Source: Candidatus Latescibacterota bacterium (GTDB taxonomy: Bacteria; Latescibacterota; UBA2968; GCA-2709665). From it: a stretch of DNA of 64,000 bases. The position numbers and the translations under genes are program-made. The DNA is taken from NCBI GenBank assembly GCA_965222075.1, contig OZ244937.1, forward strand, positions 320,001-384,000. The letters run 5' to 3'. The notes under the pieces are model-generated. The model had not been told where the DNA came from, did no database searches, and saw only the letters and a program-made list of their open reading frames with translations. The first letter of the stretch is position 1, and each line of letters begins with the position of its first letter. Positions 1-64,000 of the stretch are shown piece after piece.

Positions 1-41
1 GGCAGGCGACATGACTGTTCAATTCCGGGTCATTTCTCTCT

Positions 42-239
42 TTGCGCTTCTGCCTCTCCAATTGTATCCGTCCGTTCCCGGGTCGCATCGCTCGGCCTGT
101 TCTTTGGCTTCTCTTCATCTGCTTGTCAGGACACCTGGGTGAATCGGAAGCCTCAGCGGACGGATTCAGCGCCTTTGTTCGGAAGCCCTTTGACATTCAG
201 CGTTTGGAGACAGTTGCCCGGATCATCAGAACAGCCTGA
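42..239 (+). pseudogene. Decayed response-regulator receiver domain (C-terminal half)
   Basis: LSGH...GFSAFVRKPFDIQRL...RII closely parallels MSGH...GFNAFIQKPFDIQYL...RRII of the next ORF; N-terminal half not recognisable. Confidence 0.55.
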
Positions 240-251
240 AAAGCGCACAGG

Positions 252-311
252 CCTGCCTGCCCGCCTGCGCGCTGCGCGCGGGCAGGCGCCGGACTACGGC
301 CGGCAGGCAGG
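252..311. repeat. Nested pair of CCTGCCT...AGGCAGG palindromic elements (33 bp outer + 27 bp inner)
   Basis: cctgcctg[cccgcctgcgcgctgcgcgcgggcagg]cgccggactacggccggcaggcagg. Confidence 0.8.
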
Positions 312-686
312 GAGGTTGCCTGTATTCTCCTGGTCGAAGATGCCCCCCTGGTGGCATGGCTGGTTCCCCATGCCCTGGCGAGGGAAGGCTACATCCTCAT
401 TATCGTAGCGGACGGCAGGCAGGCGCTTTGGGTGCTGGAGCGGGAACTGCCCGATCTGATTTTGAGTGATCTCCGGCTGCCCCGCATGGACGGATGGGCG
501 CTTTTCCAGGAAGTGCGGGAGCGCTACCCGCAGGTTCCCTTCATTGCAATGTCGGGACACTCGGACAGCGAGGAGGCCACCGGGAAGGGGTTCAATGCCT
601 TTATTCAAAAGCCTTTTGACATCCAATACCTAATTATAACCGTTCGCCGGATCATCTATGAGGCAAAACAGAAAGAGCAGGACTAA
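312..686 (+). CDS. Single-domain response regulator (CheY-like receiver); start codon uncertain
   Basis: In-frame ILLVED at 324-341 upstream of the called GTG 351; PDLILSDLRLPRMDG and KPF motifs. Confidence 0.8.
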   Translation, partial: EVACILLVEDAPLVAWLVPHALAREGYILIIVADGRQALWVLERELPDLILSDLRLPRMDGWALFQEVRERYPQVPFIAMSGHSDSEEATGKGFNAFIQKPFDIQYLIITVRRIIYEAKQKEQD

Positions 687-776
687 AACCTGCGACCGTC
701 CTGGCCGATAGAACCTCATAAACCGCTATCTGTTGCTCACGATATTGATCATCACTTCTAACACGGGAGGTCCATC

Positions 777-3104
777 ATGTCTTCAACATCTTCGCTGTTC
801 AGAAAAGTTCTAATGATGCGGAAGGTTCCTTCTCTTGTCCATTTAAAGTCACACATTACGTTCGTATTGATTGTAGCCATTGGCGCGATGGCCCTGCTGG
901 CCACCGTCGAAACGGCACAGGCAGTTCCAGGTCAACCTGACAGACCGACACTTTTTGTTGATTACGATGAGGATGTTGTTGACAACTACATAGGCGCCTA
1001 CGCTGAGTTGACCGCTACGACCAACTCTGTCTCGGGTGCTGCGCGATACGAGTGGGATCTCCTGCGCGGGACGGTTTCAACAACGAGACCATCGGTAACC
1101 AGGGGCGTTTTCGTATCTGACAGCATTGCCACGGCGTCGGTCAAAGTGCGTGCGGTCGATAGCGAAGGCAACGCAGGTCAGTGGAGCAGCACAGCGTCAA
1201 CCAATATTTATTTCGCTCCACGTCCACCTATGCCGACCTTGAGCTTCGACGAAGAAGATAAGACCATTACCATATCGGTTTACGGGTACAGAGGAGCAAC
1301 GGAATACACAATCAAAATCACCGCCCCGGGCGGTAGTAAAACCAGAAAGACAGTCACCGATACGGTGTACGCCTACTCCGTGCCTTTGTCTGATCCATCA
1401 GGGACCTGGAAGGTCAGCGTGCAGGCCACGACAGCTACTCACCGTACCGCCTTCTCACGCACCGCATTATTGGCTGTGAAGGTTCCGGAACAGCCCGTCG
1501 AACTTTCGGCTGAAGCCGGCAACGGCCAGGTGACGCTTACCTGGAAGGATCCGGGCGATTCTGGTATCGCCAAATACCAACTGCAAGTGGACCACGGCGA
1601 GTGGACCGATATTGAGGGCAGCGACGCCGGCACGACCAGCCACACGGTTACGGGGCTCACCAACGGTACCAGGTATCTCTTTCAAATCCGTGCGGTGAGC
1701 AACAGCGGCGCGGGCGAGGCGTCCGACAGGGTGTTGGCGACGCCGGTGGCGTTACCGAAACCGACCGGGCTTGCCGCAACGTCCGACGACGGCCAGGTGA
1801 CGCTTACCTGGAAGGATCCGGGCGATTCTGGTATCACCAAATACCAACTGCGAGTGGACTACGGCGAGTGGACCGATATTGAGGGCAGCGACGCCGGCAC
1901 GACCAGCCACACGGTTACGGGGCTCACCAACGGTACCAGGTATCTCTTTCAAATCCGTGCGGTGAGCAACAGCGGCGCGGGCGAGGCGTCCGACAGGGTG
2001 TTGGCGACGCCGGTGGCGTTACCGAAACCGACCGGGCTTGCCGCAACGTCCGACGACGGCCAGGTGACGCTTACCTGGAAGGATCCGGGCGATTCTGGTA
2101 TCACCAAATACCAACTGCGAGTGGACTACGGCGAGTGGACCGATATTGAGGGCAGCGACGCCGGCACGACCAGCCACACGGTTACGGGGCTCACCAACGG
2201 TACCAGGTATCTCTTTCAAATCCGTGCGGTGAGCAACAGCGGCGTAGGCGAGGAATCGGACACCGTGTTGGCGTACCCGGAACCGGTTCCGGAGTTGGCG
2301 GCATCCGTACCGTCTTCGCTGACGGAGGCGACGCTGCATGGAAGCGTGGTGACGCTGAGATTGACAGGACGATCCTACTTGAACGCGGTCAGAAATAACG
2401 TGACGGTATCGGGCATTGAAGGTGTAACGTTCAGGTCGTCAACCGATGTGGATCGCGTGAGCGATACGGAGGTTACGGTGAAGCTGACGTTCAACGGCAA
2501 TATTGATTCCGATACGATGCTGGTGTTCACGGTGGGGGCAAGTGCGATAGCGGGCTATACGGGTCCCGCGCTCACGGCGGAGATTCCGGTCACTGCGGTG
2601 GCCGAATCGGTGGTCGCATCGGCTCCACAACCGTTGACAGAGGCGACGCTGCATGGGAGCGTGGTGACGCTGACGCTGAGCGGCGGCGCTTACGAGCGTT
2701 GGAACACGGTGAGAAACAACGTGACGGTATCGGGCATTGAAGGTGTAACGTTCAGGTCGTCAACCGATGTGGATCGCGTGAGCGATACGGAGGTTACGGT
2801 GAAGCTGACGTTCAACGGCAATATTGATTCCGATACGATGCTGGTGTTCACGGTGGGGGCAAGTGCGATAGCGGGCTACACCGGTCCGGCGTTCACAGCG
2901 GAGATTCCGGTCAGTGCTGACGAGGAAGCGGCGCCCGACTTTGATGGCGATGGGAGGGTTGATTTTTTCGACTTTATTCGCTTTACAGCCGTATTCGGGT
3001 CGAGTCAGGGCGATGCGAGGTACGACGCGCGGTATGATCTGGATGGGGATGGGACCATCGGGTTTGGGGATTTTCTGATCTTTGCCAACAGCTTTGGCAA
3101 ATAG
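777..3104 (+). CDS. Secreted/surface protein with fibronectin type III repeats, two Ig-like repeats and C-terminal EF-hand/dockerin-like domain
   Basis: Signal-peptide-like N-terminus; VTLTW...TVTGLTNGTRYLFQIRAV x3; DFDGDGRVDFFDF and DLDGDGTIGFGDF Ca-binding loops. Confidence 0.85.
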   Translation: MSSTSSLFRKVLMMRKVPSLVHLKSHITFVLIVAIGAMALLATVETAQAVPGQPDRPTLFVDYDEDVVDNYIGAYAELTATTNSVSGAARYEWDLLRGTVSTTRPSVTRGVFVSDSIATASVKVRAVDSEGNAGQWSSTASTNIYFAPRPPMPTLSFDEEDKTITISVYGYRGATEYTIKITAPGGSKTRKTVTDTVYAYSVPLSDPSGTWKVSVQATTATHRTAFSRTALLAVKVPEQPVELSAEAGNGQVTLTWKDPGDSGIAKYQLQVDHGEWTDIEGSDAGTTSHTVTGLTNGTRYLFQIRAVSNSGAGEASDRVLATPVALPKPTGLAATSDDGQVTLTWKDPGDSGITKYQLRVDYGEWTDIEGSDAGTTSHTVTGLTNGTRYLFQIRAVSNSGAGEASDRVLATPVALPKPTGLAATSDDGQVTLTWKDPGDSGITKYQLRVDYGEWTDIEGSDAGTTSHTVTGLTNGTRYLFQIRAVSNSGVGEESDTVLAYPEPVPELAASVPSSLTEATLHGSVVTLRLTGRSYLNAVRNNVTVSGIEGVTFRSSTDVDRVSDTEVTVKLTFNGNIDSDTMLVFTVGASAIAGYTGPALTAEIPVTAVAESVVASAPQPLTEATLHGSVVTLTLSGGAYERWNTVRNNVTVSGIEGVTFRSSTDVDRVSDTEVTVKLTFNGNIDSDTMLVFTVGASAIAGYTGPAFTAEIPVSADEEAAPDFDGDGRVDFFDFIRFTAVFGSSQGDARYDARYDLDGDGTIGFGDFLIFANSFGK
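1524..2274 (+). repeat. Three near-identical 267-bp tandem repeats (FN3 units)
   Basis: ggccaggtgacgcttacctggaaggatccg at 1524, 1791, 2058. Confidence 0.95.
2320..2915 (+). repeat. Two near-identical ~315-321 bp tandem repeats (Ig-like units)
   Basis: gaggcgacgctgcatgg at 2325/2640; gtgacggtatcgggcattgaagg at 2400/2721. Confidence 0.9.
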
Positions 3105-3394
3105 GTCCCTTCCTCTGGCAGTGACAGAGGAGGAGGTGGCGGTGGTGGCAGTAGTCAAACGTGCACTGTGAGGTTGGCGCTGAATCCGGGAGACGGATGC
3201 AGTGGCTCCGGTTACAGTCTTCGCAACGACGCAGGTGTATTGGTGGCGGACGGTACTATAGGTGGCATTACCATGAGCAATACGCGCTTCAGCGGCGGCA
3301 GTGTGCAATTGAACAGACTGCACCTGACCAGAAGCGGCAATGTCTGGACGATTGTCAGCCTGCCCTAACCGGATGTGCTTGCCAAATGGCGGCG

Positions 3395-4177
3395 TTACGG
3401 CTCGCCGTCACGCGTCACCGTCACCTTGTAGGTCCCCGTCGTCACCCCATCCTCCGCCGTCACCCGGATCTCTATCCTGTTCCTGCCGACCTGCAGGCCG
3501 TCGAACGTCACCGACTTCCGCGATGTGCCATCCATCGTGAGGCTCATACCGGTATTCCGAACCACCAGAGGGGTACCGTCCGCGGCCGTGCCGCTCTGAT
3601 TGTGCGTCATACTGGATGGATTGGAAATGGTTATCGTGACGGTTGTAGCAGTCGCTGCGACAGTTGCCTCGTACGAACTCGTGTTCCGGTCAAAAGCTGG
3701 CCGCAGTATGGAGTTTTTCGACGACACCCCGAAGAAGCCGGCCTTGCCCTCCGCCAGCGCCAGACCCGTAAGTTTCGTATCCCGGCTCGGCGCAATTCGG
3801 GTCACCGTGATGGTGTAACGCTCCGTTGCCTTTCCATCCTCGGCAGTAGCCACGAGATCCAGGGTATTCCGACCCACGGTCAGGCCGGAGACGTTCATCT
3901 TGTCGACCACGAGGGAGGACCCGCCTGCCGCAGTTCCCCTCAACCGGACGATCGTCGCCGCTTCCTTCCTCCTGACGGTGAACTTGAGACCCGTCACCCC
4001 GTAAGGGACGGCTGCCTGGTAGGTCTTTGTTTCCGGCTCAAACGTGGGTGTGAGGTTGCTCTTCGAGAGCGCCAGCGCAGTCAGCGCGGCATCGCTTCCA
4101 GGCGTGGTTGAGTCTCCGTGTGCGTCTCGTGCGGGGCCAATGCACGAGGCCGTTCCTGTTCCGTATCGGAATGACAT
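3395..4177 (-). CDS. Cadherin-like beta-sandwich domain protein (two domains); start uncertain, possibly a fragment
   Basis: SDAALTALAL...LTPTF...Y...VTAEDG..T..YT(I/V)TVTR repeated twice. Confidence 0.7.
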   Translation of the reverse strand: MSFRYGTGTASCIGPARDAHGDSTTPGSDAALTALALSKSNLTPTFEPETKTYQAAVPYGVTGLKFTVRRKEAATIVRLRGTAAGGSSLVVDKMNVSGLTVGRNTLDLVATAEDGKATERYTITVTRIAPSRDTKLTGLALAEGKAGFFGVSSKNSILRPAFDRNTSSYEATVAATATTVTITISNPSSMTHNQSGTAADGTPLVVRNTGMSLTMDGTSRKSVTFDGLQVGRNRIEIRVTAEDGVTTGTYKVTVTRDGEP

Positions 4178-4436
4178 AGCCAGGCTCCTTTCGGGATGCG
4201 AAAGCGCTCGCGATTTGCACACACCGAGGCCTGGGGTGGGGCAACCGGGTGGGTGCGGATGTTGTGTATGCATCATACGGTCTCTGGTGAAATTAAGCTG
4301 GAATAATTCGTCACAATTTTGTTTAATATAACATGCTTGAGATCACAAAAACAAAATATATTTCTCATTTAAAATCTGTATATTTACAATCTCCGGGTAG
4401 TCAACCGGCCTCAGCCAGAAATGTTGACATAAAAGG

Positions 4437-6184
4437 ATGGAGAGAAAAATGGTTGCAGACAGCGGGCGGGTGCAGCGAGAGCGACATTTGACTTCGGGCA
4501 ACGGCGCATTGCTGGTGGTCACTGACAGCGGGGGACCGTACTGGGAGCGGATGATTGTGGATGAGACGGTTCTGGTGGCGCTGGCGCATTTCGGCATGCC
4601 CTATCGGGTGCTGGATCTGGCAGGGGAACGACCGACACCGGAAGTCCTGAACCGGTGCGCAGGGATTGTTCTGGCGCAGAACGGTCTGGTGCGTGTTTGA
4701 GCGATGCGGAGACCGGTCTGATCGCCGATGCGGTTCGGAACGGCGCCGGACTGGTCAATTTCGATTACGATGTGAGGGCTTACAAGGCGCCCCTGCTGGA
4801 GATTTTTGGGTTCGAGCGGATCAACCCGCATCCCTATGCGACCAACACGGTGCGGGTTCGGGAGTGTGACCATTATATTACAGAGCTGCAATCGGCGGGA
4901 GAATTCCACGCGTTCGACCGTATGGTGACGGCGATTAGCGTGGAGAAATGGGGCGAGGAGGTGACACCGCTGGCGGACGGGATTCTGGGGAAGGAGCAGC
5001 TGGTCCATATCCGGCACCTGGCGCCGTGGAGCGCGTTTGAACCGCGCAATTTTCCCCTGGTGTTCGCCACGGAATGGGGAGAGGGGCGGGCGGTGCAGTT
5101 TACGCTGAATTCCCGGGTGTGGCGGAACGCGTTTTTCGGCCATGCAAGGGGGATGGACGATCTGTTCTGGCGGTCGATCCTGTGGACGGTGCGCAAGCCG
5201 TTTGCGGCGAACATGATTCCGCCGTTTGTGGCCATGTCGTGGGACGATTGCGAGGGGAGGCACGATTTCGCCTATGCCGATATCGCCGTTGCGCATGGGT
5301 ATGTTCCAATGCCCTCGCTGTTTGTGAAGCAGGTGCCGGAGCGGTTGTTTCCCAAAATCAGAGCGGGCCTGAAAAGCGGCAAGATCCAGTACAATACGCA
5401 TGCGCTGGATTATTACCGTTTGCTGGTCTACAATTTCGGCAAGGGGGAGTGCTCTGAGGGTGAACTGGAAGAGAATTTCGCTTTTCAGGACGCTTTCTGG
5501 AGGCAGGTGGGGGCTTATCCGGGAGCGACGCTGCGATTCCATTGGGGGGAGTACGGGGTGAGGGCGCTGCCCTTTTTGAAGGCGCGGGGCCACCGGTTTT
5601 TCTGCCCGGCCCTGCAGACCGGGCTGCATAAGGCCGATATGTGTATGCTGGACGGGTTCTGGCCGTACGGGTTGCAGACCTGTTATTACGATTATCTGCC
5701 GGATGATCACGACTTTTTCGCGTTCGCGGCCATGCTGGCCCGGCACCAGGAGGATTTTTTGACGGGGTGTACCCCCTATTTGCGGGAGAGCGAGAGGACC
5801 GATGTTGAGAAGGCGGCGGGGAATGCCGCCCTGCAGGTCCGGCACGGCCACCGCGCCGGGTTTTATGCGGAGATTGTGACGCACGAGCAGAAGTTCGACG
5901 CCCTTTCGATGGAGGAGTGGGATCGAATTTTGACCCGGGCCGATCAAATGACCGGGGGGTTTGAAAAGATCCACGCGAGCCACGACGAGATCGGGCACTA
6001 CCTGCAGGGGAAAGACGGCGTCCGGATCGCAGAGGCCACGGTAGACGGGGACAGCGTGCGCTGCAGGCTGGCAGGCAGAACCGCTGCGCCGCTGCGCCTG
6101 TCCGTATTCCGGGATGAAGGGGAGTCGGTGGCGCGTGAGTACAGGGTGATCGATGTGTTTGAGGGAGAGGCGGAGGTGGGGTGA
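4437..6184 (+). CDS. Hypothetical polysaccharide-deacetylase-like protein, split by a frameshift near 4689
   Basis: ORFs 4437-4700 and 4655-6184 join as NGL-G-ACL if one G is added to the GG run; WDD motif and His residues suggest a NodB/CE4-like fold. Confidence 0.55.
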
Positions 6185-6216
6185 GGGCCAGGAAGGGTAC
6201 AGGTGAGGATAGGCTC

Positions 6217-7149
6217 GTGGAGAAGATTCTGTTTAATATTCAGGTTGATTGTGAATCCACACAGCGGAGCATCAACGATCCTGCGCTGGGCGAGCGGTCG
6301 ATTCGGGGGCTGGGGGAGATCTTTTCGGAGACCGGGGTGGTGGGGACGTTTGTGGTGATTCCTTCGGATATCCGTGTCCACGCGGATATTTACAGGGCGC
6401 TGGAGGCTGAGGGGCACGAGGTGGGTCTGCATATCCATCCGGCGGAACAGGGATATGGTGAGTTCTTCGGGGTGTACGGGCTTGAGGAGCAGGTGAAGAT
6501 TCTGCAGGAGGGTGTGGATGTGTTTGCCGGGTGTATGGGAAAGGCGCCCGAGGCGTTCACGCCGGGCTACTTTTCGGCCAATGACCATACCTATCCGGCG
6601 CTGGAGGCGCTGGGGTTCAGGCACGGTACGGTGTCGATGCCGACCCGGAACCTGCCGCAGTGCGCCTGCGTGTGGGGCAATTCTCCGCTGGATATCCACT
6701 ATCCGCATCGGTATAACCGCAGCCTGGTGGGAGATGTCGATTTTGTGGATGTGCCGCCCACGGTGGATGTGGCGTCCCGGATGTGGGGTGGGGCGCACCC
6801 GCAGGATCTGCGCATTGAGCTGGTGGACGCCAAGAATCACTGGTACACGATTCAAAAGAATGTGGTGCGGCAGGTGGAGGCGGGGGAGGAGGTTCCGGTG
6901 AAGTATCTGAAGGCGCTGACCCACAATATTTTCGATTACAGCAGGCCGCAGGATTTCCGGAGGGAGACGATGCTGGGGGTGATTTCGGCTGTACGGGAGA
7001 TTTGCGGGCAGCAGGGCTGTGAACTCGCGCCGGCGACGGTGGCGGAGATCGCCGCAGAGTACCGCCGCAGAGTTCCCCTGCCCGAAGGCGGCGTCAAACT
7101 GGACCTGGATACCCGGGGGCGTGCGGCCTGGACGTCGAAGGAATCCTGA
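6217..7149 (+). CDS. Polysaccharide deacetylase (CE4/NodB-like) family protein
   Basis: QVDCE, GTFVV, GHEVGLHIH, FTPGYFS motifs. Confidence 0.8.
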   Translation: MEKILFNIQVDCESTQRSINDPALGERSIRGLGEIFSETGVVGTFVVIPSDIRVHADIYRALEAEGHEVGLHIHPAEQGYGEFFGVYGLEEQVKILQEGVDVFAGCMGKAPEAFTPGYFSANDHTYPALEALGFRHGTVSMPTRNLPQCACVWGNSPLDIHYPHRYNRSLVGDVDFVDVPPTVDVASRMWGGAHPQDLRIELVDAKNHWYTIQKNVVRQVEAGEEVPVKYLKALTHNIFDYSRPQDFRRETMLGVISAVREICGQQGCELAPATVAEIAAEYRRRVPLPEGGVKLDLDTRGRAAWTSKES

Positions 7150-7165
7150 CAGAGGAGGTGGTACG

Positions 7166-7903
7166 GTGGTGACGATCGATGGGTATTGTACGCTGGGTGA
7201 GGACCGGGAGTACGACCTGACGGAGACCGATCTGCTGCAGGCAATGGACGGGGCGGGGGTTGACCGGGCGGTGATTGCAGCGGTCGATCGCTGTTTGGCG
7301 GTGCACAACCGGGAGGGGAACGATTTTCTGCTGAAGGCGGCTGCGGCGCATGCAGACCGGTTGATTCCCTCCTGTTCGGCGAACCCGTGGTACGGGGATG
7401 CGGCGGTGGCGGAGTCGAAGCGGGCGATTGAAGGTGGGGCCCGACTGCTGGTGCTGCATCCGTTCGTTCAGGGGTACCAGGCGAACGACGAACTGGTCTG
7501 GCCGCTGCTTGAGGCGGCGGGGGAGGAGAAAGTTCCGGTTTACGTTCATACGGGGACGCCCGGGAATGCAACGCCGTGGCAGGTGGTGGATCTGGCCGAT
7601 CGGTATCCATCGGTGGACTTTATTATCGGGCACTGCGGGGCCACGGATTTCTGGAACGATATGGTGGAGGCCGGAAAGGCGTCCGATCGGGTCTATCTGG
7701 AGTCGTCACTGGCCAGGCCGTTTGTTTTTACCCGATATCTGGAGGAGGTGGGGGGGCACAAGGGGATTATGGGATCGTTTGCTCCGATTAATGCGTTGAC
7801 TTTTGAGTGGGAGCAGATGTACAGCGTTCTGCCGGAGGTGATGTGGCCGGATGTCTGCGGCGGCAACCTGCTCCGTTTGCTGGAAAAGCGAGGGACTTTA
7901 TGA
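7166..7903 (+). CDS. Amidohydrolase_2 family protein with degenerate HxH motif
   Basis: MDGAGVDRAV, LHP, VYVHTG, IIGHCG; N-terminal IDGYC in place of IDxHxH. Confidence 0.8.
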   Translation: MVTIDGYCTLGEDREYDLTETDLLQAMDGAGVDRAVIAAVDRCLAVHNREGNDFLLKAAAAHADRLIPSCSANPWYGDAAVAESKRAIEGGARLLVLHPFVQGYQANDELVWPLLEAAGEEKVPVYVHTGTPGNATPWQVVDLADRYPSVDFIIGHCGATDFWNDMVEAGKASDRVYLESSLARPFVFTRYLEEVGGHKGIMGSFAPINALTFEWEQMYSVLPEVMWPDVCGGNLLRLLEKRGTL

Positions 7904-8646
7904 TTGTCGATTGCCATACGCACTGGGGGATGGTCTGGGAAGACCGGGACCGGGGCGATCCTGCCCGCTGGCTTGAGGTGCTGGACAGACACGGCGTGGA
8001 CAGGGCATTCCTGCTGGGGCACTACAATCTGCATCGTTGCGATAAGGCCCGGGAGGATAACGATCGGCTGGCAAATATTACGGCCCGGGGTCCGGACCGT
8101 TTTATCCCTTTTGGTACGGTCTGGCCGCAGATGGGCAGGGATGCGGTTGAGGAGGTCCGACGCTGTATTGAGGATCTGGGCCTGAAGGGCTTAAAGTTTC
8201 ACCCCTGGTTGCAGGGGTTCAGCACGGGCGATCCGGTGTTCGGCGAGATCTGCGGATTGGCCGGTGAGCTTGGCGTGCCGGTTTTTTTCCACGACGGTAC
8301 CCCGTGTTACAGCGTTTCGGAACAGATCGGGGGCCTGGCGCGCCGGTTTCCCGGCACCCGGCTGGTGCTGGGGCATTCGGGGTTGTTGTGGAATTGGCGC
8401 AGCGCGCTGGAGGCGGTGAGGCACCCCAATGTGTGGGCCTGTTTGTGCGGACCCCACATGCGGGCGGTTGAGGTTTTCTGCCAGCGGGCGGATCCGGACC
8501 GGCTTTTGTGGGGGACGGATTTCGGGTTCGGTTTTTCGGATCCGATAGACTACCGGCTGAATCTGGTCCTGCAGGCGAAGATTGACGATTCGCTGCGGGA
8601 AAGGATTCTGGGGGTCAACCCGCTGCGGCTGCTGGAAGAAGCGTGA
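7900..8646 (+). CDS. Amidohydrolase_2 family protein
   Basis: IVDCHTH, GLKFHP, FFHDG, LGHSG, LLWGTDF, ILGVN. Confidence 0.9.
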   Translation: MIVDCHTHWGMVWEDRDRGDPARWLEVLDRHGVDRAFLLGHYNLHRCDKAREDNDRLANITARGPDRFIPFGTVWPQMGRDAVEEVRRCIEDLGLKGLKFHPWLQGFSTGDPVFGEICGLAGELGVPVFFHDGTPCYSVSEQIGGLARRFPGTRLVLGHSGLLWNWRSALEAVRHPNVWACLCGPHMRAVEVFCQRADPDRLLWGTDFGFGFSDPIDYRLNLVLQAKIDDSLRERILGVNPLRLLEEA

Positions 8647-8804
8647 GAAGGGGCGAACCCGCCTATGAGAGGCGAGGGGCGCGTAGCCTCGACCTGCTTA
8701 AATTCGCCTCAAATTGGTCTTGACTTTGGGGTCCACTTCATTCAAATTGGCCACTGGCAGATTGACGCACAAAAGCGGATCGATCTTTTAAAGCCGGGAA
8801 CCAG

Positions 8805-11054
8805 ATGACGAACAAAAAGTTATATGCAACCAAATGCGAGATAGTTCAAAGCCTATTTGTTTGGAGTATGTCTTTTTTTTGTTTCGGTTTTGCCTTGTTT
8901 AGCACGCTTCCTTCTTTTGCAAAACAGAGGCCCCGAGTCGCACTTGTGCTCAGTGGGGGAGGCGCACGTGGGGGGGCACATATCGGCGTGTTGCGCGTGC
9001 TTGAGCGCGAAGGTGTACCCATTGATTTGATTGTGGGCGTGAGTTATGGTGCTCTGGTGGGAGGACTGTACGCTGCCGGATACTCTGTTGATAATGTCGA
9101 ACGCATTATTGTAGAAACAGACTGGTGGGAAATAACCAACAATAGCCCCGACCGCCGTCTGTCGAATTTGAATCGCAAACCAATGGCTGATCGTCAGATG
9201 CTTGCATTGCGCCTCGATAAATTGGAACTAAAATTGCCTTATGGGATTTTTGCCGGGCAAAAGATCCAGCATTTTCTCAATCAACTGACCCTTGGCGCAG
9301 CTTATCGGGCGCGAAACGATTTTGATCGGCTTCCAACGCCTTTTCGCGCAATTGCAACAGATATTTTATCTGGAGAACAGGTCGTGCTTAAAAATGGCTC
9401 GCTCGGCGCGGCAATCAGAGCGAGTATTTCTGTTCCCGGGGTGTTTGCGCCGGTAAGTACAGAACAAACCCATCTCGTAGATGGCGGCATTGTCAATAAT
9501 CTGCCTGTAGATATCGCATTAGACGCTGGAGCTGATTTTGTTATTGCCGTGGATTGTGCCACGCCTTTGCGTAATCAAAAGCACGAAATTGAAGATATCA
9601 TCGACGTCATCGATCAAGCTGTCAGTTTTCGAATTGAAGAAAAAAAAATGGCAAATCGAAAACGCGCTCATGTGCTGATAATGCCCAATTTGAAAAGATT
9701 TGATCCAGACGATTTTAATCGGTCATATACCTTGATTCCAATTGGAGAAAAAGAAACCGAAAAACATTTGGATGCGATCTGGAAGGCTCTGCAAACACTC
9801 GGAATTTCAAAGCGTGTTGGAAAGTCAAGACCGTCGATATTGCCAGATGAGTTTGGTTTCAAAACCTGGGCGGATATACCATCGGATATTGTAATTGATC
9901 GGGTTCGGATTGAGGGTTTAGAGCGCTATTCACAAGAGGCATTTACATCGCATTTGGAAAAGTTCATCAATAAGCCTATATCGTTTCGGAAACTGGAACG
10001 CGAATCTGGCCGGTTGTATGCAACCGGATTATTTCAAACGGTGGATTACCAGGTTATCTACCAGGAAAGCCACGCCGACTTGGTTTTTCGGGTGCTTGAA
10101 AACCCCCCCAGTGAGGTGAAAGTGGGACTTCGTTACGACAACGATTTTCGGGTTTCGGCACTGTGCGAGTTTGCACATCAAGATACTTATGGCCGCGTAG
10201 CAGAGTTTTATTTGCGCGGCCTATTGGGCAATTTGAATTTTGCTGAAATGAATTTAATTTTTCGCTCATCTAAGGTCCTGGGTTTTCTCGGGGAGATTCA
10301 AGGTTGGAGTCAAGATCGGTTGTATTTTCAAAATGGGCAACGCCAGGACGCGTATAACGAGAGGCGTCTTCGCACGCGATTGGGCATACAGGCTTTGTTC
10401 CACAGTTGGGGAGGTTTCAAAGTTGGGTATCAAGTTGAGCATGTCCGCATTCGCAATGCGGACCGTTCAATAGGCAATGCGTCTAAATATCTACCCGGCT
10501 TCTGGTTATCCGCAGGTATTGACACGCGAGACGATGCGTTTTTGCCAAAGCGGGGCATCTATTTTCAAACCCGGGGAAAATGGGTTTATCGGGCATTATC
10601 ACAAAAGCAGGTGCAAACACAGGTCGCGTACTTCGCCAGTCCCCATCCGAGATTGAGCGTGGGCCTTTGGTCGCACGGAGGCTATGTGACACAGTCTGCA
10701 CCGATTTATGAACGCTTCACATTAGGTGGTGCAGGACACTTTAGTAGCGCAGCATTGCGCGTTGTCGGTCTCAAACGAGATGAACTGAGGGTTTCCAGGT
10801 TCGTATCGGCGGGCATTTCTATTTGGATCCACCTGAAATTTTGGGAATCCATACCGCGCAGTGCTGTTGGAATTTTCTATCAGGGCGGTCTGTACAATTT
10901 GACTCCCAATCCGCATCGACCCAATACCCATATCCATGGTTTTGGTATTGGGGGTTATATCAACACAACGATTTTAGGCCCCATTCGTGTTGAGATTGTG
11001 AGCACAGAAAAAAAAGATATCCAGATTTATACCGCAATCGGATTTGCGTTTTGA
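8805..11054 (+). CDS. Patatin-like phospholipase fused to POTRA and Omp85-type barrel (PlpD/type Vd-like)
   Basis: LSGGGARG, GVSYG, DGG catalytic motifs; POTRA-like segment (LYATGLFQTV); C-terminal barrel ending IGFAF. Confidence 0.88.
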   Translation: MTNKKLYATKCEIVQSLFVWSMSFFCFGFALFSTLPSFAKQRPRVALVLSGGGARGGAHIGVLRVLEREGVPIDLIVGVSYGALVGGLYAAGYSVDNVERIIVETDWWEITNNSPDRRLSNLNRKPMADRQMLALRLDKLELKLPYGIFAGQKIQHFLNQLTLGAAYRARNDFDRLPTPFRAIATDILSGEQVVLKNGSLGAAIRASISVPGVFAPVSTEQTHLVDGGIVNNLPVDIALDAGADFVIAVDCATPLRNQKHEIEDIIDVIDQAVSFRIEEKKMANRKRAHVLIMPNLKRFDPDDFNRSYTLIPIGEKETEKHLDAIWKALQTLGISKRVGKSRPSILPDEFGFKTWADIPSDIVIDRVRIEGLERYSQEAFTSHLEKFINKPISFRKLERESGRLYATGLFQTVDYQVIYQESHADLVFRVLENPPSEVKVGLRYDNDFRVSALCEFAHQDTYGRVAEFYLRGLLGNLNFAEMNLIFRSSKVLGFLGEIQGWSQDRLYFQNGQRQDAYNERRLRTRLGIQALFHSWGGFKVGYQVEHVRIRNADRSIGNASKYLPGFWLSAGIDTRDDAFLPKRGIYFQTRGKWVYRALSQKQVQTQVAYFASPHPRLSVGLWSHGGYVTQSAPIYERFTLGGAGHFSSAALRVVGLKRDELRVSRFVSAGISIWIHLKFWESIPRSAVGIFYQGGLYNLTPNPHRPNTHIHGFGIGGYINTTILGPIRVEIVSTEKKDIQIYTAIGFAF

Positions 11055-11058
11055 TGCG

Positions 11059-11484
11059 TTAAAAATTTCTGATCCATCTGTTCAGCTTCGGGTTATCCCA
11101 ATCACCTTGATAGGAATATTGATGATCAGGCAGATTCAGTGTGGCATCAATGGGATACACACGGCCTCCATCGGGATGAGCATATCCCGCGCGAAAGATC
11201 GTGATCTGTCCGAAGATGGAGACATAGGACGAGTTCACCGTCTCCTTATACCTCATCGGAAGATTTTCTTCCGAAAGGGGTGGATTCAAGGCTTCATACC
11301 CGTCGCCAGACAAAGCGACAAAAGCCTCCAGAAAGCCCCGGCCTACCCTCTGAATCCGGCGAAACAGAGTCTGTTCGACTTCGTGGAGCTCTTCTTGGCC
11401 CACAGCCCCTACAACATATTCCTTGATCTGGGCAAAGGCTTCATCCAGGCTTTCAAAAAGGGCTTCTTTTTCGTTGCGGAGCAC
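11059..11484 (-). mobile_element. ISKra4-family transposase remnant
   Basis: LHEVEQTLF..., YVSIFGQITI.RAGY, YPIDATLNLP..QYSY resemble the ISKra4 transposase N-terminus; far too short for a full enzyme. Confidence 0.7.
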
Positions 11485-11566
11485 GCAGACAGGTCGCTTT
11501 ATGCAAATAATTCAACTACCGATTTTACAAGCAATTGATACGCCCATGATTTCCTACACACTCAAA

Positions 11567-14284
11567 ATGATATTTTCCAAACAGAACGCCATTTTACTCT
11601 TGTCAGTGCTCACTTTTTCTGTTCCGATAGAATCCACACCTCAGGAGGATTTACCTCCACCAGGATACAGGATTCACCGATCTATTCCTCCGCAGGGTGC
11701 CAGGACCTACATGGTAATTCCAGGGGAAAGGTTTCGGGCCAGCGGGTTCAAACGCTGGTTCTACGGCAGCAATTACCGGGATCTCTGGACCACCCCTATC
11801 GAGGTTGCGGTCCTTGACCTCGACAGCGTAGGAGGTGGCTTGACGCCGCTTCGCACCGGCGGATTCGGACAGTCCATCTCTCTTCACTTTACGGGACAAG
11901 ACGGTCGTCGATATACGGTTCGTTCCCTGGATAAAGATCCTACCAAAAGAATATGGGACGAACTCAAGGGTACGGTCGTGGACGACGTCCTTCAGGACTT
12001 GATCAGCGCGCTTCTACCGACAGGAGCACTCGTGGTTGACCCGCTGATGGAAGCCACTGGTATCCTCCATTCCAAGCATAGGCTCGTAGTAATTCCGGAT
12101 GATCCGAAGCTGGGAGAATACCGCGAAGAGTTTGCTGGCCTTATCGGAATGCTGCAAGAACATCCGTCTGAAGGGGCGGACGATACACCCGGCTTTGCGG
12201 GTTCCCGGAAGATCAGTGGAACGGAGAAGTTATGGGAACACCTTGAAGAAAGTCCTTGCAACCGCGTTGATGCCCGTGCCTATCTAAAAGCGAAACTGAT
12301 GGATTTTCTCATCAACGACAAAGACCGCCATTACGGCCAGTGGAGATGGGCGCGGTTCCCCGATGGCGATTGTCATACCTATCTTCCAATACCCGAGGAT
12401 CGCGACCAGGCTTTTATCGGCTTCAAGGGATTTGCTATGGCAGTGGCGCGCAAAAGGCTCCCCAGACAAATCAAGTTCGACGCCACGTATCCGGATCTGG
12501 TGGGCCTATCGACTACTGGCTGGGAGATGGACCGCGAGTTTCTGGTCGAACTCGATAAGACCGCGTGGGATTCGGTAGTAACGGTGTTTCGCAGAGACCT
12601 ACCCGACCAGGTCATTGCGGATGCCGTGCGGAAGCTCCCACCACCGTATTACAAGATGGTTGGGGAAGCTCTTGCAAAGGCCCTCAAATCGAGACGGGAC
12701 GCATTGCCTGAATTTGCCAGCAGATACTATGAATTGATTACCCGCCAGGCCGAAATCCAGGCGACCGATCAGGACGAGTACGTCCAGTGTGAGCACATGC
12801 CGAACGGTGATCTCGTGGTCCGTATCGGTCTGATAGAAGGCACTGGTGGAGAAAGGAAGACGCCCTATTTCCAAAGAACGTTCCACCCCGAAGAAACTCG
12901 GGAAGTCCGAATATACCTCCGGGGAGGAGATGATCGTGCGGACATATCAGGGACAAAGGGGCAGATTGTCGTTCGCATTGATGGTGGCGGTGGAGATGAC
13001 ACACTCACAAACTTATCCGAGGCTGGTGCCTCAAAGACCCGGTTTTATGATTTTCGTGGAAAAAATCGGTTCGCAAAAGGCAAAGGAGCGAAACTCGACG
13101 AGCGACCCTACAAGCGTCCTCCCGCACGGCTTCTCCGTGCAAGGTATGCACTGGATTGGGGCATGCAGACTGGTACTTTCCCGATTATCAGGGTAAATCC
13201 AGATCTGGATGTATTCGTGGGAGTGACCAACCAGCGGCAGTATTTCGGCTATCGAAAAGATCCTTTCTCTTCGGAACATTTTTTTAGGATCGGGCTGGCG
13301 AAAGACAATGATCTCGAGGGGATCAAGCCCTTTGTCTCCTATACCGGAAACTTTCGCCAACTAATGCGCGACTTCGATACCAGAATCTACTTCAAGTACT
13401 CCGGAATCCAGGTAATCCGGTTCAACGGATTCGGTAACAAAACGGAGATTCCGCATCCTTCTTCCTTCTATAAGGTGGAGCAAAATCATTTCGTTTTCGC
13501 ACCGGCCTTCGAATTTCGAGGAGGAGAGTATAAAGAAGATATGCCTCGTGTTGGTATGGAATCGCTTCGCTCGAAATTAACCATTGACTTTGGGCCGATT
13601 ATCAAGTATTCAAACACACCACTCAGTTCCAATAAGGAAAAATTTATCGGTTCGCTTGATCACTCACTGTACGGTACGGGTTCCTTCGGTCAGGTAGGCG
13701 CACAGGGTGAAGTCGTGTACGACACGCGTAACAGTCCAGGGTATCCCACTCATGGGGTCAGGGTCAGGGTTGCCGGAGCCATCTATCCGGGAGTCTGGAA
13801 TGTAGAATCGACCTTTGGCAGCATAGATGGGGAAGCCAGTACTTACCTGACTGCTCGTATTCCGACTAACCCCACCCTTGCCTTAAGGGCGGGTAGCAAG
13901 AAGGTGTGGGGGACCTTTCCCTTCTACGAGAGTGCCTTTCTGGGCGGGTCTGGTTTTGTCGGCAGCGGCATATCCAGTGACAATTTACGCGGTTTCCGGA
14001 AAAATCGGTTCGCTGGAGGTACCTCGCTGTATGGAAATTCCGAACTGCGGCTGGTTCTGACCAAAATCAAGCTTTTGGTGTCGGGAGAGTTGGGCTTGTT
14101 CGGTGCGGCTGATGCTGGACAGGTGATTTATGACGAAGATCTGGACAATGCTGGTAAATGGCACACCAGTATCGGAGGTGGATTCTGGCTGTCTTTCCTC
14201 CAGCGCCAGCAGACCTTGAGCGCGGCAGTCGTAAAAGGCGATGACTTGACGGGCGTATATCTGCGCGCTGGTTTTATGTTCTAA
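11567..14284 (+). CDS. Omp85 (BamA/TamA-family) outer-membrane protein with N-terminal kinase-like domain
   Basis: GGFGQS, RSLDK, DFLINDKDRHYGQW, DRDQAF motifs; GGDD repeats; LRGFRKNRF barrel motif; C-terminal Phe. Confidence 0.75.
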   Translation: MIFSKQNAILLLSVLTFSVPIESTPQEDLPPPGYRIHRSIPPQGARTYMVIPGERFRASGFKRWFYGSNYRDLWTTPIEVAVLDLDSVGGGLTPLRTGGFGQSISLHFTGQDGRRYTVRSLDKDPTKRIWDELKGTVVDDVLQDLISALLPTGALVVDPLMEATGILHSKHRLVVIPDDPKLGEYREEFAGLIGMLQEHPSEGADDTPGFAGSRKISGTEKLWEHLEESPCNRVDARAYLKAKLMDFLINDKDRHYGQWRWARFPDGDCHTYLPIPEDRDQAFIGFKGFAMAVARKRLPRQIKFDATYPDLVGLSTTGWEMDREFLVELDKTAWDSVVTVFRRDLPDQVIADAVRKLPPPYYKMVGEALAKALKSRRDALPEFASRYYELITRQAEIQATDQDEYVQCEHMPNGDLVVRIGLIEGTGGERKTPYFQRTFHPEETREVRIYLRGGDDRADISGTKGQIVVRIDGGGGDDTLTNLSEAGASKTRFYDFRGKNRFAKGKGAKLDERPYKRPPARLLRARYALDWGMQTGTFPIIRVNPDLDVFVGVTNQRQYFGYRKDPFSSEHFFRIGLAKDNDLEGIKPFVSYTGNFRQLMRDFDTRIYFKYSGIQVIRFNGFGNKTEIPHPSSFYKVEQNHFVFAPAFEFRGGEYKEDMPRVGMESLRSKLTIDFGPIIKYSNTPLSSNKEKFIGSLDHSLYGTGSFGQVGAQGEVVYDTRNSPGYPTHGVRVRVAGAIYPGVWNVESTFGSIDGEASTYLTARIPTNPTLALRAGSKKVWGTFPFYESAFLGGSGFVGSGISSDNLRGFRKNRFAGGTSLYGNSELRLVLTKIKLLVSGELGLFGAADAGQVIYDEDLDNAGKWHTSIGGGFWLSFLQRQQTLSAAVVKGDDLTGVYLRAGFMF

Positions 14285-14363
14285 CCTTGATTCGTCAATA
14301 AGGTAGCGGGATTTCGGGGTATTGAAAACGAAGGTGTAATGTGAAGAAATCCATATTTTCCTA

Positions 14364-15299
14364 ATGAAGGAGGATGCTATGTTCAACAACATCATCATAC
14401 GTCTCGCCGTTTACTATATCACCTGGCTTTTGATTCTCAATGCGATTTTTCACCTCTTCCCCCAAATTCTCCATTACGTCGCCCAGGAGCGTGAACGCAT
14501 ATTCGTAGGGCAATCCCTTGACTCCGGGTCCGATGTTTCCGTTCCACTTGGAAACATTAAAGAAGGGATAAACCGGCTTTCCGATCCGGAACACACGATT
14601 CCAGTTGTGGTCGCTATGGTGCTGGCCTTCGCGGTTACCCTGCCAATTACCTGGGTATATGGCTGGACGCGGCCGCCCAAGAAATACAGTCAATCCTTTG
14701 CACACACTCTGCTCGTGATGCCTGTCGTCATAGCGCTGGTTGTTTTTTTGGTTAAGGGTAGTCTTGCCCTTGCGTTCAGCCTGGCGGGCATCGTGGCCGC
14801 CGTCAGTTTTCGGATCTCGCTCAAAGAGACCATGGATGCCGTGTACATGTTTATGGCCATCGGGATAGGGCTGGCGGCTGGCACACAGCTTACTACAGTG
14901 GCCTACCTCGTATCGTTGGCTTTCGTCACCATAATACTGAGCGTGTGGAAAACCAATTATGGAGCACAACCACCAGTACTATCCGGCTGGAGAATTGTTC
15001 CACCTGATCACTCGGTCCATACCTCTGAAGCAAAGGCCATTGCCACCGGAAATCCCTATGATGCCCAGATTACAGTACATACCAAAGAGGTCAAATCGAC
15101 GCAAAAAGCAACAGCTCAAATCTTGAAATCCAGTACCAAACAGTGGCAGGTAGCAAATGTGATCGAGAATGAGGATGGAACGGCCATCGTTGTGTATGAT
15201 GTTTCGTTAAAACAATCCGTCAATCTGCCTGCCCTTATCCGGGATATAGAAAAAAACGGAAAAAAGCACATCAAAAGCGTAGAACTAACCGGAGTTTAG
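14364..15299 (+). CDS. DUF4956 membrane protein
   Basis: YSQSFAHTL, GSLALAFSLAGIVAAVSFR..LKETMDAVYMF..IGIGLAAG. Confidence 0.85.
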   Translation: MKEDAMFNNIIIRLAVYYITWLLILNAIFHLFPQILHYVAQERERIFVGQSLDSGSDVSVPLGNIKEGINRLSDPEHTIPVVVAMVLAFAVTLPITWVYGWTRPPKKYSQSFAHTLLVMPVVIALVVFLVKGSLALAFSLAGIVAAVSFRISLKETMDAVYMFMAIGIGLAAGTQLTTVAYLVSLAFVTIILSVWKTNYGAQPPVLSGWRIVPPDHSVHTSEAKAIATGNPYDAQITVHTKEVKSTQKATAQILKSSTKQWQVANVIENEDGTAIVVYDVSLKQSVNLPALIRDIEKNGKKHIKSVELTGV

Positions 15300-15397
15300 A
15301 CAAATTGAAGGTTGTAATCAGTAATCTCAAAGCCTCCCTGCATCAGAGAGGTCAGATAGGCACAAACTGAAGAGAACTTATAACAGTATAATTGCAA

Positions 15398-16384
15398 ATG
15401 AAGAATCACACAGATAAATTCCTGCTGGGCTTCCTTGGTTTTGGCATTTTTCTCTACCTGTTGTCGATGGGCTATAGAGAGGATCTATCCTCAGATCTTA
15501 GTGGAAACACATCAAATACAGATCCAGATACTTCGATTTCAGATACTTCGATCGTCCTCCCTTTGGCGGACACAATGGCTGTATTACAAAGGAAAATATC
15601 TCTCGAAAGCTATACACTAAACGCAGAGACCGCGACGCACTGGAAGCTACCCATGCCTCTTGAGGAGATATCTGGTTTGGCAATGACCAGAGACAACCGA
15701 CTCCTGGCGCACAATGATGAAAAAGGGGCCATTTTCGAGATTGATTATCAGAATGGGTCAATCGTAAAAGCATTCCAACTGGCGGATATAAAGCACCCGG
15801 TTGCCGGTGATTTCGAGGGCATTGCAACAATTGGCGACCAGATCTATTTGGTCACAAGTTCAGGGCGACTATACGAGTGTCGTGAGGGAATAGCTGGCGA
15901 GTCCGTTCTCTTTAATGTCTATACGACTGGGGTCGGCAGAGATTGCGAAATAGAGGGCTTGACGTATGACGAGAGCCAGCGAGCACTCTTACTGATGTGC
16001 AAGGACTCTCGTAGCGCAGACATGGAGGGACAGTTGGCAGTATATCATTGGTCAATTGACGAGAAACAGCTAAGAGAAGATGCACATACTGTAATACCTG
16101 TCGTTGAATTCTCTCGGCACATCAAGGGAAAGAAATTCCAGCCTTCCGGAATTGAGCGACACCCTGTGTCAGGAAATTACTTTGTTGTAGCTGCTCGTCA
16201 GGGGGCTATCGCGGAGATCACGCCGGGTGGCAAGGTCGTTGCAGTCAGGCAATTTCCTGCCCGGTGGCATCTTCAGGTTGAAGGGATTACTTTCGCTGCG
16301 GACGGCACGCTAATCGTTGCCGATGAAGGCGCAGGGAGAAAAGCGAGACTAACCCTTTACCCGGTCTCTGATAGTCGGCAATAA
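15398..16384 (+). CDS. SdiA-regulated (YjiK-like) beta-propeller protein
   Basis: LEEISGL, AHNDE, DFEGI, IEGLTYD, QPSGI, QVEGITF, ADEG repeats; N-terminal membrane anchor. Confidence 0.85.
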   Translation: MKNHTDKFLLGFLGFGIFLYLLSMGYREDLSSDLSGNTSNTDPDTSISDTSIVLPLADTMAVLQRKISLESYTLNAETATHWKLPMPLEEISGLAMTRDNRLLAHNDEKGAIFEIDYQNGSIVKAFQLADIKHPVAGDFEGIATIGDQIYLVTSSGRLYECREGIAGESVLFNVYTTGVGRDCEIEGLTYDESQRALLLMCKDSRSADMEGQLAVYHWSIDEKQLREDAHTVIPVVEFSRHIKGKKFQPSGIERHPVSGNYFVVAARQGAIAEITPGGKVVAVRQFPARWHLQVEGITFAADGTLIVADEGAGRKARLTLYPVSDSRQ

Positions 16385-16441
16385 CAGCAACACCATAAAC
16401 CAAAGCTATTTCAAAGTCGCTCATAACAAAAGTTAGTATTC

Positions 16442-16512
16442 GGGACGGCACGGGGACCGTTCCCTACAATGATATTTTATCGGTTTATAGGGGCGCCCCC
16501 CTGTGGTCGCCC
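16442..16512. repeat. Pair of GTAG-type REP-like palindromes
   Basis: gtagggaacggtccccgtgccgtccc (minus) and ataggggcgccccctgtggtcgccc (plus). Confidence 0.6.
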
Positions 16513-16547
16513 GCGCCACGCGCAACACAACGCCAGTAATCCACATA

Positions 16548-16588
16548 AACAAAGCCCGCCGGAAAAACCGACGGGCTTTGTTATTTTT
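16548..16588. terminator. Bidirectional intrinsic terminator downstream of tRNA-Met
   Basis: aacaaagcccg-ccggaaaaaccga-cgggctttgtt hairpin flanked by T/A runs. Confidence 0.75.
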
Positions 16589-16592
16589 CTAA

Positions 16593-16665
16593 TAGCGGCG
16601 GAGGGACTCGAACCCCCGACCCATGGATTATGATTCCACTGCTCTACCAGCTGAGCTACGCCGCC
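16593..16665 (-). tRNA. tRNA-Met (CAT), elongator-like; CCA not encoded
   Basis: GGCGGCGTAGCTCAGCTGGTAGAGCAGTGGAATCATAATCCATGGGTCGGGGGTTCGAGTCCCTCCGCCGCTA cloverleaf. Confidence 0.95.
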
Positions 16666-16684
16666 ACCCTGGTTTTGTGGAGAA

Positions 16685-16765
16685 AAAATACAAGGAACCC
16701 CCGGGGTTGTCAAGGGCGAATGTCGTGAGAAAACCATTGACAACCGTCCCGCGATATGGTACACT
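16685..16765. promoter_or_regulatory. Divergent sigma70 promoters for tRNA-Met (-) and nfeD (+)
   Basis: TTGACA-N17-TATTTT on minus (16713-16685); TTGACA-N17-TACACT on plus (16737-16765). Confidence 0.75.
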
Positions 16766-16817
16766 GAAAGTGGATAAAAGGGGATATTCCGTAAAGCTGT
16801 TTTGATAGGGACCTGCT

Positions 16818-18167
16818 ATGATGCGTGGGTTGTGTTTTGTCCTGGCTGCGGGGCTGATGTTGGGCCTGAGCGTTTCCCCATCGGCGGGAGAAACGGTCTA
16901 TGTGGTGCCGATTCAGGGGACCATTGAGAAGGGGCTGGCCGCCTTTGTTTCCCGGGTGATGGACGAGGCTGAGGAGGTGGGGGCCGCGGCGGTGATTTTT
17001 GAGATTGACACGCCGGGGGGGGCGCTGGATGCAGCACTGACGGTCCGGGACGCGATCCTCTACAGCGATGTGAATACGATCGCTTTTATCAATCCCCGGG
17101 CGATTTCGGCGGGTGCGCTGATTTCGCTGGCGACCAGACACATCGTGATGGTGGAGGGGGGCACGATCGGCGCGGCCACGGCCGTGAATATGCAGGGGGA
17201 AAAGGCCAGTGAGAAGATTATTTCCTATTTCCGGAATGAGATGAAGGCAACGGCCGAGAAGACGGGCCGCCCGCCCGAGCTGGCCGAGGCGATGGTGGAT
17301 GAAGATGTGGACGTGCCCGAACTGGCCCCGAAGGGGAAGCTGCTGACGCTGACGACCGAAGAGGCGGTCGCGCAGAAGGTGGCCGAATATAAGGTCGCCT
17401 CGACGCACGAAGAGGAAAAACTCCGGGAGGTGCTCAAGTTCTACGGGCTGGAAGGGGCTGCTGTTTTCCACCAGTCGGTGAACTGGGCGGAGCAGGTTGT
17501 CCGCTGGCTCACGTATCCTTATGTTGCATCGCTTCTGCTTTCTCTGGGTTTTCTGGGGCTGATCTTTGAGATTCAGAGTCCGGGCTGGGGCGTGGGCGGG
17601 ACGGTCGGCCTGATCTGCCTGGGGTTTTTTTTCGGCAGCCATCTGCTGGTTGAGCTGGCCGACTGGAGCGAGGTGCTGCTGTTCCTGATCGGCGTTCTCC
17701 TTGTGGTGGCCGACCTCTTTTTCATCAACGGCTTCGGCGTGCTGGGCATTCCCGGAATCGCGCTGATGTTCGCCGGTATTTTTCTCAGCCTGATGGGGCG
17801 GTCCGAACTCTGGACCTGGGAGGCGGTTAGTGAGATTGCAGAGCCCCTGCTGCTGAGTTTCGTTGTTACAGTCGTTCTGGCCATTCTGATGTTGAGAGGC
17901 CTGCCCCGCACATCCGCCTGGAGCCGGCTTGTGCTTCATACCGAAGAGAAGGCTGAAGAGGGGTATCGGGCGACTTCCGGGTACGAGGATCTGGTGGGCG
18001 CAAAAGGGGTGGCTTTTACCCCCCTCCGGCCGGGGGGCACGGGCGTCTTTGACGGGCGCAGGCTCAGCGTGGCTACCGAAGGCGATTTCATCGAAAAGGA
18101 TACGCCGATTACCATCATGGAAGTCGAGGGCAACCGGATCGTGGTCCGAAAGGCCGACGAGGCCTGA
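16818..18167 (+). CDS. nfeD: NfeD long form (ClpP-class serine protease domain + TM + OB fold), YqeZ-like
   Basis: [36 protein letters not shown]. Confidence 0.92.
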
Positions 18168-18193
18168 GACACTTATCATTAAAGGAGTTATCT

Positions 18194-19186
18194 ATGGCAG
18201 GCTTTACGCTTCTGCTGGGAGTGATCGGCCTGATCGTGTTGGCATTGCTGTTTTTCTACTTTATCCCGGTGGCGCTCTGGATTTCCGCCCTGGCGGCGCG
18301 TGTGCGGATCGGCATTGGGGAGTTGATCGGAATGCGCCTGCGCCGGGTGCCGCCCCGGGTTATCCTGGGGTCTCAGATCAGCGCCACGAAGGCCGGGCTG
18401 GATATCCCGACGGCGTTCTTAGAGGCCCACTTTTTGGCCGGAGGGATGGTTGAAAACGTGGTTACCGCCCTGATTGCGGCGGACAAGGCGGGCATTTCGC
18501 TGAGCCATGAGAGGGCTGCGGCCATTGATCTGGCCGGCCGGGACGTGCTGGAGGCGGTGCAGGTCAGCGTCAACCCAAAGGTGATTTCCACGCCGATGGT
18601 GACGGCGGTGGCCAAAGACGGCATCCAGGTGAAGGCCACGTCCCGGGTTACGGTACGGGCAAATATCGAACGGCTGGTGGGGGGCGCGGGGGAAGAGACG
18701 ATTGTTGCGCGGGTGGGGGAGGGAATTGTGACGACCATCGGGTCTGCAGAGACCCATAAGGATGTGCTTGAAAACCCCGATCGGATTTCCAAGACGGTGC
18801 TGGACAAGGGGTTGGACTCGGGGACGGCTTACGAGATCCTCTCTATCGATATCGCCGATGTGGATGTGGGAGACAATATCGGCGCGAAGCTTCAGACCGA
18901 TCAGGCCGAGGCCGATTTGAAGATCGCCCGGGCAAAGGCCGAGGAGCGGCGGGCAATGGCGGTGGCACACGAGCAGGAGATGAGCGCCCGGGTCGAGGAG
19001 ATGCGCGCCCGGGTGGTCGAGGCCGAGGCCGAGGTGCCCCGGGCGATGGCCGAGGCCTTCCGGAGCGGCAACTTAGGGGTGATGGATTACTACCGGATGC
19101 GCAATATCCAGGCCGATACGTCGATGCGCGAGGGGATTGCCGGGGAGCAGGAAGAAGAAGGGGGTCAGGAAGGCAGCAGCCCGTGA
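18194..19186 (+). CDS. floA: Flotillin-like protein FloA (YqfA/SPFH)
   Basis: [50 protein letters not shown]. Confidence 0.95.
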
Positions 19187-19668
19187 ACTATGAGATTCTG
19201 ATCCTCCTTTTTCTCCTGTTCGCTGTGATTTCCTCGATAATCAACAAATTGCAGGCGAGGCGGCGTTCGCAGGAGCTTGAGGAGGAGGATTTACCGGAGT
19301 CGGTCTATCGTCCCGAAAAAGACGAGGTTGACCTGTCTGAGTGGGAGGTGTTTCCCCAGGTCGAACCCCCCCGGGCCGAGCCGGCCGAACAGGAGTTTCA
19401 AGAGGTGCGGGGCGCACGCCGCGTGGAGGAGACCGATACCGGGAAGGAGTTTCAGGAGGTCAGGGGCGCACGTCCTGTGACCGAGCCCTCTCCTTTTGCG
19501 GCCACCAGCGCGCCGGAGCCGGAATTGACCGTAGCAGACCAGCGTTCCATAAGCCCGGTGCGGAAGCGGCGGAAGAAGCGCCTCGGTTTTAAACGGGATA
19601 CGGTGCGAAGGGCCATCCTCTACAACGAGATTCTCGGCCCGCCCCGGGCGGATCGCATGCCCTGGTGA
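19183..19668 (+). CDS. YqfB-like membrane-anchored protein
   Basis: N-terminal TM, acidic linker with EFQEVRGAR x2, C-terminal [15 protein letters not shown]; position after floA. Confidence 0.7.
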
Positions 19669-19751
19669 TTGAGGAAAAGGGGTCAGTCCCTGCCTTTTTC
19701 CTTGACAGTGTGGACGGTGATTGAGATATTGTTGCTTCCGGATATTGATGT

Positions 19752-19838
19752 GCCGAAGTGGTGGAATTGGTAGACGCGCCGGACTCAAAATCCGGTGGCC
19801 GCAAGGCCGTGTGGGTTCGAGTCCCACCTTCGGCACCA
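19752..19838 (+). tRNA. tRNA-Leu (CAA)
   Basis: GCCGAAGTGGTGGAATTGGTAGACGCGCCGGACTCAAAATCCGG, long variable arm, GGTTCGAGTCCC, CCA end. Confidence 0.97.
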
Positions 19839-19854
19839 GGAATATGGTTCATAA

Positions 19855-19906
19855 AATAAAAGCACTTATGTTCCCCTCTTGCCGGGGCGGCGTAAGTGCT
19901 TTTATT
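19855..19906. terminator. 16-bp inverted repeat after tRNA-Leu (terminator or att remnant)
   Basis: aataaaagcacttatg ... cgtaagtgcttttatt. Confidence 0.55.
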
Positions 19907-20661
19907 CAAAATACGCCACACCTCTGCTGGAGAACAAATCGTAATATCGCCATGCCAACCCTGCCGGCGTTTCCGATAACCGCGACAGATAGAAACAGCA
20001 GGAGCGCGCTCCAGACAATCGTGAAGTCCCGCATCCTGCTTCTATATCGGGCACCCGAACCCGGTGCCCCGTAGAGCAGGACTGCGGTAAACCAGACAAG
20101 AAGATATGTCGAGAATTTAATCAGATACAGATACGAACCCCAGGGCGTCCTTGCCTCGTACATCACCTGGGAAGCCGCTGTCAGGGCGATAAACACCCCC
20201 CCCACGCCCAGCACTCTGTAATCGAATTTACTGATGCGAATAGACCACCCCTTCGCCAGCGCGTCTATCAGTGCACAGACAAAAGCAATCCCGGCCAGCA
20301 GAACGCTTATCCCGAAGTACGAAGACAGATGATACTCCGGAGATCCCTTCCCCAGCTTTGCCGTAACCGGCTCGAACTGGGTCATAACGAACATGAACCC
20401 CAGAGCCAGCAGGCGGGGAAAGTAACTCCACGCCCAGATATGGTCGTCATCATCAGCATCAGGCTGCCCATCACGCTCATCGGAATCAGCAGGAGACTTT
20501 ATCCATTTGAGGAAAAGAGAACGATGTTTTATCCCGATATACCAGAGCCCGGCGGTAGCAGCAGCCACCAGGACCGTGTTCCACCAGGTGAGCCTGAAGA
20601 CAGCCTCCAGAGCCCATATCAGCAAAAGGATCAAACAGACGCTGGCTATTCGTGCGTGCAT
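19906..20661 (-). CDS. Hypothetical multi-pass membrane protein
   Basis: ATG 20661 after AGGTGA RBS just downstream of the DAC gene; about 7 hydrophobic segments. Confidence 0.65.
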   Translation of the reverse strand: MHARIASVCLILLLIWALEAVFRLTWWNTVLVAAATAGLWYIGIKHRSLFLKWIKSPADSDERDGQPDADDDDHIWAWSYFPRLLALGFMFVMTQFEPVTAKLGKGSPEYHLSSYFGISVLLAGIAFVCALIDALAKGWSIRISKFDYRVLGVGGVFIALTAASQVMYEARTPWGSYLYLIKFSTYLLVWFTAVLLYGAPGSGARYRSRMRDFTIVWSALLLFLSVAVIGNAGRVGMAILRFVLQQRCGVF

Positions 20662-20672
20662 TTGGTCACCTT

Positions 20673-21815
20673 CTATTTTTCGCGCACCGCCAGCCGCACT
20701 TGCTTCGGTTTGACGTCGAGGACCGTCAGATCGGTCGTGTGGCGTACGGACTCTGAAGACACCTTGAAGGTTCTGCGCCCCAATGGAACGAGCCTGGCGT
20801 CGATAACGAGCCGAAAATCCACCCGGCGCGCCAGCAGCAGCGCCCGCCGAGGCCCGGACACGGTTACATCCACCATCGCGGGGCTGACACCCTCCAGCAC
20901 ATAGCCCTGCGGTATATTCTCCACCGTCACCCTCACCGGATGCGTCGATTTCTGGACCGCCGCGCCCGGCACCAGGACCAGCCACGCGCCGAAGGCCAGC
21001 GCAAAGGACAAAAGCCCCTCCACGAGATGCCGTCCCAACCGGCCCCGCTCGACCCGGCGGGCACCCACCCCCACGCGCTTCGAGTGGTCCTGCACCCTGG
21101 CCAGCAATGCGTCCGGATCGTCCAGAATCTCGAGTCGGCCTTGCGCCGCGATGGTGATCGTGCCGCGCTCCTCCGAAACCACCAGGCACAGGGCATCGCT
21201 GCGCTCGGCCAGGCCCAATGCCGCGGCGTGGCGCGTGCCCCCCGCCCCCAGTTCGTCGCGGTTTTCGGAAAGCGGCAAGTACACGGCAAAGCGCTCGAGC
21301 CTGTTTTCGCGCATCACCAACGCGCCGTCGTGTCCGTCCGAACTGGGGTCAAAGAGGCTGTCTAAAAGCTCCTCGCTGATCGCCGCTTTCAGCAAGACCC
21401 CGCCTTGCAAGTACCGCTCCACCGGATCGCGTCCCGGCAGGACCACCAGGGCTCCATGCCGCTTCGCGGCCAGCTGGTGCAAGCTCCGAACCAACACCCC
21501 CAGACTGCCACCCCCGGGCTGCGAGGCCCTCCGGCGCAGACCCAACGCGGCGATCTGCTCGAAAAGCCGCCGCAGATCGTCCTGGAAAACCACCACGACC
21601 ACCACGACCAGCACCGCGAAAAAACCCTGGAAGATCCAGGCCGTCAGCTGCAGCTCGAATTGCCGCGCCAGCAGGTAGAAGATACCCAAAAAAGCCAGGC
21701 CCAGCAGTGCCATCCGCGCGTGCATCCGGCGAGTCCAGGCCACCAGGCCCCAGAGCAGCAAACCGACTACCACGATGTCGACGAGGTCGGTGAGTGCGAT
21801 GTCGAGTAGGGTCAT
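20673..21815 (-). CDS. Membrane diadenylate cyclase (DisA_N/CdaA-type) fused to YbbR domain
   Basis: 3 N-terminal TMs, VVFQDDLRR, HDGAL and GTRHAAALG motifs, VVSEERG, C-terminal TM + YbbR-like domain. Confidence 0.9.
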   Translation of the reverse strand: MTLLDIALTDLVDIVVVGLLLWGLVAWTRRMHARMALLGLAFLGIFYLLARQFELQLTAWIFQGFFAVLVVVVVVVFQDDLRRLFEQIAALGLRRRASQPGGGSLGVLVRSLHQLAAKRHGALVVLPGRDPVERYLQGGVLLKAAISEELLDSLFDPSSDGHDGALVMRENRLERFAVYLPLSENRDELGAGGTRHAAALGLAERSDALCLVVSEERGTITIAAQGRLEILDDPDALLARVQDHSKRVGVGARRVERGRLGRHLVEGLLSFALAFGAWLVLVPGAAVQKSTHPVRVTVENIPQGYVLEGVSPAMVDVTVSGPRRALLLARRVDFRLVIDARLVPLGRRTFKVSSESVRHTTDLTVLDVKPKQVRLAVREK

Positions 21816-22077
21816 GTCCAAAAATAATCCGGTCGCCAGAAGGAAACAATGGGGGACTGGGGGGAGGATGTGCCAATACCCACGTTGTCGTAGCACCGAA
21901 ATATGGGTAATATTTTACAATTCGTCAAGACCATCTGGACAGGTATCTGCTGCGGGCGGAACGGCTGATAGCAGAAAAAGACTATGGTGCCGCTCCGGAG
22001 GCGCTGGATAAGGTCGTCGCTCTGCTGGCTGGTCTGGAGCACCCACGCTGGAGCCGTTTTCTGCTATGAATTTTACA

Positions 22078-22125
22078 TTGATAATAGAACCAGGGTTGGC
22101 TATATTTTACACGATTACCGTGAAA
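22078..22125 (+). promoter_or_regulatory. sigma70 promoter with HigA-like operator palindrome
   Basis: TTGATA-N17-TATATT followed by ttacacg-attac-cgtgaaa imperfect palindrome. Confidence 0.55.
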
Positions 22126-22153
22126 TCGATAAAAGTTAAAAGAAGAACACTTC

Positions 22154-22266
22154 ATGACTGAATCATTTGGAGACCCTGCAACAGAAGATTTATTTCATAA
22201 CAGACAAACGCGACGCGCCCGCAGCTTTCCGCCGGATATTGTACGCGCCGCTTTAAGGAAATTATC
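22154..22266 (+). pseudogene. higB: Truncated HigB/RelE-family toxin
   Basis: MTESFGDPATEDLFH...DIVRAALRKL matches the HigB N-terminus; similarity stops after ~37 codons; no antitoxin follows. Confidence 0.7.
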
Positions 22267-22281
22267 TATAACAACCCGTTT

Positions 22282-23502
22282 TTGTACAGGATGTTGCAGA
22301 TGCTATTCTCCGGTATTCAAGGGAAGCCGGAAGATGCCCCGCCGGCCAAGACGCTTCCGGGGATATCGAATGTCCTCTCGGGTCGGTTCAGCGTCGGCGA
22401 ACTCCAAACGATTGATACCAGCGCGCTTCTGGGACGAGAGGAGGTTGTTCTAAATCTGGATGCGGTCGCCGACTACCTGAAAGAGAAGAAGGTTCTGGTT
22501 ACGGGGGCGGGGGGGTCTATCGGGTCGGAGCTTTGCCGGCAGATTGTGACGTACAATCCAGCGCTTTTGATTATGCTGGGAAGGGGTGAGAACAGCATTT
22601 ATGAGATCGAGAACGAACTTGGGGGTGAATGCGGGCAGGTGACCCTTGAAACCGTGATTGCGGATACCATAGATTGGGACAAGGTGGACCGGGTTTTTGC
22701 AGATTACCGTCCCGATGTGGTGTTCCACGCAGCAGCGCATAAACATGTGACCCTGATGGAACGGCATCCGGACGAGGCCGTGAAGAACAATGTGTTTGGC
22801 ACGCTGAATGTGGGGCGGGCCGCTCGAGACCAGGGCGCATCTGTTTTTGTACTGATTTCCACGGATAAGGCCGTGAACCCCGAGAATGTGATGGGGGCGA
22901 CCAAGAAGGTGGCCGAGATGATCGTTCAAGACCTTGCCAGAGCGGGAAAGACGAAGTTTTTGGTTGTGAGGTTCGGGAATGTGATCCGGAGCCGGGGGAG
23001 TGTGATTCCGCTGTTTGAAAAACAGATCCGGAACGGCGGGCCGGTTACGATCACCCATCCGGAAGTAACGCGGTATTTTATGAGTATATCCGAAGCCGCG
23101 CATCTGGTCCTCCAAAGCGGCGCCGTGGCCGATAGGGGGAGTATCTGTGTGCTGGATATGGGGGAACCTGTCAGAATTTTGGACCTGGCCCGAAATCTGA
23201 TCCGCATGGCAGGCCTGCGGCCCGATGAAGATGTTCGAATTGAGTTTACAGGACTCAGGCCGGGCGATAAACTGGTTGAGGAACTCCTGACGAGCAGAAA
23301 AAATATGAAGGCAACCAGGTTCGAGAAAATTTTTTTAGATGAACCCGATCAGGTGGGGGGCAAAAAGTTACACGATGGTTTGAAAAAGCTCGAAGCGTGT
23401 GTTAAAAGGTTCGACCGTTCCGGCACGATTTCTCTGTTGCAGGAGATTGTCCCCACCTACAGGGTGCAGCATTCCGATTCGGTTTCTGAAAAGAGAGGGT
23501 AA
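22282..23502 (+). CDS. UDP-sugar 4,6-dehydratase (CapD/PglF family), lacking N-terminal membrane domain
   Basis: VLVTGAGGSIGSEL, FHAAAHKHV, STDKAVNP, VRFGNV, GLRPGDKL. Confidence 0.9.
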   Translation: MYRMLQMLFSGIQGKPEDAPPAKTLPGISNVLSGRFSVGELQTIDTSALLGREEVVLNLDAVADYLKEKKVLVTGAGGSIGSELCRQIVTYNPALLIMLGRGENSIYEIENELGGECGQVTLETVIADTIDWDKVDRVFADYRPDVVFHAAAHKHVTLMERHPDEAVKNNVFGTLNVGRAARDQGASVFVLISTDKAVNPENVMGATKKVAEMIVQDLARAGKTKFLVVRFGNVIRSRGSVIPLFEKQIRNGGPVTITHPEVTRYFMSISEAAHLVLQSGAVADRGSICVLDMGEPVRILDLARNLIRMAGLRPDEDVRIEFTGLRPGDKLVEELLTSRKNMKATRFEKIFLDEPDQVGGKKLHDGLKKLEACVKRFDRSGTISLLQEIVPTYRVQHSDSVSEKRG

Positions 23503-23593
23503 ACGAATCCGATAGGTACTATTGTCTCTGGCCGAATTGTTCGCCGTTTGGTCCATGAGATTCGGAAGACCGATGAAGCGGCGCTCCGTTTCA

Positions 23594-23656
23594 CCTGCCT
23601 GCGCCGGATGCCCTGCCTGCGCCGAGTTCTGCTCGGCAGGCAGGTCGGCAGGCAGG
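23594..23656. repeat. Nested pair of CCTGCCT...AGGCAGG palindromic elements (30 bp outer + 33 bp inner at 23612-23644)
   Basis: cctgcctgcgccggatgc[cctgcctgcgccgagttctgctcggcaggcagg]tcggcaggcagg. Confidence 0.9.
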
Positions 23657-23680
23657 TTCACTGTTTGACGGGTCAGACAA

Positions 23681-25150
23681 GTGAGCAGAAGATTCGAACC
23701 GATTGACCTCTCGCGTGTCCGAACCTTTCCCCTTTCGGAACGCCCCGGCAAGGTCTCTCTGGCCGGCTTCGCCACCCCGCCACAGGCGGGCGTCTCGTTC
23801 GGTGGTTTCTTAAGGGGGCTGCCGGAGATCCTGATCGGCGCGGAGTTCCGGAGCTTTGTCCGGGACCTTTCAGCGGCGGTTCGGGCGGAGAAGACCGTGG
23901 TCGCCGGGGTCGGCGGTCACGTGATTAAGTGCGGTCTTGCCCCTCTTCTTATCGATCTGATGCGCCGCGGGTGGGTCTCCGCCCTTTGTATGAACGGCGC
24001 AACGGCTATCCATGATGTTGAAATCGCGATGTGCGGCAGTACCTCCGACCTGCCTGCAGCGCAGGACGCTGCGCAGGCAGGGGACGTCTCCGCAGGGTTA
24101 GGGGATGGCTCCTTTGGCATGGCCAGGGAGACCGGCACGTTTATAAACGGCGCGATCCGGGACGCACCGGAGGGCTATGGGGCCACGCTGGGCCGCAAGA
24201 TCGTGGAGGCGGACCTCCCCTACAGGGAGCAGAGCGTGCTGGCCACAGCGTCTGAACTGGGGCTTACGGCAACGGTTCACGTGGCCGTTGGCGCCGATAT
24301 CGTCCACCAGCATCCCTCGGCCGACGGTGGAGACATCGGGCGGGCGTCATTCGAAGATTTCCGCATCTTCTGCGCCGTCGTCGCCAGCCTCCAGGGGGGG
24401 GCTTACATCAACATCGGATCGGCTGTACTCCTCCCGGAGGTCTTTCTCAAGGCCCTCACGGTGGCCCGCAACCTGGGGCATGGCGTTGCGAATTTTGTCA
24501 CCGCCAATTTCGATATGATTCAGCACTACCGCCCCCGGGTCAACGTGGTGGAGCGGCCCACCCTGGGCGGGGGCCGGGGCTATACCTTCACCGGCCACCA
24601 CGAACTCCTCATTCCCCTCCTGGCACAGTCCCTGCACGAGGCGCTCGAAGATCGGGCCGCGGCTGCCGAACGCAAAGTCGTCTCTTTGGACGAGGCCCTG
24701 GCCATTCGGGACCGCATGCGCGACATCGGCGCTACCGTCATTTTTACCAACGGCTGTTTCGATCTGCTTCACCAGGGCCACGTCACCTACCTGCAGAAGG
24801 CCCGTTCGCTGGGCGATGTGCTGATCCTGGGACTCAACAGCGACGATTCCGTCGGCCGCATCAAGGGCGCCGGCCGGCCTATCCTCCCCCTGGAAGACCG
24901 CGCCAGGGTGCTCGCCGGGCTTGAAGCGGTCGATTACATCTGCGTCTTCGCAGAGGATACGCCGCGTAATCTCATCCAGGCCCTCCTGCCTGACGTTCTT
25001 GTGAAGGGAGGGGACTATAAGGTGGATGAAGTCGTCGGACGAGAGGAGGTTGAGGCCGCCGGAGGCCGGGTGACCACGGTTCCGTTCGTCAAAGGCTGTT
25101 CCACGACGGATATTGTACAGCGGGTGCTCAAGACAGGGAGAGAGAGGTGA
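23681..25150 (+). CDS. Deoxyhypusine-synthase-like (GSU2086-type) domain fused to D-glycero-D-manno-heptose-1-P adenylyltransferase (RfaE2/HldC)
   Basis: GGHVIKCGL, NGATAIHD, FGMARETG, GSAVLLPEVFLK, GHHE; then FTNGCFDLLHQGH, GLNSD, KGGDY, STT. Confidence 0.85.
   Translation: MSRRFEPIDLSRVRTFPLSERPGKVSLAGFATPPQAGVSFGGFLRGLPEILIGAEFRSFVRDLSAAVRAEKTVVAGVGGHVIKCGLAPLLIDLMRRGWVSALCMNGATAIHDVEIAMCGSTSDLPAAQDAAQAGDVSAGLGDGSFGMARETGTFINGAIRDAPEGYGATLGRKIVEADLPYREQSVLATASELGLTATVHVAVGADIVHQHPSADGGDIGRASFEDFRIFCAVVASLQGGAYINIGSAVLLPEVFLKALTVARNLGHGVANFVTANFDMIQHYRPRVNVVERPTLGGGRGYTFTGHHELLIPLLAQSLHEALEDRAAAAERKVVSLDEALAIRDRMRDIGATVIFTNGCFDLLHQGHVTYLQKARSLGDVLILGLNSDDSVGRIKGAGRPILPLEDRARVLAGLEAVDYICVFAEDTPRNLIQALLPDVLVKGGDYKVDEVVGREEVEAAGGRVTTVPFVKGCSTTDIVQRVLKTGRER
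24049..24081. repeat. 33-bp palindromic element inserted in frame in a CDS
   Basis: cctgcctgcagcgcaggacgctgcgcaggcagg; removal gives acc tcc gag gac gtc = TSEDV. Confidence 0.9.
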
Positions 25151-26163
25151 TGGACCCGGAGCGGCTGAGGGAAATTCTGTCGGGGTTTGCCGGTAAGCGG
25201 GTGCTTGTTATCGGAGACCTGATGCTGGACCACTACCTCTGGGGACACACCGACCGTATCTCTCCGGAGGCCCCGGTGCCGGTGGTCGAGATCGAATCCG
25301 AGACGTTCCGTCCCGGCGGGGCGGGAAACGTGATCCACAACCTGCACGAACTGGGGGCTGAAGTTGCCGCTGCTGGTGTGATCGGTGACGATATCGAGGG
25401 GGAAAAACTCAAGGAACTCTTAGCTGCCGAGCGGGTTGACCTGAGCGGGATCGTTGTGGACCCGGCCCGGCCCACCACCTCCAAAACGCGCATTATCGCC
25501 CGCCGGATTATGGAGAGGGGAGGAGAGAGGGGGCTGGGCCAGCATATCGTGCGGGCCGATCGGGAAGTGCGCACACCGATTGCCGGGGCTGCACAGCGGG
25601 GGCTGACTGACCGCATTCGTGAAGTCCGAGGTGTGGATGCGCTTTTCGTGTCCGACTACGCCAAGGGGGTGGTTACCCCGGATCTGATGGATGCGGTGCG
25701 AGAAGGGATGCAGCGTCTGGATCGACCCGCAGTTGTGGACCCCAAGGGGCGCAGCTTTGAAAAATATCATGGCGTAACCGCCATTTCGCCCAATCAGGCC
25801 GAGGCCTTGGGTGCCTTCAACCTGGAAAGCATCGATGAGGAGACCGTTGTTGCCGCCGGCCACGAGCTGGTCAAACGGTTTTATCTCCAGACTGTCTTTA
25901 TGACCCGGAGCGAAAAAGGGGTCAGCCTCTTTGAGCAGAACGGCCAGGCTGTCCACATTCCTTCAACGGCCCGGGAGGTCCACGATGTTTCGGGGGCGGG
26001 GGATACGACGGCCGCCGTGTACACGCTTGCCCTTTTAGCAGAAGCTTCACACCGGGAAGCCGCCTGCGTTGGCAACCTGGCCGGAGGGGTTGTGGTCGGA
26101 AAGGTCGGTGTTGTGCCCGTGTCTGTTGAGGAGCTTCTCAAGGCCGGGAAGGATGTTTCTTAA
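25147..26163 (+). CDS. rfaE1: D-glycero-D-manno-heptose-7-phosphate kinase (RfaE1/HldA)
   Basis: GDLMLDHY, RISPEAPVPV, GGAGNV, SDYAKG, VDPK, DVSGAGDT. Confidence 0.92.
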   Translation: MMDPERLREILSGFAGKRVLVIGDLMLDHYLWGHTDRISPEAPVPVVEIESETFRPGGAGNVIHNLHELGAEVAAAGVIGDDIEGEKLKELLAAERVDLSGIVVDPARPTTSKTRIIARRIMERGGERGLGQHIVRADREVRTPIAGAAQRGLTDRIREVRGVDALFVSDYAKGVVTPDLMDAVREGMQRLDRPAVVDPKGRSFEKYHGVTAISPNQAEALGAFNLESIDEETVVAAGHELVKRFYLQTVFMTRSEKGVSLFEQNGQAVHIPSTAREVHDVSGAGDTTAAVYTLALLAEASHREAACVGNLAGGVVVGKVGVVPVSVEELLKAGKDVS

Positions 26164-26178
26164 CGGAATACCCGATCG

Positions 26179-27207
26179 ATGATCCCCAATCTTGTGACGA
26201 TCTTTCTCGTGGCAGTCGCCGTTGCCTGGGGAGCGACGGCGACGGTCCGATTCTGGATGGTTCGCATCGGTATTCTGGATGTTCCCAACAAGCGGAGTTC
26301 CCACAGCCGTCCGACGCCTACCCTGGGGGGCATCGGTATCATCGTTGGGACGGGAGTTGCGCTGGCCCTGGGTTATGGACTGCTGGACTTTCCGCCTCTT
26401 CCCTTTCTCAAAGCGCTGGCCGGGAGTACGCTGATCCTGGGCATTCTGTGTTATGATGAGATTCGCCCGATGGGGAGGCTCTCAAAGCTGGCTGTACAGG
26501 CGGGCGCATCCCTGGTGCTGGTTGGGGCGGGGGTTGTTTTACACCGGATCTCTGTTCCGGGTGTCGGGGAGGTTGCGCTTGGCTGGATGGCGCTGCCCGT
26601 GACTCTGCTCTGGCTGTTCGGGCTGCAGAATTTCTACAATTTTATGGATGGGATCGACGGGATCGCCGGGGTGGAGGGGGTGCTGTTTGGGGGTCTGATT
26701 GCCGGGCTTTCGGTTGGATATGCGCCTGTGCTAACGCCGCTTAGCACAGCGCTTGCCGGCGCCACTCTGGGGTTTCTTTTCCTGAATTTTCCACCGGCCA
26801 GAATTTTTATGGGGGATACGGGCGGGCATTTCCTGGGGTTGACATTTGGCGCAATCGCTGTTGTGGGGGAGGCCGAGGGCCTTCCTTTTGTTGTAACGCT
26901 GCTTTTTCTGGGGGCTTTTCTCTTCGATTCGGTCTATACGATTTTTCGGCGTCTTGTTCGGGGGGAGAATATCACCTTAGCGCACCGCAGTCATATCTAT
27001 CAGCGGCTCAATATCCTGGGATGGAGTCACCTGCGCGTGGACCTCTGGTTTGCTTTATGCACGCTCCTGCTGGGAGGGGCAGGTTATCTGGCGGTTTACG
27101 GATATGTTGTCCCGGCACTCGTCGCTTGCGCGCTGGCAGGCACACTCATCATAGGGGGCACCGTTTGGGTGGAGAGCCGGTGGCGACACCATAGGGCCAT
27201 TGAGTGA
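26179..27207 (+). CDS. Glycosyltransferase family 4 (WecA/MraY-like polyprenyl-P sugar-P transferase)
   Basis: DVPNKRSSH..PTP..GG, NFYNFMDGIDG, FMGDTG, AHRSHIYQ. Confidence 0.92.
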   Translation: MIPNLVTIFLVAVAVAWGATATVRFWMVRIGILDVPNKRSSHSRPTPTLGGIGIIVGTGVALALGYGLLDFPPLPFLKALAGSTLILGILCYDEIRPMGRLSKLAVQAGASLVLVGAGVVLHRISVPGVGEVALGWMALPVTLLWLFGLQNFYNFMDGIDGIAGVEGVLFGGLIAGLSVGYAPVLTPLSTALAGATLGFLFLNFPPARIFMGDTGGHFLGLTFGAIAVVGEAEGLPFVVTLLFLGAFLFDSVYTIFRRLVRGENITLAHRSHIYQRLNILGWSHLRVDLWFALCTLLLGGAGYLAVYGYVVPALVACALAGTLIIGGTVWVESRWRHHRAIE

Positions 27208-27793
27208 TACCGTGAACAGGACGCGTCCAGCCGTTTTCTTAGATCGGGACGGTACGATTAACGTTGATGTGAATTACCTCAGCCGGCCGGAGGACCTCCA
27301 GTTCATCCCGGGTGCGGCCCGGGCAATGGCACGCCTGCGGGATGGTGGGTATTCGCTTGTTGTGGTTACCAACCAATCCGCTGTTGCAAGGGGGCTGATT
27401 ACCGAAGCCGACCTGGGAGAAATCCACCGCGAGCTGCAGCGACAATTGCGCGATGCCGGGGCAGAGGTGGATGGTGTTTATTATTGTCCGCACCATCCGG
27501 AGTACGGGAGTCCTCCCTACCGCCAGGTCTGCGTCTGCCGCAAGCCAAATCCCGGCCTCCTGGAGCGCGCGGCCCTGGAACTTGGGCTTGACCTGGAAGG
27601 TTCCTATATGGTAGGGGACAGTCTGACGGACCTGCAGGCGGGCTGGAACGCCGGCTGTGGGGTTGTACTGGTTCTTACCGGCTGTGGAACAGAGGCCCAT
27701 CGGGAGGCAGATGCGGAAACATTAGATCGCATCGACTATATTGCCGGGGATTTATCAGAGGCCGCAGATTGGATTGTGGGGCAGCAGGTGTGA
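27200..27793 (+). CDS. gmhB: D-glycero-D-manno-heptose-1,7-bisphosphate phosphatase
   Basis: FLDRDGTIN, VTNQS, YCPHHP, CRKPNPG, GDSLTD. Confidence 0.92.
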   Translation: MSDTVNRTRPAVFLDRDGTINVDVNYLSRPEDLQFIPGAARAMARLRDGGYSLVVVTNQSAVARGLITEADLGEIHRELQRQLRDAGAEVDGVYYCPHHPEYGSPPYRQVCVCRKPNPGLLERAALELGLDLEGSYMVGDSLTDLQAGWNAGCGVVLVLTGCGTEAHREADAETLDRIDYIAGDLSEAADWIVGQQV

Positions 27794-27830
27794 CATGTTC
27801 GGAGAGAAGATAGGTCCAGGCCGGGGATGG

Positions 27831-28169
27831 TTAAAGCGCATCGGGACCGGTTTCGCCGGTTCGGATGCGTACGGCCTGATCGAGGGTCGTGACGAAGATT
27901 TTGCCGTCTCCGACATTGCCGGTTTTGGCGGTCCGTTCGATGGCGTCAATGGCGCGCTCTACCAGGTCGTCGCTCAAGGCGATTTCAAGTTTGGCTTTGG
28001 GAAGAAAATCGATCACGTATTCCGCGCCCCGGTAGACCTCCCGGTGTCCCTTCTGTCGTCCGAACCCCCGGGCTTCGATGACGGTCATGCCCTGGATGCC
28101 GATTTCGGATAAGGCTTCCCGTACGTCGTCCAATTTGTGGGGCTGGATGACTGCCATGACGAGTTTCAT
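27831..28169 (-). CDS. glnB: Nitrogen regulatory protein P-II
   Basis: GFGRQKGHREVYRGAEY, GDGKIFV, RIRTGE; no adjacent amtB. Confidence 0.95.
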   Translation of the reverse strand: MKLVMAVIQPHKLDDVREALSEIGIQGMTVIEARGFGRQKGHREVYRGAEYVIDFLPKAKLEIALSDDLVERAIDAIERTAKTGNVGDGKIFVTTLDQAVRIRTGETGPDAL

Positions 28170-28301
28170 GGGATTCTCCTCCGCGATAAGGGCAATCAGG
28201 AATTTTAAGACAGCTTCTTATTCGATTTGGTCGACAAATATAGACGGTCTTTGTTTCGATGTGATTTCGCAAATGTTAAGAATGTGTTAACTTCAAAGGT
28301 T

Positions 28302-28330
28302 TTGACAAAGCCGGTGGGGACAACTATATT
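28302..28330 (+). promoter_or_regulatory. sigma70 promoter
   Basis: TTGACA-N17-TATATT. Confidence 0.65.
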
Positions 28331-28414
28331 TGCGCTGCCCCCGAACCGAACCGAGTATTCCGACGGTTTGCAGGGGCGCACGGCTGTGTGCCCGCCTTGT
28401 GAAAGGAGAAAGAA

Positions 28415-29395
28415 ATGAACCAACCCCCTGAGACGTTTATTCGGGTGCCGCGCCAGGGGCTGCAGGGGTTTGTGTCGAAGGCGGCGCAGACGGTGGGACT
28501 GCCAGAGGACAAGGCGGAACTGCTGGGGGAGCTGCTGACGGCCAACGATCTGCGGGGGACGTTCAGCCACGGGACGAAGCAGATTGCGACGTATGCGATT
28601 CTGATGCGGGACGGGAGGCTGAACAACACACCGGAGGTGCGGGTGGGGCAGGAGACGCCGGTGAGTCTGGTGATGGATGGAGACGGGGGGCTGGGCTACT
28701 TCCCGGCGTATGAGGGCACGGTGCGGATGATTGACAAGGCCAGGGCGCAGGGGATGGCGGTGATGCAGAGCCGGAACCACGGGCATTTCGGAGCGGCTGG
28801 AATCTATTCGCGGATGACGCTGGGGCACGATCTGGTGACGTTCGTGACGTCTGGGCACCAGTTGAATCTGTCGCCGGGAGATCCGATTTACAACTCGGCC
28901 GGCGGGTCGCCGATGTCGTTTTGCGCACCGACGGAGAAGGAGCATCCACTGGTGCTCGATTTTGGGACGATGCACGATTTATACGCCGGCTCTCCCCACC
29001 AGGAAGAGATCGCCCGGATGGCTCCCGGGGTCGTTTTCCGGTTGATCGGGTTGGGGGCGGTCTGCCAGGCCTGGGGGGGGATCTTAGCGGGTGTGCCGCT
29101 GGATGAGGCCCGTGTGGTGAAGGATTATCCGGGGGCCAATCAGGGGTCGCTGGTGGTGACGTTTCAGATCGCTCTGTTTATGGATCCGGCGCAGTTCAAG
29201 CGGGAGATGGACGAGTACGTGCGCCGGGTGCGGTCCCTGAAGCCGGTAGAGGGGTTCAACCAGGCCTATCTGCCGGGCGGACCGGAGGCGGAGCGAGAGC
29301 GGGTTTACCGGGAGGAAGGAATCCCTGTGGGGCCACCGCATCAGGAGCGGCTGGAGAAGCTGGCCGGGGAACTTGGGATAGACGTGCCCTGGTAA
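28415..29395 (+). CDS. Ldh_2 family oxidoreductase (malate/L-lactate/L-sulfolactate dehydrogenase-like)
   Basis: DLRGTFSHG, DGDGGLG, RNHGHFGAAG, LDF, LPGGPE. Confidence 0.88.
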   Translation: MNQPPETFIRVPRQGLQGFVSKAAQTVGLPEDKAELLGELLTANDLRGTFSHGTKQIATYAILMRDGRLNNTPEVRVGQETPVSLVMDGDGGLGYFPAYEGTVRMIDKARAQGMAVMQSRNHGHFGAAGIYSRMTLGHDLVTFVTSGHQLNLSPGDPIYNSAGGSPMSFCAPTEKEHPLVLDFGTMHDLYAGSPHQEEIARMAPGVVFRLIGLGAVCQAWGGILAGVPLDEARVVKDYPGANQGSLVVTFQIALFMDPAQFKREMDEYVRRVRSLKPVEGFNQAYLPGGPEAERERVYREEGIPVGPPHQERLEKLAGELGIDVPW

Positions 29396-29457
29396 TCTCA
29401 CGGAAGGGTCACGAAGGATGCGAAACCGCCCATCGCCACCCACCTGCCGGGTTCGGG

Positions 29458-30357
29458 CTATCCCCCGGAGGTTGGGTACGCAGTATCCGTCAGTACGCCG
29501 AGGAGTTTCCGGGTGGCCGATGAGAGGCTTCGACCGCGCTTTTGGAGGATGCCCAGGGGTCTGACAAGCGGCTCTCCTTTTAACGTCAGGACCTTCAGGG
29601 TTCCCTTGCGTTTCTCCAGCTCGACAGAGGGTGCAGGGACAACAGAGATGCCCAGGTCGACCTCAACAGAATCTTTGATGATGTCAATATGATCGAGTTC
29701 TATCGCTACTTTGGGGTTCGCCCGATGTTTTCGGAAGAAGCGGTCGATGGCCTGCCGGGTGTGCGTTTCCGGGTTAAAGAGGACCATCGGGTAATTTTCG
29801 AGGGCTTTGAGATCGATGCTTTCCTGTGCCGCCAGGGGATTTGAAGGATGACAGATGACCACCATCCGGTCTTCTGAGAACGGGATCACCTCGACGTTTC
29901 GCTGCGGCCGGGGATAGGCCACGATGCCCAGGTCGATTTCGCTGCTGGCCACGTCGGTGTAGATCTTTGGCGCCAGGTTGTAGTCCAGCCGGAAGTTTAC
30001 CCTGGGATAGGCCTTGAGATAGACTTTGAGGTAGGGACCCAGTTCCCGCATGCCAACGCTGTAGATGGCCGAGAGACGGACGGTTCCCGATATCACACCG
30101 TCGAGCGCTTCGATCCGGTGCTGCATTTCTTCGTAGCGCTGGACGATCTCGCGTGCGCCCCGATAGAATACCTCGCCTTCCGCCGTCAGGGAGATTCGAC
30201 GTTTCTCCCGTTCCAGCAGGGGCTTTCCCTGGCGTTTCTCTATGCTCTTGATCTGCTGGCTCACAGCGGACTGGGTCACCGAGTTGAGGACGGCAGTTTT
30301 GGAAAACCTCTGGGTATCGATCAGGTCGCGGAAGATTTTCAGGCTTTGGACTAACAC
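29458..30357 (-). CDS. LysR-family transcriptional regulator
   Basis: FSKTA..NSVTQSAVSQQIKSIE HTH; GTG after AAGGAG; divergent from fumC. Confidence 0.92.
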   Translation of the reverse strand: MLVQSLKIFRDLIDTQRFSKTAVLNSVTQSAVSQQIKSIEKRQGKPLLEREKRRISLTAEGEVFYRGAREIVQRYEEMQHRIEALDGVISGTVRLSAIYSVGMRELGPYLKVYLKAYPRVNFRLDYNLAPKIYTDVASSEIDLGIVAYPRPQRNVEVIPFSEDRMVVICHPSNPLAAQESIDLKALENYPMVLFNPETHTRQAIDRFFRKHRANPKVAIELDHIDIIKDSVEVDLGISVVPAPSVELEKRKGTLKVLTLKGEPLVRPLGILQKRGRSLSSATRKLLGVLTDTAYPTSGG

Positions 30358-30558
30358 GGAGATGTTCTCCTTACGGTGTGAAGTGGAAAGATGAGGTAAA
30401 CGCAAATAAAGGGGCGTGAAAACAGAAAGTGTAAATATAAGGAAAGGTAATTTAAAACGCAAGTCTGAACAGAAAATATTAATCATTCATGAACACAGAT
30501 ACACACAGATCATGCAGGGGCGACCGGACGGTCGCCCATTCTGGTTGAGGGGAGAGAT

Positions 30559-31950
30559 ATGGGATACCGAATCGAAACCGACAGTATGGGAGAGATCCAG
30601 GTTCCGGAAGATCGTTATTACGGAGCGCAAACCGCACGTTCGCTGATCCATTTCGACATCGGCGAGGAGCGGATGCCCCGGGAGCTGATCCGGGCGTTCG
30701 GAATTTTGAAGAAGGCTGCGGCGTTTGTGAATCAAGAACTGGGCAAGCTGCCTGCGGAAAAGGCCGAGTTGCTTGTTCAGGCGGCGGATGAGGTCATTGA
30801 GGGAATATTAGACGACCACTTTCCGCTACGGATCTGGCAGACGGGCAGCGGGACGCAGACGAATATGAACGCCAACGAGGTGATTTCCAACCGGGCGATC
30901 CAGCTTGCCGGCGGGCAGATGGGCAGCAAGCACCCGATCCACCCGAACGACCACGTGAATATGGGCCAGTCGTCCAACGATACGTTTCCGACCGCGATGC
31001 ACATCGCCGCCGCAAGCGAGATCCACCGGCGGCTGATTCCGATGGTCACGCAGCTGCGAGATACGCTGGCGCAGAAGGCGGAGGCGTTCAAGGAGATTAT
31101 CAAGATCGGGCGGACGCACCTGATGGATGCAGTGCCGCTTACGCTGGGACAGGAGTTTTCGGGGTACGTGACGCAGCTGAACAAGGGGCTTGAACGGATC
31201 GAACGGTGTCTGCCGAATCTCTACGAGTTGGCCTTAGGAGGGACGGCGGTGGGTACGGGGCTGAATACGCATCCCGAGTTTGCCGATCGGGCGGTGGAGA
31301 GGATCTCCGAACTGACGGGCTACCCGTTTGTGTCGGCGGGGAATAAGTTTGAGTCGCTGGCGGCGCACGATGCGATCGTGGAGGGCAGCGGAGCCCTGAA
31401 GACCCTGGCCTGTTCGCTGATGAAGGTCGCCAATGACATCCGGTGGCTGGCCTCGGGGCCGCGCTGCGGGATTGGAGAGCTAACGATTCCAGCGAACGAA
31501 CCGGGCAGTTCGATTATGCCGGGGAAGGTGAATCCGACGCAGTGCGAGGCGATCACGATGGTGGCCGCACAGGTGATTGGAAACGATACGGCCGTGGCGG
31601 TGGGCGGTTCTTCGGGCAATTTTGAGTTGAATGTGTTCAAGCCGGTGATGATTTACAATCTGCTGCAGTCGATCCGGTTGCTTGCGGATGCGTGCGAGGC
31701 GTTCAACGATCACTGCGCGGTGGGAATCGAACCGAACCGGGAGAATATCGAGCGGTACCTGAAGCAGTCGCTGATGCTGGTGACTGCGCTGAATCCGCAT
31801 ATCGGGTACGATAACGCGGCAAAGGTGGCGAAGGTGGCGTTTGCAGAGAACCTGACCTTGAAAGCGTCTGCGGTGGCGCTGGGGCTTTTGAGCGAGGCGG
31901 AATTCGATAAAGCCGTGCGGCCGGAGGAGATGATCGGGCCGAAAGCATAG
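30559..31950 (+). CDS. fumC: Class II fumarate hydratase
   Basis: [30 protein letters not shown] signature. Confidence 0.97.
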
Positions 31951-32024
31951 GCCTTCACGTTTTGTTCAAGACGTAAAGAAAAGCGCCCGCGATCCGCCGG
32001 GCCTTTTGCTGAAGTTCGCTTCGC

Positions 32025-32381
32025 TTAGAGAAGCCCCCAGAGGATATAGAGCGCAGCCGTTCCGATGAGGGCGCCGCCGTAGCAGAGGACGGCCAGGGAG
32101 AGGCGGAATTTGCGGATGCCCAGTTCGTAGAGGGAAAAGCGGATGCGGTGGGCCGCGTGGTAGAGGGGGAGGACGATGAGGACGGAGAGGTAGATTTTAA
32201 CGAAGGGATTGGCGATGAGGGCCTGCATGCGCTCGTAGCCGAGGAGGTCCGCGTCGATGAGGCCAAGCGGCACGGCCAGGCCGTCCAGGAAGATGTGGAT
32301 GGGGACCAGGAGCGCCGCGACCATGCCGCCCACGGAGAACATGGCCCACCAGAACGGTTCGTTTTTGTCGGCTTTGTACAC
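32025..32381 (-). CDS. frdD: Fumarate reductase subunit D
   Basis: EPFWWAMFSVGG, LPLYHAAHRIR, LCYG. Confidence 0.9.
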   Translation of the reverse strand: MYKADKNEPFWWAMFSVGGMVAALLVPIHIFLDGLAVPLGLIDADLLGYERMQALIANPFVKIYLSVLIVLPLYHAAHRIRFSLYELGIRKFRLSLAVLCYGGALIGTAALYILWGLL

Positions 32382-32392
32382 GGTTTATCCCC

Positions 32393-32806
32393 TCATTTGA
32401 GGCAAAAGAAGAGGTAGACGACGAGGATTGAGGCGACGCCCCAGGCGGTATAGGCGCCCACCGCCACCAGCGCCGGGGGGACCGTTAAACGCCCCACGCG
32501 GACGAGCTGAATTTTGGGAACCAGGCCCAGCCAGGTGATGCTGTGGTAGAGGGCAAAGATGAGGAAGATGGCGTAGAGGGCGATGAACAGTTCGGATCGG
32601 AGCGATTGCCGGAACAGCCCGTGCACATCCGGCCCCCTGGTGAGCAGGAAGAATTCGTAGAGGTAGAGCAGGACGAAGAGGGCGACGAATACGCTGGTGA
32701 GCTCCCGGACCATGAACATGAAGTACCTGCGGTTTTGCATCCACCAGGTGGCCGGGATGGGGCGATGATAGGTTCTGCTGGTGTATTCGGATTCGGTCTC
32801 GATCAC
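32393..32806 (-). CDS. frdC: Fumarate reductase subunit C
   Basis: [10 protein letters not shown]...[17 protein letters not shown]; GTG overlaps frdB stop. Confidence 0.9.
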
Positions 32807-33552
32807 TTTTCCCCTCCCCTTGGCAGGAGGAGCGATTTGAACCAGTCGGTGGTGGTGGCAACTTTCGTGCGCTGGATGGCCGCGGCCGGGTCCACGTCTT
32901 TGGGGCAGACCTCCGAACACTCACCGATGTAGGTACACTCCCAGATCCCTTCACTGCTGGCGATGACTTCTTTTCGCGCATCCCGACCTTCGTCTCTGGA
33001 GTCCAGGTTGTACCGGTACGCCAGGGCGATGGCGGCCGGGCCGATGAATTCGGGCTCCCGCCCGTAGACCGGGCAGGCGGCGTAGCAGAGCATGCAGTTG
33101 ATGCACATGCTGAACTGCTTGTATTCTTTGAGCTGGTCCGGCGTCTGGAGATATTCCCCTTCTTCGACGGGTTTTTCCTCTTCCCGCACGATCCAGGGTT
33201 TCACCGCGCTGAGTTTCCCCATAAAGTCGGTCATGTCGATGACAAGGTCCCGGACAATGGGGAAGTTGAGCAGCGGTTCCACCTTGATTTCGTCCGGATA
33301 ATAATCCCGCAGGAAGGCCGCGCAGGTGAGTTTTGGCTCGCCGTTAACCATCATGCCGCAGCTTCCGCAGACGCCCATCCGGCAGGACCAGCGGTAGGAG
33401 AGCGTGCCGTCAATCTGATCTTTGATGTGGTTGAGCGCGTCCAGGACGACCCAGTCTTCTTGGTAGTCTATGTCGTAGGATTGCTCCGTGGGTTCGTCTT
33501 CCTGCTCGGGACGGTAGCGGGTTACGGTTATTGTCATTTTTCTATTGTTCAT
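32803..33552 (-). CDS. frdB: Fumarate reductase Fe-S subunit
   Basis: [38 protein letters not shown]. Confidence 0.95.
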
Positions 33553-33611
33553 CGGTTTCCCTTTTTGAGTAGGGAGCGGGTGAGGCATGCCTCGCCCCTG
33601 CGGTGCACGGC

Positions 33612-35321
33612 CTAATACTTGCGTTCCTCAAGCTGCCAGCGGGTGATGGTCGCGGGAAGGTAATCGATACGGGGGCCGTCCTCTGTCTGGTAGGCCAGGG
33701 AGTGCTGGAGGTAGTGTTCGTCGTTCCGCATTTCAAAGTCCAAACGGGCGTGCGACCCCCGCGATTCCTCCCTTTGAAGCGCAGAATGCGCCACGGCCTC
33801 GGACACGTCCAGCATATATCCCAGTTCGAGCGCGGTGATGAGTTCTGTGTTGAATACGCCCGATCGATCGTCCAATCCCACGGTATCATAGCGCTCCTTG
33901 AGTTTTCGGAGCGTTTCGCACGTTTCTTTGAGTTTCTCCTGCGTGCGGTAGATACCGACGCCCTGTTCCATGGCGCTTTGCATTTCACTGCGGATGTCGG
34001 CGATCCGCTCGCTGCGGTTTTGCGGCCGGAAGTATTTGGCTTCGATCCGATTCTGCTCGTCGTGGGCCATATTCCGGAGTGTGCCGGGCCGGGGGGCCTC
34101 CGCTTCTGCGGCATAGGCTGCGGCCGATCTGCCGGCGCGGGTGCCAAAGACGAGACACTCGGAGAGGGAGTTGGACCCCAGGCGGTTTGCGCCGTTCAGG
34201 CTCACACAGGCGGCTTCCCCTGCGGCAAAGAGGCCCGGTATGGGCATGGCTCCGTTGATGTCTGTGTGCACGCCGCCCATCATGTAGTGGACGACCGGGC
34301 GGACGGGAATGGGTTCGTGGACGGGGTCGATGCCGACGTAGTTTCGGGTCAGTTCCCTCACGAAGGGGAGCTTCTCGTTGATGACTTTTTCGCCCAGGTG
34401 CCGAAGGTCCAGGTGGACGTAGTGCCCATAGGTCCCCTCGAAGGCCCGGCCTGCCCGCATTTCGTGGATAAAGGCCCGGGACAGGATATCGCGAGGGCCC
34501 AGTTCCATCTTGCCGGGCACGTATTCGCTCAGGTATCGTTCACCTTTGCTGTTGAGCAGATGGCCTCCCTCTCCCCGGGACGCCTCCGTCATCAGGATGC
34601 CGGTTCCGGGCAGGCCGGTGGGGTGGTACTGCACAAATTCCATGTCTTTCATTGGGCAGCCGGCACGGTAGGCCAGGGCCATGCCGTCTCCGGTTTTGAT
34701 GGCTGCATTGGTTGTGAAGGGGAAGACCCGGCCGCCGCCGCCGGTGCAGATGATGACCGCCTTTGCCGGAATGGCGTGAATGCCTCCGGAGCGCAGGTTG
34801 AGGGCGGCTACGCCGCAGACCTTTCCGTCGTCTATCAGCAGCGAAGTGACAAACCACTCGTCGTAGCGGGTGATGGCGTCGTATTTCAGGGAGGTCTGGA
34901 AGAGGGCGTGGAGCATGTGGAACCCGGTTTTGTCGGCGGCAAAGAGGGTTCGCTTTACGCTCATGCCTCCAAAGGCTCTCACACTCACCCGGCCGTCCGG
35001 GTCCCGGCTCCAGGGGCAGCCCCAGTGCTCCAGCTGGATGACTTCGTCCCGGGCCTCTTTTACAAAAGCTTCGACCACATCCTGGTCGGCCAGGAAATCG
35101 CTGCCCTTGATGGTGTCGTAGGCGTGCAGGTCCAGGTTGTCGTATTCGCGCATGACCGCGGCGGTTCCACCCTCGGCCGAGACGGTGTGGCTGCGCATGG
35201 GGTAAACCTTGGATACAACGCCGATGTTGATGCCTTCCCGGGCCTGGGCCGCTGCGATGGCGGCGCGCAGGCCGGCGGCGCCCCCCCCTACCAGCAGGAC
35301 ATCATGCGCTGGAATGTTCAT
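33612..35321 (-). CDS. frdA: Fumarate reductase flavoprotein subunit
   Basis: [46 protein letters not shown]. Confidence 0.95.
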
Positions 35322-35393
35322 GGAAATCCTCTGCCGAGTAATTTTCTTAAAAAAAATTATAAAAACTTATATTTATTCACGTTTATTTCACTT

Positions 35394-35422
35394 AAAATAA
35401 TCTTTCTTCAAGGGCCAGTCAA
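35394..35422 (-). promoter_or_regulatory. sigma70 promoter of frdABCD in an AT-rich tract
   Basis: TTGACT-N17-TATTTT on minus strand. Confidence 0.6.
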
Positions 35423-35466
35423 TTAAAATTTCAATGCGCGGAGGTGGCTGGCCGGTCCTCTGTTTG

Positions 35467-36564
35467 CTATTGCAACCGCCCCCGTCCCAGGAGAGGCCAG
35501 ACGGTTTCGACGAGGCCGTTGCGGATGCCGTAGAGTTCGTTGTGCAGGAAGATGGTGGTGTCGGAGTAGCCCGCGATGAATTCGAATTTGTCGCCCAGGT
35601 GCGGGGCTTCCGCAGGCTCGGTCAGTTCGATTTTGCCGTGTTCGGCCGACAGGCCCACCGATTCCACGTTGGGAATGCCGACCGGTTCGGGCACGTCGGC
35701 GTCGCTGCTCATGGTCTTTTTGCCCGCGTCGCAGATGATGCGTGTAGGCATCGGACGGCTGGTGACGGTGGCCTGGACGGTGAGCGCATATTCATGATCG
35801 ACACCGAAGACGGTTTTGTAATGGATGTCGCAGAAGATGCCCCCTCCGGCCTCGATTTCGGTGACGCCCGGCTGGAAGGCGCTGATCCAGTAGGTGCCCG
35901 TGCCGCCGCAGCTGACGATGTCAACCGGTATGCCGGCATCTCGACACATCTGTGCGCTGTGCGTGAGCTTCCGAAGCCCATCGGCAACGACCTGTTGCTT
36001 TTCGTCGGGATCTGTGATGCACAGCGCATGCGACTCCCAGGTCTGGACGCCGGAAAACTGCAGCCCTTCGCAGGTCACGATCTTGCGGGCCAGGTCCAGG
36101 ACGGGTTCTCCGGGTTCCACGCCTGCGCGGTTCATGCCCACATTGACTTCGACGAGCACGCGCAGCCGGACGCCTTTTTCACGGGCCGCACGGTCGAGGG
36201 CCTCTATATTTTTCTCGTTGTCGACGATGACCATAACGTCGGCGTGCCAGCACAGGTTGACCAGCCGGGCGATCTTTTGCGGTCCCACGATCTGGTTGGC
36301 GATGAGGATGTCCCGGATGCCGGCGGCGGCCATGACTTCGGCTTCGCCGAGCTTTGCACAGGTGATGCCGCTGGCGCCCGCTTTCAGGAGGATGTGGGCG
36401 AGGGCGGGCGTTTTCATCGCCTTGGTGTGGGGACGCCAACAGACGCCGGCCTCCTGGATGATGATGCGGGCCATGCGCTGGATGTTGCGGTCCATCACGT
36501 CGAGGTCCACCAGGAGAGCCGGGGTGTCGAGGTCCTCTTTGGGGCGGCCGACCGGGCTTATCAT
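35467..36564 (-). CDS. DSD1-family PLP enzyme (D-threonine aldolase/D-serine dehydratase-like)
   Basis: LDTPALLVD, RPHTKAMK, CAKLGEAE, GGTGT, DAGKK, SAEHG. Confidence 0.9.
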   Translation of the reverse strand: MISPVGRPKEDLDTPALLVDLDVMDRNIQRMARIIIQEAGVCWRPHTKAMKTPALAHILLKAGASGITCAKLGEAEVMAAAGIRDILIANQIVGPQKIARLVNLCWHADVMVIVDNEKNIEALDRAAREKGVRLRVLVEVNVGMNRAGVEPGEPVLDLARKIVTCEGLQFSGVQTWESHALCITDPDEKQQVVADGLRKLTHSAQMCRDAGIPVDIVSCGGTGTYWISAFQPGVTEIEAGGGIFCDIHYKTVFGVDHEYALTVQATVTSRPMPTRIICDAGKKTMSSDADVPEPVGIPNVESVGLSAEHGKIELTEPAEAPHLGDKFEFIAGYSDTTIFLHNELYGIRNGLVETVWPLLGRGRLQ

Positions 36565-36821
36565 GGATGGGGTCCTTTCCTGGGGTTTACATCGGAACGG
36601 TTGGGAACGCTGGTGAAGGTGGCTCCCCGCCGGGGGGATGAGGACCGTGTGGAAGCGTTCGGTGTGTCGGTCCCGGGGAGGCAAGATACATCCGAAGACC
36701 GGCGTGCGCAAGTAGAGAAAAAGGGGAGCGCTGGAAAACGGCTTCTTGGGAATGCTTGACATTCCGCACACATTCTTTACCTTAAATGCACACAGCGGAA
36801 ATCTCAGGTTGGGAGGACGGA

Positions 36822-38012
36822 ATGGATCGTCTCAAGATTGCCCTGGTGGGCGCGGGGCGCCGGGGTTCGGGCGCGCATCTGCCGGTGATTGTACGGTTGA
36901 CCGATGCCTACGAACTGGTGGCGGTCTGCGATCAGGATGGTGAGACGGCAACGCGTCTGGCCGCCGAGCACGGGGCGAGGGCCTACACGAGCGTGCGCGA
37001 TCTGGTGGAGAACGAGGCGCTGGATGTTGCGGATGTGGTGGTGCCGGGGCCGGCGCACCACAGTGTTTGCTGTTTTCTGGAGCGCGCCGGTGTGAACGTG
37101 ATTGTGGAGACGCCGATAGCAAACACCCGGCAGATGGCCGATCTGATGATGCGGACGGCGCAGGAGGCGGGGGTCAGGCTGGAGGTGGCGGAGAACTATT
37201 ACCGGGCGCCGATCGAGCGGTTGAAAAAGCAGGTGCTCACGTCGGGGGCCATTGGGGAGGTGAGCCGGATTTACCGAATTTTACACGAGGGAGGGTACCA
37301 CGGGATGAGCCTGATGCGGGTGCTGGCGGGGGGGAATCCCACTTCGGTGATCGGGTTGAGCCACGTGACGCAGGTGGTGCCGCATACGGACCTGATGAAG
37401 CGACACCATACGCAGGAGAACTGGAGTCTGAGTTTTCTGGAGTTTGACAACGGCGTGGGGGCGCTGATGGTCTATTCGAATGTGGCCCACGCCCGCTCTC
37501 TGGGACGGAAGCAGACAGGGGTGGACGAGGTTGATGGGACGGCCGGGAGTATCGTGGACGGCGCCGTGTATGCGGTTCCCGGGGAGGAGTTGGAGACGGG
37601 GGCGCGGGGACGGGCGATTGAACCGGTGCGGATAACCGAGACGGTGGAGGGCGTGGAGGTGCTCCGCGAGATTCGCTACGATTTGCCGGAGGGGCCCATT
37701 GTGTGGGAGAACCCGTTTGCCCGGTATCCCCTCCGGGAGGGACAGGTGGCTGTTGCGGACGAGTTGCTGAGTATTGCGAATGCCGTGTGGGAGGACCGGG
37801 ACCCGGATTACGGGGCCGCGGCAGGGCGGCTGGATCAGGAGATGGCCCTGGCGGCGAGTGTGTCGGTGCAGCTCAACCGGGAGACGGTGCGTTTTCCGCT
37901 GCCCGGGGAGACGGAGGTGGAGCGGAATATGCACCATCGGTTCGAGGAGGAGTTCGGGCATGCCTGGGACGATGTGGATGGATTGATCGATGTTTTTTAT
38001 TCCAGGAGGTAG
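36822..38012 (+). CDS. Gfo/Idh/MocA family oxidoreductase
   Basis: IALVGAGRRG, VAVCD, VETP, VAENY. Confidence 0.88.
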   Translation: MDRLKIALVGAGRRGSGAHLPVIVRLTDAYELVAVCDQDGETATRLAAEHGARAYTSVRDLVENEALDVADVVVPGPAHHSVCCFLERAGVNVIVETPIANTRQMADLMMRTAQEAGVRLEVAENYYRAPIERLKKQVLTSGAIGEVSRIYRILHEGGYHGMSLMRVLAGGNPTSVIGLSHVTQVVPHTDLMKRHHTQENWSLSFLEFDNGVGALMVYSNVAHARSLGRKQTGVDEVDGTAGSIVDGAVYAVPGEELETGARGRAIEPVRITETVEGVEVLREIRYDLPEGPIVWENPFARYPLREGQVAVADELLSIANAVWEDRDPDYGAAAGRLDQEMALAASVSVQLNRETVRFPLPGETEVERNMHHRFEEEFGHAWDDVDGLIDVFYSRR

Positions 38013-38046
38013 CTGGTTTATTCTTGGATAAGAAAGGATCTCCACA

Positions 38047-38454
38047 ATGGAAGAACAGGTGGTTGTTTACGACGGTGAGTGCCGATTCTGCCAGTGGAGT
38101 ATAAGACGTGTTCAGAGGCTGGACTCCCTGGACCAGTTCGAATATCTGCCCCGCCAGGCCGAAGGGGCGGAGGCGCGGTTCCCAAAGCTGGCCGAATCGG
38201 ATTTTAATACGGGGCTCCGGTTTGTGGTGGGTGGAGATGACATCCGGGTGGGAGCGGATGCGGTGTACGAGATTTACCGGCGGATGCCGCCGTTTCACCT
38301 GGTGGCCTGGTTTTACCGGGTGCCTGTTCTTCACCAGTTTTTCCGTATGTGTTACGCGTTGATTGCCCGCAACCGCCACTGGTTTGGACCTGTGGAGTGC
38401 GATACGGAGGCCTGCGATGCGCCATCCGAGGCGCGTTCTGCGTCCGGAGATTGA
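38047..38454 (+). CDS. DUF393 / DCC1-like thiol-disulfide oxidoreductase
   Basis: VYDGECRFC, YALIARNR. Confidence 0.9.
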   Translation: MEEQVVVYDGECRFCQWSIRRVQRLDSLDQFEYLPRQAEGAEARFPKLAESDFNTGLRFVVGGDDIRVGADAVYEIYRRMPPFHLVAWFYRVPVLHQFFRMCYALIARNRHWFGPVECDTEACDAPSEARSASGD

Positions 38455-38486
38455 AGAGAAAAAAAGTTCCAGGTTAGGGAGGTTGA

Positions 38487-39503
<1,017 letters not shown>

Positions 39504-39510
39504 AAACAAC

Positions 39511-39539
39511 TTGACGCGTCCGGGAGAAATGGGTATTTT
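39511..39539 (+). promoter_or_regulatory. sigma70 promoter of the trpS leader
   Basis: TTGACG-N17-TATTTT. Confidence 0.6.
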
Positions 39540-39578
39540 TGATCTGTACTTGAAGATTTCAATCCAAAGGTGATCGTG

Positions 39579-39653
39579 ATGATGGCACGCGATGGACATG
39601 TCCGGGGCTGGTGGTATGAATCCATTCATACCGGTCGGCTCACTGTGTGCTGA
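39579..39653 (+). CDS. Trp-Trp leader peptide MMARDGHVRGWWYESIHTGRLTVC
   Basis: AAAGGTGA RBS; TGG TGG at 39609-39614; directly upstream of trpS. Confidence 0.75.
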   Translation: MMARDGHVRGWWYESIHTGRLTVC

Positions 39654-39719
39654 ATTCAAGGTTAAATTTTAAAACGATTTGCATCTCTGCCGGCCGGTCC
39701 AGCAGGGATTTTTATTTTT
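39607..39719 (+). promoter_or_regulatory. Ribosome-mediated transcription attenuator (protector, antiterminator, terminator)
   Basis: 1:2 GCTGGTGGTATGAA/TTCATACCGGTCGGC; 2:3 ACCGGTCGGC/GCCGGCCGGT; 3:4 ATCTCTGC/GCAGGGAT + T tract. Confidence 0.75.
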
Positions 39720-39740
39720 CAGGAAGAGGAGGTTTGGAAA

Positions 39741-40808
39741 ATGGCAGGACGAAGACGGATTTTGACGGGTGACCGCCCCACGGGGCGGATGCACCTGGGG
39801 AATTATATAGGATCAATGAAGAACCGGGTGAGGCTTCAGGATGAGTACGAGTGTTATTTTTTAATCGCGGATCTCCATATGCTGACGACGCGCCCGGAGA
39901 AGGAGCATATCGAGGCGCTGCGGGAGAACATCCGCGAGATGGTGCTCGACTACCTGGCGGTGGGGATCGACCCGTCGAAGTCAACGGTTTACCTTCAGTC
40001 GGCGGTTCACGCGGTTTATGAGATGAACCTCTTCTTTGAGATGCTGGTGACCCTTCCTCGCGTTGCACGGTTGCCAAGTATCAAGGATATGGCGCGTGCC
40101 GCGAATATGGACGATGAGGCCATTCCGTTCGGGCTGGTGGGTTATCCCATCCTGCAGGCGGCGGATATTCTGATGCCGCGCGCGCACCTGGTGCCCGTGG
40201 GAAAGGATAATGAGGCCCACGTGGAGGTGACCCGGGAGATCGCCCGTCGGTTCAATAATTATTACGGCGAGGTGTTTCCGATTCCGGATGCGATGATCGG
40301 GGAGGTGCCCACGCTGGTGGGCACCGACGGGCAGGCGAAGATGGGCAAGAGCCTGGACAACGCGATTTATCTGTCGGACGACGCCGGGGCGGTGGAGAAG
40401 CGGGTGCGCAGTATGTACACAGATCCCAGGCGGGTGCGCGCCGATATTCCGGGGACGGTGGAGGGAAATCCGGTTTTTATTTATCACGATGCGTTCAATC
40501 CGAACCGGGAAGAGGTGGGGGACCTGAAGGCCCGGTACCGGGAGGGGAAGGTGGGGGATGTGGAGGTGAAAGGGAAATTGGCCAGTGCGCTCAACGCTTT
40601 TCTGGATCCGATCCGGGATCGCCGCCAGCGCTTTGCAGAGGATAGGGGATACGTGGAAGAGGTGCTCTACGAGGGGACGCTGCGGGTGCAGCGGGTTGCG
40701 GATGAGACGCTGCGGACGATGAAGGCGGCGATGGGGCTGACGGGCATCTGGAACCGGATTTCCCGCCAGGCCCGGAAACGCATGGAAAAGAAGGAGGTCG
40801 GGGCGTGA
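39741..40808 (+). CDS. trpS: Tryptophanyl-tRNA synthetase
   Basis: TGDRPTG.MHLGNY, YPILQAADI, VPVGKDN, KMGKS. Confidence 0.96.
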   Translation: MAGRRRILTGDRPTGRMHLGNYIGSMKNRVRLQDEYECYFLIADLHMLTTRPEKEHIEALRENIREMVLDYLAVGIDPSKSTVYLQSAVHAVYEMNLFFEMLVTLPRVARLPSIKDMARAANMDDEAIPFGLVGYPILQAADILMPRAHLVPVGKDNEAHVEVTREIARRFNNYYGEVFPIPDAMIGEVPTLVGTDGQAKMGKSLDNAIYLSDDAGAVEKRVRSMYTDPRRVRADIPGTVEGNPVFIYHDAFNPNREEVGDLKARYREGKVGDVEVKGKLASALNAFLDPIRDRRQRFAEDRGYVEEVLYEGTLRVQRVADETLRTMKAAMGLTGIWNRISRQARKRMEKKEVGA

Positions 40809-40827
40809 TTGGAAGGGGGATGAGGTC

Positions 40828-41412
40828 CTAATCTGAAATCCCCAGTTTTTCGAAGACGGCTTTCCACCGCTCCGGGTGGCTGCCGTGGGTGTGCTGAGGG
40901 CGAAAGCCGGCGGTAAGATAAGATTTGATGGCGGGCAGGCGCCAGTCGTCGGTGAGGAGGTGGGCCTGCTGGAAGTTGAGGGCTTTCAGGCGGTGGAGGA
41001 CGGCGGCGTTGACGAGGTGGCCCAGGCTCCTGCGCCGGTGGGCTTCGAGGACGGCGACCATGTGGACCTCGCCGACGGTCTCCGCGTCGGGGGTTTTGCG
41101 CCATGCGCATGCGCTGGCGACCGGCCGGCCGTCACAGGTGGCGAAGAAGAGGTTTTCGGGGTGGAAGCGGAGATCGTCGATGAGCTTTTCGCGGCAGGTT
41201 TCAACGGTCCAGTTCCGGCCGACGTTGCCTTCCATGATGGTGCACCAGGCGGATTCGTCGCCCGCTTTGTACGTGCGAAGGCCGTAGCCGGGGGGGATGA
41301 GGATTTCGGGGAGGTCGTCGAGGGTCTCCCGGAGCATTTCAAGCTGGGTCAAGGGACTTTCGGACGCGGACGGGCGTTTCTTGAAGCGTCGGGATAGGAG
41401 ACGTCGAAACAT
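40828..41412 (-). CDS. GNAT family N-acetyltransferase
   Basis: VHMVAVLEAHRRRSLG, TDDWRLPAIKSY..AGF. Confidence 0.85.
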   Translation of the reverse strand: MFRRLLSRRFKKRPSASESPLTQLEMLRETLDDLPEILIPPGYGLRTYKAGDESAWCTIMEGNVGRNWTVETCREKLIDDLRFHPENLFFATCDGRPVASACAWRKTPDAETVGEVHMVAVLEAHRRRSLGHLVNAAVLHRLKALNFQQAHLLTDDWRLPAIKSYLTAGFRPQHTHGSHPERWKAVFEKLGISD

Positions 41413-41464
41413 TGAGATTTCTCCATGTGGTTTCTCAGGCGTCGGTGGGCGACCGGTGTTGTGA

Positions 41465-42496
41465 TTATGCCACGCACAGGAAGTCTCTGCCTTCTGTGAG
41501 GCCGATTTTGTGGAGGTGGTCCCGAATGCGGGCGCGGGCGCCCCGGGAAGGGACGGCGGCCAGGATGAGGGGCCTTCCGGACGATTCCCAGGTGTGGGGC
41601 AGGGCTTCGGGGGAGACGATGGGCGCGCCCCGGCGGGTGTTTCCGATCTTTTTGGGGTCGATATCGACAAAGGCGATCAGGGTTATGCCCTCCCGCTGGA
41701 GGTGTTTCGAAAGGCGCCGGCCGATCTGTCCCGCGCCCCAGATGATGGCCCGGGGAGCCCGGGCGAGGGGGCCGAGCCGGAGGTAGCGGGCTTTGGCCCG
41801 GAGAAAATTTTCGACGGCGTAGCGATCGTCCCGGCGGGTGAGCCTGCCCGGGCTTTCGCGCCAGGAGAGGAGGACGCGGGGGATTTTGGCAAAGCGCCTG
41901 CCGGCGAGGTGGAGCCGTAGCCAGAGATCGTAGTCTTCGGCCCACCCGAAGTCTTTGTAGCCGCCCACCTCCGTCAGGGCCTCCCGGCGCACCATGACAG
42001 AAGGGTGGGGCAGGGGGCTTTCGATGTAGATCTCCCGGGCGATGTCTTCGGGGGTGAGGAGGCTGTTGAGCCAGGCTTCGTAGACCCGGAAGCCCTCTCC
42101 GACCTCTGGGCGGGGGAAGCAGCGGACGAGGGAGCTGACCAGGGCGATGCCGGGGTGTTGTTGCAGGAACCCGTACTGGAGGCCGAGCCGGTCCGGATGA
42201 GCGATGTCATCAGCGTCCATCCTGGCGATGAGAGGCCCATCAGCCTGCGCCAGGCCCGTGTTGAGGGCCTGGATGAGGCCCTGTCTGCCGGGAAACAGGG
42301 GGCGGATACGGGGGTCACGCAGGGCATACTGTTTGAGGAGTATTGGGGTGTTGTCTTCCGATCCGTCGTCTATGGCGATGACTTCGAAGGCCTCAAAGCG
42401 CTGCCGGAGGAGGCTTTGCAGGGCCTGGTCAAGGGTGGCCTCTGCGTTGTAGACCGGCAGGAGTACGGAGATAGGCGGTGCTATGGCCCTGTACAT
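41465..42496 (-). CDS. Glycosyltransferase family 2 with C-terminal Rossmann-like domain
   Basis: SVLLPVYN, DDGSED, ARMDADD, EDYDLW, IWGAG. Confidence 0.92.
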   Translation of the reverse strand: MYRAIAPPISVLLPVYNAEATLDQALQSLLRQRFEAFEVIAIDDGSEDNTPILLKQYALRDPRIRPLFPGRQGLIQALNTGLAQADGPLIARMDADDIAHPDRLGLQYGFLQQHPGIALVSSLVRCFPRPEVGEGFRVYEAWLNSLLTPEDIAREIYIESPLPHPSVMVRREALTEVGGYKDFGWAEDYDLWLRLHLAGRRFAKIPRVLLSWRESPGRLTRRDDRYAVENFLRAKARYLRLGPLARAPRAIIWGAGQIGRRLSKHLQREGITLIAFVDIDPKKIGNTRRGAPIVSPEALPHTWESSGRPLILAAVPSRGARARIRDHLHKIGLTEGRDFLCVA

Positions 42497-42599
42497 ACGG
42501 TCGATTCCCGGTTTTGATGCTCCAGGGAGAGAGCGGATACCCCCATAATAACCGATTGGGTGAGGCCAGGTCAAGGGGTTCAAACGATCCCAAAAAATC

Positions 42600-42628
42600 T
42601 TGACTTTTCACAGGGCTTATAATATACT
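42600..42628 (+). promoter_or_regulatory. sigma70 promoter of the nuo operon
   Basis: TTGACT-N17-TATACT. Confidence 0.75.
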
Positions 42629-42763
42629 ACAACCTTGAGGAGAACTTATTATCTTTAAGCCGATTTTTGAGTCTGATTTGTAAAAAATGGAAGGGGTGAC
42701 GGATGTGTTCACACTGTTTCTTGTCCCCCTTTTTTTAATCAGACGAGAGGCCTGCACAAAGAG

Positions 42764-43129
42764 ATGCTGAGAGACTACCTTCCGATTGCTATTCTGATGG
42801 CGGTCGCTGTCGGGTTTGCGCTGGTCAGCCTTGCGGCCACACATTTGTTTGGGCCCTGGCGTCCGAATCCGGTTAAGCTCTCGCCCTACGAGTCGGGCGT
42901 TCCGCCTGTGGGCGACGCCAGATTGCGGTTTTCGATCAAGTTTTATCTGGTGGCGATGCTTTTTATCATTTTCGATATCGAAGTGGTTTTTCTCTACCCC
43001 TGGGCTGTGGTTTTTCGGAAACTGCTGGCTCAAGGGTACTTTATTTTTATCGAGATGGTTGTTTTTATCGGGGTGCTGGTACTGGGTCTGGCTTATGTCT
43101 GGAGAAAAGGGGGACTGGAATGGGATTAG
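42764..43129 (+). CDS. nuoA: NADH-quinone oxidoreductase subunit A
   Basis: [24 protein letters not shown]. Confidence 0.96.
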
Positions 43130-43605
43130 AGACCGGTCTGGGTGAGAATGTGTTCACCACAACTATGGACAGGATGATCAACTGGGCGCGCAAAAGCTCC
43201 CTTTGGCCAATGCCCTTTGGCACCGCCTGCTGCGCCATTGAGATGATGGCCACTCTGTCGGGACGCTTCGATATGGCACGCTTTGGCGCAGAGGCCGTCA
43301 GGTTCTCCCCTCGCCAGTCGGACCTGTTGATCGTGTCGGGGAGGATCTCGATCAAGATGATGCCGGTGTTGAAGAAGATCTACGATCAGATGCCCGACCC
43401 GAAGTGGGTGATCTCGATGGGTGCGTGTGCCTCATCCGGGGGGGTGTTCAACACCTATACGCTGGTTCAGGGGGTGGATCAGTTTCTTCCGGTGGATGTG
43501 TATGTGCCCGGGTGTCCGCCCCGTCCGGAGGATCTGCTATATGCATTGATGAAGGTCCAGGAGAAGATTGACCGGGAGCAGCCGACCCGGGCTGCAGGGG
43601 CATAG
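43120..43605 (+). CDS. nuoB: NADH-quinone oxidoreductase subunit B
   Basis: [27 protein letters not shown]. Confidence 0.96.
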
Positions 43606-43637
43606 AAGAGGCAGTGGCAGCAGACAGGAGCAGGGCT

Positions 43638-45407
43638 ATGTCTGAAGATAAGGATCAGGACATCCAGGTGGCGGAGGTGTCGAACCTGACCGCACGGAAG
43701 TTGAAGGAGCGGTTTGGGGAGGAGATTGTGGAGGTGGTGGAATCCGGCGATGAGTGTACGGCGGTGTGCAAGAAGGAGAAGATGACGGAGATTCTGACCT
43801 TTTTGCGGGCCGAGCCGGATCTGGCCTACGACCGGTTGACCGATGTGACGGCGGTGGACTACTCCGAATATATGAATCAGATACCTCCCGTGCGGTTTAA
43901 CGTGGTCTACCACCTCTACTCCCATCCGCGCAATCACCGCTTCCGGGTGAGGGCGCAGGTGGACGAGGAGGAGTGCAGCATCGCGTCGGCGTGTCCTGTG
44001 TGGGTGGGGGCCGAGTGGCCGGAGCGCGAAGCCTACGATATGTTCGGCATTCGGTTCGAGGGGCATCCGGACCTGCGGCGCATCCTGATGCCGGTCAACT
44101 TCAAGTATTATCCGCTTCGCAAAGACTATCCCCTCCAGGGGAAGGGGGAACGGGACGTGATTGCGCCTGAAGACCCGGGGTTTGAGGGGTCCCCCTTTTC
44201 GGATGAAGCCGAGGCGGAGGGGGACGATCCGATCGCGTCGGAGCGGATGGTGTTGAATCTGGGGCCGCAGCATCCGGCGACCCACGGCACGCTTCGGCTG
44301 ACTTTAGAGTTAGACGGGGAACGGCTTGTCAGGTGTATTCCGGATATCGGCTATCTGCATACCGGCTTTGAGAAACTGGGCGAACACCATACATATAACC
44401 AGTGGGTGACCGTTACCGACCGGATGAACTATCTCTCGCCCCTGTCCAACAATATTGGGTACGCGCTGGCGGTGGAGCAGCTGATGGGACTGGAGGTGCC
44501 TCCCAGGGCCTCCACTGTCCGGGTGATCCTGGCGGAGCTGTCCAGGCTTGCCGACCACCTGGTCTGGCTGGGGACGCATGCGCTGGATATCGGGGCGATG
44601 ACGGTTTTTCTGTATACGTTCGAGCAACGGGAATGGCTTTACAATATTTTCGAGGCGGTCACCGGGGCCCGGCTGACGACCAGTTACACACGTATCGGCG
44701 GGTTGGGGTGGGATGTGCCGGAGAACTTCCGCGAGATTGTGCTCGATTTTACCGGCCAGTTTCCACCAGCGATGGACGAGGTGGACAGGCTGCTGACGCG
44801 CAACCGGATCTGGATTGACCGGACGAAGGGGATCGGGGTGATCTCGGCCGAAGAGGCGATTGCGTGGAATATGACCGGGCCTATGCTGCGGGGGTCGGGG
44901 GTGGATTACGACCTGCGCAAGGCCGAGCCTTATTTGGGTTACGAGGAGTTCGACTTCGAGATTCCGGTGGGGGAAAGCGGGGATGTGTACGACCGGTACC
45001 TGGTGCGGATGGAAGAGATGAGGCAGAGCACCCGAATTATCGAGCAGGCGGTGAACCGCTTGCCCGACGGTCCGGTGAAGGTGGACGATGCGAAGGTGAT
45101 TCTGCCGGAGAAGGATGCGGTTTATACCGGGATGGAGTCCCTGATCCACCACTTTAAGGTCACCATGGACGAGCACGGGCTGACGCCGCCGCCGGGAGAG
45201 GCCTATGTGGCGACCGAGTCGCCTAACGGGGAACTGGGATTTTATGTTGTGAGCGACGGGAGCGGGTACGCCTACCGGCTGCGGGTGCGCCCCCCCTCGT
45301 TTATGAATTACCAGGCCTTCCCGCAAATGGTAGAGGGGCATATGGTGGCAGATGTGGTGGCGACGCTGGGGAGCATCAACGTGATTGCGGGGGAATTGGA
45401 TCGATAA
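43638..45407 (+). CDS. nuoCD: NADH-quinone oxidoreductase fused subunit C/D
   Basis: EREAYDMFGI, PLRKDYP; NLGPQHPATHG, DRMNY, GELDR. Confidence 0.96.
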   Translation: MSEDKDQDIQVAEVSNLTARKLKERFGEEIVEVVESGDECTAVCKKEKMTEILTFLRAEPDLAYDRLTDVTAVDYSEYMNQIPPVRFNVVYHLYSHPRNHRFRVRAQVDEEECSIASACPVWVGAEWPEREAYDMFGIRFEGHPDLRRILMPVNFKYYPLRKDYPLQGKGERDVIAPEDPGFEGSPFSDEAEAEGDDPIASERMVLNLGPQHPATHGTLRLTLELDGERLVRCIPDIGYLHTGFEKLGEHHTYNQWVTVTDRMNYLSPLSNNIGYALAVEQLMGLEVPPRASTVRVILAELSRLADHLVWLGTHALDIGAMTVFLYTFEQREWLYNIFEAVTGARLTTSYTRIGGLGWDVPENFREIVLDFTGQFPPAMDEVDRLLTRNRIWIDRTKGIGVISAEEAIAWNMTGPMLRGSGVDYDLRKAEPYLGYEEFDFEIPVGESGDVYDRYLVRMEEMRQSTRIIEQAVNRLPDGPVKVDDAKVILPEKDAVYTGMESLIHHFKVTMDEHGLTPPPGEAYVATESPNGELGFYVVSDGSGYAYRLRVRPPSFMNYQAFPQMVEGHMVADVVATLGSINVIAGELDR

Positions 45408-45446
45408 AGATGTTTCACGTTTGGCTGCTTTTTATGGGATATCAAG

Positions 45447-45926
45447 ATGGCAGTCGAGTTTTCCGAAGAGACGAAGAAGCAGTGTGAGGAGATTATTGCT
45501 CACTATCCCCAGGACTGGAAGGAGGCGGCGATTCTGCCGGTTCTACACCTGGCCCAGAAGGAGTGGGGGTACATTTCGCTGGAGGGGTTGAAGTACGTCG
45601 CGAATATGCTGGAGATGCCTCCTGCGCGGGCGGCGGGTGTGATGAGTTTCTACCCGATGTTTTACAAGGCCCCTGTGGGGAAATGCGTGATCCAGGTTTG
45701 TAGTACGCTTTCCTGTGCGCTGTGTGGGGCGGAGGAAGTTGTGGACTACCTGAAGGAAAAGCTGAAGGTTGACGTGGGAGAGACTACAGAGGACCAGAAG
45801 TTTACCCTGGCCAAGGTAGAGTGTATCGCGGCGTGCGAGGGGGCGCCGGCGGTTCGGATCAACGATGAACTTCACCGGTACATGACAAAGGAGAAGTTGG
45901 ACCGGCTTCTGCATCATCCGGAATAA
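45447..45926 (+). CDS. nuoE: NADH-quinone oxidoreductase subunit E
   Basis: SFYPMF, CSTLSC, VECIAAC. Confidence 0.95.
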   Translation: MAVEFSEETKKQCEEIIAHYPQDWKEAAILPVLHLAQKEWGYISLEGLKYVANMLEMPPARAAGVMSFYPMFYKAPVGKCVIQVCSTLSCALCGAEEVVDYLKEKLKVDVGETTEDQKFTLAKVECIAACEGAPAVRINDELHRYMTKEKLDRLLHHPE

Positions 45927-45932
45927 CAGACC

Positions 45933-47264
45933 ATGCCCGTAGAAGAATACAAAATTATCACAAAGCTGTTCGGTGTTGAGAACCTCCAGGACATTGAGGT
46001 CTACAAGGCCCACAATGGGTACAAGGCGCTGGAGAAGGCCCTGAAGATGACGCCGGATGAGGCGGTTGAGACGGTGCAGCGTTCAGGGCTGGCGGGGCGG
46101 GGTGGGGCCTGGTTCCCCACAGGGATGAAGTGGGGGTTTATGCCCAAAGCGCCCAGGGTGCCTTCTTACCTCTGCGTAAACGCCGATGAGAGTGAGCCGG
46201 GGACGTTCAAGGACCGGCAGCTGCTCAAGGTAGACCCCCATCAGCTCCTGGAAGGGACGATTATCGCGGCGTATGCGATTCGGGCGAGTGTGACTTATAT
46301 CTACATCCGGGGCGAGATGTGGGAGGAGATGGTCCAGATGGACGGGGCGATCGCTCAGGCCCGGGCGGCGGGATATATCGGAAAGAATATTCTCGGGTCG
46401 GGTTACGACCTGGAGGTGTATACGCATCCAGGCGCAGGGGCCTATATCTGCGGGGAGGAGATGGGGCTGATCCAATCCCTGGAAGGGAAACGGGCCGAGC
46501 CGCGTGCAAAACCGCCTTTTCCCGCGCAAAAGGGGGTTTTTGAGTGTCCGACCATTGTGAACAACGTGCAGACGCTTTCCTACGTGCCGCATATTATCAA
46601 CAATGGGGCAGACTGGTTTAAGGGCATCGGGAGTGAGCGGTTTCCCGGGACGTTCATTTTTTGTGTAAGCGGGCATGTGCGAAGGCCGGGGCTGTTTGAG
46701 CTGGAGACGAATGCGGCAACCATGCGGGAGATCATTTACGACCTGGCCGGCGGCCTGTACGAGGGCCGCGAGTTGAAAGCCGTTATTCCGGGGGGGGCCT
46801 CCACCTCGCCGATGACGCCCGACCAGATCGATATTGTGATGGATCCAGCCAATTTTCAGCTCCCCGGCAGGGGTGAGTTCAAGGGGATGTTCGGGACAGG
46901 CGGGGTGATTGTGATGGACGATACGACCTGTATGGTGGATGCGCTGCTGAATCTGATGAACTTTTTCGCCCACGAGTCGTGTGGGCAGTGTACGCCCTGC
47001 CGGGAAGGATGCCCGTGGGCGCGGGATATCCTCTGGCGAATCGAACACGGGCAGGGGCGGGCCGAGGACCTGGATACCCTGGTGGACGTGGCGAATAATG
47101 TCTCGCCCTTCCTGGGGCCCTTTACAACGATCTGTCCGTTCGGGGCGGCGTTTGCGTATCCGATTCACGGATTTATGCAGACCTTCCGCAGCGAGTTTGA
47201 GGCCCATATCGAAGGGGGCGGGTGTCCGATTCGTCAGGACAAATCGATTAAGGTTCCGGGGTGA
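45933..47264 (+). CDS. nuoF: NADH-quinone oxidoreductase subunit F
   Basis: GRGGA.FPTG.KW, NADESEPGTFKDR, GAGAYICGEE, ESCGQCTPCREG. Confidence 0.96.
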   Translation: MPVEEYKIITKLFGVENLQDIEVYKAHNGYKALEKALKMTPDEAVETVQRSGLAGRGGAWFPTGMKWGFMPKAPRVPSYLCVNADESEPGTFKDRQLLKVDPHQLLEGTIIAAYAIRASVTYIYIRGEMWEEMVQMDGAIAQARAAGYIGKNILGSGYDLEVYTHPGAGAYICGEEMGLIQSLEGKRAEPRAKPPFPAQKGVFECPTIVNNVQTLSYVPHIINNGADWFKGIGSERFPGTFIFCVSGHVRRPGLFELETNAATMREIIYDLAGGLYEGRELKAVIPGGASTSPMTPDQIDIVMDPANFQLPGRGEFKGMFGTGGVIVMDDTTCMVDALLNLMNFFAHESCGQCTPCREGCPWARDILWRIEHGQGRAEDLDTLVDVANNVSPFLGPFTTICPFGAAFAYPIHGFMQTFRSEFEAHIEGGGCPIRQDKSIKVPG

Positions 47265-47270
47265 TTACCG

Positions 47271-48887
47271 ATGGCGACTTTTACAATAGACGGCAAAGAG
47301 ATCGAGATGGTGCCGGGCAAGGACGTGCTGAAGGCGGCGCTTGACAATGGGATCTACATCCCCCACTACTGCTACCATCCGGGGTTGAGCGCACCTGCGA
47401 ACTGCCGGATGTGTCTGGTGGAGATCGAGGCAGGTGGGAGGCGCGGTCTGATGCCTTCGTGTACGGCGATGCCGGCCGAAGGGATGGTGGTGGAGACGCA
47501 GACGGAGGTGGTGAAGGAGAGTCAGAACGCAGTGATGGAGTTTCTCCTGATCAACCATCCGCTGGACTGTCCGGTGTGCGACCAGTCGGGGGAGTGCGAT
47601 TTGCAGGACTACAGCTACACCTACGGTCCCGACCGAAGCCGGTTTCACGAGGAGAAGTCGGTGCAGCCAAAGAAGGATATCGGCGAACATGTGTTGCTCT
47701 ATTCAGACCGCTGCATCCGGTGTACGCGCTGCATCCGGTTCTGCGATGAGGTTTCCGGGACGGGCGAACTGGGGTATTTCAACCGGGGGGTGCACACCGA
47801 GGTTGATGTGTTCCCGGGAGAGCGGCTGGACAACCGGCTGTCGGGGAATACGGTGGATATCTGTCCGGTGGGCGCGTTGCTGGATAAGCATTTCCTGTTC
47901 AAGCAGCGGGTCTGGTTCCTGAAGGGTGTGGATACGATCTGCCCGGGATGTAGCACGGGGTGCAACATCCGGGCGGATATCAACAAGGAACGGATTTACC
48001 GGCTTGTGCCCCGCGAAAACTTAGCGGTGAACGATTACTGGATGTGCGACGACGGGCGCCACGGATGGGGCTACGTGCACAGCGACGACCGGCTGCTTTT
48101 CCCCCTCATAGGAGGTGGGAAGGAGCCGGATCTGGCGCTGTGGGCAGCGGCGCTTGAGCGTGTGGCGGAAGGGTTTGAACAGATTCGGGAGGACCATGGC
48201 GAGGGGGCTGTTGTGGGAATCGCTTCGGGACATTTGACCAACGAGGAGAATTTCCTTTTCGGGAGGCTGGTCAAGGATGTTCTTAAGGGCACGCAGGTTG
48301 CCCTGCGTTCGAAGGTCGGTTCGGAAGGCGATGTGGTTTTCAAGAGCGGGTTTACCATTCATGCGGATAAGTCGCCCAATACCCGGGGCGCACGCGAGGT
48401 GTTAGAGGGGCTGGGGCTTTCGGTTGTGGATGCGTCCGAGGTCTGGAAGGGCATCCGGGAGGGGCGGATCAAGGCGCTTTACTGCCTGGGAGGAGACCCT
48501 CTGGAGAGCGTGTCGGAAACGGAGCGGGAAGCACTGGGCGCCCTGGTATTTCTGGTGGTTCAGGATATTCTGGCAAACGATCTGACGCGACTGGCCGATG
48601 TGGTGCTGCCCGGTGCGGCGTTTGTTGAAAAAGAGGGGACCTTCACCAACTTTGCCGGCCGGGTGCAGCAGATCCGGCCCGCGTTTGATCCCCCGGGCGA
48701 TGCGCGGGCAGACTGGGAGGTCCTGCGGGATGTGGCCAATGCGCTGGACGGCGGGTTTGAGTACGCAAGCATCCAGGAGGTGATGGGCGGCCTGGCGGAG
48801 AGGGTGAAGGCCTTTGAAGGTATCCACACCGAGGCGGTAGGAGCGCAGGGATGTGCGCTTACAACGGCGGAAACAGCAGAGGCATAG
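47271..48887 (+). CDS. nuoG: NADH-quinone oxidoreductase subunit G (short form)
   Basis: IPHYCYH, CRMCLVE, NHPLDCPVCDQSGEC, CIRCTRC, CPGCSTGC. Confidence 0.93.
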   Translation: MATFTIDGKEIEMVPGKDVLKAALDNGIYIPHYCYHPGLSAPANCRMCLVEIEAGGRRGLMPSCTAMPAEGMVVETQTEVVKESQNAVMEFLLINHPLDCPVCDQSGECDLQDYSYTYGPDRSRFHEEKSVQPKKDIGEHVLLYSDRCIRCTRCIRFCDEVSGTGELGYFNRGVHTEVDVFPGERLDNRLSGNTVDICPVGALLDKHFLFKQRVWFLKGVDTICPGCSTGCNIRADINKERIYRLVPRENLAVNDYWMCDDGRHGWGYVHSDDRLLFPLIGGGKEPDLALWAAALERVAEGFEQIREDHGEGAVVGIASGHLTNEENFLFGRLVKDVLKGTQVALRSKVGSEGDVVFKSGFTIHADKSPNTRGAREVLEGLGLSVVDASEVWKGIREGRIKALYCLGGDPLESVSETEREALGALVFLVVQDILANDLTRLADVVLPGAAFVEKEGTFTNFAGRVQQIRPAFDPPGDARADWEVLRDVANALDGGFEYASIQEVMGGLAERVKAFEGIHTEAVGAQGCALTTAETAEA

Positions 48888-48893
48888 GGGCAC

Positions 48894-49934
48894 ATGGACT
48901 ACGCGCTTGAGAGCCTGATCAAGGTGGGGGTGGTGATAGGCGTTCTGATAGGGGCAGTGGCCTATCTGGTGCTGGCAGAGCGGAAGGTGAGCGCTTATAT
49001 CCAGAATCGGCTGGGGCCGAACCGGGTGGGACCCTGGGGGCTTTTGCAGCCGATTGCCGACGGGCTCAAGTTCCTGTTCAAGGAGGATGTGATTCCCCAC
49101 CACGTGGACCGGGTGGTCTATCTGGCCGCTCCGCCCGCGATCCTGGTTCCCGCGCTGATGGGGTTTGCGGTGGTGCCGTTTGGGCATACGATCTCCCTTT
49201 TCGGGCGGGAGGTTCAGCTGCAGGTTGCGGATCCGGATATCGGTATTCTCTACATTCTGGCGGTGGCCTCTCTGGGCGTGTACGGGGTCGTGCTGGGGGG
49301 GTGGGCGTCCAACAACAAGTATGCGCTGCTGGGGGGGCTGCGGGCATCGGCACAGATGATCAGTTACGAACTGGCACTGGGTCTGTCGCTGATCGGGGTG
49401 CTGTTGGTGACGGGGTCGCTGCGGTTGAGCGATGTGGTGGCGGCTCAGGCGACACAGACCCTCTTCGAGGTTCTGCCCCGGTGGAATGTGTTTACCCAGC
49501 CTCTGGCGTTTGTGCTTTTTACCGTGTCGGCGTTTGCAGAGAGCAACCGGTTGCCGTTTGACCTGCCCGAATCGGAGCAGGAACTGGTGGCCGGGTATCA
49601 TGCCGAGTACAGCAGTATGAAGTTCGCCATGTTTTACATGGCCGAGTACGCCCATATGATTACCGCTTCGGCGGTGATCGCCACGCTATTTTTCGGGGGC
49701 TGGCACGTGCCCTGGCTGGTGGAGCCGGGCAATACGGGCCTGGGCGCCGGTCTGCTGATGGTGGCGGCATTTACGGTTAAGACGGCGTTTTTCCTGTTTC
49801 TGTTTCTGTGGGTGCGCTGGACTCTGCCCCGTTTTCGTTACGATCAGGTGATGCGGCTGGGATGGAAGGTTTTGCTCCCCCTGGCGCTGGTGAACGTGTT
49901 CGTAACCGGTCTGGTGCTTACCTTAGCCCGATAA
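48894..49934 (+). CDS. nuoH: NADH-quinone oxidoreductase subunit H
   Basis: ERKV, GPNRVG, ADGLK, SYE, RLPFDLPESE, PRFRYDQ. Confidence 0.96.
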   Translation: MDYALESLIKVGVVIGVLIGAVAYLVLAERKVSAYIQNRLGPNRVGPWGLLQPIADGLKFLFKEDVIPHHVDRVVYLAAPPAILVPALMGFAVVPFGHTISLFGREVQLQVADPDIGILYILAVASLGVYGVVLGGWASNNKYALLGGLRASAQMISYELALGLSLIGVLLVTGSLRLSDVVAAQATQTLFEVLPRWNVFTQPLAFVLFTVSAFAESNRLPFDLPESEQELVAGYHAEYSSMKFAMFYMAEYAHMITASAVIATLFFGGWHVPWLVEPGNTGLGAGLLMVAAFTVKTAFFLFLFLWVRWTLPRFRYDQVMRLGWKVLLPLALVNVFVTGLVLTLAR

Positions 49935-49957
49935 GGACGAACCGGCGGGGAGGGACG

Positions 49958-50474
49958 ATGGAGGCGTTTTCTTCTTTCTGTTTGCTTTTGTTGCCATTGT
50001 TTCGGCCCTTCTTCTGGTCCTGTTCCGGAATCCCGTCTACAGCGCCCTGTCGCTGGTGGCGACCTTTTTCGCCCTGGCAGGGCTTTTTGTTTTGCTGGAC
50101 GCACACTTCCTGGCGGCGGTACAGGTTATTGTGTATGCCGGCGCTATTATGGTCCTGTTTCTGTTTGTGATTATGCTGTTGAACCTGGGACACCCGGAGG
50201 CGTTAGAGCCGGCAGGCGGAACCTACCGGCGGGGTCTCTGTTGTTTTGTTGATGGGTGATTCTGGTGGTCCAGCTGGGGGTTCTGGCAGGGCGGCAGTTG
50301 GGCGCGCCCCCAGGGGCGCCAGAGGAGGAGATGGTCACAAAAAACGTGCACTATATCGGGGAACTGCTCTATACGGATTATCTGTTTCCGTTTGAGGTGG
50401 TCTCGGTGATTCTGCTGGTGGCCCTCATCGGGGTCATTGTGCTGGTGAAGCGGGATAGGCCGGCGCAGAAGTAG
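49958..50474 (+). CDS. nuoJ: NADH-quinone oxidoreductase subunit J (apparent frameshifts at ~49968 and ~50240-50256)
   Basis: [37 protein letters not shown] recovered across three frames. Confidence 0.9.
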
Positions 50475-50500
50475 GGGCAGACTTTAACGTCGAGAAAGCC

Positions 50501-50806
50501 ATGTCAGTACCGGTCTCTTATTACATGATTCTAAGCGCGGTCCTGTTTGCGATCGGGGTGGCGGGGGTGCTTACGCGGCGCAACGTGATCGTGATTTTTA
50601 TGTGCATCGAGTTGATGCTCAACGCGGTGAACCTCCTGTTTGTGGCCTTTGCACGGCATCTGGGCGAGGGGTCCGGACAGGTGTTCGTGTTCTTTGTGAT
50701 GGCGGTTGCGGCCGCAGAGGTAGTGGTGGGGCTGGCGATTATTATTGCGCTGTTTCGGAACCGGGAGACGGTGGATGTGGGAGAGGTGAATCTTTTGAAA
50801 TGGTGA
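50501..50806 (+). CDS. nuoK: NADH-quinone oxidoreductase subunit K
   Basis: [22 protein letters not shown]. Confidence 0.96.
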
Positions 50807-50835
50807 GGGAATTGCGGATTTGAGATAGGATCGCG

Positions 50836-52693
50836 ATGCTGACTTCGGTTATTTTGATTATTCTGTTCCCCCTCTTCGGGGCATTTGTGAACGGGCTGTT
50901 CGGGAGCCGTCTGAAGGGGGCGGCCGGGTATGTGGGTACGCTGATGGTGGGGCTTTCGTGGGTGCTGTCGCTGCGGGTGCTGGTGGCGGTGGTGGGCGGC
51001 GAGACGCTCAACGAGGATGTGTATGTGTGGATCGCTTCGGGAACGTTCAAGGCGGCCGTCGGCTTCCAGGTAGATGCGCTTTCGGCGATGATGATTGTGA
51101 CGGTGACGACGGTTTCGTTTTTTATCCACGTCTATTCGTTCGGCTACATGCACGGAGACCGGGGATTCGCGCGGTTTTATACCTATTTGAATCTGTTTGT
51201 TTTTTCGATGCTGGTCCTGGTGCTGGCAAACAATTACCTGTTGATGTTTGTGGGCTGGGAGGGCGTGGGGACTTTGTTCTTATCTGTTGATCGGGTTCTG
51301 GTACGAGAGGAAAGAAGCGTCGGACGCCGGAAAGAAGGCGTTTGTGGTGAACCGGATCGGGGACTTCGGGTTCCTGATCGGGATCTTTTTGATGGTGGTG
51401 CACCTGGGGACGGTGAGCTACGGGGAGGTCTTCGCAAAGGCGGAGACGCTTTCGACGGGTGTGGCCACGGCGATTGCGCTGCTGCTGTTTCTGGGGGCGT
51501 GCGGGAAGTCCGCGCAGTTCCCGCTTTACGTGTGGCTGCCAGATGCAATGGAGGGCCCCACGCCGGTGAGTTCGCTGATCCATGCAGCGACGATGGTGAC
51601 GGCCGGGGTCTACATGGTGGCCCGGTCGCACGTGCTGTATTCGATGTCGCCCACGGCGGGAGCGGTGGTGGCCTGGGTGGGCGTCTTTACGGCGCTTTTG
51701 GCGGCGATGATCGCCCTGGTCAATACGGATATCAAGCGGGTACTGGCCTATTCCACGGTAAGCCAACTGGGCTACATGTTTATCGGTGTGGGCGTGGGGG
51801 CCTACACGGCGGGAATTTTTCATCTGTTCACACACGCATTTTTCAAGGGACTGATGTTTTTGGCGGCGGGCAGCGTGATGCACGCGATGGCCGACGAGCT
51901 GGATATGCGGAAGTTCGGCGGGCTGATGGGGAAGATGAAAATTACGGGCTGGACATTTGTGATCGGGACGGTGGCGATTGCGGGCATCCCGCCGCTTTCC
52001 GGGTTCTGGAGCAAGGACGAGATTCTGGCCGGGGCCTTTCACTCGCAGGTCCCCGGGCATATGCTCCTGTGGGCGCTGGGTGTGATTGGGGCGGTGATGA
52101 CGTCGTTTTACATGTTCCGGCTGATTTTTATGACGTTTTTCGGGTCACCCAGGGACCGGCACCTGTACGACCACGCGCACGAGTCGTCGGCGAACATGAC
52201 GGTCCCGCTGATCGTGCTGGCGATCGGATCGGTGCTTGCCGGCTTTGCCGGCTACCCGATGGGCGACGGGTGGATTAACCATTTTCTGGGGCCGCTGCTG
52301 GAGCCGAAACACGCAGTGCATGAACTCAATCTCGTACTGGTCGGCGTCTCGGTGGCTGCCGGGATCGTGGGGTTTGTGATTGCTCTGCTGATGCATCGGG
52401 CCGGAAATCTGGGGGCCGAGTCGGCCAACCCGCTGCACGGGCTGCTGGAGAACAAGTGGTATGTGGACGAGGTCTACCACACGCTGGTGGTGAGGCCGGT
52501 TCACCGGCTTTCGCTGGGGCTGTGGCATATTTTCGATACGATTGTTGTGGACGGCATCGCCAACGGGCTGGGCTATTTTGTGGTGGGGATCAGCTGGCTC
52601 TCGACCCGGTTCCAGACGGGGCAGGCGCCGACGTACGCGCTGTGGATGACGCTGGGTGTGGTGGTGATACTTTACCTGGTGACCCTGCCTTAG
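50836..52693 (+). CDS. nuoL: NADH-quinone oxidoreductase subunit L (apparent +1 G frameshift at ~51268)
   Basis: GWEGVG/LCSYLLIGFW across the shift, NRIGD, KSAQFPL..WLPDAMEGPTP, HAFFK. Confidence 0.93.
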
Positions 52694-52735
52694 CGGTCAA
52701 TCGGGGTGCTGGACGCGTTATGGTGAGGCTTTGAA

Positions 52736-54310
52736 ATGGTGTCCGATTTTTTGATTTCGCTTGTGATCTTTATCCCTTTGGTGGGCGCGGTGGTGATTAT
52801 GCTGGCCGGCCGGGGGCGGGACGGTTTTTGCCGGGTATTCGCCCTGCTGGTCTCCCTGATCACCTTTGTGCTGTCGATTTTCCTGTATACGGGTTTCCAG
52901 GCAGATACGCCGAAGATGCAGTTTGTCGTGAAGGTCCCCTGGATCGAGAGTATGGGGATCCGGTATTACGTGGGGATCGACGGGATCAGCCTGCTGCTGG
53001 TTCTGATTACGACGCTGCTGATGTCGGTGTCGATCCTGGCGTCGTGGAAGTCGATTACGGCCCGTGTGCGGGAGTATATGGCCGCGATGCTGCTTTTGGA
53101 GACGGGGATGCTGGGGGTGTTCTGCGCGCTGGATCTGTTTCTCTTTTACGTCTTCTGGGAGGCGATGCTGATCCCGATGTACCTGCTGATCGGGGTCTGG
53201 GGGGGAGAGCGCCGGATCTACGCGACGATCAAGTTCGTGCTCTTTACCCTGGCGGGCAGCCTGCTGATGCTGGTGGCGATTATCTATCTTTATTTTTTGC
53301 ACGGGGGAGAGACGGGGACCTATACGTTCGATCTGCTGGCGCTTTACCGGTTTTCCGTTGCCCGGGATGCGCAGTACTGGCTTTTCCTGGGGTTTTTCCT
53401 GAGTTTCGCAATCAAGGTGCCCCTCTTTCCGTTTCACACCTGGTTGCCGGACGCACACGTGGAGGCGCCTACGGCGGGGAGTGTGATTTTGGCAGGCGTG
53501 CTTTTGAAGATGGGGACCTACGGGTTGATCCGGTTCTGCCTGCCGCTTTTTCCGCTGGCATCGGCCTATTTTACCCCGCACATTATGATGCTGTCGGTGA
53601 TCGGCATCGTGTACGGGGCGCTGGTGGCGATGGTGCAGACCGATGTGAAGAAGCTGGTGGCCTATTCCAGTGTGAGCCACCTGGGGTTTGTGGTGCTGGG
53701 GATTTTTGCGCTGAACGCGCAGGGGATGCAGGGCGGGATTATTCAGATGGTGAACCACGGGCTCTCCACCGGGGCGCTGTTTTTGATTGTGGGGATGATC
53801 TACGAGCGCCGCCACACCCGCCGGATTTCCGATTTCGGAGGACTGGCGCGGACGATTCCGGTCTTTTCCGCTTTTTTTATGATTACGACGCTTTCGTCGA
53901 TCGGGCTGCCCGGGCTGAACGGGTTTGTGGGGGAGTTTCTGATCCTGCTGGGCGTTTTTAAAGCGAATTGGGTTTTCGGGGCGGTCGCCGCTTCGGGGGT
54001 GGTGCTGGCGGCGGTTTACATGCTCTGGATGTTTCAGCGGGTGGTGTGGGGAGAGGTGACCCACAAAGAGAACCGGAATCTGTCCGATCTGTCGGTCCGG
54101 GAGTGGGCCGTGATGGTCCCGCTGGTGGTGCTGATGTTCTGGATCGGCATCTATCCCGGGTCGTTTCTGGACAAAACCGAGGTCTCGGTGAAACACCTGA
54201 TTTCTCAGGTTCAGATCCGCCAGATGGAGGACTCCCGGAAGTCCTTTGCGGATGCCGGGGCATGGGGTAGAGCGCCCCATTTACCCCCCTCCGGGGGGGC
54301 TGACCGGTAA
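52736..54310 (+). CDS. nuoM: NADH-quinone oxidoreductase subunit M
   Basis: GIDGIS, FWEAMLIP, HTWLPDAHVEAPT, LLKMGTYG, FVGEF. Confidence 0.96.
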   Translation: MVSDFLISLVIFIPLVGAVVIMLAGRGRDGFCRVFALLVSLITFVLSIFLYTGFQADTPKMQFVVKVPWIESMGIRYYVGIDGISLLLVLITTLLMSVSILASWKSITARVREYMAAMLLLETGMLGVFCALDLFLFYVFWEAMLIPMYLLIGVWGGERRIYATIKFVLFTLAGSLLMLVAIIYLYFLHGGETGTYTFDLLALYRFSVARDAQYWLFLGFFLSFAIKVPLFPFHTWLPDAHVEAPTAGSVILAGVLLKMGTYGLIRFCLPLFPLASAYFTPHIMMLSVIGIVYGALVAMVQTDVKKLVAYSSVSHLGFVVLGIFALNAQGMQGGIIQMVNHGLSTGALFLIVGMIYERRHTRRISDFGGLARTIPVFSAFFMITTLSSIGLPGLNGFVGEFLILLGVFKANWVFGAVAASGVVLAAVYMLWMFQRVVWGEVTHKENRNLSDLSVREWAVMVPLVVLMFWIGIYPGSFLDKTEVSVKHLISQVQIRQMEDSRKSFADAGAWGRAPHLPPSGGADR

Positions 54311-54346
54311 GAAGCTGTTTTAAAATTCCTGTTCCCGGGAGGCGTC

Positions 54347-54826
54347 TTGAGATACGCATTCAGTTTGGGTTTTGTGTTGTTCGGGGTATGGCTGCTGTGG
54401 TCCGGCCATTTTAAGGACCCTCTGCTTCTGGGCCTGGGGGTTGTCTCCTGCGCCCTTGTGGTCGCAATTGCTCTGCGCATGGACACCGTAGACCACGAGG
54501 GGCATCCGATGCACCTGGTTGGGCGCGCAGTTGTCTACTGGCCCTGGTTGCTGTGGGCAATCATCAAGGCCAATATCGACGTCGCCCTCCGAATTCTGAG
54601 TCCCAGGCTGCCCATCAGCCCAACCATGGTGGAGGTCCAAACAAGCCAAAAAAGTGCGCTGGGGCAGGTCATCTATGCCAATTCCATCACACTGACGCCA
54701 GGGACGGTTTCGGTTGACCTCACAGACGACATGATTATTGTGCATGCCCTTTCGCGCGAGAGCGCCGAAGCGCTTATGGACGGCGAAATGGACCGCCGCG
54801 TAACGGTTATGGAAGGAGCATCCTGA
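54347..54826 (+). CDS. mrpE: Mrp/Mnh antiporter subunit E
   Basis: WLLWSGH, ANIDVA, ANSITLTPGT. Confidence 0.92.
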   Translation: MRYAFSLGFVLFGVWLLWSGHFKDPLLLGLGVVSCALVVAIALRMDTVDHEGHPMHLVGRAVVYWPWLLWAIIKANIDVALRILSPRLPISPTMVEVQTSQKSALGQVIYANSITLTPGTVSVDLTDDMIIVHALSRESAEALMDGEMDRRVTVMEGAS

Positions 54827-55116
54827 TGTTGTTTGTCTCGGCAATGGCGGCCATCCTTGTGACCATGCTCCTGGCCCTTTCGCGCGCTGTTCTGGGTCCC
54901 ACCGTGTACGACCGCATCCTGGCGGTCAACATGGCCGGCACCAAGACCGTTCTGCTCATCGCCGTGCTCGGTTTCCTCACCGGGCGGCCGGATTTTCTGG
55001 ACCTGGCGCTTATCTATGTCTTCTTGAATTTCATCGGCACCATCGCTGTCCTCAAATTCGTCCAATACGGCAATCTCGCCGCTTCCGGTGATGAGGAAGG
55101 AGAGGTCCGGGCCTGA
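54826..55116 (+). CDS. mrpF: Mrp/Mnh antiporter subunit F
   Basis: GPTVYDRILAVN, DLALIY..LNFIG. Confidence 0.92.
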   Translation: MLFVSAMAAILVTMLLALSRAVLGPTVYDRILAVNMAGTKTVLLIAVLGFLTGRPDFLDLALIYVFLNFIGTIAVLKFVQYGNLAASGDEEGEVRA

Positions 55117-55436
55117 TGGAACCGATTCTTGCAATCATCAGCTGGGTTTTTATCCTCCTCGGCTCCCTTTTCTGCATCGTCGGCGGCATCGGGCTCCTGC
55201 GCCTGCCGGACTTTTTCAGCCGCATGCACGGCGCGGGCATCACCGATACCCTGGGCGCCGGACTCGTCCTTGTGGGTTTGATGTTCCACGCTGGGCTTTC
55301 CCTGGTGACGGTAAAGCTCATGATGATCCTTTTTATCATTTATCTGACCAGCCCCACCGGAACGCATGCGGTCGCCAAAGCGGCGCATGCGGCTGGCCTG
55401 AAGCCCCTGCTTGAGGGTGAGGATGAGAGATCGTGA
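55116..55436 (+). CDS. mrpG: Mrp/Mnh antiporter subunit G
   Basis: GLLRLPDFFSRMHG, TSPTGTHA. Confidence 0.92.
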   Translation: MEPILAIISWVFILLGSLFCIVGGIGLLRLPDFFSRMHGAGITDTLGAGLVLVGLMFHAGLSLVTVKLMMILFIIYLTSPTGTHAVAKAAHAAGLKPLLEGEDERS

Positions 55437-55981
55437 TCGAACTCATCGACATGCTGCTGCTTGCGTTTATGGCCGTCGTAGCCATTACAATTGCCCGGCT
55501 GCGCAACCTCTTAGCCGCGGTTATGGTCGCCGGTTTCTTCAGCCTGTTGTCTGCAGGTATGTTTCTCGTCTTAGACGCCGTAGACGTCGCTTTCACCGAG
55601 GCCGCTGTGGGCGTGGGTATCTCGACGGTACTCATGCTGGGTACCCTGCTTCTGACGACCCACGAAGAAAAAACGTCGGTCCGCAAGTCCTGGTGGCCTT
55701 TCGTCGTGGTATTGTTGACAGGCGTGGCCCTGGTCTACGGCACCCTCGACATGCCGCACTACGGCGATCCGAATGCACCGATTCATAAGCATGTCGCCCC
55801 ACGCTATATCCAGGTTTCGCCGTCGGAGATCGGGGTTCCCAATGTGGTGACCTCGGTCCTGGCAAGCTACCGGGGGTACGATACACTGGGAGAGGTCACC
55901 GTAATTTTTACCGCCGGGGTCGGTGTGTTGCTGTTGATCGGCGGGTCTGTGCGCAGGCGCACCAGGGGGGGCAGCAAGTGA
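55433..55981 (+). CDS. DUF4040 / MrpA C-terminal-like (MnhB-related) subunit
   Basis: DAVDVAFTEAAVG, NVVTSVLASYRGYDTLGE. Confidence 0.9.
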   Translation: MIELIDMLLLAFMAVVAITIARLRNLLAAVMVAGFFSLLSAGMFLVLDAVDVAFTEAAVGVGISTVLMLGTLLLTTHEEKTSVRKSWWPFVVVLLTGVALVYGTLDMPHYGDPNAPIHKHVAPRYIQVSPSEIGVPNVVTSVLASYRGYDTLGEVTVIFTAGVGVLLLIGGSVRRRTRGGSK

Positions 55982-56397
55982 AACACAATATCATCCTGAG
56001 GGTCGTTGCCAAGCTCTTCATTCCCTTTATTATGCTCTTTGCGCTCTATGTACAATTCCACGGAGATTACGGCCCCGGAGGTGGGTTCCAGGCCGGTGTT
56101 ATCTTCGCCGCGGCCTTCGTACTCTACACCTTGATCTACGGCCTGGACGAAGCGCAGCGGGTCGCGAGGCCCGCGGTCGTCCAGTGCTTCGTCGCTCTGG
56201 GCGTGTTGCTCTACGCCGGGACCGGGGTGGCGTCCCTGTTCCTGGGCGGCAACTATCTGGGCTACAGCGTCCTGCTGCACGATCCGGTCCACGGCCAGCA
56301 CCTGGGGATTTTTCTCATTGAATTGGGGGTGGGCACGACCGTCGCCGCGGTGATGGTCTCCGCCTTCTTCTGTTTTGCCGGACGAGGTCGATCATGA
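55978..56397 (+). CDS. mrpB: Mrp/Mnh antiporter subunit B
   Basis: HGDYGPGGGFQAG, IELGVG. Confidence 0.92.
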   Translation: MKHNIILRVVAKLFIPFIMLFALYVQFHGDYGPGGGFQAGVIFAAAFVLYTLIYGLDEAQRVARPAVVQCFVALGVLLYAGTGVASLFLGGNYLGYSVLLHDPVHGQHLGIFLIELGVGTTVAAVMVSAFFCFAGRGRS

Positions 56398-56750
56398 CCG
56401 CCTGGCCAGGTCTCTACAATTACTGGATTGTGATCTTCTTGATGATGACCGGGTTCTACATCGTCATTGCCCGCGGCAACCTGATCAAGAAGATCATCGG
56501 CCTCAACATTTTTCAGACTTCGGTCTTCTTGCTCTACATCAGCATGGGCAAGGTTTCGGGGGGTACTGTGCCCATCCTCACCGAGCCGGGTGCGAACTAT
56601 TCGAACCCCCTCCCCCACGTCCTCATTCTGACCGCCATCGTCGTCGGCGTCGCCACCACAGGGGTGGGACTGGCTCTGGTGGTGCGCATTAAGGAGGCTT
56701 ACGGCACGATCGAAGAAGACGAGATTCTCAGCCAGGACAAAGCGTCGTGA
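56394..56750 (+). CDS. mrpC: Mrp/Mnh antiporter subunit C
   Basis: NLIKKIIGL, NPLPHVLILTAIVV. Confidence 0.93.
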   Translation: MTAWPGLYNYWIVIFLMMTGFYIVIARGNLIKKIIGLNIFQTSVFLLYISMGKVSGGTVPILTEPGANYSNPLPHVLILTAIVVGVATTGVGLALVVRIKEAYGTIEEDEILSQDKAS

Positions 56751-58234
56751 TCTCCGCCCACCTTCCCATTCTGTTGATCGTCATTCCACTGATGTCAGCC
56801 CCGATCTGTGTGCTGTTGCGCCGCGGGACGCTCGCCTGGTCATTCGCCCTCCTCGTCAGCTGGGCTACGCTTGCCATGGGTGCTATGCTGCTGCTGCGTG
56901 TTCTGGACAGCGGCGTCCCCATCTCTTATGAACTGGGCAATTGGAGCGCTCCCTGGGGTATCGAATACAGAGTAGACCCACTCAATGCCTTTGTATTGTT
57001 GCTCGTCGCTATCATCGGCGCAGTCGTCCTTTTGTATGCGAAGCCCAGTGTGGCCGGGGAACTCCCGCAGGTCCGACACAATCTGTTCTACGCGGCCTTT
57101 CTGCTCTGCTTGACCGGCTTGCTGGGCATGGCCATCACGGGCGATGCCTTCAATCTCTTTGTCTTTCTGGAAATCTCATCCCTCTCATCGTATGCTTTGA
57201 TCAGTCTGGGGCGGGACCGCCGGGCTCTGACCGCGTCCTACCAGTACCTGGTTATGGGCACGGTCGGGGCCACTTTTTTCGTGATTGGGGTCGGTCTGCT
57301 CTACATGATGACCGGCACGCTTAACATGGCGGACCTGGCGGTCCGTCTGCGTCCGGTTATGGGCACCCGCACGATTTTGGCGGCCTTTGCCTTTCTCAGT
57401 GTGGGCTTGAGCCTCAAGCTCGCCCTGTTTCCGCTGCACCTGTGGCTCCCAAACGCCTACACCTATGCCCCTTCGGTGGTGACGGCATTTATTGCAGCGA
57501 CGGCGACCAAGGTATCGATCTATGTGTTCCTGCGTTTTGTCTTTACCATCTTCGGGTCTGGCTTTGCCTTCGAAACGATGCGGCTGGATGCCTTGCTGAT
57601 GCCGTTGTCCCTGATCGGTATTTTCGTCGCTTCAACGGTGGCCATCTTTCAGAACAATATCAAACGCATGCTTGCCTATTCGAGTGTTGCCCAAATCGGC
57701 TACGTGATGCTGGGACTCAGTTTCGTCTCGGTGACCGGCCTCACCGCCTGCATTGTGCACCTGTTCAACCACGCCCTGATGAAGGGTGCGCTGTTTCTGG
57801 GGATGGGCTGCATCGCTCTGCGGATCGGTTCGGTTAACCTCGACGATATGCGCGGGTTGGGGCGGCGTATGCCTGTCACCATGTCCGCCTTCGTCCTGGG
57901 CGGCCTCAGTCTCATCGGGGTGCCTTTAACGGTTGGGTTCATCAGCAAATGGTACCTGGTTCTCGCAGCCCTGCAAAAGGGCTGGTGGCCGATTGCGGTT
58001 CTCGTCCTGATCGGCTCTCTGCTTGCCTTGATCTACATCTGGCGGGTCGTCGAGGTCGCCTATTTTCGGAAGCCTCCTGATGAGCCCGTCAAGATCGTGG
58101 AAGCCCCCCTGCTTATGCACATCCCGATGTGGATCTTGATTGCCGCGAACCTGTACTTCGGGATTTCAACTTCACTGACCGCTGGCGTCGCTCACAGGGC
58201 CGCCGAACTGCTTTTGGGGGTCACAACGCCATGA
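56747..58234 (+). CDS. mrpD: Mrp antiporter subunit D family, copy 1
   Basis: GNWSAPWGIE, TGDAFNLFVFLEI, KLALFPLHLWLP, KRMLAYSS. Confidence 0.92.
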   Translation: MISAHLPILLIVIPLMSAPICVLLRRGTLAWSFALLVSWATLAMGAMLLLRVLDSGVPISYELGNWSAPWGIEYRVDPLNAFVLLLVAIIGAVVLLYAKPSVAGELPQVRHNLFYAAFLLCLTGLLGMAITGDAFNLFVFLEISSLSSYALISLGRDRRALTASYQYLVMGTVGATFFVIGVGLLYMMTGTLNMADLAVRLRPVMGTRTILAAFAFLSVGLSLKLALFPLHLWLPNAYTYAPSVVTAFIAATATKVSIYVFLRFVFTIFGSGFAFETMRLDALLMPLSLIGIFVASTVAIFQNNIKRMLAYSSVAQIGYVMLGLSFVSVTGLTACIVHLFNHALMKGALFLGMGCIALRIGSVNLDDMRGLGRRMPVTMSAFVLGGLSLIGVPLTVGFISKWYLVLAALQKGWWPIAVLVLIGSLLALIYIWRVVEVAYFRKPPDEPVKIVEAPLLMHIPMWILIAANLYFGISTSLTAGVAHRAAELLLGVTTP

Positions 58235-59694
58235 GTCCATCCACCGCTACACTGGTCGCCGTTGTCCTGCCCCTGCTTGGCGCCCCGATTATCGCTCTGC
58301 TGGGTCAACGACCCAATCTGCGTGAGGCGGTAACCCTGGGTACTGGCGGGATGCTGTTCCTGGTTGTAGCGTCTCTGGTCCCGGAGGTGCTTGCCGGGCG
58401 CAGGCCCGGGATTCAGATCTTAGATGTGATGCCCGGGCTGGCGCTGGCCTTTGAAGTTGAGCCTCTGGGTATGCTCTTTGGCCTGGTTGCGTCCGGTTTG
58501 TGGATTGTGACCTCTCTGTATTCAATCGGGTATATGCGGGGCCACCACGAGGAGCACCAGACCCGGTTTTACGTGTTTTTTGCGATTGCTATCACGGGCG
58601 CCATAGGCGTGGCCTTTGCGCGTAATGTGCTTACCCTGTTCATTTTCTACGAGGTGCTGACGCTGTCGACGTATCCGCTTGTTACGCATCACCGGACCGA
58701 GGAGGCGCTACGGTCCGGCAGAATCTATATGGGCATTTTACTCAGTACATCGGTGGGGTTTCTGTTCCTGGCCACCGTGTGGACGTGGAAGCTGACGGGC
58801 ACACTTGAATTTACCCCGGGAGGAATTCTCTCAGGCAAGGCCAGCAATACCGTCATCGGTGTGCTGCTGGCGCTTTACGCATTTGGCACCGGGAAAGCGG
58901 CGCTGATGCCCTTCCACCGCTGGCTGCCCGCCGCGATGGTGGCGCCCACACCGGTGAGCGCCCTGTTACACGCGGTGGCCGTTGTGAAAGCCGGCGTATT
59001 TACGGTGATGAAAATAATCGTCTACGTGTTTGGGATTGACCTGCTCAGCAGCACAGGGTTGAGTGTGTGGTTAATGTATGTGGCCGGGGCGACCATCCTT
59101 ATCGCGTCCCTGGTGGCGCTGACCAGGGATAATCTCAAAGCGCGTCTGGCTTACTCCACGATCAGCCAATTGTCTTATATCGTGTTTGGGGCAGCGCTTG
59201 CGAACACCTGGGGGGTAATCGGCGGCAGCATGCATATTGCCATGCACGCATTCGGCAAGATTACCCTGTTTTTCTGCGCGGGCGCGATTCTGGTGGCTTT
59301 GCATAAGACGGAGATTAGCGATATGGACGGGATCGGAAAGACCATGCCCGTTACCATGTTTGCTTTCTTCATTGGATCGTTGAGCATTATCGGCCTGCCT
59401 CCGTTCGGCGGTTCGTGGAGCAAGTGGTACCTGGCACTGGGCGCTGCGGAGGCCCATCAGTTCGTCTTCGTTGCTGTGTTGATGATCAGTTCGCTTCTGA
59501 ACATCGCCTATCTGATGCCGATCGTGGCACGCGCTTTTTTCCTGGCGCCTTCCACAGCACCGGCCAATTCATCCATTCGGGAAGCGCCCATGTTCTGTGT
59601 TGTGCCGCTGTGCATGACGGCTGCGGGATGTCTTGTGCTCTTTTTCTTTGCCGATGATATCTACCGGTTGCTGGAGCCGATTGCCCAGCCTTGA
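58231..59694 (+). CDS. Mrp antiporter subunit D family, copy 2
   Basis: FYEVLT, KAALMPFHRWLPAAMVAPTPVSALLHAVAVVK, LAYST. Confidence 0.9.
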   Translation: MSPSTATLVAVVLPLLGAPIIALLGQRPNLREAVTLGTGGMLFLVVASLVPEVLAGRRPGIQILDVMPGLALAFEVEPLGMLFGLVASGLWIVTSLYSIGYMRGHHEEHQTRFYVFFAIAITGAIGVAFARNVLTLFIFYEVLTLSTYPLVTHHRTEEALRSGRIYMGILLSTSVGFLFLATVWTWKLTGTLEFTPGGILSGKASNTVIGVLLALYAFGTGKAALMPFHRWLPAAMVAPTPVSALLHAVAVVKAGVFTVMKIIVYVFGIDLLSSTGLSVWLMYVAGATILIASLVALTRDNLKARLAYSTISQLSYIVFGAALANTWGVIGGSMHIAMHAFGKITLFFCAGAILVALHKTEISDMDGIGKTMPVTMFAFFIGSLSIIGLPPFGGSWSKWYLALGAAEAHQFVFVAVLMISSLLNIAYLMPIVARAFFLAPSTAPANSSIREAPMFCVVPLCMTAAGCLVLFFFADDIYRLLEPIAQP

Positions 59695-59707
59695 GGGAGC
59701 GACGCTC

Positions 59708-59953
59708 ATGGAAAGCGAGAAGAAATACTGGCTGGATGAACCCGGCAATGTGAACAAGATCTGCTGGATGCTCTACGTTGTGTGCGCCCTTCTGGTTTTG
59801 GGCGATCTGGCTTACCACAAATATATCCACTTCAACATGGAGAACTGGTTCGGCTTTTATGGCTTTTACGGTTTTGTCGCCTGCGTGGGGCTGGTGGTGG
59901 CGGCCAAGGGGCTTCGCAGAATTCTAGGACGTAAGGAAGACTATTATGGTTGA
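59708..59953 (+). CDS. Small two-TM membrane protein of the Mrp cluster
   Basis: ATG after GAGGGAG; GFYGFYGFVAC...R.EDYY; overlaps next start. Confidence 0.75.
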   Translation: MESEKKYWLDEPGNVNKICWMLYVVCALLVLGDLAYHKYIHFNMENWFGFYGFYGFVACVGLVVAAKGLRRILGRKEDYYG

Positions 59954-61628
59954 TCAGCTTCCGCCAGCGTTCATCCTGATCTTCGGGGCGCTGCTGGTAC
60001 CGCTGCTGCGCGGGCGTCTGCAAGCGGCTTATATGCTGCTTTTACCGGTATTGGGGTTTGTCCATCTGGTTGGCCTTTCTCATGGTGCGTACTGGCAGAT
60101 GTCCATTTTTGACTACACCCTGACGCTGGTCCGGATCGATAAGCTCAGCCTTGTTTTCGGCTATATCTTCCATATTGCCGCCTTTCTCACCGTGGTCTAC
60201 GCCCTCCATGTGAAGGACAACACGCAGCATGTGGCCGGGCTGATTTACGTGGGGAGCGCAATTGGGGCCGTTTTTGCAGGCGATTTGATCACGCTGTTTG
60301 TGTACTGGGAACTCACGGCGGTCGCATCGGTGTTTCTGATCTGGAGCCGCCGGACCGAGCGTGCGTACGCCGCGGGTATGCGATACCTGATTGTCCAGGT
60401 GGGGTCAGGGGTTCTGCTGCTTGCGGGCACTCTTTTCCATCTCCAGGCAACCGGCTCGGTCGCGTTCAATTTCCTGGGGCTTAACAGCCTGGGGACCACG
60501 CTGATTTTTATTGCGTTTGGCATCAAGTGCGCGTTTCCTTTGCTCCACAGCTGGCTCCAGGATGCCTATCCCGAAGCAACGGTGACGGGGGCGGTGGTCC
60601 TGAGCGCTTTTACGACCAAGCTGGCGGTTTATGCCCTGGCGCGGGGTTTTCCGGGGACGGAAATTTTGATCCCGATCGGTGCGGTCATGGCCGCTTTTCC
60701 CATCTTCTATGCGGTGATCGAGAACGATCTCAGGCGTGTGCTGGCCCACAGCCTGAACAACCAGCTGGGCTTTATGGTTGTGGGCATCGGGATTGGAACG
60801 GAGATGGCGCTGAACGGCGCGGCGTCGCACGCGGTTGTCCATATTCTCTACAAAGCCCTGTTGTTTATGTCGATGGGCGCCGTGCTTTATCGGACGGGAA
60901 CCGTCAACGGATCGGAGCTGGGCGGGTTGTACAAATCCATGCCCTATACCACGGTCTTCTGTATTGTGGGCGCCGCTTCGATCTCGGCCTTTCCTTTTTT
61001 CAGCGGTTTTGTCACCAAGTCGATGATTGTTGCCGCAACGGCCGATGGGCACTATGTGCTTCCCTGGCTGGTGCTGCTGTTCGCCTCTGTGGCGGTGTAT
61101 GCGGGAATCAAGGTCCCCTTTTGCGCGTTTTTCGCCCACGATTCGGGGATGCGCTGCAAGGAGGCGCCCCTGAATATGCTGATCGCGATGGGGCTGACTG
61201 CGGCCCCGTGTATTCTGATCGGTATTTTCCCGAGACCCCTTTATCAGATGCTGCCCTACGCCGTGAATTACGATCCCTACACGACGAGCCACGTGATCAC
61301 GCAGTGGCAGCTTTTGTTCTGGTCCGGTCTGGCTTTCACGTTTTTAAAGCTAACGGGCATTTACCCGCCCGAGTTGAAGGCTGCGAATCTGGACAGCGAC
61401 TGGGTCTACCGCCGGTTGCTGCCCGTCACGGTCAACACCTTCGTGCGGGTCGGCGGTCCGGTGCGCGATAGCGTCCTGGGTAGCTTCAAGACGCAGATTG
61501 GCGTGGTGATCGCCGGCATACACCAGGTTCACGGACCCCAGGGTATTCTGGCGCGAACCTGGCTTACTGGCAGTGCGGTGCTGCTGGTCACGATTTTCCT
61601 GGCGGCCTATTTGATCTTTTATTTTTAA
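59946..61628 (+). CDS. Mrp antiporter subunit D/A-like, copy 3 with C-terminal extension
   Basis: YWELT, IKCAFPLLHSWLQDAYP, SAFTTK, ENDLRR, HILYK. Confidence 0.88.
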   Translation: MVDQLPPAFILIFGALLVPLLRGRLQAAYMLLLPVLGFVHLVGLSHGAYWQMSIFDYTLTLVRIDKLSLVFGYIFHIAAFLTVVYALHVKDNTQHVAGLIYVGSAIGAVFAGDLITLFVYWELTAVASVFLIWSRRTERAYAAGMRYLIVQVGSGVLLLAGTLFHLQATGSVAFNFLGLNSLGTTLIFIAFGIKCAFPLLHSWLQDAYPEATVTGAVVLSAFTTKLAVYALARGFPGTEILIPIGAVMAAFPIFYAVIENDLRRVLAHSLNNQLGFMVVGIGIGTEMALNGAASHAVVHILYKALLFMSMGAVLYRTGTVNGSELGGLYKSMPYTTVFCIVGAASISAFPFFSGFVTKSMIVAATADGHYVLPWLVLLFASVAVYAGIKVPFCAFFAHDSGMRCKEAPLNMLIAMGLTAAPCILIGIFPRPLYQMLPYAVNYDPYTTSHVITQWQLLFWSGLAFTFLKLTGIYPPELKAANLDSDWVYRRLLPVTVNTFVRVGGPVRDSVLGSFKTQIGVVIAGIHQVHGPQGILARTWLTGSAVLLVTIFLAAYLIFYF

Positions 61629-61654
61629 GAACCCGGGTTCAGCTGTTCTTTTGC

Positions 61655-61696
61655 TTTTGGCCTTTTTCTTGTTCGCCCAGGAAAAAGGCCGAAAAA
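61655..61696. terminator. Inverted repeat after the Mrp module
   Basis: ttttggcctttttcttg-ttcgcc-caggaaaaaggccgaaaa. Confidence 0.5.
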
Positions 61697-61739
61697 GAAG
61701 GGCGCCTGCCTGCGTGGCGGCGTTCGGCGATATTTGCAC

Positions 61740-61768
61740 TTGACTTTTTCAATGTATCCCTGTTAATT
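61740..61768 (+). promoter_or_regulatory. Putative internal sigma70 promoter for nuoN-atp
   Basis: TTGACT-N17-TTAATT in an AT-rich 175-bp gap. Confidence 0.45.
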
Positions 61769-61803
61769 AACGTTACTAATGTTTCTTTCCGGGGTTTTTT
61801 GCC

Positions 61804-63249
61804 GTGGTTGATCTGAATTGGACCATTCTTATTCCCTCGCTGATCGTGACGGGATTTGTCCTGCTGGTGTTGTGTATCGACATCATCTGGCCGGTGAACC
61901 GGGGGACGGGGGCGGCCTATACGGCGCTGGTGGGCACGGTTGCGGCGCTGGTCGCCTCGGTGTGGCTCTGGGGCCGGTGCGAGTACAACGGGATCAGCGG
62001 GATGCTGGTTCTGGACAATTTTGCGCTCTTTTCCAACATCATTTTTCTGATCGGCACAGGGCTGACCATTTTTATCTCTATGGGTTATTTGCAGCGGGAG
62101 GATAGCGGCCGCAGCGAGTACTATCTGCTGCTTTTGACGGCGACGCTGGGCATGATGTTGATGGCCGCCGGAGCCGATCTGATCGTGATCTTCCTGGGCG
62201 TGGAGCTGATGTCGATCTCGCTCTATATCCTGGTGGGGTTTATGCGGGGTCGGCCGATCTCCAACGAGGGCTCGCTGAAGTACCTGCTCTTGGGGGCGTT
62301 TGCGACCGGTTTTCTGCTCTACGGGATCGCCCTGGTCTACGGGGCGCTTGGCACCACCAACCTGCGGGAGATCCAACAGGCGCTTGTGCAGGGGCGGATC
62401 AACAGCGATCTGATGCTGCTGGCGGGGCTGGCGCTGCTGATTGTAGGGTTCGCTTTCAAGGTGGCGGCCGTTCCCTTCCATATGTGGACGCCCGATGTGT
62501 ACGAGGGGGCGCCGACGGCGATTACGGCTTTTATTTCGGCAGGCCCCAAGGCGGCTGCGTTTGCGGCCTTCTTCAGGGTGCTGATGTTTTCGATGGCGCC
62601 GCTGCAGGACGAGTGGGCCGCGCCGCTGTGGGTGCTGGCGGTGTTGACGATGACGGTGGGCAACCTGGGCGCGCTCACTCAGCGGAGCATCAAACGGATG
62701 CTGGCTTATTCGAGCGTGGCGCACGCCGGCTATGTGCTGGTGGCGCTGGCGGCGGCCAGCGAGAAGGGGGTCAGCGCCGCGCTGTTTTACCTTTTGGCCT
62801 ATACCTTTATGAATATCGGGGCCTTTGCGGTTGTTATCCTGGTGGGGCGGAAAGGGGAGGAGAACCTGGATATTTCGAGCTACGCCGGGCTGGGCTTTCG
62901 ACACCCGGGCCTGGGGCTGGCGATGACCCTGTTTATGGTGTCGCTGGCGGGGCTGCCGCCCACCGCGGGGTTTTTCGGGAAGTTCTACATTTTCAGTGCG
63001 GCGGTTGAGGCTGATCTGGTTTCCTTAGCCATTATCGGGGTGCTCAACAGCCTGGTGTCGGTCTATTTCTACCTGGGGGTTGTTGTCAGTATGTATATGA
63101 GACAACCCGTGGAAGAGGCATCGGTTTCATCCATGCCCTTATTTGCGCGGGCTGCGCTTCTGGTGGCGTCTGTGGCGACCCTCTATATCGGTCTTTCACC
63201 TTCTCGGTTTCTGGCGTATGCACGGGAGACGGTGGATTCGCTGATGTGA
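61804..63249 (+). CDS. nuoN: NADH-quinone oxidoreductase subunit N
   Basis: ELMSI, EGSLKY, FKVAAVPFHMWTPDVYEGAPT, KRMLAYSS, GFFGKF. Confidence 0.96.
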   Translation: MVDLNWTILIPSLIVTGFVLLVLCIDIIWPVNRGTGAAYTALVGTVAALVASVWLWGRCEYNGISGMLVLDNFALFSNIIFLIGTGLTIFISMGYLQREDSGRSEYYLLLLTATLGMMLMAAGADLIVIFLGVELMSISLYILVGFMRGRPISNEGSLKYLLLGAFATGFLLYGIALVYGALGTTNLREIQQALVQGRINSDLMLLAGLALLIVGFAFKVAAVPFHMWTPDVYEGAPTAITAFISAGPKAAAFAAFFRVLMFSMAPLQDEWAAPLWVLAVLTMTVGNLGALTQRSIKRMLAYSSVAHAGYVLVALAAASEKGVSAALFYLLAYTFMNIGAFAVVILVGRKGEENLDISSYAGLGFRHPGLGLAMTLFMVSLAGLPPTAGFFGKFYIFSAAVEADLVSLAIIGVLNSLVSVYFYLGVVVSMYMRQPVEEASVSSMPLFARAALLVASVATLYIGLSPSRFLAYARETVDSLM

Positions 63250-63528
63250 ATGAAGCGTGAAGAAGGATCGAGTTGGATGCAGGTTTACCGGCAGGTCGGG
63301 TCTTATCTGGGCATCGGCATCGAGTTTGTGGTTGCTATTCTGCTCTGTCTTTTTGCAGGGCGGTGGCTGGACGGCAAACTGGGAACGGAGCCGATTCTGA
63401 TGCTGGTGGGGGCGTTTGTGGGGATGGCAATCGGTTTTTACAGCTTTATTCGAACGGTTTTGCGGCTTCAGGAAGGGGAGGTGCGGGGGGCTGAAAAGGA
63501 GGAAGAGAAGCCGGAAGACGCGGAGTGA
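63250..63528 (+). CDS. AtpZ/AtpI-family ATP synthase accessory protein
   Basis: GIEFV, GRWLDGKLGTEP; first gene of atp operon. Confidence 0.85.
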   Translation: MKREEGSSWMQVYRQVGSYLGIGIEFVVAILLCLFAGRWLDGKLGTEPILMLVGAFVGMAIGFYSFIRTVLRLQEGEVRGAEKEEEKPEDAE

Positions 63529-63929
63529 AGGTGGATCTCTCCGGATTTGTCAAACAGGTGGGGCTTGTCCTGGCCGGAGCGCTGGTGCTGGGAGGGTATC
63601 CCCTGTATGCCTATGCCGATGCCGCGGCGATCTGGGGCGTGGTTCTGGGGTGCGGGATCTGTGTGCTGAACGCGCTGGCCGGTTGCACTTCGGCTGTCTG
63701 GGCGTTTGAAAAACCGCACAAGGTCTTCGTGAGGACGTTGTTTGGCGGGATGGCCGTTCGGTTGTTGGCGATGGGCCTGGTCTTTTTTCTGTTGATCAAG
63801 TTTACAGGAGTGCACGTGCTGGGGCTGGCAATTTCTCTCTTTCTGTTTTACGTGCTGTTCCAGGTCCTGGAAATCCGATTTTTGATGGGGCATCTGCCCG
63901 CCCGCGAGGTCTCAAAGGAGAGGGCATAA
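63525..63929 (+). CDS. atpI: ATP synthase subunit I-like membrane protein
   Basis: 4 TMs, GGMAVRL; between atpZ and putative atpB. Confidence 0.7.
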   Translation: MKVDLSGFVKQVGLVLAGALVLGGYPLYAYADAAAIWGVVLGCGICVLNALAGCTSAVWAFEKPHKVFVRTLFGGMAVRLLAMGLVFFLLIKFTGVHVLGLAISLFLFYVLFQVLEIRFLMGHLPAREVSKERA

Positions 63930-63933
63930 CGCA

Positions 63934-64000
63934 ATGGCCGAGGGCGTCGAAAGCGCTGCTGCCGGGCACGGTGCCGAGCGGGTCGATTTTATGGAGCATG
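63934..64000 (+). CDS. atpB: Probable ATP synthase F0 subunit a, 5' end (partial)
   Basis: MAEGVESAAAGHGAERVDFMEH after AAGGAG; assigned by position only. Confidence 0.5.
   Translation, partial: MAEGVESAAAGHGAERVDFMEH

Follow-up and report, generated by a model that had tools for sequence, protein, structure and literature searches.

A dispersed, REP-like family of 33-bp hairpins, probably recently mobile in one Latescibacterota family, with a copy inside a conserved protein motif

The hairpin, its host gene and the empty site

The window (the whole 64-kb stretch of Latescibacterota DNA analysed here) contains a 33-bp hairpin that lies inside a coding sequence, in a conserved motif, and leaves the reading frame open (Table 1). 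The hairpin has perfect outer arms of 9 bp (CCTGCCTGC/GCAGGCAGG), an inner stem of 4 bp (AGCG/CGCT), and a loop of 5 nt (CAGGA). Its 3' side carries a GC bulge of 2 nt; thus, as a palindrome it is imperfect, and the term perfect-ended, used in the preliminary description, holds for the outer arms. The arm-gap-arm pattern matches twice in the window versus 0 times in every one of 100 shuffles, and the 9-mer arm matches 10 times versus 0.70 expected. A chance origin of the pattern is excluded. The folding energy of the 33-mer is −16.2 kcal/mol as DNA (z −2.95, equalled by 2 of 200 shuffles) and −26.7 kcal/mol as RNA (z −2.31, equalled by 6 of 200). The same 33-mer occurs letter for letter at genome position 3895296, reverse-complemented at 2645957, and at two loci of G001, a genome of the same genus. 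An Rfam scan of the window at gathering thresholds returned two tRNAs and nothing else.

Table 1. Features of the window and the basis of their assignment.
Feature	Position	Strand	Basis or remark
33-bp hairpin element	24049..24081	+	33-mer CCTGCCTGCAGCGCAGGACGCTGCGCAGGCAGG, located by exact sequence match
Host gene, 489 aa: GSU2086-family domain fused to RfaE domain II	23681..25150	+	ORF and profile match
Downstream gene, RfaE domain I (heptose-7-phosphate kinase)	25147..26163	+	TIGR02198, 342 bits
Composite: 30-bp member with nested 33-bp member, intergenic, just upstream of host gene	23594..23656	+	
60-bp composite copy, upstream of response-regulator-like ORF	252..311	+	Near-identical composites at genome 2040206 and 2253455
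Partial copy of a larger repeat of ~250 bp	61640..61713	-	Hairpin GGCCTTTTTCTTG...CAGGAAAAAGGCC; ends in a single truncated CCTGCCTGC arm

The host protein consists of a GSU2086-family domain (residues 7–316) and RfaE domain II, a heptose-1-phosphate adenylyltransferase (residues 342–483). It scores 378.3 bits against NCBIfam NF052581 ("GSU2086 family protein"), for which the curated cut-off is 250 bits, and belongs to this family, as had been proposed from the motif. Residues 7–316 cover profile positions 1–300 with ten extra residues, a number near the 11-residue length of the insert. Searched as a profile against solved structures, the host domain gave no matches. The start of the downstream gene overlaps the stop of the host gene, indicating an operon context.

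The insert is placed after residue 122 of the host protein, inside a GAG codon. Deletion of the 33 bp in silico gives acc tcc gag gac gtc, i.e., TSEDV. With the insert, the predicted protein reads TS-D-LPAAQDAAQAG-DV, a gain of 11 residues, and the near-invariant Glu of the motif is predicted to become Asp. At 33 bp and with every frame free of stop codons, the element leaves the host ORF open.

The insert is absent from all 11 full-length orthologues of the host gene, whose products have 474–480 residues, and from all 80 wider homologues; these sequences read [TS]SE[DE]V at the insert site. DNA alignment with five orthologues defines an unambiguous empty site, TCCGA/GGAT, and no target duplication is present. 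The borders cannot be shifted, since the preceding base differs from the last base of the insert and the following base differs from its first. The split GAG codon, the TSEDV motif recovered on removal, and the lack of a duplication, all claimed in the preliminary description, are confirmed by these alignments, and the 11-residue loop, which was expected to be missing from orthologues, is indeed missing.

The empty allele, for which the preliminary description proposed a search, was also found in public sequencing runs. Contigs of two other runs (X9 and X12) carry the same gene minus exactly 33 bases, with 0–1 mismatches to the window over about 770 bp. The X9 contig (9444 bp, depth 17) joins 24048 to 24082 ("skips 33, CC..GG") and has 0 and 1 other letters in flanks of 349 and 419 bases; the X12 contig has the same joint. 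The near-identical empty allele in both runs indicates that the insert is polymorphic among strains, and this copy was probably inserted very recently, after the strains diverged. The filled allele rests on the window's own assembly and on runs X1–X7, in which 0.94–0.99 of the sampled words are shared (word sampling, not alignment), values estimated to exceed what the empty allele could give. Among the four runs aligned as contigs, no contig bridges the filled allele; those of X14 end at both element borders, as expected at a repeat. None of the RNA contigs of run X15 spans the insert.

A repeat family within and between genomes

The genome (5.36 Mb) contains 233 + 246 copies of the 9-mer arm and 132 minimal hairpins, grouped into 145 clusters. 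Of these hairpins, 79 are exactly 33 bp long, with 36 distinct sequences, and 102 of the 145 clusters are simple, single arm pairs. Pairing of the inner stem holds in 127 of 144 cells versus 32–66 of 144 in shifted registers, two of its pairs show compensatory A-T/C-G switches, and all 36 distinct 33-mers retain the GC bulge. This is a repeat family with hairpin covariation.

Some members are nested. The composite just upstream of the host gene has an outer 30-bp member (23594–23611 and 23645–23656) with an inner 33-bp member (23612–23644) in its loop; without the inner copy, it equals the 30-mers at genome positions 1990253, 2047384, 3725874, and 3782993. Its use as a second empty-site test failed, as synteny with G001 and G004 stops at its right border. 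Further nested copies lie at 998202 and 3208656, and at 961766 a family copy lies between the arms of an unrelated palindrome.

Across the phylum, the pattern is present in 21 of 168 genomes, nearly all from one Latescibacterota family, and the reversed-pattern control gave 0 matches in all 168. The distribution is patchy, from 0 to 85 copies per genome, and each genome has its own dominant subfamily. The source genome (G000) has 85 copies versus 5 in G001, and in another genus one genome has 70 copies versus 0 in another. The high-copy set comprises G000, G002, G003, G009, G019, and G021, whereas G004–G008 and G014 have no copies. One G001 copy is also found at the orthologous G000 site, indicating that the activity of the family spans some time.

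Genic copies were assigned with a crude codon-score gene caller; under the strict test, a cluster had to lie in an ORF scoring as coding on both sides. The intragenic clusters then number 28 of 145 under the strict test and 48 under a lenient one. The 27 strict clusters other than that of the host gene answer the expectation of further copies genome-wide, and 22 of their 27 ORFs contain Pfam families. Genes with family copies include those for ATP synthase epsilon, PurL, UvrD, a UvrA-like protein, and HsdR. Relatives showed empty sites at all seven further genes tested, namely ATP synthase epsilon (4/4 orthologues), PurL (5/5), a hydantoinase (2/2), a response regulator (3/3), an amidase (4/4), UvrD (4/4), and HsdR (2/2). 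At the DNA level, the junctions CCCG/GGCC, CCGG/TCCG, GTGG/CGTC, CAAG/TGAA, and CAGG/GAGG show no duplication, so that none of six sites, including the host gene, has one. The insertions are exact and duplication-free at eight gene sites.

The preliminary description regarded the hairpin as a frame-preserving mobile element that writes peptide inserts into host proteins. Mobility and in-frame genic copies are in agreement with this; the emphasis on proteins is not, since 79 of the 145 clusters are intergenic (by the crude gene caller) and the intragenic share is 33% versus 78% for random 33-mers. This depletion in genes, together with the intergenic majority, indicates that the family is not a specialist parasite of coding sequence. 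The length is divisible by three in 25 of the 28 strict intragenic clusters, and in 10 of 22 intergenic length variants, a weak bias. No stop codon occurs in any of the six frames in 34 of the 36 distinct 33-mers, but structure-preserving shuffles give 30.1 ± 1.9 such sequences and reach 34 in 57 of 2000 cases. Since six-frame stop-freeness follows mostly from composition and structure, and the 36 sequences are also inter-related, it was rejected as an adaptation. Frame preservation is a consequence of the canonical 33-bp length and selection, not a demonstrated adaptation.

Target sites, candidate transposases and competing explanations

Among the flanks of 63 de-duplicated 33-mers, 42 have C at −4 (p = 1e-9), 33 have G at −2, 33 have G and 20 have A at −1, and 53 have a pyrimidine at +1. 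The resulting logo, with C-M-G-R to the left of the element and Y-G to its right, is a degenerate target motif without a GTAG or CGTC tag. The commonest left-flank tetranucleotide, CAGG (8/63), is identical to the 3' end of the element itself. IS200/IS605-type insertion usually gives a replichore bias; none was detected in the orientation of the elements (Fisher p = 0.37).

Several candidate transposases were considered. An intact IS200-like tnpA (genome 2071937–2072296) has no hairpins in its flanks, and a tnpA pseudogene has one related hairpin, at a distance, so neither was retained as a flanked "master" copy. A RAYT-like gene (3242101–3242871) has no family hairpin within 600 bp. Another REP, tagged with GTAG (CACAAACTGACAGTTTGTGCTAC; just 4 copies in G000), flanks this gene as well as its orthologues from four genomes, and CGAGGGCAGGGATGCCCTCG is the flanking sequence for the RAYT group of genus g2. 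Hairpins lie within 200 bp of one of the two Y1-like copies of G003 and are missing at the other. Across 41 genomes, copy number tracks neither Y1_Tnp (PF01797) matches nor the presence of the RAYT-like gene at 3242101–3242871: G019 has 30 copies and no PF01797 match, and G004 has 0 copies and 32 matches. Absences in the PF01797 scan are weak evidence, since the scan missed the RAYT-like gene of G000, which was recovered by tblastn alone. A RAYT link to the hairpin family was rejected, given this lack of tracking and the gene's own GTAG REP.

The explanation that we consider probable is a dispersed, REP-like family, (recently) mobile in one Latescibacterota family, of which the copy in the host gene was inserted very recently, precisely, and without duplication at TCCGA/GGAT, with movement by an HUH mechanism as its inferred part. 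The element would move in single-stranded form as a hairpin, acted on in trans by a transposase of the HUH/Y1 type (a RAYT-like or IS200-like TnpA). This enzyme would join it to the 3' side of a degenerate CMGR tetranucleotide, which is similar to the CAGG at the element's own 3' end. Selection would then purge gene-breaking copies, so that in-frame copies would remain in loops and linkers. A more specific proposal appears doubtful to us, namely that the transposing unit is a single 33-bp hairpin, not a doublet, without a dedicated RAYT; that it is moved by an enzyme class so far not connected with REPs or by host replication or repair; and that the family is shaped for intragenic survival (lengths of 3n, six stop-free frames, and, in the frame read most often, a mild peptide rich in Ala, Gln, and Gly).

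Other explanations have to be weighed against the probable one. The family might be mobile with a mover other than a Y1/HUH enzyme, such as an unrecognised enzyme or host replication or repair copying single hairpins, for instance by templated insertion, or by strand switching where hairpins are extruded, with CAGG as microhomology. No Y1 gene flanked by the hairpin, the uncoupling of Y1 presence and copy number in G019 and G004, and the absent replichore bias would all suit it, the CAGG left flank fits microhomology too, and CGTC-type REPs also lack a dedicated transposase (PMC3733652). Yet clean-bordered, exact 33-bp insertions at many unrelated sites and separate dominant subfamilies per genome look like enzyme-defined units, and the PF01797 scan overlooked a RAYT-like gene of the same genome; we judge this explanation unlikely.

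Far less probable is that the hairpins are host-selected functional sites, for protein binding or for RNA stability or termination, spread or kept by gene conversion and selection, with the intragenic copies as by-products. Compensatory conservation of the hairpin and the intergenic majority accord with such roles, which have been proposed for REPs (PMC3733652), but the 0 copies in close relatives and 70 versus 0 within one genus argue against a needed function. Moreover, convergent gene ends are not preferred (9 convergent, 19 divergent, and 51 unidirectional spacers versus a background of 322, 364, and 1752), no T run follows the hairpin, and a strain-level insertion into an invariant enzyme motif is hard to see as selected. 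An assembly or consensus artefact, or a local tandem duplication (AAQD/AAQA), is hardly credible. AAQ does occur twice in the peptide, and the filled allele is unbridged by contigs of the four aligned runs, but the X1–X7 word shares, the repeat-like stops of the X14 contigs at both borders, and eight genes with the same kind of insert speak against an artefact. The identical 33-mer at two other, unrelated loci of the genome and at two of G001 rules out local tandem duplication as the origin.

Relation to known elements and significance

Members of the IS200/IS605 family and their non-autonomous derivatives reportedly transpose as single strands, as described by Barabas and colleagues in 2008 and Ton-Hoang and colleagues in 2010, both of which PMC3116915 cites. 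The hairpin family resembles them in being hairpin-defined, without terminal inverted-repeat transposase sites or target duplication, and in its one-sided insertion 3' of a short motif (CMGR); the nested copies and the copy inside an unrelated palindrome (961766) would fit a single-stranded target. It differs in having one 33-bp hairpin rather than one at the left end and another at the right, a degenerate target instead of a fixed tetra- or pentanucleotide, no lagging-strand orientation bias, and no cognate TnpA found. Cyanobacterial small dispersed repeats (SDR) are said, in work of Elhai and colleagues from 2008, to measure ~21–27 nt and contain palindromes, to have shown mobility by presence or absence in otherwise identical sequence, and to lie nested in one another and within genes; to our knowledge, no transposase is assigned to them. 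The present family is likewise very short, palindromic, nested, intragenic, and polymorphic for presence, but differs in sequence, length, and phylum.

The Rickettsia palindromic elements (RPE) are another precedent, reportedly described by Ogata and colleagues in 2000 and 2002. According to PMC10969869, these are palindromic repeats located in frame in unrelated housekeeping genes, where they add a peptide and keep the ORF, and RPE-1 is about 100–150 bp long and encodes 30–50 residues. The in-frame insertion is shared by our family, whereas its length of 33 bp (11 residues) differs, its host lineage is unrelated, and its sequence is probably unrelated too. The preliminary description named RPE as the precedent; they are one, but not the sole one, since intragenic in-frame REPs have been published for Opitutus terrae, Thauera, Xanthomonas, and others (Di Nocera et al. 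2013, PMC3733652).

REPs match the family in many features. Its members are, like REPs, short (20–40 bp), imperfect palindromes in many dispersed copies. PMC3733652 describes REPs as G+C-rich imperfect palindromes of 20–40 bp. They occur dispersed, in tens to hundreds of copies, fall into subfamilies distinguished by compensatory changes in the stem, and are patchily present among relatives; they are duplication-free, and some copies lie in frame within real genes. All of this applies here, and the target genes in both cases include UvrD and a UvrA-like protein. REPs are also mainly extragenic and situated close to 3' gene ends; here, 79 of 145 clusters are intergenic by the crude gene caller, with no excess between convergent genes. 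Unlike REPs, the family carries neither a GTAG nor a CGTC tag, and most of its copies are singlets (102/145); no RAYT gene flanked by its members was found, so that, unlike RAYT-associated REPs, it forms no REPtron. In Pseudomonas, excision has been seen for REPIN doublets only and not for singlets (PMC3116915), whereas here a singlet is polymorphic between strains. The polymorphic unit, a single 33-bp hairpin, also differs from a REPIN, in which an inverted REP doublet plus spacer is the mobile unit (Bertels and Rainey 2011). MITEs, with IS terminal inverted repeats, ~70–300 bp, and a target-site duplication, are a poor match to 33 bp and no duplication at six sites.

In-frame intragenic REPs and RPEs are already published; thus, the family extends a known phenomenon. 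As far as literature searches show, Latescibacterota is a new phylum for such elements. The same gene with and without 33 bp in near-identical strains, at an invariant motif, is a clean natural experiment, which bears on how untagged REPs without an associated RAYT move and on the extent to which proteins can accommodate loops encoded by palindromes. The per-genome bursts in one family provide a tractable data set for finding the mobilising enzyme by phyletic profiling. For annotation, 11-residue inserts in MAG proteins could pass for sequencing errors or lineage-specific loops. If single hairpins do move without a RAYT and the family is shaped for intragenic survival, it would be a continuing source of inserted loops in proteins of these symbionts.

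Hairpin insert, host gene and empty site

The sequence of the insert agrees letter for letter with that given in the preliminary description. Two perfect 9-bp arms, CCTGCCTGC and GCAGGCAGG, enclose an inner 4-bp stem (AGCG/CGCT), a loop of 5 nt and a GC bulge of 2 nt. The earlier wording, a perfect-ended palindrome, holds for the two arms; the hairpin as a whole is not a full palindrome. The window has two matches to the arm-gap-arm pattern, 100 shuffles have none, and the 9-mer arm is present 10 times, against 0.70 expected. The folding energies are −16.2 kcal/mol as DNA (z −2.95) and −26.7 kcal/mol as RNA (z −2.31).

The 489-aa host ORF is a two-part fusion. One part, at residues 7–316, is a domain of the GSU2086 family (NCBIfam NF052581, 378 bits vs a cut-off of 250), which confirms the family named in the preliminary description; the other is RfaE domain II (TIGR02199, 203 bits vs a cut-off of 181.5). 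The next gene encodes the RfaE domain I kinase. Sequence searches found no solved structure related to the GSU2086 domain. In many phyla the database homologues consist of this domain by itself, at about 315 aa, and some sources label such proteins 'deoxyhypusine synthase'; its fusion to RfaE domain II is found in Latescibacterota.

A search of 41 related genomes yielded 11 further full-length orthologues with 64–95% identity. As predicted, all 11 carry the empty site: they read TSE[DE]V, and the insert aligns with a gap of 11 residues. A DNA alignment with five orthologues places this gap at TCCGA|GGAT; the borders of the insert cannot slide because the flanking bases differ from its own end bases, and the proposed lack of a target duplication is borne out. 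The 11 residues are also absent, and [TS]SE[DE]V is kept, in 80 of 80 homologues from many phyla (genome_contigs). When 68 database homologues are aligned, conservation of the Glu column of the motif is 90% or higher. The insert thus turns a near-invariant Glu into Asp and displaces the next Asp-Val by eleven residues.

An 801-bp stretch around the insert was found in twenty public sequencing runs from nine studies, and the contigs of four (X9, X12, X14, and X15) were compared. In X9, a 9444-bp contig of depth 17 joins 24048 straight to 24082 ('skips 33, CC..GG'), with 0 mismatches over 349 and 1 over 419 flanking bases. The identical joint is present in a 918-bp contig of X12, a run from a separate study; empty alleles, as sought in public data, therefore exist. 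The contigs of X14 end at either border of the element, and those of X15, an RNA run, end short of it. The evidence for the filled allele is the window's assembly, together with word shares of 0.94–0.99 in runs other than these four; none of the four compared runs has a contig that bridges it. The host gene occurs both with and without the 33 bp in near-identical strains, and the filled state is derived, since all orthologues are empty.

Directly upstream of the host gene lies an intergenic composite of two hairpins. Synteny with the orthologous loci of G001 (a same-genus relative) and G004 (a further relative) breaks there, with the right border at about 23656 of the window; since homology stops at the composite, the hairpins mark a synteny break.

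Positions of the hairpins, a larger repeat and transposase-like genes, and state of the genic sites in relatives
Feature	Position	Description	Orthologues lacking the insert
33-bp hairpin	window 24049–24081	inside 489-aa ORF 23681–25150 (+)	
Upstream composite	window 23612–23644 (33-mer)	33-mer in loop of 30-mer; rejoined 30-mer equals four other 30-mers	
Repeat of about 250 bp	window 61640–61713; genome e.g. 391139, 1155662, 1905896, 2396314, 3042246		
ATP synthase epsilon		gene not found in G001	4/4
PurL (L040)	genome 1160163–1160229	21-bp and 33-bp members 13 bp apart in linker	5/5 (both absent)
Hydantoinase		closest orthologues only	2/2
Response regulator		identical 33-mer	3/3
Amidase		variable region	4/4
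UvrD		36-mer	4/4
HsdR			2/2
IS200-like tnpA (L031)	genome 2071937–2072296	intact, 147 aa; own flanking hairpins	
tnpA pseudogene (L032)	genome 3018501–3018743	in-frame TAG	
RAYT-like gene (L175/L176)	genome 3242101–3242871	256 aa; missed by PF01797 scan	

The hairpin family and its copies inside genes

The window's genome is a single contig of 5.36 Mb (59.3% G+C), and its nearest named relatives are all titled Candidatus Latescibacterota MAGs. Its 911 8-mer arms form 673 clusters, of which 145 hold a hairpin, 102 of them as a simple arm pair. The further copies expected from the preliminary description are indeed present: there are 132 minimal hairpins, 79 of exactly 33 bp (36 distinct sequences), and the others are mostly 30, 27, 31, 19, or 36 bp long. 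The exact 33-mer of the host gene has further copies at genome 3895296 and, as its reverse complement, at 2645957, and G001 contains it twice. In the 36 distinct sequences of this length, 127 of 144 inner-stem cells are paired vs 32–66 of 144 in shifted registers; A-T/C-G switches occur at two positions, and the GC bulge is invariant. Copies are nested in the loops of other copies, for example at genome 998202 and 3208656, as well as in the upstream composite.

The commonest 33-mer has 22 copies, 12 of which are carried within a larger, roughly 250-bp repeat and are thus not independent events; copies so carried were removed before flank statistics. This repeat starts with GGAAGGGGCTTTTCCGCGC (core, 28 copies), ends in a hairpin GGCCTTTTTCTTG...CAAGAAAAAGGCC (44 copies) and has no Rfam match in the window. 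At genome 1139014, 1139180, and 1139333, three identical family members of 27 bp, spaced by 166 and 153 bp, may belong to a tandemly repeated segment; the arrangement is not CRISPR-like.

A strict test for genic copies required a frame open through the cluster, with at least 40 codons and a positive coding score (codon log-odds trained on long ORFs) on each side. It was passed by 28 of the 145 clusters, and in 25 of these the span is a multiple of 3. With a less strict, greedy caller, 48 clusters fall in genes and 79 in intergenic regions, while 14 lie close to a gene end and 4 overlap one; of random 33-mers, 78% lie inside genes. The family is therefore depleted in genes, yet far from excluded, and is no specialised coding-sequence parasite. 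Nor do the intergenic copies favour convergent gene ends.

Pfam families were assigned to 22 of the 27 other strict ORFs, leaving five without a family. The genes hit encode ATP synthase epsilon, a Zn-dependent dehydrogenase, a C25 peptidase, two sigma-54 activators, a hydantoinase, PurL, a histidine kinase, PepX, an ABC exporter, a UvrA-like protein, UvrD, an amidase, a GT1 glycosyltransferase, a response regulator, and a type I restriction R subunit. In comparisons with five relatives, the site was empty in all seven further genes compared. The beta-sandwich match of ATP synthase epsilon spans 91 residues over 80 profile positions, and PurL gains 18 residues in total. Further junctions are exact and duplication-free at the DNA level (CCCG|GGCC, CCGG|TCCG, GTGG|CGTC, CAAG|TGAA, and CAGG|GAGG). 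Two sigma-54 activator paralogues, L037 (genome 498712–500406) and L055 (genome 2829127–2831133), share the same insert and flanks, QDLTVG[ACLRRDLPGRQA]GG, which indicates copying with the gene duplication and not a second insertion event.

The 28 strict clusters use three reading frames: xLPA...AQAG (16), PAC...AGR (9), and ACLR...RQA (3). All six frames are stop-free in 34 of the 36 distinct 33-mers, vs 30.1 ± 1.9 in structure-preserving shuffles, 57 of 2000 of which reach 34; the real 33-mers are mutually related. Among length variants other than 33 bp, multiples of 3 make up 15 of 22 genic vs 10 of 22 intergenic copies, an excess that fits post-insertion selection. Adaptation of the family to coding sequence is mostly not shown.

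Distribution, target sites and mode of movement

The pattern CCTGCCTGC-N13-17-GCAGGCAGG was sought in 41 relatives. Compared with 85 matches in the window's genome, it matched 81, 78, 70, 55, 30, and 15 times in six others and 5 times in G001, but never in 23 genomes, including a congener of the 70-match genome; the reversed pattern gave 0 matches everywhere. Phylum-wide, 21 of 168 genomes have a match, nearly all in one family (15 of 21 genomes plus the window's), with single copies in a few others. Each copy-rich genome has its own dominant subfamily. The genic sites of the window's genome are empty in the relative G003 despite its 70 copies. Of eight G001 hairpin sites sought in the window's genome, one has its hairpin in common at the orthologous position, a second is orthologous though rearranged, and no single site could be assigned to the other six. 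The distribution is that of repeated, lineage-specific bursts.

For 63 de-duplicated 33-mers oriented by the bulge, the left flank has C at −4 in 42, C or A at −3 in 51, G at −2 in 33, and a purine at −1 in 53, while the right flank has a pyrimidine at +1 in 53 and G at +2 in 32. The preference is one-sided, and insertions are exact and duplication-free. The preferred bases belong to the target, not the element, because empty sites show them; CAGG, the most frequent tetranucleotide on the left, is also the sequence at the 3' end of the element itself. In 'peel and paste' single-strand transposition, reportedly described by Barabas (2008) and Ton-Hoang (2010), both cited in PMC3116915, insertion takes place 3' of a short motif. 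In its exact duplication-free insertion, flank preference and entry into hairpin loops, the 33-mer resembles IS200/IS605 and RAYT systems and, by analogy, might move by single-strand transposition of either type.

In this genome, the 33-bp hairpin flanks neither the intact IS200-like tnpA nor the tnpA pseudogene. The RAYT-like gene is flanked by GTAG-tagged REPs CACAAACTGACAGTTTGTGCTAC (4 copies in the genome), as are its orthologues. Orthologues in another genus are 80–82% identical, compared with about 60% for the RfaE domain of the same genomes, which suggests horizontal transfer of this gene. A further RAYT-like group in genus g2 (L151–L154 and L158; G009, G021, G002, G020, and G018) is flanked by a third palindrome, CGAGGGCAGGGATGCCCTCG. 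In G021, by comparison with G009, a CCTGCCTGC hairpin is inserted directly after the stop codon of the gene of this group. Neither RAYT group tracks hairpin copy number across the relatives, and element orientation has no replichore bias; thus, no mobilising enzyme is tied to the hairpin.

Relation to known palindromic elements

REPs are described by Di Nocera et al. (2013) as 20–40 bp long and GTAG- or CGTC-tagged; in several species they also lie within genes, and replication and repair genes, uvrA and uvrD among them, account for many of these cases, while CGTC REPs have no dedicated transposase (PMC3733652). Rickettsia RPEs, the classic case, are longer than the 33-bp element (PMC10969869). 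In the work of Bertels and Rainey (2011), REPIN doublets excise and excision of REP singlets was not found (PMC3116915), whereas the polymorphic unit here is a single hairpin. Literature searches on Latescibacter or sponge repeats and palindromes returned no work with such repeats as its title or abstract subject, and the supplementary tables of PMC3733652 may list inserts of similar size.

The proposed short, duplication-free, in-frame mobile element is supported by the empty alleles of X9 and X12, the further empty-site genes and the family copies. The element represents a new REP-like family, untagged and with no RAYT gene beside it. Its single hairpin of 33 bp is polymorphic among strains and has inserted in frame into dozens of genes. 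This kind of element is already known; the new points are the family itself, its host phylum, the mobility of singlets and the hit in an invariant motif.
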